DNA from: Octopus vulgaris
Lineage: Eukaryota
Direction: 5' to 3'
Assembly (NCBI GenBank): GCA_951406725.2
Contig: OX597823.1
Location: 35,836,001-35,900,000, forward strand
DNA length: 64,000 bases
A program made the translations under genes and the position numbers. This document shows, in pieces, positions 1 to 64,000 of the stretch. Below the pieces are notes generated by a model that saw only the letters and a list, made by a program, of their open reading frames with translations, was not told the DNA's origin and made no database searches. Numbering within the stretch: the first letter of the stretch is position 1; each line of letters opens with the position of its first letter.

Positions 1-19
1 AAAATAGACAAAACTCCAC

Positions 20-180
20 GAGTAAAAGCATTTATTTAGTGCCCTATTTAACTTGAACGCAGCAACATATGTGGCAAGACATATATCCTAGGACTAACCA
101 ACAAACACTTCCTAACAGAACGTAAATATCACAACCTATTCAACAAACACAGCACAAAAGTTAGTTAGGCTGCACAAAAT
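20..180 (+). mobile_element. Degraded Penelope-like element fragment (RT to GIY-YIG linker)
   Basis: Frameshifted translation FNLNAATYVA...LTNKHFLTERKYHNLFNKHSTKVS* resembles the KHFP...LFNRN.KVSYSC segment of Penelope-like ORFs. Confidence 0.5.
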
Positions 181-559
181 TAAACACACATTACAATTAT
201 TGAAAAACAATAGACTAAGGAATATGCGACATATTCATGCAAACTAATGCAAGTTCACAAGATCAAAAACATGACTTAGAAGTATATTTAGATCTTCCTG
301 TGGAGCAGAATCTAAATGTTCTTATATCTACGGATTTTACCGTATCTATTTAGACATCGCTATATCTTAGTATAAGCCTTTACTAGTGTATCTGGGGAAA
401 CCAGACTTGACATATCTGTTAATTCCTAGTTCAGGATGTTGAATTTTGAGCTGAGTTGTTTTCTAGGTTTTTTAATTTCTCGATGTTATTCCCTGCGTTC
501 ATATCTACAAGATTATTGTGAACATACTAGAAGTCTATTTTATGTTGTCTTGATAACAC

Positions 560-601
<42 letters not shown>

Positions 602-2317
602 CGTGTGTGCGTGTGTGTAGTGTCTAGATTCTAGAAGTTGTTCATCAGTTGTTCTTCATCAAAGACAGATTGTCCCTGAGAATGCCTTCGCGCTCGCTTA
701 TAACTAACTATTATTGAATGCAAGGGTTCATATAATACCGGTTATATTAGATGAATGATAAAGAACCGTGGGTATATGAAAACATTGTAGATGTCATGTC
801 AAGCTTGATCTTTGTTTGATCCATGCAGTACCATCAGAGAAATGGATTGTGAAGAAACATATTTCAGCATCAGCGCCGACAGCTGCTCACTGCTTAGGTA
901 TTTCTGTATTTTTTCTGCCAGCAAGAAAAAAATAAATGCTTAACAAAGGAATCAATAAATTTGAATATTATTCAGGTATTTTGAGGGTTTGTATTGGCGC
1001 GAGTACACACACTTATAAGAGATTTTCGATTAAAACACTTTCATTCTATATCTGGTACTGATGAACTATGTTGACATTAAAGATAATAGAAAAATGAAAA
1101 TAAAATCTGTAAAAGCAATTAATTTGCAAATATGTCATTCCACTTTATAACTGATATGAAAGGAGCGGATTTGCCTTGCAGTGAATTAACGTTCGTTTCC
1201 TTTTATGTTCTCTTTTTTCAGTATTGCAGTTTACGTTCAATATGAATGTTGCTTTAGGGGAAGTATGCGGCAGAACAAGTGTTGCGCTGGACAAAGGAAC
1301 TTGGAAGTTTTTATTCACATTCTGAAGTCAGAACCTGATCTTCACCTATGCTTTTCATCCTACTGCGGGCAACTTCCTTCATCCCACAGAAATTTCTAAC
1401 GAGTCATTGTTCTTATGGCTTCAGCTATCTTATGGAAAATTCTCAAGATTTAAAATTTACAATTTAAATACATTCACCCAGTTTAGAAAAGCAAGTACAA
1501 TTATCTTGTTTCATTTTTTTCTGTACATATTCAGCAATAAATTAGTCACCTGTTACTGAAAGATAATTGAATTTCTATTCTTCAAGATTAGCAAAAGTTA
1601 TTGCTTGTTTCAATATATTTTTCTTAGTCGTTTTCTTTGAGACATTAACTCGAGAAAAGAACATCGACTATAGAGATTGTTAGAGTAATTATTCGTTATT
1701 GTCAGCGTAGTTTATAATATTTGCTTTATTTTTTATTCATTTATTCTTTGTTGTTTCAGATGTTGAATTGTTAAATCTTAACCGTAATTCATCTAACATT
1801 AAATAATTTAGATTGTCAAACTTTAGAAATTAAGTCACTCTGTCAGCTACGAAAAATGACTTTAATCACATGCGAGACCACAATTTGTAGGTAGTCGATA
1901 CAGCTGACTCTTCCATACTTATTTCATTTTATTGATGCCGATGAAAAACCAGAAAGATCAATCCTAATATTGAGTTTATTGCCTTATTTTACAGCAGACA
2001 GCTTGTATGGAGTATGAATAGAAAACAAAGTATATAAACAAGAACAAACGCACGCAGACACACATACACACACACGTGTATGCGTACTCATACACGTACA
2101 CTCACTTGCACATACATATTCGGAAAGTTATAAAAAATGTTCATATCTATGGATATAATATACACTGAATCTTATACTTCATATAATCATTTACTATTCA
2201 ATCTATTATTTTATGTATACTTCTGCTCTCTGGTTGTATAGATGATATAGTTGCTATATGGACGATTAGTTTCGCCTTTTTCAATCACTTGAACTGCATT
2301 ACGTAAGACACAGAAAA

Positions 2318-2600
2318 TCATCATCATTCCCGTTGTCGTCATCATCATTATCATCACCGTCACTATCACTGTCATCATCATCCTTATCATAATCATTATC
2401 ATCTTTACCTCCATCGTCGCCGTCGCCGTTGTCATCATCGTCATCATTATCATCATTATCATCATCATCGTTATCATCGTCATCGCCATCATCATCACCG
2501 TCATCATGGTCATCGTCGTCGTCTAGTCATCGTCGTCGTCGTCATGATCATGATGATGATCACGATCATAATAATGTCGATGATGATCATCATAATCATT
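2318..2600. repeat. Imperfect (CAT/CGT/GAT)n microsatellite
   Basis: Directly visible trinucleotide repeat; source of the poly-S and poly-M pseudo-ORFs. Confidence 0.95.
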
Positions 2601-2719
2601 GTTTTAATACCAGCGTTTTCATGCTGGCATGGATTTCAGGAAATTTGTTAAATGTCTACGCCCAGATGCTATTCTTGTCAACAACCTTCACATGTTTCCA
2701 AGTAAGGCAATATTTTTTC

Positions 2720-3134
2720 TCGACCAAACATTCTCATTGGAACGAATGACAAAGCTTGTATGATTGTAACGCTCGTTAACAGCTGTTGCACAATACAATG
2801 ACATACGGTCACTTGTACTCACCCGTCGGTTACTACGGCGAAGGTTCCAGTCGATCCGATCAACAGAATAGCTTGCTCGTGAAATTAACGTGCAAGTAGC
2901 GAAGTAGTCCATGAACACGCGTACCTGTAACGGAGTTCTGAAGGAGATCCAGTATGATACAAAATGTTACAGGCTGGCCTTTGAAATATAGGTACAGCTC
3001 ATTTTTCTCAACTGAGCTGACAGGAGCGACATGAAATAAAGTGTCTTGCTTAAGGGCGCAAGGCGCCGCTGGGTATCGAACTCATGACCTTTCGATCGTG
3101 TACTGAGTACCCTAATCACATGACCACATGCCTT
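2720..3134 (-). mobile_element. tRNA-derived SINE (family A)
   Basis: Minus strand starts with a degenerate A box (gtggtcatgtgattagg), B box GAGTTCGATACC, then the CORE-like motif gcccttaagcaagacact; the same head occurs at 9680-9800. Confidence 0.75.
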
Positions 3135-3641
3135 TGCACGAACACACACACAAACATACACCTATATATGTGTGTGTGTGTGCGTGTATATATATATATA
3201 TAATATACGCGGAGTTTTCGTCAGGGTGAGTCAAACTAATAGTTATGCACTCTGAGTGCTCAATTTGGCATACCATTAAAATTCTGGTATGAACTGCAGT
3301 TGAACAATTGACGTACGTAAGTGGTTTGTGTTGATACGGTAGTCGGTGCAATGCGGTCGATGTGTGAGGTGTTGCCAGGCAATTAGTGCGGAACAGTTGA
3401 CACAGTATTTGGTGTCGAGTCTGAAGTTGATTTCGGCTGTTAATGTGAACAGTGGCATCGTGCTGCGAGGAGAACAGTTATAAGTCGGTTTAATGCGACA
3501 GTGAATGTGAGTTGGTTAATGCGAATAGTGGCGTTTTTGTAAGGTGGAATGTTTTGAACTTGCTGCGAAAATAGTCAGTGTGAACTTGGCAACATAAAGA
3601 ATACCGAAGGGTATCATGAATTCAGAAGTAACAACAGTCCA

Positions 3642-4325
3642 GTCGTAAACAAAAAGATGAAGAAAAGATAGAAAATAAGTCATTAGACTGGTGAATAAAA
3701 GAAGAGCTCAAGAAGTCTGCTTATTTGAGAGATAAATGAAAGAACTTTCTAAAGATCTGTCTACTTATTCCATACTTGTTTAGTCTCCTCTTAATCAAAG
3801 TTCTTTTATCTGGTAATATCAACGGTTTTACTTGTTATTGTTAACTCTTCTGACTTCTGTAACTACTTCTTCTTCCGCTCTAGGGAAGTTTCATCAAAAG
3901 TGGTAGCATATCAAAATACATTTAAAGGTGAAAATTATAAACAATTTATAAACAAGGGCAAAAGAAAAAAGATTTCTATGCCAATATGTCGTAAACAAAA
4001 AGATGAAGAAAAGATAGAAAATAAGTCATTAGACTGGTGAATAAAAGAAGAGCTCAAGAAGTCTGCATATTTGAGAGGTAAATGAAAGAACTTTCTAAAG
4101 ATCTGTCTACTTATTCCATACTTGTTTAGTCTCCTCTTAATTAAAGTTATTTTATCTGGTAATATCAACGGTTTTACTTGTTATTGTTAACTCTTCTGAC
4201 TTCTGTAACTACTTCTTCTTCCGCTCTAGGGAAGTTTCATCAAAAGTGGTAGCATACATTTAAAGGTGAAAATTATAAACAATTTATAAACAAGGGCAAA
4301 AGAAAAAGATTTCTATGCCAATATG
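3642..4325. repeat. Two-copy tandem duplication, period 346 bp
   Basis: gtcgtaaacaaaaagatgaag... starts at 3642 and again at 3988; copies nearly identical, the second lacks tcaaaata. Confidence 0.95.
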
Positions 4326-4719
4326 CTGAGAATAGACTTTAAATCGTCAATCACCACATTTCACTATAAATACACGTCGTGCTGAAATCGATGAAGGCAA
4401 GCTAACAGAATTTTTTTTTAATTCGTTATTTCTATATTGAATCAATTTCGGGATTAATCCTACGTATTTTTCCCTCTTCAGTAGAAAATACGATAAGAAA
4501 TAAATGAAATACTTACAAGCACCCTTGGAAAAAAGCAGAATCAAGAGTCATGAGTACACATAAGTATCCCAGTTATATCTAAATGTAAAATCCTTTAGCA
4601 AGCCTCAGCACACGTTGACTGATCACGAACCACAACTTTTATTGGAAAAAAATGTTATCCTATATTAATAGTAAATTTATTACCATTCACTTCGGGACTG
4701 GTAACCACTATAAGTTGTG

Positions 4720-5200
4720 ATTTATCTTTATCATATGGGAGGGATCTAGATATAATATTCCATTCCAAATCAAATCGTTTATTATGTTCCTTTATAGACC
4801 AAATTAATTTACTAAACCCAGTATTGTTGCGTTTATTGATATCTCTAAATGTAGAGTAATGGTTAGATATTATTTTGGTTAACTAAGATAAAGAACTACC
4901 TATGTAAAAAAAGACATCAGAACCGGAAGTAATTGTACATTGATAAACAGAGTTTCTAGTCTTAGGATTACTGCTAAGGAAACGAATGCGATTCAAATTT
5001 ATATCAGTAATACAAATATTGTTGTTGTTATTGTTCAAAGAATGGTTAGCGTTAATAATACCAATGCTATTATTTTCATTAAGTGGATTTGTATTTAACA
5101 ACTTATTGTCATGCGAAGAGATAATTCGTGAAAGGATTTTGGTGTTTGAAAACCCTATTATAATTCGGTGTGAATTGATAATGGAATGGCATCATGGCAA
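4720..5200 (-). mobile_element. Penelope-like GIY-YIG endonuclease remnant
   Basis: NSVYQCTITSGSDVFFYIGSS..*..NHYSTFRDINKRNNTGFSKLIWSIKEHNKRFDLEWNIISRSLPY; homologous to 55453-55730. Confidence 0.8.
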
Positions 5201-8110
5201 CACAGTCTTATATTTACAGTAACTAGACATGAATATTGGGAGAAGATGAACAAAACAAAAGAATACAGGAAGAAGCAATTATTAACTAACTTTCTTTGGC
5301 GTTGTACTGCTAGCAGCATAGCAAAGCGGCCTTTTCATTATTGTTGCTAGATAGGAATATTTGGACAACAGAAACAAAAAAGAAAAGAAAATAGGAAGAA
5401 CAAATGTTTAACTTTCTTTGGCGTTGTACTGCTAGCCCCGTTACAAAGCGTCTTTTCATTACAGTAACTACATAAGAATATTAGGAAAAGATAAGTAACA
5501 AAAAAGAAAGTAAGACGAACAAGTGTTTAACTAACTTTCTTTGGCGTTGTACTGCAAGTCTCGTGGCACAGCGGTCCTTTCATTACCGTAAATAGATAGG
5601 AATATTGGGCGAGAATAAACAAACAAAAAAGAAAAAAGGAAGAACAAATGTTTAACTAACATTCTTTGGTGTTGTACTGCTCGCCTCCTGGGAAAGCGGT
5701 GTTTTCATTACAGTAACTAGACAGAAATATTTGGAGAAGATAAACAAAAAGCACAAGAAAAGCAGAACAAATGTTTAACTAACTTTCTTTGGCGTTGTAT
5801 TGCAAGCCTCATGGCAAAGCGGTCTTTTCACTACAGCAGCTAGATAGGAATATTTGGAGAGGATAAACAAAAAAGGAAAGAAAAGAGGAAGAACAATTTT
5901 TTTATTAACTTTCGTTGGCGTTGTATTCCTTGCCTCATGGCTCAGCGGTCTTTTCACTACAGCAGCTAGATAGGAATATCTGGAGAATATAAGCAAAGTA
6001 AAAGAAGGGAGGAAGAACAAATGTTTAACTATCTTTGACGTTGTACTGCGAGCGTCATGGCAATGCAGCTTTTTGGTTGCAGTAATATTTGGAGGAGAAA
6101 AGATTAAGTGCAAATGATCAACTAACCTTGTTTGGCGTTGTACTGCTAGCCTCATGGCAAAGCGGTCTTTTCATTGCGGTAGCTAGATAGGAATATTTGA
6201 AGAAGCGAAAAAAATAGGAAAATAAGGGGAGGAAATGTTTAACTAATTTTCTTTGGCGTTTCACTGCTAGCCTCATAGCCAAGGGGTCTTTTCATTGCAG
6301 TAGCTGGATAGGAAAATTTGGAGAGAATAAACAAAAAGACAAAAGAGAAGAGCATTTATTTCACTAACTTTCTTTGGCGTTATACTGCTTGGCACCTAGC
6401 AAAGCGGTCTTTTTATAATAATAGCTACATAGGAATATTTGAAGATAAAGAAACAAATAAGAAAATAGGGGGAACAAATGTTTAACTAACTTTCTTCAGC
6501 GTTGTAATGCTAGCCTCCTGGCAAAGTGGTCTTTTCATTACAGTAGCTAGATTTGGAGAAGATAAACAAAAGAAATAAAGGGGAAGAACATTTCTTTAAC
6601 TTTCTTTGGCGGACGTTTCATTATAGAGGCTTGATAAGAATATCTGGAGAAGATTGACAGAAAGATAAGAAAATAGGAAGAACAAATGTTTGACTAACCT
6701 TTTTGGCGTTGTATTGCTAGACTCGTGGCAAGGCGGTCTTTACATTCGGCTAGCTATAAAGGAAAATTTGGAGGAGATAAAGAGAAGGTAGAAATGATTA
6801 ACTGAATTTCTTTGACGTTGTACCGCTAGCCTCATGGCAACGAGGTCTTTTCATTACAGTAGCTAGATACTCTTTTACTCTTTTACCTCTTTTCAGCCAT
6901 TTGACTGCGGCCATGCTGGAGCACCACCTTTAGTCGTGCAAATCGACCCCAGAACTTATTCTTTGTAATCCTAGTACTTATTCTATCGTTCTCTTTTGCC
7001 GAACCGCTAAGTTACGGGGACGTAAATACTCCAGCATCGGTTGTCAAGCGATGTTGGAGGGAGACAAACACAGACACACAAATACACACACACATATATA
7101 TATACATATACATATATACGACGGGTTTCTTTCAGTTTCCGTCTACCAAATCCACTCACAAGGCTTTATTCGGCCCGAGGCAATAGTAAAAGACACTTTG
7201 CCCAATGTGCCACGCAGTCAGACTGAATTCGGAAGCATGTGGTTGGTAAGCAAGCTACTTACCACACAGCCATTCGGGAATATTTGGACAAGATAAACAA
7301 AAAAAAAACAAAAGAGGAAAAACAAATATTTAACTAACTTTCTTTAGCGGTGTACTGCTAGCCTCATGGCAAAGCGGTCTTTTTATGGTAGTAGCTAGAG
7401 AGGAAAAGTTTTGACAAGATAAACAAAAAAGGAAAAAGATTAGACGAAGAGCAAATGCTTAATGAACATTCTTTGGCGTTGTACAGCAAGCCTCATGGAA
7501 AAGTGGTCTTTTTTTTCATTACATTAGATAGATAGGAGAGTTTTGAGAAGATAAGCAAAAGAAGAAAAGGGGAATTACATTTGTTTAACTAACTTTCTTT
7601 TGCGTTGCACTGCTAGGCTCATGGCAATGCGGTCTTTTCGTTACCGTAGATAGATAGGAATGATATGGAGGAGATAAACAAAGAAAAAAAGAAAAAGAAA
7701 TGTAGAAGAACAAATGTTTAAATTTCTTTGGTGTTGTACTGCTATCCTGATTGCAAAGCGGTATTTTATTACAGTAGATAGGATTATTTGGAGAAGATAA
7801 AGAAAAAAAGTGGAAAGACAAATGTTTAACTAACTTTCTTTGTCATTGCACTACAAGCCTCATGGCAAACCAGACATCTCACTACAGTAGCTACATAGGA
7901 ATATTTGGAGAAGATAAGCAAAGAAGAAAAGAAAAGAGGAAGAAAAACATTCTTTGGTGTTGTACTGCCAGCGTCATGGCAATGCTGTCTTTTCGTTGCA
8001 GTAGCTAGATAGGCATATTTCGAGAACATAGACAAAAAACAAAAGTAAGGAGGAAGAAAAAAGTTTTAACTAACGTTCTCTGGCGTTCTACGGCTAGCCC
8101 AGTTGCAAAG
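5190..8110. repeat. Satellite array, ~120-125 bp monomer, about 21 diverged copies
   Basis: Consensus aactaactttctttggcgttgtactgctagcctcatggcaaagcggtcttttcattacagtagctagataggaatatttggagaagataaac plus a variable A/G-rich linker; cores near 5296, 5417, 5541, 5666, 5788 ... 7953, 8079. Confidence 0.95.
6870..7275 (-). mobile_element. tRNA/CORE-type SINE with internal microsatellite (family B), inserted in the satellite
   Basis: tRNA-like head at the right end, ttgggcaaagtgtc CORE-like motif, internal (CA/TA)n, (gagtaaaa)n tail; splits a monomer at agctagata|ggaatattt. Confidence 0.9.
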
Positions 8111-8111
8111 C

Positions 8112-9126
8112 TCTTTATTTCAAACCAAACTAAGTAACATCGACGTCAAATTTGAGCGAAATCCGTTGAAATTGGTAAACTTTTGGCTGAAAATGAGTTG
8201 CAGACAATTTGATTGGGAGATCCCATAAGGAATCGGTTTATCGATTTTTTTATTCGTTTTTGGAGAACTTAAAGCATTCAAAGATCCCATGAGTCCTAAG
8301 TAATGCTGACATCAAGTTTGAACAAAATGCATCAAAATTGGTAAAAGTTATGGTTGAAAATGGGGTGTAGCCAATTTTAGTGGAAAGTCCTATAAGGAAT
8401 CGGTTTATCGATTTTTTTAATCCTGATTAAATAGAAAACCCCATAAGTAATCAGTTTATTGATTTTTCACTCCAAATAGGACTTAACCGAACACAACATT
8501 GCTGAGTCAAAAACATATGTTTATACTTTAAAGTTGGCTTTCATACCCAACCCAGTTCTGCAGAATCAGCATTGCGACGGGAGCGCATGGGTTGGGAGTT
8601 TGATCGGCAAAGGTGATCAGGTTGCATATGCCAACCCTTTTGAAAACACCACCCCCATCATGTAACCCCCCTTTGCCTATGCCTATGGGTTGGGAACCCT
8701 TCCAGCAAGGAAAGTAGAACGCCCAAAAGGGTCCCCTATCCTCTGAGTGAGAAGCGGTTATGTTCAGATCACAAGTATATATATATGGGCAACACACACA
8801 CACACAAACATATACGTACATATATTTATTGCATACATGTTTTTTGTACGCCCTTGCTCCTGCCCCTGTCCCACCACCACCTCTACCCGAGTAATATCAT
8901 CAATTGAAGCAAATTTGGCACCCGGACGTAAGTTTTCTAAGAGGAATAGAGAGGCCAGCCTTCTCCTACAGAGATGTGAGGGTCAGACCTCTCCTGTCGA
9001 AAACATGAATAGTTTCGAAACATTGTTTACAGAATAATAGCTTGATCGCTTGCGAAGGAGCGTGCCTCGGGCTACACACACACACACACACACACATTGC
9101 ATACATGTGTTTTGTACGTGTGTGTT

Positions 9127-9161
<35 letters not shown>

Positions 9162-9253
9162 CTGAAGCCATTCACACATACATACATAACAACCCCTGTC
9201 TGTCTGTTTTTGCCTCTCAATCACTCACTAAAAAGACGAAATTTTAAAAATAT

Positions 9254-9314
<61 letters not shown>

Positions 9315-9569
9315 ATACACCGTCGCTAGAAGGGGACTTAACTCATGGTGTATTTCTCCGACCTGAAAATTGTTAGAAGTTATGGTTCAAAATTATTTTT
9401 ACCGCTATTCACTGGTGCCTCGGGGGAAAATAATTTGACGAAAATACAGCTAGGGTCGTGGCAAATATCCTCCTAAAATTTGAGCGACATGCGTGCTAAT
9501 TTGTGGATGTGCATAAACTATATTCACGTACACACACACACATCCTGCCTTTTGTATATACAGATATAG
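8112..9569 (+). mobile_element. Possible non-autonomous Helitron/Helentron-like insertion splitting the satellite
   Basis: Internal ~170-180 bp subrepeats (ataaggaatcggtttatcgattttt twice), embedded microsatellites, 3' end acacacatcctgccttttgtatatacagatatag; the satellite resumes right after. Class is inferred. Confidence 0.4.
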
Positions 9570-9680
9570 AAACATTTGGAGAAGATAAACAAAAAATAAG
9601 AAAATATGAGGGACAAATGTTTATCTAACGTTCTTCAGGGTTGTATTGCTCGCCTCGTGGCAAGGTGGTCTTTCTATTGG
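9570..9680. repeat. Orphan satellite monomer
   Basis: atttggagaagataaac...ttgtattgctcgcctcgtggcaaggtggtcttt matches the 5190-8110 consensus. Confidence 0.85.
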
Positions 9681-9800
9681 AGTGGACTGCTGGAACGTGA
9701 AATAAAGTTACTTGCTCAAGGACACAACGCCTCTCCGGGAATTGAGCTCACGACCTTTTGATCATGAGCGGAATGTTCTAACCACTAAGCAACGCGCTTT
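9680..9800 (-). mobile_element. SINE family A head
   Basis: Minus strand gttgcttagtggttagaac...gtgagctcaattccc...gtgtccttgagcaag. Confidence 0.7.
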
Positions 9801-9806
9801 TGCTGT

Positions 9807-9870
9807 ATGCATATGCACATATATATATATATATATATACACATATATATACATATATACATATATATAC

Positions 9871-9932
<62 letters not shown>

Positions 9933-9947
9933 TACATATATATACAC

Positions 9948-10039
<92 letters not shown>

Positions 10040-10090
10040 GTATGTATGTGTGTATGTATGTAGGTATGTATGCATGTATGTATGTATATT
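9807..10090. repeat. (TA)n/(TATG)n microsatellite
   Basis: Directly visible. Confidence 0.98.
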
Positions 10091-10139
10091 AATAGTTATC
10101 GCCAAGCTAATATGGCATATTCTCTGTTCTGCCTTACAG

Positions 10140-10555
10140 CCTCTAGTCGTTTTCTGTAGTTTTGACTGTTGGGATGGTGTTTATTCAGTTCCTTTTTTCC
10201 ACCATACTTGGATGCACATATTTCTCCCGAAAATCTCAATTTTCGTTTCATCTAACCAATTAACTTTCTTCCAGAATTCATCTGATTCATGTTCATACTT
10301 TTTAACAAATTTCAAACAGTCTTGCACATGTTTACGTTTTAATAGTGGAGTCTTTCTTGGTGATCTAAAATACAGGCTTGTATGATTCAGTGATCTTTTA
10401 ATTGCATCTTTACTTACTTCAATTCTGAATTTCTCTTCGAATCAAAAATGGTTGTTGCTTCACATTCCGGGCTCTATATCGTTCAGTAGTCTCGTTTAAT
10501 TTACGCGGGCTACTACTCCTTTGAATAGTTTCAGTAGTATCATATTTTTTCAACT
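10140..10555 (-). mobile_element. Tc1-family transposase fragment
   Basis: SPRKLNETTER...[47 protein letters not shown] (WSDETK first-D motif); abuts the L1 copy. Confidence 0.85.
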
Positions 10556-13400
10556 TCCAGTGATGCCTCAACCTCAACGCATGCTTGCTCATCATTAACC
10601 AAGGCATCTCTAAACCTCCCTTTAACGGCTTCTGACAACAGATAGAGCGTTTCACAAGTGGCGACTTGCCCTTCCACAAAAAATGAAAGAGCTGCCTCTC
10701 CAGCCTGATCACCCACGAATCCGAACAGGGCACGACGGTCAGGCTCTAGGTAATGACCGATGCGATAAACACGTTGGCCACCTCTGCGCTCCCTTTCAGG
10801 GATAGCCACAGCCAAGACCAGGTCTTGACTATTGCAACCGCCCTGCTCGAAACCTCCGTCCAGTTCTTCTCTATCTGGAGGCCTGGTCCAAACCAGACTC
10901 CCGGCAATTTAACCGGTCCCTCCAACCAGCGCCTAACAACACTGTCTGAAGGCATCGACTTGCCAACCCAGGTGCCAAGCTGCAACCAGACCGACTTTTC
11001 CCAGTTGATCTTTGCTCCTGCCACCGTCTCGTAAACCTCAATAGCCTTACCCACTTCACGTAGGCGTGCTACTGTGGTAACGCTGATAGAGATATCGTCC
11101 ACGTAAGCTGAAACAAACTCCTCTAAACCTGGTTCTCTCAGGATGTCACTCAACTTTCGCAGTAGGGGCTCAAGAGCCACCACATACAAAAGTGGTGAGA
11201 GCGGACATCCTTGACGAACCGAGCGTCTGATGCAGAACGGTTTCGAAAGGAAACCGTTCACCCGAACTATCGAGTCAATGTTGTGATACAGATCGATGAA
11301 CCACCAGAGGAAGCCAAGGCCCAGGCCAAACCGCGCAAGCACAGTCACCAGGTATCGATGGTCAACTCTGTCAAAAGCTTTAGATTGGTCTGAATGCACC
11401 AATGCCCCACCTTTGTCAGAGTTATCACCAACCCTCTCTATGGTATAGCGAATACGATGGAGATTATCCTGAATAGTTCTGCCTGAAATGGCACATGTCT
11501 GTGCCTCCCCGACTATACCATTCGTGACACGTGCCAACCTTTTTGCTAAAACCATGGCCAGAGTGATGGGCCTGAAATTATCTAAAACGTCCCCCTTGTC
11601 CGGGTCCTTTCTGTTCAACATCACAATCTGTGCGTGCGTCACAAATTGTGTAAATCTCCTATCAATACTAGCGAATGCGACGTGACCAGGAACTTACTCG
11701 TTTCACGAAAATATTCACTTTGCGGACCCATAACGTTGGTTGCATAAATTGCAACAAGCCTGATTGTCTTGCCACAACTGAAAGTCAGGTCGAGAACAGA
11801 CAGCCTGCCTTCTAGATCAGAAAAAAACCAACCTTTTCTCGGTTATCCGGTTTCTTTTTAGTAGGACCAACACCCCACCACCACCACCCTCCCGACTTGG
11901 AGAAACGCATTTCTCGTAGCCTTTCAGGAGAGGGAGCAGATCTCTTGGCCCTTTCACCCGGGTTTCTGTTACAAGTACATACAATTTTTTTGACCTGCTG
12001 TCATTTAGGAAGCGCCCTTGCTTCCAACTCGACATCAGGCCACGGGCATTCATACAACCAATGTGAATAGACGTGACTTACCTTTTAGATCGGGGACTCT
12101 CCACCTTTTCTTGACTTCAAATATAGATTGAAGCCTTCAAATATAGATTGATGAAAATTAAATCTCAATGATGAGACCGATTTTCTATACGCGTTAAACA
12201 AGATATTATATGTCTTTTTTTTGTCCAATTCGTAAAATTCAGAGTTTTTATATTTGTCTGAATTTGGCTGCTTTTTTTTCTTGTCTCGGCTCGCTCTGGT
12301 TTTGCTGGTTCGAGCCTTCCATTTTCCTTTTGTTGTTATTTTTCTCTCTCTCTTTCTTCTTCCTCACCGTCCGATTCTTCTTTACTTTTACAATATTTTT
12401 TAATGTGACCCAATTGGCCACACTGGAAACATCGGGGTTTATGCCCCTCAAAAAAATATTTAGAACTTCCTCCCCTACTTCTACTATTTTTAGGAACTGT
12501 TCTAAAATTTTCTGCTCTGCCTGCAGTAACAGGATGAGCTTTTTTCCATCCCAATATGTATTCTCTGTGACGGTGGCCTGCAGGAGGTTAATATTATCCT
12601 CCCTGTTTGCCAGGACTGCCGCCATCAAGCACATAGGGTTTACTCCAGGTGGAATTCTTGGAAATTCTAACCTTAGATGTTCTCATTCCCATGTAAATAG
12701 GGATTAATATTGTGTCATCCAACTCTAATGATTTTACAGAGTGTTTTTGTGCCGTTTCTGCGTTCTTGAACCTCACCACAATGGTTCCAAACTTCTTCCC
12801 TCTGGCTAGATATATAATGTCCTGCCAGATGGGTTTTAAACAGATTTCAATTTTTTGCTCACATAATCAATTTTTCGAGCTTTTAAGCAGAATGTCTTAA
12901 AAATAATAATTTTTCTTTTTTCCTCCGTTAATTCTTCTTCTGGTATTTCCACTTTTACCACTCCATCTCGTTCTGTTATCATTTCCTTGTAGTTTAATAA
13001 TTCTTTTTTGTCAGTTCCACTACCAGCTGCTGACGCAAAACTTTTCTTTCTTCATTTTGAATGGTCTTTGCTTATATATTTCTCTTGGTATCCGTAACTT
13101 TTGGTAATGCAGGGGATTCACTTTCTGAAATATTAGAAATGTTATCAAAAATTAAACTTTCAATCTTCCTCGCTTCCCGTTCGGTCGATGAATCTTCACC
13201 CGACGAAGACACACTTTTCAGCATCTTGCCAGCAATTAATGTTTTCCTCCTCAGGGGAAAACTACAGATAGCTTTCGAAAGAAAACGATAATACAATTTT
13301 TAAACAATAAGTCCAACAATAGGCACAACAAGAGATATAACGATATAACAATTAACAGAAACTTACTTTACAAATACACTCCAACAATATATGTTCAATA
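10556..13400 (-). mobile_element. L1/Tx1-like LINE, degraded and internally deleted (ORF1 + ORF2)
   Basis: ORF1 pieces with CCHC knuckle CFQCGQLGHIKKYC; APE start IGCMNARGL; RT motifs NFRPITL, DQSKAFDRVDH, RQGCPLSPLLY, AYVDDI; multiple frameshifts. Confidence 0.9.
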
Positions 13401-13417
13401 ACAGACAGACGAAATAC

Positions 13418-13660
13418 TTATTTCTATTTCTTTACTACCCACAAGGGGCTAAACGCAAAGAGGACAAACAAGGACAGACAAGCGAATTAAGTCGATTATA
13501 TCGATCCCAGTGCGTAACTGGTACTTAATTTATCGACCCCGAAAGGATGAAAGGCAAAGTCGACCTCGGCGGAATTTGAACTCAGAACGTAACGGCAGAC
13601 GAAATACGTCTACGCATTTCGCCTGGAGTGCTAACATTTTGTGCCAGCTCACCGCCTTTA
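13418..13660 (-). mobile_element. tRNA-derived SINE (family C)
   Basis: Head ggcggtgagctggcac...gagttcaaattcc; body ccgaggtcgactttgcctttcatcctttcggggtcgataaa shared with 36731-36945 and 42818-42950. Confidence 0.9.
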
Positions 13661-14327
13661 TTTGGATAATGGCAGAAACCAATTATTGATATTTCAAATA
13701 TATTTAAATACGCACCTTTCCAACTGTTATGTATGGAGTGGATACACAATAACCTATCTTCCTCGGTCACTTCAAACGAAACACATTAATAGTTTCAAAT
13801 TTTCTACCATGTGTAATAGTACGCATAAGTAAAACCACAAGGAAAAGAGGAAACAGAAAAAAAGAGAGAAATAGAAAGAAGATAAAGAGAGAATATACTC
13901 GCGCAAATATCGAAGGAGATAAGGGAGTAAATAACATAGTAAAGAAAAATGAAAAATAGATAAGCTTCAAACATAGAAAAAATGGGGACGAAGGAATAAT
14001 AAATTATAGTACCAGAGACTATATAGTTAATTCTTTAACAGGTAAAGTAATATCATCTCCTTGCAGATAAAAATGTTAGAGAATTAGGATCATATTGCCT
14101 GAACCGTGACACCTTCAAATATAAGAATGCTCTTATAAGCCTTAGCTATGCTGTTCAACAGTAAATTTGTAAATTGACCTAGCAATAAACATTTGTGCTG
14201 TTCAAATATCCTGCAGAATATAACTAGGGGAGATTTACTACATTACTAAGAAAACTAAAAGATAAAGGCAACACCTAGATGATCACAACAATAATGGTAT
14301 TATTAGTAAAGTAGTTATAACCATAAT

Positions 14328-14947
<620 letters not shown>

Positions 14948-14966
14948 AATAATAATAATAATAGTA

Positions 14967-15099
<133 letters not shown>

Positions 15100-15835
15100 G
15101 ACCAAAGCCTCCCCACCAGAAATTACCAAAAACATGTAATGAAAAGAAATATTACAAGTAACTGCAGAATATGTGGAGATGGACAAGAAACAATAAATCA
15201 TATTATCTCTAGCTACCCAGTCCTGGCTAAGAAGGAATATATTCACAGACATGACAGAGTTGGAACTTACATACATTGGAAGCTATGCCAACATTATGGA
15301 ATAACAACAGAAAAAAGATGGTATAGGCACACACCAGAAAAGGTCACAGAAAACGAGAAAGCAACCATACTCTGGGATATGCCGATACACACAGATAGAG
15401 AAATTAAGGCCAACAGACCAGATATAGTTGTCAGAGACCATGAAGAAAAAAATGCTTTCTAATTGATGTATCAGTACCGGCAGATGACAACGTGTCTCTA
15501 AAAGAAATGGAGAAACTCTCAAAATACAAAGACCTGGAAATAGAGGTAACTAGAATGTGGAATCTGAAAACAGAAACAATTCCTATCATAGTAGGTGCAT
15601 TAGGCATGATAAAAAAATATTCAGACAAATACATAACAAAACACCAGGACTTACAAACACATATAACATACAGAAAATTGCACTACTAGGCACTGCACAC
15701 ATCCTACGCAGAACACTTTCCATACAATAACCATCAGAGCATCACAACAAATCACAGCACATACCCAAGGCACACAGAGCTGCGCTCGGTAGTGAAGTGA
15801 AAGCACGCTATAAAAATAAAAATAAAACTACTGAA
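15100..15835 (+). mobile_element. R4/Dong-like LINE, 5'-truncated (CCHC-like finger + RLE)
   Basis: CRICGDGQETINHIISS, RHDRV, ILWD..IHTD...NRPDIVV, KLSKYKDL, IPIIVGALG; (TAA)n on both sides. Confidence 0.92.
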
Positions 15836-16019
15836 TAATAATAATAATAATGATAATAATAATAATAATAAATTATCTTATTAGTCATAAGCGCTGACAT
15901 AAAACAACACTGAATGACATGTCACAAGCATAAAAGACAACACAAGACGAGGCAAAGGGTTTTCATCGTGTAAACAATAAATAACAAATAAAAGTTAAAC
16001 AAATAAAAATTAAACATAT

Positions 16020-16253
16020 GTATATGTATATACATGTGTGTTTGTGTGTCTGTGTTTGTCCCCAGCATCGCTTAAGAACCGATGCCGGTGTGTTTACATC
16101 CCCGTAACTTAGCGGTTCGGCAAAAGAGACCGATAGAATAAGTACTAGGCTTACAAAGAATAAGTCCTGGCGTCGATTTGCTCGACTAAAAGGTGGTGCT
16201 CCAGCATGGCCGCAGTCAAATGACTGAAACAACTAAAAGATTAAAAGAGTAAA
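16020..16253 (+). mobile_element. SINE family B, 3' half
   Basis: cccgtaacttagcggttcggcaaaagagaccgatagaataag...ggtggtgctccagcatggccgcag. Confidence 0.9.
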
Positions 16254-19144
16254 AGTAAACGTAATAAAAGAGTCAGAAAGATTGGTGATTCATATACTAA
16301 CAGTCCTGTTGATATATTTTTAAAGTTAGGAACACGTGACGTTCACTAATGAGAAGTATTTTAATACGTAGTAGAGAATTAAGGTTTATCAGTTGTATTA
16401 TAGTTATGACATATCGCAAGTACTCCAATATTGTTGGATGTAGCTAGCCTCGAACTGAAAACCTAGCTGGAATGCTTGTAATATTGTAGACCCTGTTAAA
16501 GGCACACAAAATGCCGATGTGTTAAGTTTACCAACAAATAGCCATGGCGGAGTTTAAATTCAGAACATAAAAAGCCGGTAGAAATACCGTAAGGTATATC
16601 GTGGCACATTGTCACAGTTTCGCCAATCCTCCGTCTTAGATTATTGACCGATGAAAGATAATGCTGTCGTCAAGGAAACGAAATAGCATATATTTTGAGC
16701 AATTAAGTGGTTCAAGGCTTTCTGAAAGTGCTTATGAAGGTGAATAATTAAGAGTAGATGGATACGCTTGGCCTACGTGCTTCAGTCGTAGTCTAAATGC
16801 CAGATAATAGACCAGACAATGAAATTGTTAGTATAAAGTACCATAAGAAAAGGAATATCTAAGCCACCTTGGCCAAGAATAATGTAAAGAAAAATGGGTG
16901 CTACAACAGAGAGGAGGGTAAACCGGAAACTCAGACTCGATAAAGTTGTTGAGGATACGTAGAAGTGACTTTGTGTCAAATGGCTCTGGAAACAGCAACA
17001 GTAACAGTCCTATTGATATATTTTCGTTTCATATATATTAGCGGATATTTAATATAAGGAAAACAATCATGTCTGCATAATACCTGGACAGATTAGAAGT
17101 TAGAATTTGAAATTAAGGAATTTGGCGTTACTGTTACTTACTCGTGAAGAAACTCTTACATTTTCTAGTCAGAGGTAACCATGTATAGCACTATTTCGTG
17201 CTTTTCAGAAATATTCTGCATGGCACAACCTGGCATATATTAATTAAAGATTCTTTTAAGCGGAACACTTTTTTATAGATGGGAAGAATTTAAGTTGTTT
17301 ATATCAAGTCAACATTTGAGAAGACCTAAGAGTGAAAGTGTTCTAGTCATAATCGTCCTTTTTTCTTTCAAGCGTAGTGGTTACAAAGGGTAAAGTGTGA
17401 GGAAGAATGAGAACTCTCTAAAATCACAGTCCGACATTCTAATGCGCAGCTCTGGACAATGGAGAACTTTCTCATAAGTAATACTTCAGATAAAAGGTAA
17501 AAATAACACTTGGTTTGTATAAAAAATAAAGGACAAATATTTTTATTGATGAGATAAAACACAGGAATCTGTTTATAAAAAAAAATTAATGCCTAGTGGG
17601 GAATGATATTTTCAAAACAAGTGACCTTTTATAGACCAACGTACTTTCGCTCACTCTGATAAATAGACAAGTTTCCAGACATTGGTAAAAGTAGTAACAT
17701 TTTCATTTAATACACTATTAACATTTTAAAACTTTTAAAACAAATATTAATAATAGCATTAATAACAATGTTTGGAAGTAATTGAACTGTACACAATGTT
17801 TTTGAGTAAAATCCAGTCGTTACAAGATTATACGTCTATCAACTTTATATAACAATGCATTAAATTTTTTTTTAAGAAAAATGATGATATAAAATTTATA
17901 AAATCTCTGTTAGAATGCATATCTCAACTTTTATAGTCTAAAGATTCTCCACTTGATATAACAATTATTGTTTGTGTTTCGTGCCGGTCAGTAATGGCGT
18001 GTTTTGTATACTTGATTAACTATTGATTAAGGGTAACATAATTCATAGTATTACACAAAACAGAATACAAACAATGGATACGTAAATTAACGGTGTCAGT
18101 GAGTCTTTATCAATCAGAATCACTTTTTTAGATGGCATTAAAGATTTTTAGGAATGCAACAATAGCATCTCCTAGACGTGTAATCAGAATTCTAATGTCG
18201 ATTAAACTTTTTCTTTGTAGAGTATCAGCAATTCACCTATTCTCCTTCTCTATGCTGACGAAAACATCTATTTCTGCCAGCTAACTCGGCGGCCTGTATG
18301 AAGATGTCCGAATAGAGCCAAATCAATCTCAAATCCTGCCTTATCCTCATTGTTGGACGCGGCTAAGGGAGTTCTAATTTGTTTCCTTATGGTGGAAAGC
18401 GAATAGAGTCTGAAAAATGCTTTTAGCCTTATGAAGATAAAAGCTGAATTTTTAATTTCGTTTATTTGGGGCTTAAATTTCATTTAAATTTTATTTCATA
18501 TATTTCGATATGTATTTAATTCACGAAAAATCTGTTCTTTAAAAGGTAGTAAATGCATATTTATAAGTGGGTATTCATTAAATTTTAATCTATACTAGGT
18601 CTTCATCCATCGATATATTGCAGGTAAAAATATTTGTAGATCATGCACGCACATTTTTTTAATAGTAAACTATTATATAGTGAAAGTCTCGTTAGTTACT
18701 ATGGTAACAACATTCTAGAAACCTATCTTTCTTTCATTCTCTTTCTCTCTCTCAACAGCAACAACAAGATTATGTCATTATAATGAAAGTCTGTTGCATT
18801 GTTTCTATGTCGAAAGTCATACAGAAACATGCACACACATCTCCCCACACACACACAAACAAACAAACAACCAAACAAATAACTATCGTCATTGTTAATT
18901 AGTGAAGTCTGCGTTGCGATGTGTTGACAGACTTGCAGTTAAAATTCCTGCAAAACTTATTCCTAACACTACCTATCTATCTTTCAAACACACTCTATCT
19001 CACTGTATTTCTCTCACAACTTTTCTCGCCTCCCCTTCTTCCCGTCCTTCAAATATATTTTGTGACGCACAGACAGACAGAGTTCAGCTTCTCTTTTATA
19101 AGATTTTAAAATTTTATCCTGGCTATTTTCTAGTCTATGAAAAA

Positions 19145-19720
19145 AAGTGAGCGTTTCATTATTCAACATCAAAGAGAAAATATTTTTCCATGTCTTGACT
19201 TGATGACTAAGTTCCTTCAATCAGCGAATACATTGATGCATTAGTTTAAAAAATTGACATCTCTGAAACAACAGGTTCCATACAGGGGCAGTCGTGCAGC
19301 TCTTAAGAGAAACAATGAAGGATAAGGGAAATTTTGTGGTTCAATTGTTGGAACTTTCAAACGTTAACCAACCAATGCCACACAATCTGATACAGGAAAC
19401 TCTTCGAAGATACTATTTTCTCAACAACATCAATGACCTTACCTTGGATAATGTTGCAGCTTCCAGATGAGAGTTACTTCTGGATCTACAACATCAAAGT
19501 AGCACAGGCCAGAAAAAGAAATTATAACTGGTGCTTCCATTTCGATCATCCTTTTTTGCCCTTGCCATGAACTTGGTGAAGGTAGATGCCGAGGAACCCA
19601 GACAAAGACCAGCATGTAACAAGTTAAAATAACGAAATATCCAGTAAGTTCAACAGACCATTGATTACAATCCCAGAAAGTCCATGAGGTCAATTTCAAA
19701 AGATCTAATCCATGTGTCAA
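19145..19720 (+). mobile_element. Old HERO-clade non-LTR RT remnant
   Basis: VSLFNIKEKIFF, QLLRETMKDKGN...PHNLIQ, FQMRVTSGSTTSK*HRPEKEIITGASISIILFALAMNL match HERO-type RT motifs (W.RLEKGI.TGCTISVILF). Confidence 0.7.
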
Positions 19721-20564
19721 ACGGAACAGTCAGTAATGCTATCCACGAAGACATCAGATATATGTCTTATATGAAGAGGAAAGGTCAATTTGTCAGAAAA
19801 AACAAAAGAAAATCACTACATCAGATCTAAAATGCTCTTAAACAAACTGAAAAATCTAAATTTGGTTTGGTTTTTCTGAAACGAGAAAAACTTCGACCAA
19901 GATCAAAAAGTTAATAGAAGAAATGAAAGATGGTTATATGCAGACCCTTCTAAAATTCCAAGTGTTGTGCATGCAAAGTTTTCTGCAACTGTCATGGTTT
20001 TAGGGGTTATCAGCAATGAAGGACATCTGAGGCCTCCTTTCTTCTTTCTACAAGACCTTAGAGTTAACTCTGCCACCTACATCGAGGTCCTGGAAATAAT
20101 TGTTAAGCCCTGGACAGACAATGTATGCAATGGAAGGCCATATGTGTTTCAGTAAGACTCTGCACTATCACACATGGCTCTAGTAACACAGGAATGGATG
20201 GCTAAAAGTTCTCATGATCACATAACCCCTAACATTTAGCATCCTAATTCCCCAGATCTCAATCCATTGGAATATTACATGTAGGGCATTGTTGAGACGC
20301 CCATAATACCGAAGATTCTTTAAAAGCTGCTATAGTCAGAGTAGTCCAAAATGAACCAGGACCACTTGATTTGAGCATGTAGATGATTTAGATGTCATAT
20401 AGATGCAGTTGTTGCAGCTGGAGGTGGCTTTATTGAATAACATTATTGAAAAGAATATTTATTTTTATCCTCATAGCATTTTTGATAAATAAAGTTATTA
20501 TTTGTTATTATATATCTATTTTTTAATAAACATAAATCTGTGCTCAAATATCTTATGCACCCTG
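19720..20564 (+). mobile_element. maT/DD37D-like (Tc1/mariner superfamily) transposon, 3' part
   Basis: EKNFDQDQKVNRRN, VMVLGVISNEG, YVFQ*DSA, NSPDLNPL; terminal tcttatgcaccctg followed by TA. Confidence 0.85.
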
Positions 20565-20924
20565 TATATAAAAGCCAGAGAAATATAATCAAATTCGGCC
20601 TCCATCCTTTTGGGGTTGATAAGTAAATTTCTAACAAGTGCTGGTGGTAGTGGTTTAGACTTAACCCTCATCAATCAAAATTACTGGCCTAGTACTTAAA
20701 TCAGAATGTTTTCTTTCAGTAGTGTTTTCATGTCTTGCAGAGTGTCTTCCAGACATCTAGAGCAAGCAAACTCACTGTATACGTCGTAAGGCTATTAAAA
20801 TAAACACACCAGATTGTTCCTTTACAACGTTATGTGATAGAAGAAAAGGCAAAATAGAAAACAGAAAAAAATGAATAAAGAAAACAAAGGAAAAAGGGGA
20901 AAGTGAAAAGAAAATTCACAACGA

Positions 20925-21320
20925 TAATGCTCTTCTCAAAACGTGTGGTGTACCAATTAATACAATCTTTTTTGTATGGATGAGAAGCCAGAAATCATTC
21001 TCAAATATTTTTCAGTTCCTTTTTTGACCATTCCTAGTGCTCCTACAATCACTGGTATTGTAACCGTCTTGAGATGCCACATTTTGTCTTTCGATTTCAT
21101 TAAGCAAACCTTAATATCTTCTCAGCTTGTCGAATTCATTTGCCGAGATATTATGATAACAAGGATTCCTCATTATTTTGGCCTTTCACAACAATATCTC
21201 GTTTCTTAGATTTGATAGTTCTGTCTGTGTGTACTGTACTGGGGAGTCCTATAGAATCGTTACATTTACTTCCTCAGTTATAGTCGCAAGGTGGTGCTGA
21301 TACTATTTGTCAGTAGTTTT
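20925..21320 (-). mobile_element. R4/Dong-like RLE remnant
   Basis: KMWHLKTVTIPVIVGALGMVKK...IVLIGTPHVLRRAL on the minus strand. Confidence 0.8.
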
Positions 21321-21359
21321 GATTTTATAATGCCTAAATATTATTATTATTATTCATAT

Positions 21360-23995
21360 ATACACAACAGATTAGACTGTTAGAAAAGAAACATTTCTAA
21401 CATCGGGAAACAAGTAAACTTAGACGCCAAGAATCCTCCTAAGTATCATAGCTGTTCCTAATAACACTGTTTTTTGGAGCTGTATTAAACTGGGTTTTAT
21501 TCCTATGTCCTTTATCCATCTATTCAGATCTTTAACGATGGTTCTCAATGAACCTATAACGACTGGGATACATTTTACCCGCAGTTTCCGTAGTCTCTGT
21601 AATTCAATAGCTAAGTCCTGGTACCCTGCCTATTTTTCTATTCTTCTCACACTAATGCTTTCATCATTTGGGACAGTAAAATATATTATCTGGCACTTTC
21701 TATCCTATTTATCTACTACTACTAAATAAGGCCCCCTAGCTTCTATCACTCAGTCAGTTTGAACGTTGAATTCCCACATCTTATATTTCTTACTTTCTAG
21801 TACTTTACTAGGTTCGCGCCCATGCCATTTATCAATATATTCAAATCCTAGCTTTCTACATAGCTCTCACTGGATTATTATCACTAGATTGCCATGTCTT
21901 TTTTTGTATTCTTTCTGTGCCAGCATGCTACATTTACTTACTATGTGAGTAATGCTTTCCTCTTTTGATTTGCATAATCAACATTGGGAATCTACTTGGT
22001 TTTGCCTATTTTGGCTTTTATCCAAATAGTCCTTAATGGTTGATTTTGTGCGGCTACTAACAAGCTTTCTGTCTCCTTTTCGCCTTTCCTTCCTGCAACA
22101 ATAACCATGTGTAACTACAGCTATTTGCTCTAACTATCTTTGAGAATCTACCACGCAAAACCTTCTCCTGCAAGTCAGATAACTTTTGCTCTTTTTTCTG
22201 ATTTTTAACTTCGCTTGTGGTTTTGGGCTTTTTTCCCCTACCTCTTGCTGTTACTCTAGCAGCTTTTAATAAACTTTCTTCACTATTACCCACATAGGAG
22301 TCTATATCTTCTATAGCAAACTCCACGCAGTTTTCTACTGATGTTGATCCTCTTCCATCTTCCTTTCTAGGTAAGTATAATCTTGCTACTCCTGTCTTTG
22401 GGTGGAGTCCTCTATTCATATTGACTTCCTTCCTAGTTCTGTTTTGTTTTACTAATTCAGATTTCGTCCAATCTACAAAAGCTGCTGAGTATCTAAGTAA
22501 AGATACTGCCCAAGTATTTACAGCCTTCACTAGATTCGGACCATCTAGCTTTAACTTCATTAGTTTCCTGGCAGTTCTGATGTACTCCGTCTCAATTTCC
22601 ATTTTCATTTCTATAGTTAGTACTCTGTCAGATTCTAATACTCCAAGATACTTATAACTCTCTCCTTCTTTCAATGATTTTAATGTCCGGTTATCTGGTA
22701 ATTGGATGCCTTTGCTGACTACCTTACCACTTCTCATGACTAATATTGCATAATTATCTATGCAAAATTTTATGTCTATATCTTCGCTGAAGTGTCTTAC
22801 ACTCTCTGCAAAGGAATCTATCTCTTTTTCATTCTTACTAAAAAGCTTCAAATCATCCATGTCGAGCAAATAGTTAATTTTTCCATTACAATTTTTTAAC
22901 TGATACCCTACCTTTGCCTTCCTTTGAGGGGGATCAAACATAAGACAGATATTAAAGGGAGCAATGAGACCCCTTACAGTGTGTCACCTGAGATCTACTT
23001 TCCATTTCTTCATGCTACAGCTAATTAATTCTCTTATGCTGCCTGCTACACTGAATATACTCAAACATTAGCTTATCCATGAGTGTGGGATCCTGTCATA
23101 GGCTTACCTATAATCTATCCGTACTATTGTTAGATTTTTCTTTCTTGCTTTTACTTCATTTAGAACTGCTTTGTCTATATATAATAGATCATGCGTTCCT
23201 CTAGCCTTCTTCCTGCAACCTTTCAGTTCTTCTGGCAATAAATTCTGGTTGTCAAGGTGCTTGTAAATGCTTTCTGAAAGCATTCCTGTTAACAGCTTCC
23301 ATACTAATGATAAGCAAGTGATTGGCCAATAATTGCTAGCTGTATTACCTTTGCTCTTTCATGACGAGTTTTGTCCTCCTAGTTATACAATCTAGTATTA
23401 TTCCTCCATTGAGGCAGTCTTGAAATTGTTCCCTCAGCCTCCCATGTAAACTGCTAAATTTCTTTAGTCAGTACCCTTGAACTGAATCTGGTCCTGGGCC
23501 CTTCCAATTCGGCCTCTTTCGTAACACTCATTAATGCACTAGTTAATCTTAGATCTGTCTGCTTCACACTCATTACTTCTTCCCTCACTTTTTTTAACCA
23601 TACTATATCTCCATTATAAATTACTGGTTTATCCCAAATATTACTCCAGAACTTTCTAGCTTCTTTTGCATTAGGTATCTCATCTTCAGTACTCTCTCCG
23701 CCACTATTTATTTGGTCATAAAAATCCCCTCAGGTCTGTCTCAAATACTCTTTTCTGTTGATACTGATCTAATTTTTCTCATATCTGGAGAACTTGCCTG
23801 CTACTGGTATGATACTCTGTTTCAACTCTTCTATTACTGTCCCAAGTTCTTTCTCTTTGGCAAGTATATTTTCTCGAGGGAGAATTTGTATTTTATGATT
23901 CCTAACTTGTTCAGTTTCCAGGCTTCTATTCTACTCATTTTATTTTATAGTCTCCTTTTCCACATTTGCTTACTTAATCATTCCCTGTGAGGTAT
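21360..23995 (-). mobile_element. R4/Dong-like LINE (RT + RLE), degraded
   Basis: INYLLDMDDLKLF, YKYLGVLE, RLYLPRKEDGRG, GCRKKARGTHDLLYIDK; bounded by (TTA)n. Confidence 0.92.
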
Positions 23996-24001
23996 CTAGT
24001 C

Positions 24002-24059
<58 letters not shown>

Positions 24060-24063
<4 letters not shown>

Positions 24064-24550
24064 ATGTTTGACTTTTGCTTTGTATTTGTACAAGTTGACC
24101 CCAAGTCTCACCCAGAGACATCAAGAGACAACAAGTTAGAAGTTCAAGTTGGTATTATGCTTAGGGTGTCATATATTTGGTTTTGCACATAGTATTGTTC
24201 TAGAGAATGTTTAAGAAATCATAAGAAAAATATAAGTCTGTTTTAAAATTTGAGATTACATAGTATTTTACGTAGGTTATGAGCAGTTCCCATGAGCACT
24301 ATCTTTTGAATTTCTGCCATTTTGGGGTTTCCAGGTATCTGAGCTAGGTAGCAATCAGCCCCTTTTGCTATCATTCCTGGGGCACCTATGACAACAGGTA
24401 TTGTTTTAGTCCTGAGGTTCCACAGTTTGCCAATTTCTATTTCAAGATCTCTCAGTTTTTGGTAGGTTTTGACAGATACATTTATGTTGAGTGGGACAAT
24501 CATATCAATGAGAAGGCATGGTTTTTATCTGAAGTCTTTCAATATAATGT
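24060..24550 (-). mobile_element. R4/Dong-like 3' fragment (another subfamily)
   Basis: DLEIEIGKLWNLRTKTIPVVIGAPG...VLMGTAHNLRKIL; (TTA)n on both sides. Confidence 0.85.
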
Positions 24551-24603
24551 CTTTCTTATTAATATTATTATTATTGTTGTTGTTGCTGTTGTTGTTGTTA
24601 CTA

Positions 24604-24860
24604 TTGAGTGAGAGAGCAGCGCATGTCATCAAAGTACAAATATACGAAGCCCAGTATAACAATCATGACTACCCGATGATAAAGGTACACCAGGCACGTG
24701 CATCACAACCATATGTGCGTGACATAGTGATTTCATATCAAGGTAAACAACGCATGACCTTGCAGGTGATGCCCAGTTAGAAATTTCGTCACGTCGAGTA
24801 GCGCATCCCGCTCAAAACGTCCCTGAATAAAGATTGTTTAAGGATGTTGAACGAAACACC
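24604..24860 (-). mobile_element. Partial inverted copy of the 14432-14947 element
   Basis: tgagtgagagagcag...gatgttgaacgaaacaccc is the reverse complement of about 14690-14947. Confidence 0.85.
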
Positions 24861-26404
24861 CAGAGAAAAAAAGTACCGGGTGAACACTGGACTCGATGTA
24901 ATCAACTAACATGGCTGAAACAATTATATTATGTGTATATTCATAAAACCTAAAATGAGCCAAGAGAAATAACTTAGTCATTTAAACAACAAAATTGAAG
25001 GAAAATGTACAAAATAGCATACGTAATCTTCTCTTGATTTATTGAAACTATTTATGCTTCGATAGTAAACTAACAAATGAGAAGGGTAAATAATCTGGAG
25101 AAATCAACAATAAATCTCTTAAAATAGCTTGTGCTTGTTGCTGCCTTAACACAAATATAACTTTTTTTCTGGAGACCAGAAGACAGCTGTGAACACGTGT
25201 TTCAGCCTCATATGAAAGACATGGCATGTACAAAATTTAAATTGTCATATTGGTTGAAAGCTACAAATTTAAGCACCCTACTTCATTATATAACTGGTAC
25301 CGCGTTCATCGACTTCTGAAAAATGAAGTTGAAATCTATCCTGGCAATATTTAAAATCAGAATGTGAAGAGACATTTTGTGTGTACTTCTAGGTTTCTGT
25401 CATCCATCAACCTTTATCGATCATCTATTTCTTTTTAAGAATTCTTTCTAATAAATATAAGCACATTAAATCTCCACGTGTGGGGTGGGGCGGTGATGGC
25501 GAGGGTTTATTATAGAATAATCAAACTAGGAGCTATTAAATATATCGTATTAACATCATTGTTAAACATAATGTTAAATGTTGCTGCATTAATCTAGAAT
25601 TGAATGGAAAACTTATGTAAGAAATTCTTTATATATTAACCATTTATTAGAAACGTAAATATTTATATATTAACCATTTGTTAGAAACTGCTTTAAAATA
25701 TATAGGCTTAAATTTATATCAAATCAACATTTGAAAAATTTAAATAACTAATACCTAAGATATTGTAAAATATTCTAAGGATAATCCTGATGTTATTTTT
25801 AAATTCACTTGCAGCCAACGTCGCTAAAGTTACATTGTTTGTAGTAATAGTATACATGAATCATGCACCAAGTTTATGACAAATTCAGTATCGCTGATAT
25901 CTTTACATACTTGACAGATTTTCCTAGAATATACTTGTATTCTTCCTTCTATCACGTTTCTTCACTCTTAACTTTTAGAGTAACTGTTCAATGAGTGATA
26001 AGGAAACTGGACCGTTTGCCAATCGGTCAACTGTTTTGTTGTCATATACAAAGACAATTTCAGAGACTTCAGTCGAGTGTTATGGGTTTCATGAGACAGT
26101 AAAACAGGTCGATAGAAGCTGCATGAGTATTTCTTTATTGACTATTCGCACCAACACGATTGAGCTGATGCAGTGTCAGAGACATTATAATCAAGGCACA
26201 TTTAAGGCTACATTATGCACTTTTCATCATCATCCGATCCGATCACGCTGCTTCTAAAGATTCCCGTGACTCCCTGTTGTCATTCAACTCTATTATTCAT
26301 CGGTATGAATTATTTGAAGTGGGAGCTTGAATCATAATAGATATTTTATTAGCTGATAAGGTAACAATGAGCACCACCTCTGTGGAAGCGTTGCAGTTAC
26401 TCAC

Positions 26405-26649
26405 TTGATAGAGCTTGGCGATCCTGGCCGTTGATCTAGTATTCCTTTGCTCAGCATCATTGCAAGAAGCACAGTTGACTCGGTTGTGCTCTTCACAATC
26501 TGCCATGCTGAAGTCGCATGACTCCGACGTATCCCTGGCGGCGTGGCTGAACGGGTTCCATGCCTTTCCAAATAGTAACCCGTGACACTGCAGGGTACGA
26601 TCGTCACCTCGTGAGGTATTTTCAAAGTACCCGCATACATAGCTCCCAT
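26405..26649 (-). CDS. Putative internal exon of an unidentified host gene
   Basis: GC-richer island in AT-rich non-repeat DNA; tag acceptor, strong CAA|GTGAGT donor; 245 nt open in phase 1 as (D)GSYVCGYFEN...LQCHGLLFGKAWNPF...CASCNDAEQRN...AKLYQ. No partner exon found. Confidence 0.35.
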
Positions 26650-27834
26650 CTATTTTACAAGAGGGTGTGTGTAATTTGAGGGTGTTTTTAAGCAGGAGAA
26701 ACGACTCCATAAAGGCTACCAGTTTAGTTTGCAGAATTAAATTCAAATTCTTCCGATGATTTACTTAAGGTAAAGAGGATCCGTAAGAGAGTTTACAATC
26801 TTTTGATACAGAACTCGAAGACAAATCTGTAGAGATGTTTCCGCGACCAATTAGTTATGAGACATACAATCACCATCATCAACAACGAACTTATTTGGTC
26901 TACTTGCACTCAGAGAAGATAACACAATTTTACACTTCACTTTTTGTTTTATAACGCATTTTGTTTGAAATTTTTTCACACTTCAAATGAACTGACAGTT
27001 GAAAACATTACGTAGTGTGATTTTTATACATGAGAATAAAGTTAATCTTGAGGGGATAGTATATAAAGAGCTAATATTAGATAGTTAACGTAAACAAGTA
27101 TTACAGAGGTAACAAGGGTTAAAGAGAGAATACAACGTATAAGAAAGACTTATGTTTGCATAAAAATTAATATTCGTTAGTATATATTAAATATAAGGCA
27201 GTGAAATAAGTAAAACCCGAAAAATAGTTGTTAATATTACAATTTAAACAGTATATAATTGCTATGACTATAAAGATGAGAGAATTGAAGTTGAAATAGG
27301 GAATAAAAGCAGGAATACGGAAAAAATAAATATATCAATATAGGGGAGATAAATGAGCTGGGAATAAAAATAGTAGATAAATAAAGGTTTATTTTATTTA
27401 TGTATTGATGTATAAGGTTATACAGTAGCTGTATTTCAATACAAATAAAAAATTTATTAAGAGGTAAAAAAAACTAGCTTAGTATTATGTGAGAGGGATA
27501 TGCAGTGGTAGTAGGGTAGTAGTGATATTCAAGTAATGGGAGAGTATTGTCGGTTATGTATATAAGAAAATATACGAGTAGGAGGGTGCACATAAGTGTA
27601 CAAAAATTTATACATGTTGGAGAAAAATGACCTTATAAGGAGAAAAGTGTTTGTATATTTACTCATATGTGAGTTAAGGGATATTTGCACATTGGTATAT
27701 ATAGATATTGGAATTCTAGCTGATGTATGATTAGAGCATACATAAAAAAGAAACACTGTACAAAAATATACACATACTGGTGCAAAAAGAGAAGAAGCAC
27801 ATACATATAGATATAAATACACACATAATAATTA

Positions 27835-27974
<140 letters not shown>

Positions 27975-28099
27975 TGTCAACGATAGAATAAGTATCAGGC
28001 TTACAAAAAATATGACCTGGGCTCGATGTGCTCGACTAAAGGTGGTGCTCCAGCATGGCCACAGTCAAATAACTGAAACGAGTAAAAGAGTAAAGAGTA

Positions 28100-28290
28100 G
28101 CCATACTGAAAGTAGCAGTATGGAAGACGTATGTAAGAGGTATAGCGACAGGTACCTTCGTCTCCGGTCAGGGGTTGGTTAACTTCTTTAATTACCACCT
28201 CGATAGCAAGATCAGGCTGGAGAAGATAGACCTGTCACAGGATATGTTCGCGAAAAGATGTAAGGACGTAGTGAACAAGCTGTGAGTGGC
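28100..28290 (+). mobile_element. L1/Tx1-like ORF2 C-terminal fragment
   Basis: AILKVAVWKTYVRG...FVSGQGLVNFFNYHLDSKIRLEK aligns by eye to the 57788-58072 peptide (FLSGQLLINFFKYHLKRKVRIER); preceded by a SINE B tail (27980-28100). Confidence 0.75.
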
Positions 28291-28559
28291 TGGAACCAAG
28301 TAAGTGGGGCCAGAAAGAAACGTAAAGGCTTGAACCTGGCGGTTGGATGCCTTTCCTACAATCACACATTGCAAAATATGCAATGATCACCAAGTTTATA
28401 TTGAAATTTTTAGAAGAAAAAAATGATATTAATTTTTAACAACATGGCATTTATATTTTATCATTCCAAACTTGTTCATTCGTAATAAGCAAATTCTTTA
28501 CCCTCTATGTCTGTCTGTTCTTGTTTGTCCCATCTATGTACAGCTTCCATAGCCAATTT

Positions 28560-28715
28560 ATGAAATAAACAAGCTTGCTTCCCAACCAAATGGTTTTGGG
28601 TTCAGTCTCACTGCGTGGCACCTTAAGAAAGTGTCTTCTACAATAACCTCGGGCCGACCAAAGCCTTGTATGTGGATTTGATAGTCGGAAACTGAAAGAA
28701 ACCCGTCGTGTGTGT

Positions 28716-28776
<61 letters not shown>

Positions 28777-28975
28777 ACCCTCCACCATCGCTTGACAGCC
28801 GATGTTGGTGTGTTTACGTCCCCGTAACTTAGCGGTTCGGCAAAAGAGACCGATAGAATAAGTAGTAGGCTTACAAAGATTAAGTCCTGGGGTCGATTTC
28901 TTCGACTAAAAGGCGGTGCTGCAGCATGGCCGCACTCAAATGACTGAAACAAGTAAAAGAGTAAAAGAGTAAACA
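28560..28975 (+). mobile_element. SINE family B, near full length
   Basis: gggttcagtctcactgcgtggcacctt, internal (TG)n, ggcggtgctgcagcatggcc tail, gagtaaaa repeats. Confidence 0.9.
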
Positions 28976-29543
28976 AATAGACAGACACAAGTACAATGTA
29001 AAGAAATTCAACCAAGCGCAGGTTAAGAATGGTATTAGTCCATCCAATCAGAGTGAACTAATTAGACTAAAACTTGGAACCGATAGTATTTATAATACTT
29101 TTCCATTTTTTATAGTCGTTAACTGTTGGGCTGCTGAGTAGAGTAGGGCCGGCCATTACATTTTCGGCAATAGAGCAGCCCCGGGCAACATCTTTGTACT
29201 GTTATCTGGAGAGTGTTTTATCAGTGACGCTCTCATGAGCCTGTTTGAATCGTCGACGAGTTGTGTGCTTCCGAAAGAACATGCTATACTATTGATCTGA
29301 GCAGCAAATATCAACAGTCTCCCTTGGTGGGTATCGTGTTTGACTCCAGTGCCTGGTAACATGGATGCCCTTTGCCTTAAGGCACAGGTGAAAGCACAGG
29401 TACTCGACACAACTACAAAAAGGTGCGCCTACTAATTGAGTGAGTTCAGGTAAATATGCGAAGCTGTTTTGTCTGACGATAGAACTATGTAAAAATAAGA
29501 AAAGGCAGCGAGATCACCAGGACTACAGATACGTGTGTATTCA

Positions 29544-29585
<42 letters not shown>

Positions 29586-32544
29586 CATATAGTAAAATGT
29601 TGCATGGAAACAGGAAAAAGCACTTAAAAGACGTGGACACGTTCTTTCCTGATTAGTTATCTGCCAAAAATCATCACAATTTTGACGCCTTGTTGATAAT
29701 ATTACCCAATTTGATGGTGTCAACAGCAAAACGCTACTGGGATTTAAATGAGCGAACAGGAAGGACAGAATGAGATAAAAACAAAAAGATGAAGTCTGAT
29801 GACCGAACGGTAGAAGTGACGAGTTGTGAGGACAAGAAAAGATATAGCACGAAAAAGCAAAGACAGTGACGAAATTATAAACAAATGCTAAACGACACAT
29901 GTAATTTTATACTTATACATAGATGGTCTTCCGGCTATACGACAGAATCAAGACAAGATATCTACCAACGTAATACTAATAGAAAATAAACATGGTCCTT
30001 AGAAACACATACGTAGAAAAATAAGGCAAACCAAGAGTTCCATACCTCCCATCTCTGGAGACCACTTGTGTTTGATAACCGTCCAGTTAACTAATATCTT
30101 GTGAAAAACCAATTGACAAGGTCTGCTGTAATGGATTTGTAATACGTGTATTTTGATTAATATAAATATATACATGCATACATAAATACATACAGACATA
30201 CACACATTTTTTGTTGTTGTTTTGTTTATTTAACATAGAAACACAAGAATCCAAATAATGTATGCTGATTTCTGTGAAAAAGTAAGTGTTCGAATTATGA
30301 CCATTTTGCTTTGATAAAGACAAGTGAAGTTGCTTAATTTATGGATATCTGAATTTGTCTAATTATTATCTAATCAACGTGGGACCATTTATCACATTGT
30401 TGTTTAAAGATTTCTTTCTTTTATAATGGATGTCAGACATCGGACGGAGTAAAAAAATCCCAACAAAAGACAAACTTATCTATACCTTAAACTTCATTAA
30501 TTTAATAACAGCCTAAATGAAAATAAAACTACGTGGTTGTATTCATGAGAAAGTAGTCATTTGTGTTTATATCTAGTAAAGTTGTGACGTAGAAAGGTGG
30601 GGGTATGTAGCAGAGGGGATTTGTGGAAAGCCAGGAACTGGAATGACTTGGAATGGCATAAAAATCTAAAATTAGTTTATTTGTTCTTATTCACATGCAA
30701 CGTTTGAATAATCCTATTCGATAAAAATACACGAATTAATGCTAAGTGGCGGAAAGAGGAATACCAACGTAGTTGAAAAAGAAAAGAGGAAAACAAAGAC
30801 ATAGAATGAAGGAATAAAATTTACGAAGATTTATAAAATAAGCAATGGACAGCGGTATCTGTAGATGAGAATTAGAGTCGGGTTGAAGTGTAGACAAATA
30901 ATGAATAGATTAGTGAGAGAAAGAAAACGATTGAAAGAGGGGTTATGATGAATGAAAGAAAATGAAGAAAAAATGAAAGATAAAGTTATAGAATTAGATC
31001 ATTAGATCGGTGTAAATAACACTGGAAATATCTCCTTTCTTTAGACAAATATCCCTAAACTTCGGTCTCACTGAAACCCCAATTATTGCATCATAATATT
31101 ATGCAACCCACACTCTATATTCCGAATTAGTTGTCGTTCAGCTCCAGACTAGCTTTGATCAAGCACAAATATAACCGAAAAACATTCTGCAATCGTCATT
31201 TTGTATATAATTTTTTCAAACATGGTGCATTTAGGATCTTACTATCTGAGGTGTTGTGGTGAGTGGATGTTCTTACGAAAAATCTACTCTACCAGCCAAC
31301 CTCTTCTCACAAATGCTTTTCAGAAACAAAATTTTTTTAATTGCTGCTTTAGAATCTTTCTTTCCACTCACCTTTAAATTCATAATCTACGCTCAATACC
31401 AATTTCTGAACTCCAACTACCACAAAGTCACCTCCCACACTGACACAAGTGACCGTGTTAAGGTCAAACAATTCATTATTTTGAACATTCTCTCAAATTA
31501 TCACCTCACATATCCAACCATTTAGCCAGTCATCAATAATGTCTCTGCTTCCATCATCTAATTACTACCTAACGAAGATCTCATATTTTCCTAATGCACA
31601 ACTTAATTTTCTTCTTCCAAACTTTCCTTGGTTTTCTACAGCCCCACCAGTTTTCTACAGCCTACCACTTTCAACAAATAGGTTTCATCCTCGATCCATG
31701 ACATAAAGTTCCACTTCAACAAAGCAAAAATATTTCTTGCATTAGTATCTGAACAAGTTGCTATTTTGTGTGTATGTGTGTGCGTGTGTGTGTGTGTGCG
31801 TGTTTGCGTACATATATGTATTATAAATGGTACAAACAATAAGACAAAATACAACACAGGACAGACAACTTCTAACAAATACTGTATTAGGTCAACGCTT
31901 GAAAGAAAGGAAGAGTCTTAACATTCCGGATATTAGTTCTTCATTGGAAGGCAAAGAAAAGCTTAGGAAGCATAGGAGGAGTGAGAAAGGGGATATATAT
32001 ATAAATTAAGAAATGGAGTCAAATCATTTCGACATATGTTTCGAAAAAAGCATTGATATTATTCCAGAGGGAATTAAAATGATGTAAAACAATGCAATCA
32101 TCTCGTCAGGGAAAAAAAGAGAAAGAAAATACATCAATAAGCCATTTTAACCGAATGTGATTACTGTGTATATGATGAAAAAATATGTTAATAGATTTAA
32201 CGTAAAAGGTAATTTAGAGGAGGAGGAGGAGAAAGAAAGAAATTAACAGAAAATTAAGAGTGGAGAAATATAGTGTGATAGATGAATGGGAATAAAGCTT
32301 AAAAACGTGTAAATATATATATGTATTGGAAATGAAATGTAAGAAGACAGCTAAAGGTCGAATTTTACAGATTGGTAGAAATTACTTATAGGAAGTAAAG
32401 GTATGTTTTTGCCAATGTTTACAACAATAAACCTGTTCTTTAAACTTGTTTACAAGAATATTCTCCGAGAAAAGGATGAGAAATTGTTCTTCGTTACGGA
32501 GTGGACAAAAAGATTTACTTTGTCATGTGGCAAGGATCTAGATA

Positions 32545-33195
32545 GAGTCTGATACACGATATCTTTTACATAACCCCATAAAAAGAAGTCCAAGGGAGTG
32601 ACATCTGGCGAACGCAGTTGCCATGGAATTGGCCCATCCCTCCCAATCCATCGGTCTGGAAATGTTTGATTGAGGAACTGACGAACATGCCGTCCTCAAT
32701 ATCGTGGTGCACCATCTTGCTGGAAAATGATGGCTGGTTGTAAATCAATCAGTTGTGGTGCCACATATTCGGTCAGAAGGTTGAAGTAAACATCTGCAGT
32801 AATTGTTGCCTCGTTGAGGAAAAATGGACCAATTATTCGATTGCACATGATTCCACACCACACATTCACTTTTGGACTATCTCGTTGAAGCTCCCTAGTC
32901 ATATGGGGGTGTTCTGATCCCCGGATTCTCACATTGTTTCTGTTTAATTTCCCTGAAACATGAAAGTCGCCACGTCACTAAAACAAACTCACTTGAGGAA
33001 TGCTTCATCTTCATTTTATAGGGGTTCAGTGAATCAGTTCCCTTCCATCAACAGAGTATCTGAAAAACAAAACTTTAATATCAATAAAAACTTTAATAAA
33101 CAATTATTTAAATAAAATAAATCTGGTTAAAATATCTCATCAACTGCCTTTGTAATAATTTCTTTAAATTGTAAAGAGACTTTATGGATACCCTG
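32545..33195 (-). mobile_element. Tc1/mariner-superfamily transposon, internally deleted
   Basis: SPKVNVWCGI...IIGPFF...FQQDGAP, WIGRDGPIPWQLRSPDVTPLDFFLWGYVKD; TA-CAGGGTATCCATAAAGTC terminus at 33195. Confidence 0.88.
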
Positions 33196-33211
33196 TATAT
33201 TCGTTATACAA

Positions 33212-33295
<84 letters not shown>

Positions 33296-33299
<4 letters not shown>

Positions 33300-33567
33300 A
33301 GGGTTATAATAATCCATGGAAGGAATTTATAAATGTTTTAATCTATCGCTACTCGCGTTTCTGCAAACCACATGTATTTTGTGACCATAGTACGATTTCC
33401 TGAGATGATTACAGGCCAATCTGTAATATCAATGGACATAGGGTGGGTCTTTGTGCATGCGTTCATTTCTTCATGTAATATAACTGAAAGATGTGTATCA
33501 ATATTCGCCAATCAAAAGGTCCATTGGGGTATGTGGGCGGTCCAGTGTGTATTTGGATTAACAGAGA

Positions 33568-33570
<3 letters not shown>
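33296..33570 (-). mobile_element. Probable solo Penelope-type terminal fragment in (TA)n
   Basis: Unique ~275 bp between two long (TA)n tracts; minus strand has GAAAC-gcga-GTA and a degenerate c(a)tgaaga core. Confidence 0.4.
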
Positions 33571-33637
<67 letters not shown>

Positions 33638-35097
33638 AAATACATAACCGTAAGAGCTACTAATAGTTTCATGCTGTTATGATACTTGAACAGGAATATT
33701 TATAAAATATGCCATGTACCTTAAAGCAACACTTCAGGCTCCGTTTATGCGTTATATATATTTTAAAAACAAACACGCTGGACGAAATAAGATATAACGT
33801 AGTAAAAAATGTGAAGTTTGGTGCAAAAATTGGAACGAGAAAAAGGAAACAGAATCAAGAAAACAAACATTCTCGTCTCCCCTGGTTGCGGAAAGTTCGT
33901 TAAATACAACTGATTCAGAACAAAATAACAGAAAATATGTCAAAGTCTGCGGCGTCATCGGTCGCGGTGGCACCAGTCGCGGTGGTGCCGGTCGCGACGG
34001 CACCGGCGGCGATGGCATCGGTGGGTTTTGATTGTAGTCGTTGTGAGGGTCAAGAGTGAAATGATCTTTAAGGTTGTTATAATGAGGAAAATGTTAGTGC
34101 TAACGATGACAACAATGGTGAGGAGGATGGGATGAGGAGGATGAGGAAGAGGATGGGTGGATGAGGATGGGGTGAATATGGGGGTGATATTATATTGATA
34201 GCACTGTTGAAATTATTAATACTGATGTGATCAAGGGAAAGGAGGAAGAAGCAAGGAAAGGAAGAATAAGAAGAAATAGAATTGTATGAAGAATGATGGT
34301 TCCTTCTGCAATTTGAATTGTGGTGGTGGTAATGAAGAGGAGGGGAGAGAGGAGTCGGTGGTGATGCTCATATGTAGTAGTAGTGATAGGGAGAGGAGGA
34401 GGACGACGACGATGACGAGGAGGAGGAGGAATTGTCAGTGTTATCTCGCCCTCCTTGATACAACCCCTACAATCTTGTCTCGGGGAAGGTCATAATTAGA
34501 CCATACGTAACTAGATTATGTTAATCTGAGATTAACTATTTCAGCCTACCTTATCTAATATGTTCCTCCATTTTGAAGATGGTAGAATGTAGCTTGAGGG
34601 AGATTTGGCTACTATTTCTAGCAAGCCAAGCAACCACATAAAGAACCCTTCATTGGTTTGCTGGTGATTTTGTGGCTATGGCCGAAGAGTGATAGGTATA
34701 ATGACTATGATGATAATTTTGTTTGTGTAAGACAGAAAACAGTTTGTCTATGAATAAGACTATAAAAGTGGTCGACTGACTCGATGCTAATATATTATTA
34801 GCGCAACTTATTTTGTCAAAGTCTCACTTTCATAGTAACAGACCTCTTTCTGATTTCAAGCCCGTATCACATCCTCATCTCTTCCCTTCCTCAACTTCTT
34901 TTTATGACTTGGAAGTAAATGTTTCTTTCTTCATAGTTTTGTCCGCTGTCCAGAGTCATTCTTTCTTCTCATCTGTTTATCTATTTCTCTATCCTCTTCT
35001 TTATCTCTCTCTCTCTCTCTCTCTTTTTCTCTCAGTATATAAATATATATGTGTGTGTGTGTATGTATATTTATGTGTGTATGTATGTGTATATGGG

Positions 35098-35212
<115 letters not shown>

Positions 35213-35299
35213 TGTATGTGTGTGTGTGTGTGTATGTGTGTGTGTATGTGTACAGACAAACTATATGTGTATGTGTATATATATATATTCATTCATTTT

Positions 35300-35525
35300 T
35301 TTTCAGTCATTAGGCTGCTGCCATTCTGCAGCACCGCCTTTAGTCGAACAAGTCGACCCCAGGATTTATTCTTTGTAAGCCTAGTACTTATTCTATCGGT
35401 CTCTTTTGCCGAACCACTAAGTTACAGGAACGTAAACACACCAACATCGGTTGACAAGTGATGGTAGGGGGACAAACATAAACACACAAATATACACAAA
35501 CACACACGCATATATATATATAGAG

Positions 35526-35594
<69 letters not shown>

Positions 35595-35740
35595 CGACAG
35601 GCTTCTTTCAGTTTCCGTCTACCAAGGCTTTGGTCGGCCCGAGGCTATTGTAGAAGACATTCGCCCAAGGTGCCACGCAGTGGGACTGAACCCAGAGCCA
35701 TGTGGTTGGTAAGCGAGCTACCTACCAGACAGCCACCCCT
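35300..35740 (-). mobile_element. SINE family B with internal (GATA)n
   Basis: Same head and tail as 6870-7275. Confidence 0.9.
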
Positions 35741-36619
35741 GTGCCTGTATATACATAATACATACATACAGACAGACATATGTGTATGTGTGTGTGTTTG
35801 TGCGTGTTTGTGTGAGTGTGTGTGCGCGCGCGCACGCGCGTTTGTGTGTGCGTAGCTATCTCTGTTTATTTTGATTGCAGGTATTTCCTGAGTATACGCC
35901 CAGCTGCCAAAAGCTGGATATTTTATTGTCATCAAGAAGTATATTAAATTTCCTTTGACTTTCTTTAATGGCCTTTATAGTATGTGACCTCTCTTAATGA
36001 GATCAATATTACGTGGCATTGCTCAGAAGAAGTGATACATGTTATTAATGTGACAATTCCTTGAGACATTAAACGTTTCGTGGTTCTAAATAAACTTTCG
36101 TCTCAACTTATTTTTGATTTCTTCTTTCAATTTGTTCTTCCAATAATAAACTCCATCTGTAAGTCTAACATACTGAAATCACTAACAGCTATGTTTATAC
36201 CATCATGTTTGTACCACCATGGTTGTACTGCTATGTTTAGTTCAGTTTAATAACGTATTTTTATTTTGTTTTGTTTTTTGTCTGGTTTCAGTCCTTTCAA
36301 GTTGGTTTTTCTGGTTATATGTCTACTAAAGTACGTCGCCCTCTCTGTGCACCACTGTATCGTAATATTTCGTTCCTTCATTATTATTGCTATTATTACA
36401 TTATTTTCTTCCGACTATATCCTCGTTCAAAATTTTATGTCTGCCTTACAAGCTGCGAGAATCTGTTGAGCGTAGGACAAAATACTTTGTAGCGGACACT
36501 CCAAATCTCGTCAGCTTTGCCTTTCACCTTTTCAAGGTTAATAAAATAAAGTACTAGTCACTTACTTGTATCTTACGCCTAAATCAGAAACCTTTATTAT
36601 TTTCATTATGGTTGTGGTT

Positions 36620-36668
<49 letters not shown>

Positions 36669-36689
36669 CTGCTGCTGTTGTTTTCATGT

Positions 36690-38690
36690 ACACTTAACGG
36701 ATTAGACTGTTGGAAAAGTAAAGGAAAAAATGGCGGTGAGCTGGCAGAATCGTTAGCAGGCTGACCGAAATGCTTACCGGTATTCGCATGTCACTACGTT
36801 CTGATTTCTAATTCCACCGAGGTCGACTTTACCTTTCGTCCTTTCGGGGTCGATAAATTAAGTACCAATTGCGTACTGGAGTCGATCTAATCGACTGGCA
36901 CCCTCCACTCAAAATTTAAGGCCTTGTGCCTATAGTAGAAAGGAAAAGAAAAGAATCTTAGCATCCAAGAATCCGCCTATTAGGTTACAGCAAATAACCT
37001 TAGATGCCAAGAACCCTCCTAAGTATCCTAGCTGTCATTAATAACACTGGTTCCTGGAGCTGCACTAAACTGGTTTTTATGCCTGTTTCCTCTATCCATC
37101 TGATCGGATCTTTACGGATAGTTCCTAATGCACCTATAACTACTGGGATACATTTTACCCGCACTTTCCATAGTCTCTGTAATTCACTTGCTAGGTTCTA
37201 GCTAGGTCCTGGTACTTAACTATTTTTTCTATGACTCTCATATTAATTTTTTCATCATTTGGGACTGTAGAGTCAATTATCTGGCACTTTCTATTCTCTT
37301 TACTACTACCAAATCAGGCTTTCTAGCTTCTCTGTCAGTCTGAATTTGAAAGTACCACAACATCTTACTTTCTCCTACTGTACTAGGTTCGTGTTCATAC
37401 TATTTATCAGTATGTTCAAGTCCTAGCTTTCTATATAGCTTCAAGTGGAACTCGCGCCCTAGAGTGTCATGTCTTTTCTTGTATTCTTTGTAAGGCACTC
37501 ATATAGTAAGATTCTCTTACTATATGAGTAACGCTTTCCTCTTTTGATTTGCATAATATTCATTTTAAGAGTCTACTTGGTTTTTGTCTATCTTGGCTTT
37601 TATATATTTAGTCCTTAATGTTTGATCCTGTGCTGCTACTGACAAACTTTCTGTCTCCCTCTTCAACTTTCCTTTCTGTAACAATAACTATATCTCACTA
37701 TTACTACTTGCTGCAACTATCTTTGAGAATCTACCATACAGCGCGTTGTCCAGCAAGACAGATCATTTTTGTTCTTTTTTAACTTCGTTGGGGTTTTTGG
37801 TTTCTCTATATCTTACTGTGACTCGAGCAGTTTTTAATAAATCTTTCTTCACTATTATCCACATAGGAGTCTATATCTACTTTACCTAACTCCACGCAAT
37901 CTTCCACTGATATTAGCCCTCTTCCGCCTTCCTTTCTAGGTAGGTATAATACTGCTACTCCTGCACTTGGGTGGAGTCCTCCATTCATATTGACTTCCTT
38001 TCTAGTTCGTCTGTCTAGCTTTGCTAATTCAGTTTTCGTCCAATCTACAAAAGCTGCTAAGTTTCTAAGTAATAATAGTGCCCAAGTATTTACAATCTGC
38101 ACTAGATTCGGACTATTTAGCTTAGACTACATTAGCTTCGATGTACTCCTCAATTTTCGTGTTCGTTTCTGTAGTTAGTACTCTGTCAGATTCTAATACC
38201 CCTCGATACTTATAACTTTCTCCTCCTTTCAATGATTTTAATGTCTGGCCATCTAGTAATAGATGCCTTCGTTGTTGACTACCTTGCCCTTTTTCATGAC
38301 TAATATTGCACAATTATCTATGCAAAATTCTATGCCTGTATCTTTTCTGACGAGTCTTACAGTCTGTATTCATGAATCTATCTCTTTTTCATTCTTACTA
38401 AAAACTTCAGATCATCCATGTAGAGCAAATGGTTAATTTTTCCATTACTATTTTTGAACTGATACCCTGCCTTTGCCTTCCTTAATACGAAACTGGGGAG
38501 AATTAAATATAAGAAAAATATTAAAGGGGACATCGAGTCCCCCTGGAAAATTCCTCTTTTGATATTAACTTTCCCTAAGAGTGTGTCACCCGAGTAGAGG
38601 TCTACTTTCCATTTCTTCATGCTAAAGTTAATCAATTCTTGAATTTTTAATGTTCTAAAGTATTCCAGGGAAAATTCCTTCCCCATAATT
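36690..38690 (-). mobile_element. R4/Dong-like LINE, same family as 21360-23995
   Basis: RGIFQGDSMSPLIF, INHLLYMDDLK, LYLPRKEGGRGL; shared 3' end gattagactgtt. Confidence 0.9.
36731..36945 (+). mobile_element. SINE family C inserted in the R4 3' UTR
   Basis: ggcggtgagctggcagaatcgttagc head and gaggtcgactttacctttcgtcctttcggggtcgataaa body. Confidence 0.88.
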
Positions 38691-39749
38691 CTTTTGAACG
38701 TAGAGTTAATATTTTAGTAAAGTTGCTAGCGAAGTGGTTGGCTCTTGTCTTCGCCAGTGTTGTAGAAACTGCGAAGACACAGGTATATCCACCTCACGAG
38801 AAACATCTATGACTGTAGATAATATACTTGGCTCTGGTCGGATTCTGATCCACTTGAATAAAACCAAAGAATTTAATAGGATCGTCCCTAGTACTTCATG
38901 GTGTTCTTCGGTGTAACCGTTTCTACGCCGGCTTCAAAGATTGGATTGCCTTATTATAAAGCGGTGAACTGGCTAAACAGTTACATATCAAGATCGATTT
39001 AATCGATCTTACCCTTCCAGCTTTGTGCCAATATTAGAAAGCAATATAAAACTTATTGGATAATACAGTTTTAGTGCAGCAATATTTAAAGTCCTTTTAT
39101 ATCTTGAAACTCAAATCCTGGCGGAATTAATTTACCTTTTTAAGCTTGTGTACTCGATAAGCTTATTGACAGTATTATACAAGAATTGTTTCAATCGACA
39201 AATATTCCATCTTCTCTAAAATAAATAATGGCCATATCCCGATGTCAGCAAACATTGTCTGGCGATGTTCATTACATTTCAAATAACTAATGGCCTATCA
39301 GATCTTAAATCAGCTTTTCATGCAGGATTTAATGAAAATTCGATTTTGCTATATTGATTTCCATTAGGTGGGGATATCTGATGTTCCAACCTTTCAAATG
39401 ACTACATTTTATTTTAACAGAGGTTACGTGTAGCATAACAATCCATATGATCTTTGAGGATGTTTAAATCATGTATGTTGTTCTGCTTTTCACCTATAAT
39501 CAAAATTTAGAAAATTTAGTTTTAATGCCATTCCAGAAAAAGATAGAGGAAGATATTTTAAAACTCATTGCAGTTCACAGTTGACCTCCTCGGAAAGCCA
39601 AAAATCGGGAGGGTGGTCTATTCCAGGGAAGGGACGGAGAGTACAGTAGCAACAATACACGGTAACCTCGGAAGAGATATTCCCCTGGAAGTTTTTCATT
39701 TCTCACTGCAAACGCTCAAGCCTTCACATTCATTTCAAAATTGCAAACT

Positions 39750-40320
39750 TCACTCTCAACGAAGTGAGTACAGTGGTGGCAAAACAGGATCTGTTGCAGA
39801 ACCATCCGACATCACTTACAAGATTTACAAAAACTGCTTTTACGAACTTAAGACTTTTACGAACGACCTGGAAGAAGAAAAAAATCTTGGCTCTAAAAAC
39901 TTACCTAGTTCTATTTTGTCTCAAAAGAAGAAAATTCAGTAGGACTTGATCAGTCTCGAGAGATTTTCTGGTCAATCAGTGACAAAATATTAACAACAGA
40001 TCTACTCGCCGCCAAGAGCATTGATATGAGTATCCAAAAAGGATATGCACATCACTAAGGAGGCAAAGAGGAATAACAACTCACTTTCTCTGTTCTAGTT
40101 AGATATCACCAAATCACTAAATGTGCTTCACCAGCTAATCCAATTTACGTTAGAGTAGGATCAAATACTAGAATCAGCAGTCAAGCTCACAATGTTGCAC
40201 ATGGATTTGCTGAAGATGAGACTCGCCGTGGGAAATTTCATCACTAAATGACAGAGGCTTGAAAAGGGCATTATGGCAGGTTGTACAATATCCGTAGTCC
40301 TGCTATAGATGGGAGGAAAA
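39750..40320 (+). mobile_element. Second old HERO-clade RT remnant
   Basis: PSDITYKIYKNC, IDMSIQKG, KEAKRN, K*QRLEKGIMAGCTISVVLL. Confidence 0.72.
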
Positions 40321-40389
40321 CATGCTAGAGGTTCAGGAACTGATCATGATACAGGGTATCCATCCTGCAGAAAGTGCAATGATCTCCAA

Positions 40390-40700
40390 GACCGCCTACG
40401 GTAAGTTGAAATGTGGAAGTTGTGGAAGAGGATACCCGAAACTTTATTTTAAGGATATCGTCAACGAAATCCCAGTGAAACGGTTGGCTCGGTTGCGACC
40501 GCATGAGAGAAGACAGGGACTGGCCGTAATAAAGGAAAGTGTAAATCTTGGAGAATCGAATTACGCAAGACAACAAAAACAAAAGAGAAAGAAACCTAAA
40601 ACAAGATGAACAACACCGAGTCCTTCGAGAATATTCCACAATATCTACTGTCATGGTGGTACTTCCACATTTGGCCTAAAGTGCCAAAAGAGAAAACAAA
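40390..40700 (+). mobile_element. RTE-like LINE C-terminal remnant
   Basis: YGKLKCGSCGRGYPKLYFKD resembles the YGEL..G.R..GRPKLR.KD motif. Confidence 0.5.
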
Positions 40701-41814
40701 AATTTGTGAATAAGATTTCTTGTTTATATTTGAAAAGAAAATCATTCTTTTCTGCTATCAGTTCGTTCTCGACTACAAGAAAGAGGTGGGAGAATGCAGT
40801 CTATAATGGTAGTTAATTAATATTAATTCAAAGCATATCAGACATTGTCTGTGTGATTAGTGCACGTATGACGCATCATACTTTATTTAAAATGGACAGA
40901 AGATAATGGTGTAATATGCAAATAGCGCCATTTGCAAACAACCATAGCAACACACATCCTAAAATAGATTTAGACCAATTAGGAGAGATTACATTGAAAT
41001 CTCTGAATAAATTGCAATTTGTCAAAGAGATTTATTTAAAGATTATCATCATCGTCATTATTATTATTTCGTATATGGGTTTAGGGACAGGAATACGGAT
41101 TTCATAAACTGTATTGATGACAAGGAAAAAATCGAGATTGGATTCATGATCGGCTGATTTCAATTAATAAGTTATTCAATAACTAACTTTTGAATCGTTT
41201 TCTTTGTTGAAGAAGGTAATCAGTCACTAGAGCAATGATAGCCGAGTTGATAGGTTTACAGACAATCAACCAAGGGATCACAGATTAATGTTTTTCCCAC
41301 ATTTATTGTTCAGATCTTTGGTTCTGGTTGTGTCGAAGAATTGGTTCCATCTTCACTTGTGTTGGTTATTGCCTAAAGATTCACGTTTCTACATATTGGT
41401 TGCCAACTTTGCAAATTTTCATTAAGTATGGCTAGTCCACCGAGGTTGATACTGCTAAATCATAGTTTCAATACAGAATTTATTGGCTTCCGTAGAGGTA
41501 TTGACATTTCTCCGTCTGTTCTGCCACTGTATATTCATAACTTTCAAATACAGATGAGACTAAAATAAAGAGCAGAAAACCAGTTACACCTCCCTGCTAA
41601 ACTTCACTTCTTGCAGTAAATTGTTGTGGAAGTCTGGCTTCTCACTTCGGCTTTCATATTACGCGGGAGCAGAAGCTGTGTAATTTCGATGAATATCAGT
41701 AAGTAGTGCTTCAATATTTAAGAATCGACTGCTCTAACAGGATCATAGAAAACCATGTACAACATTAACTTTTCTTGTAGCTGGCGAGAGAGGGTCATAT
41801 TAGTTGCATCTATG

Positions 41815-42107
41815 TTGTTGTTTGTTGTTTGTTCCTTCTCGAACCATGCCTGGCTCATAAGAGCCTGTTTCCCAGTTACATTGGCGCATAGGTTCCCCAC
41901 CTGGAGGGGACAGTGGTCCGTTGCAGGTGAGCTGCTAGATGCAGGAGGAAAGAGTGAGAGAAAGTTGTGGCGAAAGAGTTAGCAAAAGTTCGCCATTACC
42001 TTCTGCCGGAGCCGCGTGGAGTTTAGATGTTTCGCCCAGTTTGAGATTCGAACCCTCGATCACTCGACTGCGAGTCTACTGCTCTAACCACTAGGTCATG
42101 TGCCTCT
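41815..42107 (-). mobile_element. tRNA-derived SINE (family D)
   Basis: Minus strand gaggcacatgacctagtggttagagcag...gggttcgaatctc (A and B boxes); (AAC)n-type tail. Confidence 0.8.
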
Positions 42108-42817
42108 ACAATTGTATCTATAAGAGGTTGAAAACCAGATTGAGATGGGTCAATGTGTCACCCATAGGGAGATGAGTAAGGTGAGTAGAATTCGAAACAG
42201 AATTTTTACCAGCAGCTGGTAAAAGCAAGATTCCTCTGTGGCTGCCATAATATGATTTGTTTCTCTAGGAGATAGCAATAATGGTTGCTCCTCTGATACC
42301 TGCTAGTATCTCTTCTCGCGTCTAGATTAGCATTAACAGTGTTGGGAGCTTTGTTATAAGTACTTCAGTCTCAGGTTAATATATCTCAACCAAAATATGA
42401 TAGGACCGAGTGCTTTTTTTTAGAGAATTGATTGTTTTTTCGTTTTTGATTTTTATATTTTTTAAATGTTGGACCTATCCAGAGATCGTTGACTTGTAGA
42501 GGCACAATTCAGCAACTGTTCGAGTGACGGCTGCTGGTTTCTTTACGTTATGACGAGAATCGTGACAACCTCTGTGAGAATGGACTAGCCGAACTCGTAT
42601 AAGCAGTTGCGTGTTTGACAGAGCGAGAGATGAGAAACAGCAGGAAGTCGAAAGATGTCGTTCGTGAGTTCGAAGAATAGCAGGAAATTGTTGAGAAGTT
42701 GTTATAGTTCGTTGAGAGTTGTTTTAGATTGGTTACAGTTGTTGGCAGAGTATTTGGGAATACATCAAGTGGAGACAGCTGGTGTCTATCCCGTTCTGTG
42801 GTACTATATATCACACT

Positions 42818-42950
42818 ATTCCGCCGAGGTCGACTTTGCCTTTCATCCTTTCGGGGTCGATAAATTAAGCACTAGTTGCGTACTGGGGTTGATCTAATCG
42901 ACTGGCCCCCTCCCCAAAACTTTCGAGCCTTGTGCCAAGAGTAGAAAAGA
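42818..42950 (+). mobile_element. 5'-truncated SINE family C with a perfect 15-bp TSD
   Basis: actatatatcacact at 42803-42817 and 42951-42965. Confidence 0.93.
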
Positions 42951-44289
42951 ACTATATATCACACTGTACTAGTGCACGACACCAAGGTGCCATATACAGA
43001 AACCACAAAGTTACAAAAGTTATAAACCCATAAAGTTATATAACTTTATGTCTGTATCGCCTTTAGACCCGAAAGATGTTGAATATGTTATACTAGAACT
43101 GAGGTGCCTCAATCGCGATGAATAAAACTCTTATGTCATACATGTCAACCAGTTTCAGGATTTCAAGCATTCCAATCTGCAGCCAATTGTTCATCATTGC
43201 TACGGAAGAATCTTTTTCTTTGGAACTGCATTGCTTGCAAGCAATCTTTATCCTGCGCTCATGATTTTTGTCCTTTTGTGAGATGTGGAAACTACTCTTT
43301 TTTGGACGAGCAGCCTCTTGGTTTGAGCGTTGTTCTCATCAAAGCAGTATTAGGTTTGACTGGAGTTTCTTGTGAAATACTAGTACTCCTGATAAGCTAC
43401 GGAAATGCCTGCTTTTAGAGCACACCATATGTTTTCAGCGATGTTATATGGTTCCAGACTAGTGGGAGATGGTTTTTCAACCAAATTCTGCTGAAATTGT
43501 TACACTTTTGCTGGATCTGAGTTCCAGTGTTGATTTTCCGCTGTTATTGTTTCTACTATCAATGCCACGTATGTAGCAGATGCTTATATAGCTGCTATTG
43601 ATATTGTTGTTTCAAGGAAGAAAGCTTTTCCCCTTTTTTATCCTCGCTCACCGCCATCCTCTGCTTCCAAAATACACTGCGACATTTCAGGACATGTTAC
43701 ACAAAAAATATGTTTGTAATCGTATTTCTTTTTCTTTTGTTTATTTATTTTTGTTCTTTCTCATGATGATTTTTCTATTAATGGTGAATCTAATGGAGAA
43801 TCTGCTTTGTCTTTTATATTTCCAAGAGTGATAAAGTAAAAACTTGTCAAGTCCTGACAATCGATATAATTGACTGTACCCGTACTTCATAGTTTGTCAT
43901 CCTGTATATCATTAAAAGCGATGGATCAGAAAAAGGGAACAGAGACTAATTGATTGCCCAGCAATATTCAGTTATTCTATGTTCTAAGTTCAAATCTTGT
44001 CGACATCAATTTTACGTTTCATCCTTCTGAAATTAATAAAATAAATACAAGTACTGGATCAATATAATTAATTTAATCTTCTTTCAAAATTTCCAATCTA
44101 ACTTGTACAAGTGTCAGAAATAATTGATAATAATCATTTTATTTCATTGATTCTTGATGGCGTCATTTAAATGTGGTTGTTATCACAGTTGTTGTTGATA
44201 TTGTTGTTATTGTTGTTGTTGCTGTTGTTGCTGCTGCTGCTGCTGTTGATGTTTTGTTGATGTTGTAGTTACTAGTTTTCGTTTTTATT

Positions 44290-44520
44290 GCTACTCTTTT
44301 ACTCTTTTACTTGTTTCAGTCATTTGACTGTAGCCATGCTGGAGCACCGCCTTTAGTCGAGCAAATCAACCCCAGGACTTATTCTTTGAAAGCCTAGTAC
44401 TTATTCTATCGGTCTCTTTTGCCGAACCGCTAAGTTACGGGGACGTAAACACACCAGCAACGATTGTCAAGCGATGTTGGGGGAACAAACACAGACACAC
44501 AAACATATACACACACACAC
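44290..44520 (-). mobile_element. SINE family B, 3' half
   Basis: ctcttttactcttttacttgtttcagtcatttgactg...gccgaaccgctaagttacgggg. Confidence 0.9.
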
Positions 44521-44800
44521 ACATATATATATACATATACATATATAGAATAATTATATATGTATATAATTAATATTGTATATATATATACATATATTAC
44601 ATATATATATATGTATGTATATGTATATATATATATATGAATATGCATGTATATGTGTGTGTTCACATGTATTACGTGCATGTGTGAATATATATTTATA
44701 CTAAATATATATATGGGCTCTGTATAAAATGACAGGCTCTACAGTGGAGAAACTGGGTAAATTGTCAAGCTCAATATACGATACAGGAAAGGATTTATTT

Positions 44801-45513
44801 GGTGCGCATTGATGCCGTCGAGAGGTAGACCCCGAAACTGCGCGCATTCTCTCCTGATGACCCCATACACTTGTTGGCTTCCGGTATGCGGAGTTTTTGA
44901 CTGGTAGCACTTGCATGTGCAAGTTGTTTGCAAGACATCTAAGACCTTGTGGTAGGTAACCACTGACAAACCGAAAAGACGGTTAGGCATCTTGGAAAGA
45001 CGAGTGGACTGCTCGGAAAGACGAGCGGACAATAGGAAAGAATATCGACACCAGGAAAGACTGGCGGAGGCTGCGGACTTACGATCCTCGCCTTTGTAAT
45101 ATATTGTAACAGATATGAATGGAAATGACAACCCCACGATTGACCGAGAGGAGGGAGTCGAGAATCAATCAAACCCAGTCAGCACGGAAATGACCTTGGA
45201 AACGAGTACGTAAAGTCAATACCACCATGACCGATATCCAATCTACAGTGGAAAAGGCTAGCCACTGGATTTGGTTAAAAAGAGACGATGAGCGATGGCT
45301 AGAAGGATATTGAGCTTTATTTGATAACCAGTTGATCTAGCAAGCGGGACCTCATATCAGTGAGGGGGGCCGGTGCGCATTGATGCCGTCGAGAGGTAGG
45401 CCCCGAAACGACGCGCATTCTCTCCTGATGACGCTATACACTTGCTGGCTTTCGGTATGCGGAGCTTTTGACTGGTAGCACTTGCATGTGCAAGTTGTTT
45501 GCAAGTCACCTAA
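44801..45513 (+). mobile_element. Internally deleted HERO-like retroelement with ~140-bp direct terminal repeats
   Basis: Repeats 44801-44942 and 45372-45513 (period 571); ATG at 45115 gives a short N-terminus joined out of frame to TVEKASHWIWLKRDDERWLEGY* (stop 45311-45313), a HERO-type RLE C-terminus; candidate TSD TTATTT. Confidence 0.75.
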
Positions 45514-45519
45514 TTATTT

Positions 45520-45900
45520 CACTTCTCTATTCCCATAATTTATTAAACAGTCTATTGTTTTTACACATCATCACCATTTTTCGTATTTTGCATGGGTATG
45601 TCTGCATTATCATTATTTCTATTAATTTATGACTAACTATATTTTTTTCATAACTGTTTATATATTTTAACTGTTCATTGTATTCTTGCTGTTTTTATAT
45701 TTTCATTTTGTTTTAAATATAATATATCTCTATGTGCATCCTTCCCTGAAGAAACTCTCACTTGTAGTAATTAACCAAATTAATTTAGTTAAATTAAATT
45801 AAATTTGGTTAATTTTTATGCTGCAAGTGATGAATTGAACCAATTGTAGGTCTGGTCTTGTCAAAGATAATAAACTTTTATTAATCTTATTTCCATCTTC
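45520..45900 (+). mobile_element. Penelope-type terminal repeat with degenerate long-stem-II hammerhead
   Basis: CTGAAGA at 45746-45752, ~85-nt hairpin (tcacttgtag/ctgcaagtga, aattaaccaaatt/aatttggttaatt), then GAAc-caatt-GTA. Confidence 0.55.
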
Positions 45901-45906
45901 TCTCTC

Positions 45907-46062
<156 letters not shown>

Positions 46063-46199
46063 AGTATATATAAGTTAGTTTATATTCTGTTAATAACGTA
46101 GTAGAATACTGTATAAAGCTCGTCCACCTTCAGATTTCACCCAGCGCTATCCAGGTTGGGACTTCTGTAATTGAATATGTTGGAATCTACAAGGAGTAC

Positions 46200-46460
46200 A
46201 GAGGAACATTTATATGTTATCATTACAATTGTTTTTATGCAACGTAGTTCTCCAGGTTTCTTCGCTAGTTCTAGTAGTGATTCAATAATAAGAACAAGGT
46301 TATTGGCGTAGAGGAACTCCCAATGGCAGCCAGTCTTAAATTCCTCTATTACAACCTGGAGGATTATGATAAATAACAGGGGCTAAGACCCGATCCCTAT
46401 TGGACTCCTACTTGTATACTAAATTCCTTGCTACACTCATTAGTGACTAAGAGCTTCCCG
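46200..46460 (-). mobile_element. RTE-like RT remnant
   Basis: EFSIQVGVQ*GSGLSP / LFIIILQVVIEEFKTGCHWEFLYANNLVLI (YADD region decayed). Confidence 0.75.
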
Positions 46461-46465
46461 TACAT

Positions 46466-48043
46466 TAGGGTGGAGCGAAAAATGCAACTTTCGAAATTGG
46501 TAACCAAGAATCGATATTTTGTGGCGAGTTATAGTTAAAAGAAAGGTGTATAAAGAACTTTCCGGTTAAATATTTTTTTCAGGGAAATTTTTAAAATTGC
46601 TAATTTTTGGTCGACTTTTGGATTTCATAGATTGTAAGTCGTAAGGAATACATATTTCTACATAGCAGAATGCAAAACAGTAAATATAGTATCCCTAAAA
46701 GGTTGCATACCAAGTTTCAATACAATTTACTAATTTCTTGAAGTCTCGCATTGGCTACAAAGACAATGGGGTGTGAACTTCTCTCCAGTGCCGCTACAAC
46801 GGTCGTTGCGTGTGGACGTACATCGCACGAGTGTTAAGTTTTCTGCTTTGTTCCTTGACTTTAGGCAATTGTATTAAAATTAATGATCGTGTAAAATTCA
46901 GTGTTGTTTACATTTAGTGATGACTCATAAGCCAATAACGCTTCATGATATTGAATGCACAATATTTTGCACTCCATGTGATGTTAGCGAGCGAATTTTG
47001 CCGTCTTTCAAGAACGTATTAAAATGTGTTTTATTTGAACAAGAAAAAAAGAATGTAGTTGAGAAAGATCCTTCAAATAGACAAATTCTCAAGATTGCAA
47101 CAAAAAAGATAATTCTTCTTTGACAAAAGGCACCCATTCTTTGTGTTACGATTGAGTCAGTTAAACCAAAAAATTTTAACTTTTATGTAAAATACCAAGC
47201 GTTACTAAAATCTGTGAAAAATAGAAAAAATGCGCCATTGTTTCAAACAAAGTATAATGTGTTTAAAAACAATGCAATAAAAATTTATTTGACATTTCCT
47301 GTTGCACGTGAAACTCTTTTAAAAAACTGCAGTTGTACTAGAGTCAAAAATGTACCACAGAGTGAACAAGATTTTTTTACGGGATCAATGGGACAAATCA
47401 AAAAATGATTATTGGTGGAATAGATCAAGCAGTATCTAAACAGAATGTTCAGAGGTTGATTAAAGAGAATCGGCCAGATCACAGTTACCCTTCTACGTCA
47501 GCAAAGGTAAGTATAAGATTTTTGGTTTAACTAACTCGTTCGTAACACAAGAGATGGATGCCTTTTGCCATAGAAGAATTATCTTTTCTGCTGCAATCTT
47601 GATAATTTGTTTTAATGTGTGTGTAATCTATACCTCATATAAAACATATATTCGGTGACCTCGTATTAAAAATAATAAAGAAAAGAAAATCGAAAAGTAT
47701 ATCTTTTTCACATAATTTCGAAATTTCAAGTGCGTTGCGGAGCTTGAAGATATAAATTTTAGAGTTTCAGATTTTAACACTTTTGTTTTTAAAGGATTTT
47801 GCAAAAGGAAGTTGATTTGTAACAATGAAGGTAAAAAATAAAATGAGGAACAGCAAACGTGTTATAAATTGCTTTTTCGCTCATTATTCAAAATTTCAAG
47901 TGGGCGTCGGAGCCTGAAGATATAAATTTAAGAACTTCAAATTTTAACACAGTTTTTTTTTAAAGGATTTCGCAATAAAAGATATATTGTTAAATACATA
48001 TTTCGAAAATCTGTGTAAAAGGTACCTTTTTCACTCCACCCTA
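46466..48043 (+). mobile_element. hAT (hATm-like) DNA transposon, internally deleted
   Basis: TIRs TAGGGTGGAG(C/T)GAAAAA at both ends; N-terminal transposase remnant (LP..K.VL...LFDISCC...CSC...VP..EQDF); ~85-bp subterminal direct repeats near 47720 and 47890. Confidence 0.8.
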
Positions 48044-48304
48044 GTCCACATCCTTTCTCTCTGTCGTGGGTATGCGAAGTAGTAATATCCACTCAGTATA
48101 TACCATAGCCACCCACCCACTCTATCAATCTCTCTCTCTCTCTCTCTCTCCCTCTCTTTCGTTCTCTCTCTCTCTCACACACAAGCACGCACGCACAAAC
48201 GCGCACGAATACACACACGCATACACATTTATATATATGAAATAATCAAATACTTTCGTTTTCAAAATATCGTTCACATAATGTATATATAAATGTTATG
48301 TGAA

Positions 48305-48473
48305 CGTGGTTATATGGTAAGAAGCTTGCTTCTCAACCATACGGTTCCAGGTTCAGTCTCACTGCGTAGCACCTTTGTTTGGCAAGTGTCTTTTACTATA
48401 GCCTCGGGTCGATTAAATATTTGTGAGTGGATTTGGTAGACGGTAACTGAAAGAATCCGTTATATATATATAC

Positions 48474-48529
<56 letters not shown>

Positions 48530-48539
48530 GTGTGTGTGT

Positions 48540-48575
<36 letters not shown>

Positions 48576-48725
48576 GTAGGTATGTATGTATATACACACA
48601 CGCGCAAGGAATAAGTCTTACAAAGAATAAGTCCTGAGGTTGATTTCTTCGAATAAAAGCTTTTAGGGCGGCGCTCCAACATGGCCGCTATCAAATGACT
48701 GAAACAAGTGAAAGAATAAGAGAAT
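48305..48725 (+). mobile_element. SINE family B variant
   Basis: gtggttatatggtaagaagcttgc head, internal TA/TG tract, ggcggcgctccaacatggcc tail. Confidence 0.85.
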
Positions 48726-48911
48726 ATGTAGTTTCACTTTTCCCTATTACAAACTCTTATTTTCTTTTTCAAGTAAAGGATAACATTTTACTGATATCAT
48801 CGATCTAAAAAATGTAAACAAACATACTCGAGCGCATACACATTCATACACTCACACAAGCTTATGTATGCACATGCATAGGTGTATATAAATATGTATG
48901 CGTATATGTAA

Positions 48912-48984
<73 letters not shown>

Positions 48985-48989
<5 letters not shown>

Positions 48990-50736
48990 GGAGGAAGCGC
49001 TCAACCAGCTTCAAAATCCCCTCTTCTATCGCTTCCTCCCCTCCGATCCCACCTCCTCCTACCAACAGCGAGTGTCCTCCACCATCCACGACCTCATCTC
49101 CTCCTCCGCTCTCCCCCTCACCGCCACCAACCTCATCGTCCGCACACCCCGCACCTCCACCATCTACTTCCTTCCCAAGATCCATAAACCCTCTAACCCT
49201 GGCCGTCCCATAGTCTCTGCCTGTAATTGCCCCACTGAACTCATCTCCCTATATCTCGACCGCATCCTGTCCCCCTTAGTCGCAGCCCTCCCATCCCACA
49301 TACACGACACCAACCACGCCCTCCGTCTCTTCAATTCCTTTTCCTTCCCTTGCAGCCCCTCACACCTCCTCTTCACCTTAGATGTAAAATCCCTGTACAC
49401 AGTGATTCCCCACAATGACGATCTCCTAGCCCTCCAACACTTCCTCGACCGTCGTCCCGACCCCACCCCCAGCACCCCCACCCTTCTCCGTTTGGCTGAG
49501 CTCGTCCTCACCCTCAATTGCTTCACGTTCGCCGGGGAAACGTACCAACAGGTGTCCGGGGTCGCGATGGGAACTAGGATGGGCCCCAATTTCGCCAATC
49601 TCTTTCTTGGCTACATTGAGGCCCAAGTGTTCTCCCAGTTCTCTGGGCCGACCCCCGAACTATACGGTCGCTATATCGACGACTGCGTAGGTGCCACCTC
49701 CCTTTCCCGTGAACTTCTCTGCCAATTCATCTCTTTCCTTTCCAACTTTCACCCCTCTCTTCAATTCACCTCCACCATCTCCAACACCTCTGTCAACTTC
49801 CTTGACATCTCTCTCCGCATCGATCACCCCTCCAGCTCTCTCACCACCACCGCCTTCTTTAAACCTACGGATTCCCACCTCTATCTCAACTTCTCTTCCT
49901 CCCACCCCTTCCACACCAAACGAGCCATCCCCTACTCCCAGTTCCTCCGCCTCCGACGTTTGTGCAGCCGCGACCAGGATTTCGAGACCCAATCTCAATA
50001 CCTGGCCCGCATGTTCAGACTCCGAGGTTACCCACCCACACTCCTCTCTGATGCCCTCACCCGCGCCCGTCGCATCGACCGCACTACCGCCCTGTCTCCT
50101 TCCCCCCGCCCACCCCCCAACCGCACCCCCTTCCCCCTCCTTTTCCACCCCTCTACCCTACCCCTTCGTCGCAAGATACTACGTGCCTTCCGTCGCCTCC
50201 AGCTTGATCCCACCACCCGCCCCATTTTCCCTAACCCACCCCTGTCCTCTTTCAAACGAGCCCGCAATCTGCGTGACCTCCTGGTCCACAGCACCCTCTC
50301 TCCTTCCCCCTCAGCCCCACACGGATCATTCCCTTGCTCTAGATCCCGCTGCAACACTTGCCCCTTCATCACCAACACCACCGCTGTCACCGGCTCCAAC
50401 CTGCATACTGTACGCATTAGGCACTCTTTTACGTGCACCTCGTCTGGCCTTATTTACTGCATTAAATGCAACCTATGCGGGATGCTGTATGTAGGACAGA
50501 CGGGACGCCGGTTGTCCGACCGTTTCACTGAACACTTGAGGGACGTTCGCCTACACTCTTTTTCTCCCGTCGCACGCCACTTCCGCTCGGCCGGCCATTC
50601 CCGAGATGACATCTCAGTGTTTGGTCTCGCCCCCCACAATGGTCGCCCACTTTCCAGGCTCCACTTGGAGCAACGCTACATCTTCACCCTACAAACTACC
50701 ACCCCACACGGACTTAACACAGCCCCCTCCTCTTGA
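48985..50736 (+). CDS. Penelope-like (Neptune-type) reverse transcriptase + GIY-YIG endonuclease, 5'-truncated but uninterrupted
   Basis: [45 protein letters not shown], CxxxxCxxC linker, [26 protein letters not shown]; no stop for ~580 codons; the upstream YI repeat is the (TA)n target. Confidence 0.96.
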
Positions 50737-53608
50737 GATCCGTTTTTTTTTTTTTTTTTTTTTCCGGACACACCACCCACACACACCCACCCACCTACCT
50801 CCCACACGCCTGTTCACACACACACATACGTAGACCCATCTACGTACATACATTCACACATTTAATCACACACACTTACAGACACACATGCACATACACA
50901 CACACATACATACATGCACACACGCATACATACTTACACACACACACACACAGACATACATACACACATACACACACACATACATACGCACATACATACA
51001 CACACACTCACACACACACACACCGCACGTACATACTTCACACACACACACATGCACACATACATGTAGGCACATACATACATACATACCCACACATGCA
51101 CACCCGTACACTGAATGCACACACACATACACCTTTTTGCATCCAGGCAGCCCCCCTCTTTTCTGCTTTCCGGTTTTGGCTGATGGATCCTCGGTTCCCG
51201 CGTAGCGGGGCGTTCGAGGGCCTTTGCGCTCGCGCGCCTTGGCGCGCGCTGGGGGCTTGGTCGGCCCCTTTGGGCTTGCGTTGTACTGCTTGTGCGTTGT
51301 GTGCGTGAGCGCGCTTCGTGTGTGTGGGCTTGCTTCGGATGTGCGCATGCGTATGTATGCATACATACCCACACACTCGCATGCATCCCTACCCACATAC
51401 ATACACGCACACCTACTCACACACACACATACACACACACACACATACCCGCACACACACACACATACATACATACACACACATACCCACTTCAGACATA
51501 CACACACACAGACATACACCCATACACTCACACTCACACGCATACACACACACACATACACACGCACACGTACACATACACACACACACACACACCTACA
51601 TACATACATTACACTTGTATACACACACACTTACATTCATACACACACACACCTACACAGCCATACCCTCACTCAGACACACACATCTACCTACACACAC
51701 ACACAAACACACACTGACACACACCCATACATACATACATCTACACACTCACGCCTACACACATACATACACACATACATAAACACACACACATACACAT
51801 ACACACACATACGCACACACGCATATACTTATACACATGCACACACACACACATACATACATACACCCATATACATACACACACACATACCTACATACTC
51901 CTATACGCACATACATACACACAGACATACACATATACAAACTCACACAAACATACACACACATACTTACATACACACTCACCTGCACGCGCACACACAT
52001 GCATGACAAACACCCATACACTCACACTCACATACGCACACACCAACATAAACACGCACACGCACACACACACCTACACTCCCACAAACATACACACGCA
52101 CCTACATACACACACGCACGCATACACACGCATACACACATACATTACACACGTACACACACACCTACATACACATGCATACACACACACACACAAACAT
52201 GCACGGACACACCCAGACATACATACATACACCTATATACACACGCCCACACACCTACATACACACACATATACACACGCCCACACAGCTACATACACAC
52301 ACATACATACACACACATACACGGACACACCCATACATACTTACATACATACACCTATACACACACGCCTACACACCTACACACACACATGCATACACAC
52401 ACACACATGTACGCACATACACACACATATACGCACATACATATATACCCACACACATGCACACACACACACATACGCACATGCATGCACGCATGCACAC
52501 GCGCACACCTACACGCATACACACACACACACGCACGTACACATACATACATACACACACGCATACATACACCCATACACATACATGCATCCTACACACA
52601 CATACATACACACTCACACATACATACACACACACACACACTCACTCACACACCTGTATGTTCGCGCACACACATGCACATACACACACTTCCCCACACC
52701 CACACGTACATACATACACACTCATACACATACACACACACACACACACACGGACATACATCTATGCACACACATATATACACACATACTCACATACATT
52801 CATCGGACACACTGCCACCCAGACATACACACAGACACACTCACACATCCACACACACGCATACTTACGCGCACACTCGCAGGCGCGCGCACACACGCGC
52901 TTGCGCCGGTTCGCGCACGCATACGCGCCGCATGCACCTCGCCCTTGGACCCGACGAGACCTCCCGCCCGTTCCTGGGATCGTCGCTTGTCGTTGGGTTT
53001 TCCCACGCCCGTCTCCGCGGGACCACTCTTCCATCTTCCCCTCAGCTGGAGTCCTTTTCCTTAACCCCCCCCCTTTTTCGTTACACACACGCGCACACAT
53101 ATACACACATTGCTTAAATATATACATTACTCTTACACACATTCAATCTACTCGCCATTAATACTACCACGACACTGGACACACACACACACTACTACTC
53201 AACACACGCTGGCACGCTACATACGCCCCCACCCCTTCCCCTCCCTCCCTTCCTCCTTCCTTCTTTTTCTTACTACTGACCTTTGTCTGCTATGCTGCTG
53301 CTATGCTGACCACCGTCTCGCCCTACCTCACACGCCTACACACAGACGCACACACTAACACATACATATATTTTTTGTTTTTTTATCTCGCCTCACACAC
53401 ACACATACACACACGCACACGCACACACACACACATCTGTTGCGTTACCAACCTTGTCTCCACTCTTTTGCCTTTAAAAACCCACTTTGCTCTTGTTATC
53501 GTAAACATCCGCCTTTCACCATGTGTAACTCCTAAACACCAGTCGTTTTTTTTCTCTATCTCCGTTGCCCGCTCTGGGATCTTTCTTTCCTCTCTCTTCC
53601 TTCTTTAT

Positions 53609-53643
53609 GTTTCCGACGAAGAGCTCCGCTCGAAACGTCATAC
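53609..53643 (+). ncRNA. Minimal type I hammerhead motif (U4 replaced by C)
   Basis: gttt-CCGACGA-a-GAGC tcc GCTC-GAAA-CGT-C-atac; palindromic ACGT stem III as in Penelope-associated dimeric HHRs. Confidence 0.7.
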
Positions 53644-53729
53644 CTCCCTGCTTCCATTTCCTGAGCGCCTATTAATAATAATACTGTAATTGTTCCATTG
53701 TTGTTGTTTTTTTGTTTCCCGTTTGGATT

Positions 53730-53816
<87 letters not shown>

Positions 53817-53871
53817 AGACAGACGGACAGACAGACAAAAAGAGAGCGCGGGAGATATGTCTATAAAATAA

Positions 53872-53923
<52 letters not shown>

Positions 53924-53947
53924 GTATTATGTATGTGTGTATGTATC

Positions 53948-54016
<69 letters not shown>

Positions 54017-54089
54017 GTGCAGATTTGTATGTTTTGTTTTATGTGTGTATTCTCATACACATATCTGGACATGCTCGTATATATTTAAA

Positions 54090-54480
54090 TGAGTTTCTGG
54101 AAAGTTTTACTGAATTTTACAATTCCAGTGATGGATTGGATCTATAGTCTTAGAATTAGCTTTCTTCTTTCTGGTTTTGAGAAGCCTAATTTCTGAAGAT
54201 TGGTATTTAGGCAGTGTGTTACATTTTCTAGAGCCCCAATAATTACAGGTATAAACTTGAACTTGTAATCTGTATAGAGTAACTACAGATTTCTCAATAG
54301 TTCGGCATATGTGTTCTCTTTTCCACTGATCTTCAGCTTTATGTTAACATCCGCTGGGCAGCTAATTTCCACAACTGTAAAGTTTTTCTTCTTCATCTCA
54401 AATCATTATATCAGGTCTGTTGTGCTTATATTTTATTGAGGTCTTCTTTGGGTTATTCCACCAGTACTCCTTTTCATTAT
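54090..54480 (-). mobile_element. R4/NeSL-group RLE remnant
   Basis: KHNRPDI, VVEISCPADVNI, KENTYAEL, FIPVIIGAL. Confidence 0.8.
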
Positions 54481-54744
54481 GAGTGGCAATGTATATTCGC
54501 ATGTATGTACATATGTATGTACAGTAATACCTCATTTTACGAGGACCCGCTTTACGAAACCCCAGGTTACGAGTTTTATTTTATAATAAATATAAAGATC
54601 CAAATTTTGAACAAAATGCAAAGGTTTTTACTACTCTAACAAATCCTTCTGGTGTTTCTGCATCTTACCGAGAAATTTATATTTGCAAATGTACAACCTT
54701 CCAGATTTCTGAGTACCTTATTTTTTCTCACATATATATATATA

Positions 54745-55160
54745 TATGTCTGGAAGATCCTGGAAGGAATCGTGCCAAATTTTGGCAATGTAAGCTACAC
54801 CAATGCTAGAACGGGACGACACTACATAGTGCCAAAGATCCCAGCAATGCCATCACGCTTCAGGACCAGCTTCTGCAACAGCCTGGGTTTCAAGGGCCCA
54901 CAGCTTTTTAATATTCTCCCAAACAGTCTGAGGAACTTGCACAAAGTAGATGTAGCGGTTTTTAAATCAAAGCTGGACATCTTCCAGTCAAGAGTCCCAG
55001 ATGAACCTACCTCACGGCAAGAGATGCAAATGAGAGTAGCTATATCAAACTCCATTCTTCACCAAGTGCCACATATTAGACGAGGTTCTTCGTAATAACA
55101 ATGTAGCACAAAACGGCGGTGCATCAGCATGGCTGCAGCTCTGAGCTGATACTAGAAAAA

Positions 55161-55165
<5 letters not shown>
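54745..55165 (+). mobile_element. 3' end of an APE-type LINE (CR1/L2/Jockey group; clade uncertain)
   Basis: YVWKILEGIVPNFG...GPQLFNILPNSLRN...FKSKLD...VPDEP, then a 3' tail shared with SINE family B. Confidence 0.75.
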
Positions 55166-55199
<34 letters not shown>

Positions 55200-55204
<5 letters not shown>

Positions 55205-55730
55205 CTTTACATAGACCTACACATGTTTCAACCGCATCGATTAGTAACCGTTGTAGTCGCAACCCTACTATAACACCGATGCAGTTTCTTGAGTGTATTT
55301 ATTTAATATTCTTCAATTTAACTGCTTGAAATTTTTCGTTTATCTTCGTTGCGTTGTATGATGTAAAATTGTTCCTTAAGTTAGACACGAAATATCTTCA
55401 ATTCACTTATAGTCCGTTATTTAAAAACATTCTGTTGTTTAAATGCGTATTATTAATTTATACTGAGCAAGCATCTCGAAGCTTCTTGTCTAGATTTTAT
55501 TACATTACCCTTAGATGTAAAAATTTGGTAAAATTCTCCTAAACAAAAGTCACATTTTTTAGTTCCAGGTCTGTATGGTTTTGCAGTACAGATTAATTCC
55601 CAATTGAAAGTAAAGTCTTTATTTCTATCTTTAACAGACCAGATTAATTTACTAAGACTTATTTGGAATCTTTTATTTTTATCTCTAAATGAGCTCAAAT
55701 GATTGGTCAGTCTCCTCTTAAAAATTAATG
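55200..55730 (-). mobile_element. Penelope-like 3' fragment: GIY-YIG C-terminus plus degenerate HHR
   Basis: FKRRLTNHLSSFR...LSKLIWSVK...W...AKPY....KCDFCLGE; downstream CTCAAGA-aactgcatcg...cgatgcggtt-GAAAC-atgt-GTA. Confidence 0.8.
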
Positions 55731-56030
55731 ATGTCTGCATATATATATGTGTGTATGTGTTTGTGTGCATTTATATGTACATATATATGTATGTTTGTGT
55801 GTATGTGAGTGTGTGCGTGTGCGTGTATGTATACACAAACACACATCACGTGAGCGATAATTTTCAACCGTTATGTTTCAGTTGTACTTGATACATCAAG
55901 TGCTTGAATTTTGTGTATGTACATACAATTACAAGATTACTGACATGTATTAATGGTTTTCCCTATTGTGTTGATATGCCATTTTCTGACATTAGTAAAA
56001 CTGTCGGCATTTTTGATGACACGGGTATGC

Positions 56031-56112
<82 letters not shown>

Positions 56113-56431
56113 TGGAAGACCGAGATGAATGAGGAAAGCGTGTGGAAACAGTCTTGGGGTGTCCAATGGGATGACCTAGATTTTATATATATATATCAAT
56201 AAAATCAAAACCCCTTGTCCAATTTTCTTAAAATTAATATCGAATATGTCGAATTATGTATCCCCATGCTTCGTGTGCTTTTCGTCTAAATCGGTGTATA
56301 TTTAAAGTGGAAATGAAGAAAAACACGTTTAAATAGTGTTTCTTTTTATTATTCAAGTTAACAAGATACTGCTTTCCCCATGTGATATGTGATTTTGAAA
56401 TGTTTTTTCATTAATTACAGGAAATATAGAA

Positions 56432-56750
56432 ATGGGTCAAAGTAAATCTATAACATCAAAGGAGAAGAAAGAAATAGTGAATCTACTGGGAGAAGGGGAT
56501 ACAACAATTTTAATTTCTAGAAAGCTAAATAGTAATCACAGAACAATAAAAAAAAAACAGGTACAAAACAGTGAGAGATTAAGAATAAAGAAGAAAACTG
56601 TTTTCAAGAACATCATAAATAGAAATAAGAGAAACACAAAAGAATTATATGCTGGAAATTTGGGTTAAACAGCAAACAAATCTTTGAAGAAGCAGGAATC
56701 TCTAACATACAAAGGAAAAAACGTTGCACAATACTAAAAGAAATATGTTA
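56432..56750 (+). mobile_element. Tc1-family transposase N-terminal HTH remnant
   Basis: MGQSKSITSKEKKEIVNLLGEGDTTILISRKLNSNHRTIKK. Confidence 0.65.
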
Positions 56751-57084
56751 TTGTTTATTTCACATTTTTATATGCGTTGTGTGAACGATAATATTTTGAA
56801 AACAAGTATTTAATTTCATATATATATTTAATTGTGTGTGCACGCATGTGTAAGAGAGAGAGGGGGAAGAGAGAGAGGGTGTGTGTGTGTGTGTGAGTGA
56901 GTGAGTGTGTGTGTGTGTGTGTGTGTTAGAGAGAGAGAGAGATAGTGATAAAGTGAATGGAATTTACGATAAAAATTCAGTGTTTATCAACGTCTCTCTC
57001 CCTGCCACCCACTCTCACTTCGTCTGTTGTTTTACTCTTCTTTCCCTACAACATGACCGACAGGGAACACTTTGCGTTTTATTA

Positions 57085-57190
57085 TAGTATGGTCCAAATG
57101 TACAGAAAACAAGACGGGTGAGGGGACCAACAAGCAGATGTATTATTTTGACGCTCGGGAAAAATGGTAAAGTCTTTAACGTTTCGATCC
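57085..57190 (-). mobile_element. Short Neptune-type terminal fragment
   Basis: Minus strand tcgaaacgtta...ttcccgagcgtc..aataatac...tttgga parallels 53630-53730. Confidence 0.55.
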
Positions 57191-57504
57191 TTCATTTCTA
57201 GCCATTTTATACACTAACCACTCGTGATGGAAACAATTACTGTACATTGTGTAGCCAAACGAAGAACTGCCTTTATTTCAACAACTGCTGGTGTAAATAT
57301 TCAATGGAACATTTAGATATTCTACAATGTCACTTGTAGCAAATATTCTTTATTTTCTAAAATTCCTCTCTATGTTCCATCGGATTAGGTGTACACTATC
57401 TTAGACAGACAAACAGACAGACAGTCATACACACAGACGGACGGATTGACGGACGGACAGACGGGCGGACGGATGGAAGGATGGATAGACAGATAGATTT
57501 CTTT

Positions 57505-57743
57505 ATTAGCCGAACACAGAGGGGACAATACAATGTAGAACTTTTCTTTTCGAAAGAAAGAAAGAAGAAAAGAAAAAAAGAAAAATGTTTCCGATCAAAA
57601 GGGATCGCAAGCGTTTGTGACGTGTAAACAGTAAAATAATGGGGAGTAAAAATGTAAAACAGATAAGGTTTATCCATAGAAAGAAAAGCCTACGAAAAAG
57701 GCCACGATAACCTCTGGCAGGGAAAGAAACACATGAGAGCAAA

Positions 57744-57786
<43 letters not shown>

Positions 57787-58795
57787 TTTATAGGATCATG
57801 TTCGAAGTGGTTTCGTCATTCACGCATACCATCTTTGCTACATTCACCCACCTTTTATTGAAATTTTCATGAGACAAAACTTGCCTCTCTATTCTCACCT
57901 TCCTTTTCAAGTGATACTTGAAAAAGTTAATGAGCAATTGGCCAGAGAGGAAAGTGTTTCTCTCGAAACCTTTCGCACGAGTCCACCACACATATTCTTT
58001 CACCATAGCCACCAGTACAATGAAAACTGCCTTGCCATCCCGGTTAAAGGAAGGTGGCGGGGCAATATTCACGATAGACTCGGTCGATAACCGAATTCGT
58101 CATACATGTGACAGCAGCGTTCGACATAAACCCGAAAGTCTGAAATGGTTGGACACTGCACGAGTGTGTGCAGAACAGTTTCGTCGCTCTGGCCGCATCT
58201 TGAGCAAGTCGGTCCGGTCTATCTCGAGCTTATCTGTAGAGCTTATCCCGAACGAGCAATGCTTCCCGATAGCGCTGCCAGACCAGGGATCTCTGGTGAC
58301 TGCCCATAGGTCCCGGCCGAAAGTTGTCAGGAGTTCCCCGTCGACGCCCAGATTCTCCCCAAGTACATCGTCGCACTTCCCCTCCACTAATACTCTATAG
58401 AACGCCTTCGTGGAATTGAAGTAGCACAAGTTTGGTCCTGGATGGCAGAGTTGCTTGAGAGCAAGACGGCATTCGCAGTGCCACTCGCCTAGCCGCGGTC
58501 TCTGTTTTATCCTTGACAGCAGTTCGGCCAAGGAGACGAGCTGCAGGAAAGTGCGTCTCACAAACGGCGACCACACTTGTTCACCGTTGTCTGTGAAGTG
58601 GCAGAGGTGTTGCAGTCTTAGCGCATGTCTCCGCATCATCAACCACGACATGCCCAGTTGCGGGTGTTGACAGCAAATGGATCGCCTAACCATCGGAACG
58701 CTTCCCTTCCACAAAAAGCGGAAGAGTATGCGTTCCAGTTTGGTGATGGTAAGGTCGGGACAAGGCACGGCGATCAAACGGTGATAGATGATGAC
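57505..58795 (-). mobile_element. L1/Tx1-like LINE, 3' portion
   Basis: VPCPD...LERILFRFLWKGSVPMVRRSICCQ homologous to 10419-10733; C-terminal peptide 57788-58072; 3' UTR with (GA)n. Confidence 0.88.
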
Positions 58796-58863
58796 CATAT
58801 GGCGTAGTGGTTAAGAGCGCGGGCTACTAACCCCAAGATGCCGAGTTCAGTTCCAGGTAGTGA

Positions 58864-58951
<88 letters not shown>

Positions 58952-59125
58952 AAGAAGAAGAAGAAGAAGAAGAAGAAGAAGAAGAAGAATAACATCAAAA
59001 AATATCTTAAGAATGAGAACCCAGGTTCGAAATTTCCCCAAGACACCTGATGAAGGCTGGAGGGTATATCAGCCGAAACGTTGTGTTAACAACAAACAAG
59101 TCAAATGTAAATAATGTAAATAATA
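58796..59125 (+). mobile_element. tRNA-headed SINE with internal (AAT)n(AAG)n and a hammerhead (family E)
   Basis: A box TGGCGTAGTGG 58800-58810, CT-ACT-AA anticodon-like loop, B box GTTCAGTTCC 58845-58854, microsatellite 58868-58987, HHR 59042-59087, (aatgtaaat)2 tail. Confidence 0.85.
59042..59087 (+). ncRNA. Minimal type I hammerhead ribozyme, core intact
   Basis: GACAC-CTGATGA-a-GGCTG(gagggtatat)CAGCC-GAAA-CGT-T-GTGTT: stems I and II pair, stem III is the palindrome ACGT, GUU triplet. Confidence 0.85.
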
Positions 59126-59170
59126 TCTCCACAGTCCTTCATGGAGAATTCTGAAATATCCTCTGTTGTG

Positions 59171-59200
<30 letters not shown>

Positions 59201-59201
<1 letters not shown>

Positions 59202-60619
59202 ACAAAGTGAAATTGTAAGGAACTGCACGAGTGGAAATATATATGAAAGAACGTTTGAAAATGCAATTTTAAAGATGTTTATTCACTTGACCGGTTTCAC
59301 TTTTTAAGAAAAAGATTGTCAAAAGTAAAATGTAAAGCTTTGTAAAAGCTTTGTTGTGTTAAGTTCTGGTTATCACAAAATATTACAATACATATATACA
59401 TTCTTTGATAATAATAAGAAAATGTTAAAAACAGTTTACAAGGAAATACACACACGCGAACAAACACATATACACACACACATGCGCACACACAGCACCA
59501 TGACAAATACCAATCACACACATATAAACACACACAACACCAGGACAATCATAACAACACAAACAAACTCAGACACACACACACACACACACACTCATGT
59601 ACACACACACTCACCTACACACACATAACATCCCCACCAACACGAAAAACACAAGCATACACACGCACCCACAGATGCACACATACACACGCACCCACAG
59701 ATGCACACATACACACGCACCCACAGATGCACACATACACACGCACCCACAGATGCACACATACACACACACGAACAAGCACATACACACACTTGCGCAC
59801 GCACAACACCCTAACAAATAATAATCACACACATACACACACAAACGTGTACACATGCACACACACCATCCTACCAAATATAAAACACACAGATACATTT
59901 ACATACACCCCAATAAACTCTGGGACCAATCAAAAACGGCCCACACACACAAACACAAACACATGTATACACACACACTCACACCATTCTGACCTCTGAG
60001 ACCGGTCCCAAAATCCACTGAACCATGAAAGACTAGCCATGAAAGACCAACCATGAAAGAGAAACAAAAGAATCCTTTCAATTCCACATTGCTCTTCCTT
60101 CTCCCCACTCAAACCAACCTCCCACACTGTCCCTTAAAATAGTAAACAACCTTTAGCTTCACACAAAATGAAAAAATGCTATAACAGGTCAGTTCATCTC
60201 AAATTCTTTGTAAACTCCTAAATATATCTCCTTCTGTGTATATATGTACAACCAAATATGACTTTTTTTAACTAATACTTTTCTGTGCATATATTTAGAT
60301 ACTTCCAAACAAACATGATTTTTCAATGAAATCCTAATATTTTTATTGAAATTTTTGTTTAATATTTTCTCAAGATATTTCCATGTGAACTGTTTTTAAC
60401 ATTTTCTTATTATTATCAAAGAATGTATATATGTATTGTAATATTTTGTGACAACCAGTACATAACACAACAAAGCTTTTACAAAGCTTTACATTTTACT
60501 TTTGACAATCTTTCTCAAAAAGTGAAACGGGTCAAGTAAATAAACATCTTTAAAATTGCATTTTCAAACCTTCTTTCATATATATTTCCACTCGTGCGGT
60601 ACCTTACAATTCCACTTTG

Positions 60620-60621
<2 letters not shown>
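59201..60621. mobile_element. Non-coding element with ~247-bp terminal inverted repeats in (TA)n, probably a Penelope-type inverted pLTR arrangement
   Basis: 59201-59448 is the reverse complement of 60376-60621; CA-rich interior; each arm has an outward-reading HHR-like motif. Confidence 0.75.
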
Positions 60622-60677
<56 letters not shown>

Positions 60678-61036
60678 GAGATATTTGTCATGAAACGACA
60701 CCTCTATTTCCCTACAAATCTAATAAATTTAGGAATAAAGCATGGTTAAAGACATCCGGCATTCGATGTTCCCTACAGGTAAAACAGGAATATCAAAAAA
60801 ACACTAGTAGAAGGAAGAAACATGGTACTGGATGGAGTAGGGGACGTGTGAGATACAGAAACATCAATTAATTTTGTCAACCCCTGTTTTTCTTCATTTT
60901 CTCTTCGATTTCTTTCTCTTTCTTCAGCTCTTTCTTTTTTGTGTTCTTCTTTCACTTAACGCACAAACACACACACATATATATATATATGCACATACAC
61001 ATATTCACACACATACACATGCACACACACACACAT

Positions 61037-61076
<40 letters not shown>

Positions 61077-61429
61077 TCACACTCATATACATGCTTTCGG
61101 GCTTTCTCAGTCATCTTGCACTTTTTAATTTGTTTGTGTTTATAAATCATACAGTTATTTCGCTCAATAAACCTGATTGTTAATTTCGACGTCAAGATGT
61201 AAACTCTATATCTACTTTTTGTGTCAGATATCACTTTGCACTTACAATGAAACGAAGAAAAACAAATGAAGATAGTTTTTTTTTTTTTCTTAGTCACGAA
61301 ATTTCTCGTAATAAATAAACATAGCATCGAAGGCGTCACGCATCTTACAATTCTTAAAAAGTATTCAACCTATCTATATTAAAATAAGAAATATATTCAC
61401 CTATATATATTGTCACGCAAAATATATTC

Positions 61430-63455
61430 ATGAAAACTAATGGAAGCTATCAAACGCTTGTCTCTTCCTGTTTCCTGAAAACAGCTCAGGAATTTTATCG
61501 GTTTAATTAATTATTATCGTGGCATCATTCTTAACTGCAGAGAAGATGCTTCCCTTGACCCAGCTTTTGAAACATCAATGCAAGAAAGACACCCCGATAA
61601 CGCTGTCTCCTGCAGCCATCCAAGCTCTTAAATCTGTCAAAGCTGAGCTTGCTCAAGCCTTTTTCGTTGCTCATCCTGTTGCTGATGCAAAATTGTCTTT
61701 TACTGTAGACGCATCTGCTCCCACCATTGGCGTAGGTTTAGAGCAATCTGCCAACAGCCGAACCCAGCCACTGGCTTTCTTTTCTCGCCAGTTGAAAGCT
61801 ACTGCTGAATTGAGGTACAGTGTGTTTGGTAAGGAACTCTTAGCGATTTATCTTGCGGTGAAGTATTTCTCTCACCTTCTCGAAGGCAGAGATTTCACGA
61901 TTTTCACCGGCCACAAACCGCTAACGTTCGCTCTTTTTGCCAAAACGGACAGGTACTCGCCCAGAGAAACAAGGCACTTGGACTACATATCACAGTTCGC
62001 TAGTGACATTTGCCACATTGCTGGCACTAACATCCCCACCGGCACTATATCTCGCCTGCTTGTTGGTCCATTGTCGTCCTCTGCTTCGATTGATTTGGTT
62101 ACTATGGCTACTGACCAACCCTCCCTGGACTCTCTGCACGTCTCTTCACCATAGTTTTCCTCCTGCAAGTTTGAACACCAGCCGCTACCTTTTTCTAAAG
62201 GAACCATTCTTTTCGATGTTTCTACCGGGTCACCCGACCCTTCGTTCCTGAACATCACAGTCGTTTTTGAAGCACTGCATTCACTATCACACCACGGCAT
62301 TGCGGCCACAGTAAAGCTTATCTCGGTCCGCTTTTTCTGGGCAAATATGCGTCGGTCTATTACTGCTTGGTCATGTGCCTGTCTACCATGTCAGTGTTCC
62401 AAGGTGCATCGTCACGTGCGAGTACCCCTTGGGCACTTTCAGAAACCAGACACCAGGTTCCATCACATACACATCGACCTGGTTGGTCTTTCGTCGGTCA
62501 GTTGCGGATTTACTTATATACTGACCTGCATCGACCGATTTTCCAGATGGCCTGAAGCCATCCCCCTTGTGGACATTTCCGTGGAATCGGTCGCCAGAGC
62601 CCTCGTCTCCAAGTGGATAACTCGCTTCAGAGTACCCTTCGGAATTACCACCAACCGTGGACGCCAATTTGAAGCTTATCTGTTTCGTGAGCTTTCGAGA
62701 TTGCTCGGAATTCAGTACATCCACACCACAAGTTACCATCCCACCTCGAACGGGATGGCGGAACGGTTCCATCGCCAGCTTAAAGCCGCTATCCGTGCTG
62801 CTCCGGATCCTTATCGTTGGTCCGAGTTTCTCCCCATTGTTCAGCTGGGGTGCCGTTCATCTCTTAAGGAGGATTTAGGATACTCCTCCGTTGAACTCTT
62901 GTATGGCACCACCTTGGCACTTCCTGGCTAAATGTTGGCGCCCGTCGACTTACCGAATGCAGATCCGGCATCTTATGTCACGAGACTCAGGTCATTCTTT
63001 GCTGACCTGCTACCAATGCTTCTTCGCGACCAGTCTGTTTCTTCTACAGTACCTCCTGATATTTCTACTTGGACTCACGTATTTGTAAGAAATGATGCCA
63101 TCAAGGGACCGCTCACACCTACCTACTCTGGTCCCTATCGTGTTCTTAGGAGTACACCGAAACTATTCACTGTGGACATTCACGGAAAAAGGAGACTGTC
63201 TCTATCAACAGAGTCTAAGAAAAGCCTTTTCCGAAACATTTATGCCACTTGCTGACACACCTATCATTCCACAAACACTACCACCCCTCTCCCACAAGCA
63301 CCACTTCCACTCACGAAAATACCAACTACACAAACGCATTCTACATCCCTACAGAACACGTTCTGGCAGATTAGTTCATTGGCCAAAGAAATTGTCTCAG
63401 ACTATTTACATTTCTGAACTTTGCCTTGCCAGTGACTGTTCCGGAGAAGAGACTT
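61430..63455 (+). mobile_element. Ty3/Gypsy pol remnant (RT end, RNase H, integrase)
   Basis: [80 protein letters not shown]; stops and frameshifts; purine tract before TG near 63450. Confidence 0.95.
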
Positions 63456-63533
63456 GTTTGTTATAGACACCGTACTCATATTTCTACTCTTTCTGTATCA
63501 TTGTGCATTTTCACACGTTTACTTACAAAGAAA

Positions 63534-63605
<72 letters not shown>

Positions 63606-64000
63606 ATACGCAGCATACACACATTTTTCAACAAGATATTTGTTCTGTTTGATTGGACACCTTTCTTTGCTGAACGTTTCTTTCTTTTTACATATTTGCA
63701 TTGTATTTTTCAATTGTTCTTCCATAGTTCAGATTCTGTGTATCACACATTTTGTTCTCTACTAGAACAGACATTTTTTCTGCATGTGTCCTCCAAGTTT
63801 GTACACTTGCATTGTTCATATAACTGTTTTGCCATATTTCATTCTTCTCTGTCCTTCTATCGTACACGTACATTTCGCCTACCTTCCTTTTGTTCGACTG
63901 TTTGCGGTCTAAAGGTGGGGGCTGTAGGCGCAGTTACCTTCCCTGGCGGTAGCTGCCTAAATAGCTCGCCACTTGGAGGCACAACATGTAACTTTGAGGT

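Follow-up and report, generated by a model that had tools for sequence, protein, structure and literature searches.

A hammerhead ribozyme core of rearranged topology predicted in the 3' untranslated region of R2-group retrotransposons, from a decayed copy in Octopus vulgaris and its relatives

The 3' untranslated region (UTR) of a clade of R2-group (RLE) retrotransposons, a decayed member of which lies on contig OX597823.1 of Octopus vulgaris, contains the strands of a hammerhead ribozyme core in a rearranged order, and the resulting topology is new relative to the accessible text of the literature searched. From the comparison of sequences, we regard it as nearly certain that this core is real and conserved, and its predicted self-cleavage as quite probable. 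We also incline, if only slightly, to the view that the core cuts unit-length RNA from tandem or terminally repeated copies of the element. All positions given below refer to the window, i.e. the whole stretch of 64,000 nucleotides that was analysed (GCA_951406725.2, positions 35,836,001 to 35,900,000 of the forward strand).

The initial annotation described the locus as a miniature element with direct terminal repeats, each carrying all core strands, and these strands lie where it had placed them: GCCGTC (44814, 45385), GAGAG, GAAAC (44834, 45405), CTCTC and CTGATGA (44854, 45425). The exact core pattern matches twice in the window and not once in 100 shuffles, and a looser descriptor composed of UH, a 5-bp stem I, GAAA, stem III and CUGANGA returns the same two matches in 64 kb on both strands, the control mean in 40 first-order Markov sequences being 0.075 per sequence. 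A profile search with model R1 gave no further ribozyme copy in the window. The predicted ribozyme is composed of the following parts:

45327..45476, + strand, predicted full ribozyme domain
45327-35/45468-76, + strand, stem V
45337-49/45432-48, + strand, stem IV
45350-65, + strand, hairpin H0
45366-71/45399-404, + strand, stem II
45372-78/45413-19, + strand, III-ext (extension of stem III)
45385-89/45408-12, + strand, stem III
45391-95/45420-24, + strand, stem I
45405-08, + strand, GAAA
45425-31, + strand, CUGAUGA
45451-63, + strand, P5 hairpin (UCCG-GUAUG-CGGA)
45390..45391, + strand, predicted cleavage site GUC^G, placed as in known hammerhead cores (PMC10085705, Fig. 1 legend)

Comparison of the sequences gives the strand order stem IV strand, H0, stem II strand, block S (III-UH-I), block G (II-GAAA-III) and I-CUGANGA-IV. 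Of the permuted core proposed at the outset, stems I and III and the pseudoknot closure hold, but stem II had been missed. It does not come next after A9; its partner is formed by the six bases just upstream of the repeat boundary (45366-71), which pair with the strand before GAAA, and the bases after A9 pair with the strand 5' of H0, giving stem IV. This stem comprises 4 pairs in L010, 6 in L004, 13 in L001 and L003 and 12 in L007, and in all five of these related loci it starts at A9+1 and abuts H0, which in turn abuts stem II, with no unpaired base. In the model, stems IV, H0 and II and the core would meet at A9 in a four-way junction devoid of unpaired bases. The catac/gtatg hairpin originally drawn behind CTGATGA is not the conserved fold, its bases belonging to stem IV and to P5, and an assembly of the core between the two repeats is unneeded, a single 3' UTR containing all strands. 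The predicted cut falls 77 nt past the stop codon, with 123 nt of the repeat still to follow, and the equivalent position in repeat 1 is 44819/44820. P5 (45451-45463, 44880-44892) is the best conserved part outside the core, with 100% of cells paired, and its loop reads GUAUG (GUCUG in L001), with no open frame after the AUG. This AUG was tried as an ORF start and rejected, the frame being closed in the window and, by eye, in L003.

The order S-G-C does not agree with that of canonical type I, II or III hammerheads, which is C-G-S without core pseudoknots. Type SGC (the HRIMA-1 motif and its variants; Eckert et al. 2023, PMC10085705) is a non-circular permutation which, in the accessible text of that paper, is known from metatranscriptomes only, none having been found in genomes of known organisms. 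As far as this text goes, the octopus motif resembles type SGC in the order S, G, CUGANGA, in the 5-bp stem I, the short linker and the stem II strand of 5-6 bp before GAAA, and in the double pseudoknot with intact core. In type SGC, however, the stem II partner follows CUGAUGA(U) and a helix links the distal sides of stems I and II, whereas in the octopus motif the partner lies 5' of block S, A9 leads into stem IV beside H0, and stem III is extended instead. The permutation scheme given in the same text assumes that block C is uninterruptible, and no precedent for a break between A9 and G10.1 was met in the accessible parts of the literature; because the octopus motif violates this block rule at that very point, its core may be impaired. 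Neither a hammerhead in an RLE element nor a split block-C topology was found in the accessible text of the literature searched, a scope outside which most subscription papers and the Repbase reports lie, and the split topology was likewise not found in the accessible parts of PMC13725137, PMC3088659, PMC13580325, PMC7650587 and PMC5678591.

In Rfam, no hammerhead family matched the window region at E values up to 10 or five related loci at E values up to 5. Other folds were tried and rejected: an SGC-style stem II after CUGAUGA has 16.7% of its cells paired, a value that 323 of 500 shuffles attain and that slid registers bracket with 13-44%; a CCA/UGG hairpin noticed by eye at the same place was superseded by stem IV; and an HDV-like fold, which would be a nested double pseudoknot with its catalytic C in J4/2, has no Rfam match, a J4/2-like strand not being seen by eye. 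Since the Rfam models miss the motif and the published SGC pattern demands a contiguous stem II, more such ribozymes may hide in genomes. Should the motif cleave, animal genomes would contain a hammerhead that is permuted non-circularly and whose CUGANGA block is separated from stem II.

The family conservation and covariation that had been called for as a check were found among the relatives, in which the core strands are kept and the stems covary (pairing counts on alignment A4, and L007). A metagenome scan yielded 92 candidate stretches and, from these, 10 confirmed related RLE loci, in nine of which the motif follows the stop codon; the remaining one, L008, stops short of it. The looser descriptor is passed by 7 of the 10 loci. 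The relatives represent about 7 lineages including the window, with between-lineage identities of 65-79% in A4; L002, L005, L006 and L009 constitute one family (83-89%), and five loci stem from one assembly. A4 comprises 9 rows and 41 pairs, L007 having been omitted owing to misregistration by MAFFT. In this alignment 92.1% of cells pair and 13 pairs are changed on both sides, which is reached by 0 of 500 shuffles, with slid controls at 44-53%; the 41-pair model was derived from the same sequences as were counted, and the count is thus not an independent test. The two-sided changes are distributed over stems I (1), II (3), III (2), III-ext (2), IV (4) and H0 (1), those of stem II occurring in L001 and L003, and the proportion of paired cells is 100% for stem I, 89-94% for stem II and 93% for stem III. 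Permutation tests of the stems gave p values of 0.00005-0.012, which are inflated, stems I, II and H0 having been set by best pairing and L002, L005 and L009 being misregistered, and the test of cognate against swapped strands of stem V was modest (396/20,000).

The best outside support for the structure model, as judged from sequence, is the distant locus L007, in which all stems checked (I, II, III, H0 and IV) pair with different letters and which model R1 matches weakly (10.8 bits, E 0.15). CUGANGA and UH are present in 10 of 10 sequences and GAAA in 8, the strand being decayed and broken in L005 and L006; L002 has a broken stem II. Position N7 is U in 8, G in 1 and A in 1 of the 10, and H17 is C in 5, A in 5 and never G, so that the variation of the core appears confined to what hammerheads allow. 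The viral and prokaryote collections searched for further copies gave no match beyond the fragment L011 and a chance match, L012. The former (L011, 2-187) is the opening of a bacterial MAG contig with 62 codons of the RT of this retrotransposon and without a 3' end, and is likely to reflect host contamination or a chimeric contig.

The protein evidence places the element among the R2-group retrotransposons. A 39-residue frame at 45194-45310 matches the C-termini of RT-RLE proteins, and the full-length relatives have ORFs of 1,000-1,200 residues with PF00078 and a C-terminal PD-(D/E)xK-like endonuclease, a CCHC knuckle and PD...E motifs being recognisable by eye in P0032. Their best PDB matches, and hence the nearest solved structures, are R2 proteins, and those relatives that are named originate from Clytia, Aplysia and Branchiostoma, as uncharacterised proteins. 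With a single ORF comprising RT, knuckle and endonuclease, the element is an R2-group (RLE) non-LTR retrotransposon, of a clade that is provisionally labelled HERO-like.

The locus itself is laid out as follows:

44715..44800, + strand, internal piece of the ORF (approximately residues 208-237 of full-length relatives, tblastn), fused to repeat 1
44801..44942, + strand, repeat 1, a truncated copy of the element's 3' tail with blocks S, G and CUGAUGA present
44943..44990, + strand, short leader with a hairpin at 44949-44963
44969..45068, + strand, five GA(A)AAGA motifs, four of the five capping short hairpins, across the leader and the ORF start
44990..45208, + strand, decayed ORF N-terminus (tblastn: P0040 residues 6-31, P0045 residues 25-48, P0032 residues 27-54)
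45208..45209, + strand, deletion joint at which almost the entire ORF (about 1,100 codons) is lost; not the family norm
45209..45313, + strand, last codons of the RT-RLE ORF and TGA stop (75% to P0020 residues 977-1008)
45372..45513, + strand, repeat 2, the normal 3' tail of the family, at which copies stop, with mixed flanks beyond

The repeat pair is as first described (142 nt each, spacing 571 nt, 93% identity with 10 differences), and the pieces of ORF start and ORF end recognised between the repeats agree with the full-length relatives. The element does not, however, start at 44801 as had been thought: by tblastn, 44720-44803 matches the interior of this ORF (P0032 residues 210-237, 64%, E 2e-7, and P0028 residues 117-144). 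The 5' end of the insertion lies near 44715, about 86 nt before repeat 1 and adjoining an (AT)n run, and repeat 1 therefore starts at a deletion or jump and not at an end of the element. TTATTT on both sides was considered as a target-site duplication and discarded, the upstream copy belonging to the ORF piece, and none was seen at the true ends. Repeat 1 is devoid of the 5' strands of stems II, IV and V and of H0, the stem II partner being missing in front of it; for this reason the complete core could not form there in cis, and the cleavage in both repeats that had been envisaged is unlikely at this locus. Its score with model R1 is 88.9 bits, compared with 144.5 bits for repeat 2, which is within the training set. 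The plain folding energy of the whole window copy is ordinary (z 0.0). The locus is likely a doubly deleted tandem copy: a copy of more than unit length would have lost most of both ORFs, after which the two tails would have decayed independently. A SINE-like stretch at 44330-44490, upstream of the microsatellite, presumably resembles cephalopod repeats.

Part of the stretch is contained in 20 listed runs of five organisms, and 4 of 24 listed runs were analysed. The initial annotation noted that the two repeats break stem III at different single positions, and other copies restore both pairs: most have G at 44839 (94% of the depth in X1, 91% in X11) and G at 45411 (99%), and stem IV is likewise restored by G at 45349 and C at 45433 and 45435. 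Because most other copies restore its stem breaks, the locus is, by this sequence evidence, a decayed member of an intact family. Upstream of 45209, most copies run on into the ORF (51 + 33 contigs and 32 + 19 RNA reads), and the loose ends before this position agree at 0.77-0.90 on one continuation (recognised as the ORF by eye), so that the deletion which yields the 571-nt spacing is untypical of the family. Copies share a fixed 3' end about 120 nt beyond the predicted cut and have mixed flanks there, with an agreement of only 0.40-0.46 among the loose ends that follow 44938-41 and 45504, and the 3' ends of L002, L005, L006 and L010 coincide with the repeat end. Copies terminate with CAAT or a near variant (L002, L005, L006, L010; window 45507-45514), which may reflect target pairing at priming.

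The tail, designated R, runs into the leader at this locus, in L003, in X1 record 1 (44913-45136), which with 30 letters on the R side is one under the bridging rule, and in an X1 joint of 44901 to 44950. In L003, one of six loci tested, the sequence after the tail matches the window leader with a score that 3 of 2000 shuffles reach, and the hairpin at 44949-44963 has a covarying counterpart directly after the 3' tail. The RNA data cover two runs of one species (6% of each run); the 384 and 351 reads lie on both strands, 77-79% of them extend into unrelated sequence, and the depth over the leader is at most 1. In X24, nine molecules terminate at 45388, 2 nt short of the predicted cut, none being listed in X23; this is at most a hint of cleavage, as they could derive from one host transcript. 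Joints that go back 569 were rejected as signs of circles, as they reflect the choice of the aligner between the two repeats.

The 3' ends about 120 nt past the cut and the tail-to-leader junctions suggest a cycle like that of Penelope-like elements or retrozymes. Because cleavage 120 nt upstream of the fixed 3' end would deprive a single-copy RNA of the part at which priming occurs, the simplest resolution is an RNA that starts at the cut in an upstream tail. The working RNA would then extend from this cut through R, leader, ORF and 3' UTR to the next cut, and its two ends would be clamped by stems II, III, IV and V (about 40 bp), from where they could be ligated to a circle or serve for a template jump of the RT. 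Reverse transcription, primed at the end of R, would cross the junction and go round more than once, so that R or the whole ribozyme would come to lie upstream, as in Penelope pseudo-LTRs and retrozymes; copying beyond one turn would thereby account for the partial tandems at the locus and in L003. For the full-length parent element, an RNA circle is plausible.

In the accessible parts of PMC6765202 and PMC7229834, Penelope-like elements are likewise autonomous RT elements with a hammerhead near the end and tandem or partial-tandem copies, but they possess a GIY-YIG endonuclease and minimal type I hammerheads, whereas the clade described here combines an R2-group RT and a C-terminal RLE with a core that is large and permuted non-circularly. 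Metazoan non-LTR and plant LTR retrozymes (PMC7229834, accessible text) share the ribozyme sites repeated at unit length and a unit RNA that could circularise (by RtcB there); they are non-coding and have canonical type I or III hammerheads, whereas here the motif is found in coding elements of about 4 kb. With R2 and other RLE elements (PMC6765202) and the Hero clade (PMC3636483), as far as the accessible parts of these papers go, the element has in common the single RT-RLE ORF, fixed 3' ends and 5' truncation, but the ribozyme described for R2 and other RLE elements is HDV-like and 5', whereas that predicted for this clade is of the hammerhead type and belongs to the 3' UTR, about 120 nt upstream of where copies end. 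Members of the R2 group are under development for gene insertion, and in the accessible texts the ribozymes described there are 5' HDV-like. If the motif cleaves, a 3' hammerhead and a Penelope- or retrozyme-like cycle would be placed inside the R2 group, and the predicted cutting of unit-length RNA would be an unusual mode of copying for this class of elements.

An alternative, which we consider unlikely, is that the ribozyme acts in ordinary single copies, where the nicked 3' UTR would be held together by stems II-V or a short tail RNA would be released; no circle would then be formed, and the tandems would be accidents of template jumping. It is in line with this that the leader is absent after R in five of six loci with downstream sequence, that about 40 bp span the cut, and that the summed contig depth, which is not a copy number, exceeds that of the leader about 100-fold in the 3' part, as expected from 5'-truncated copies. 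However, reverse transcription would be blocked by a cut 120 nt inside the template unless the RT crossed it, a single copy would derive no obvious benefit from such a cut, and the R-to-leader junction recurs in L003 and the X1 contigs.

Rather improbable is a second alternative, that the RNA is non-catalytic in vivo and that the fold under selection is a long rod (stem IV extended by pairing of H0 with CUGAUG, stem V and P5) acting as a binding signal for the RT, the hammerhead letters being vestigial or masked. RNAalifold, which excludes pseudoknots, indeed prefers such a rod, the core being masked by pairing of H0 with CUCUC-CUGAUG, and nested minimum-energy folds pair CUGANGA in 5 of 5 intact relatives; furthermore, the loop of H0 (AUCR) hardly varies and is complementary to CUGAU, and the RNA reads span the predicted cut without a dip in the depth summed over both repeats (2 runs). 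Left unexplained by the rod, however, are the pairs of stems I, II and H0 that change on both sides, the conserved GAAA, an H17 that is never G, and the free variation of N7, by which the rod is broken in L004 and L007. By a rough sum that adds the stacking of stems I and II, the active fold is favoured by 7-17 kcal/mol before pseudoknot penalties, which could cancel this difference. In prefixes folded before CUGANGA is reached, H0 is formed fully in 4 of 6 cases and partially in 2, and for this reason the active fold may arise co-transcriptionally and relax afterwards. It is a more far-reaching and doubtful proposal that, in a widespread animal RLE clade, a hammerhead of new topology, with split block C, four-way junction and double pseudoknot, cuts the element's RNA and re-clamps it into a circle which an 'off' fold protects and from which rolling-circle TPRT proceeds at an internal start.

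The reading with which the analysis began, a non-autonomous, retrozyme-like mini-element of 571 nt with a hammerhead in each terminal repeat that is released and circularised as a unit, has become improbable. The repeats are indeed 571 nt apart with equivalent cut sites, and joining the two cut ends would rebuild one complete ribozyme. A family of such units was nevertheless not recovered, as the insertion extends further 5', with an upstream ORF piece not contained in the unit, and most copies continue past 45209; bridging of 45208/9 was found in none of the 16 pieces listed out of about 9,900 contig pieces, beyond which a rare shared joint is possible. Moreover, the stem II partner is missing from repeat 1, RNA reads give a depth near 0 in the leader, and the folding of the 571-nt unit does not surpass that of shuffles (z -0.05). 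Whereas a retrozyme is a non-autonomous multicopy unit with two competent hammerheads, repeat 1 is incomplete and the joint is not the norm of the family. A core assembled between two RNAs as a domain-swapped dimer is the least probable reading of all, since, although the cis fold requires two pseudoknots and a linker of 1-3 nt and PMC10085705 cites a report of minimal Penelope-associated hammerheads that cleave as dimers, the entire core is bracketed in cis by stems IV and V and the type-SGC RNAs published there with the same spacing of stem I, short linker and stem II cleave during transcription.

Some further features were noticed in the elements and in the window. In the most distant pair of relatives, L007 (1620-1690, also with a B-box) and L008 (1253 up to the contig end), a tRNA-like A-box lies between the stop codon and the ribozyme and could represent an internal Pol III promoter in the tail; ARAGORN called no tRNA in these stretches. 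The hairpins capped by GA(A)AAGAC (44969-45068) are a possible translation or protein-binding signal of an uncapped RNA, and the same letters would explain the GKT/WKD peptides at the N-termini of several relatives, a loose pattern to which 7 of 32 long proteins conform, at least 1 by chance. Further decayed RT pieces that are related to this clade were detected by tblastn at 40045-40305 and 19279-19556, with no ribozyme copy nearby, and other decayed non-LTR elements are indicated by weak tblastn matches, in their RT or endonuclease regions, at 10599-11603, 15444-15638, 21423-21740, 22993-23337 and 54145-54402.
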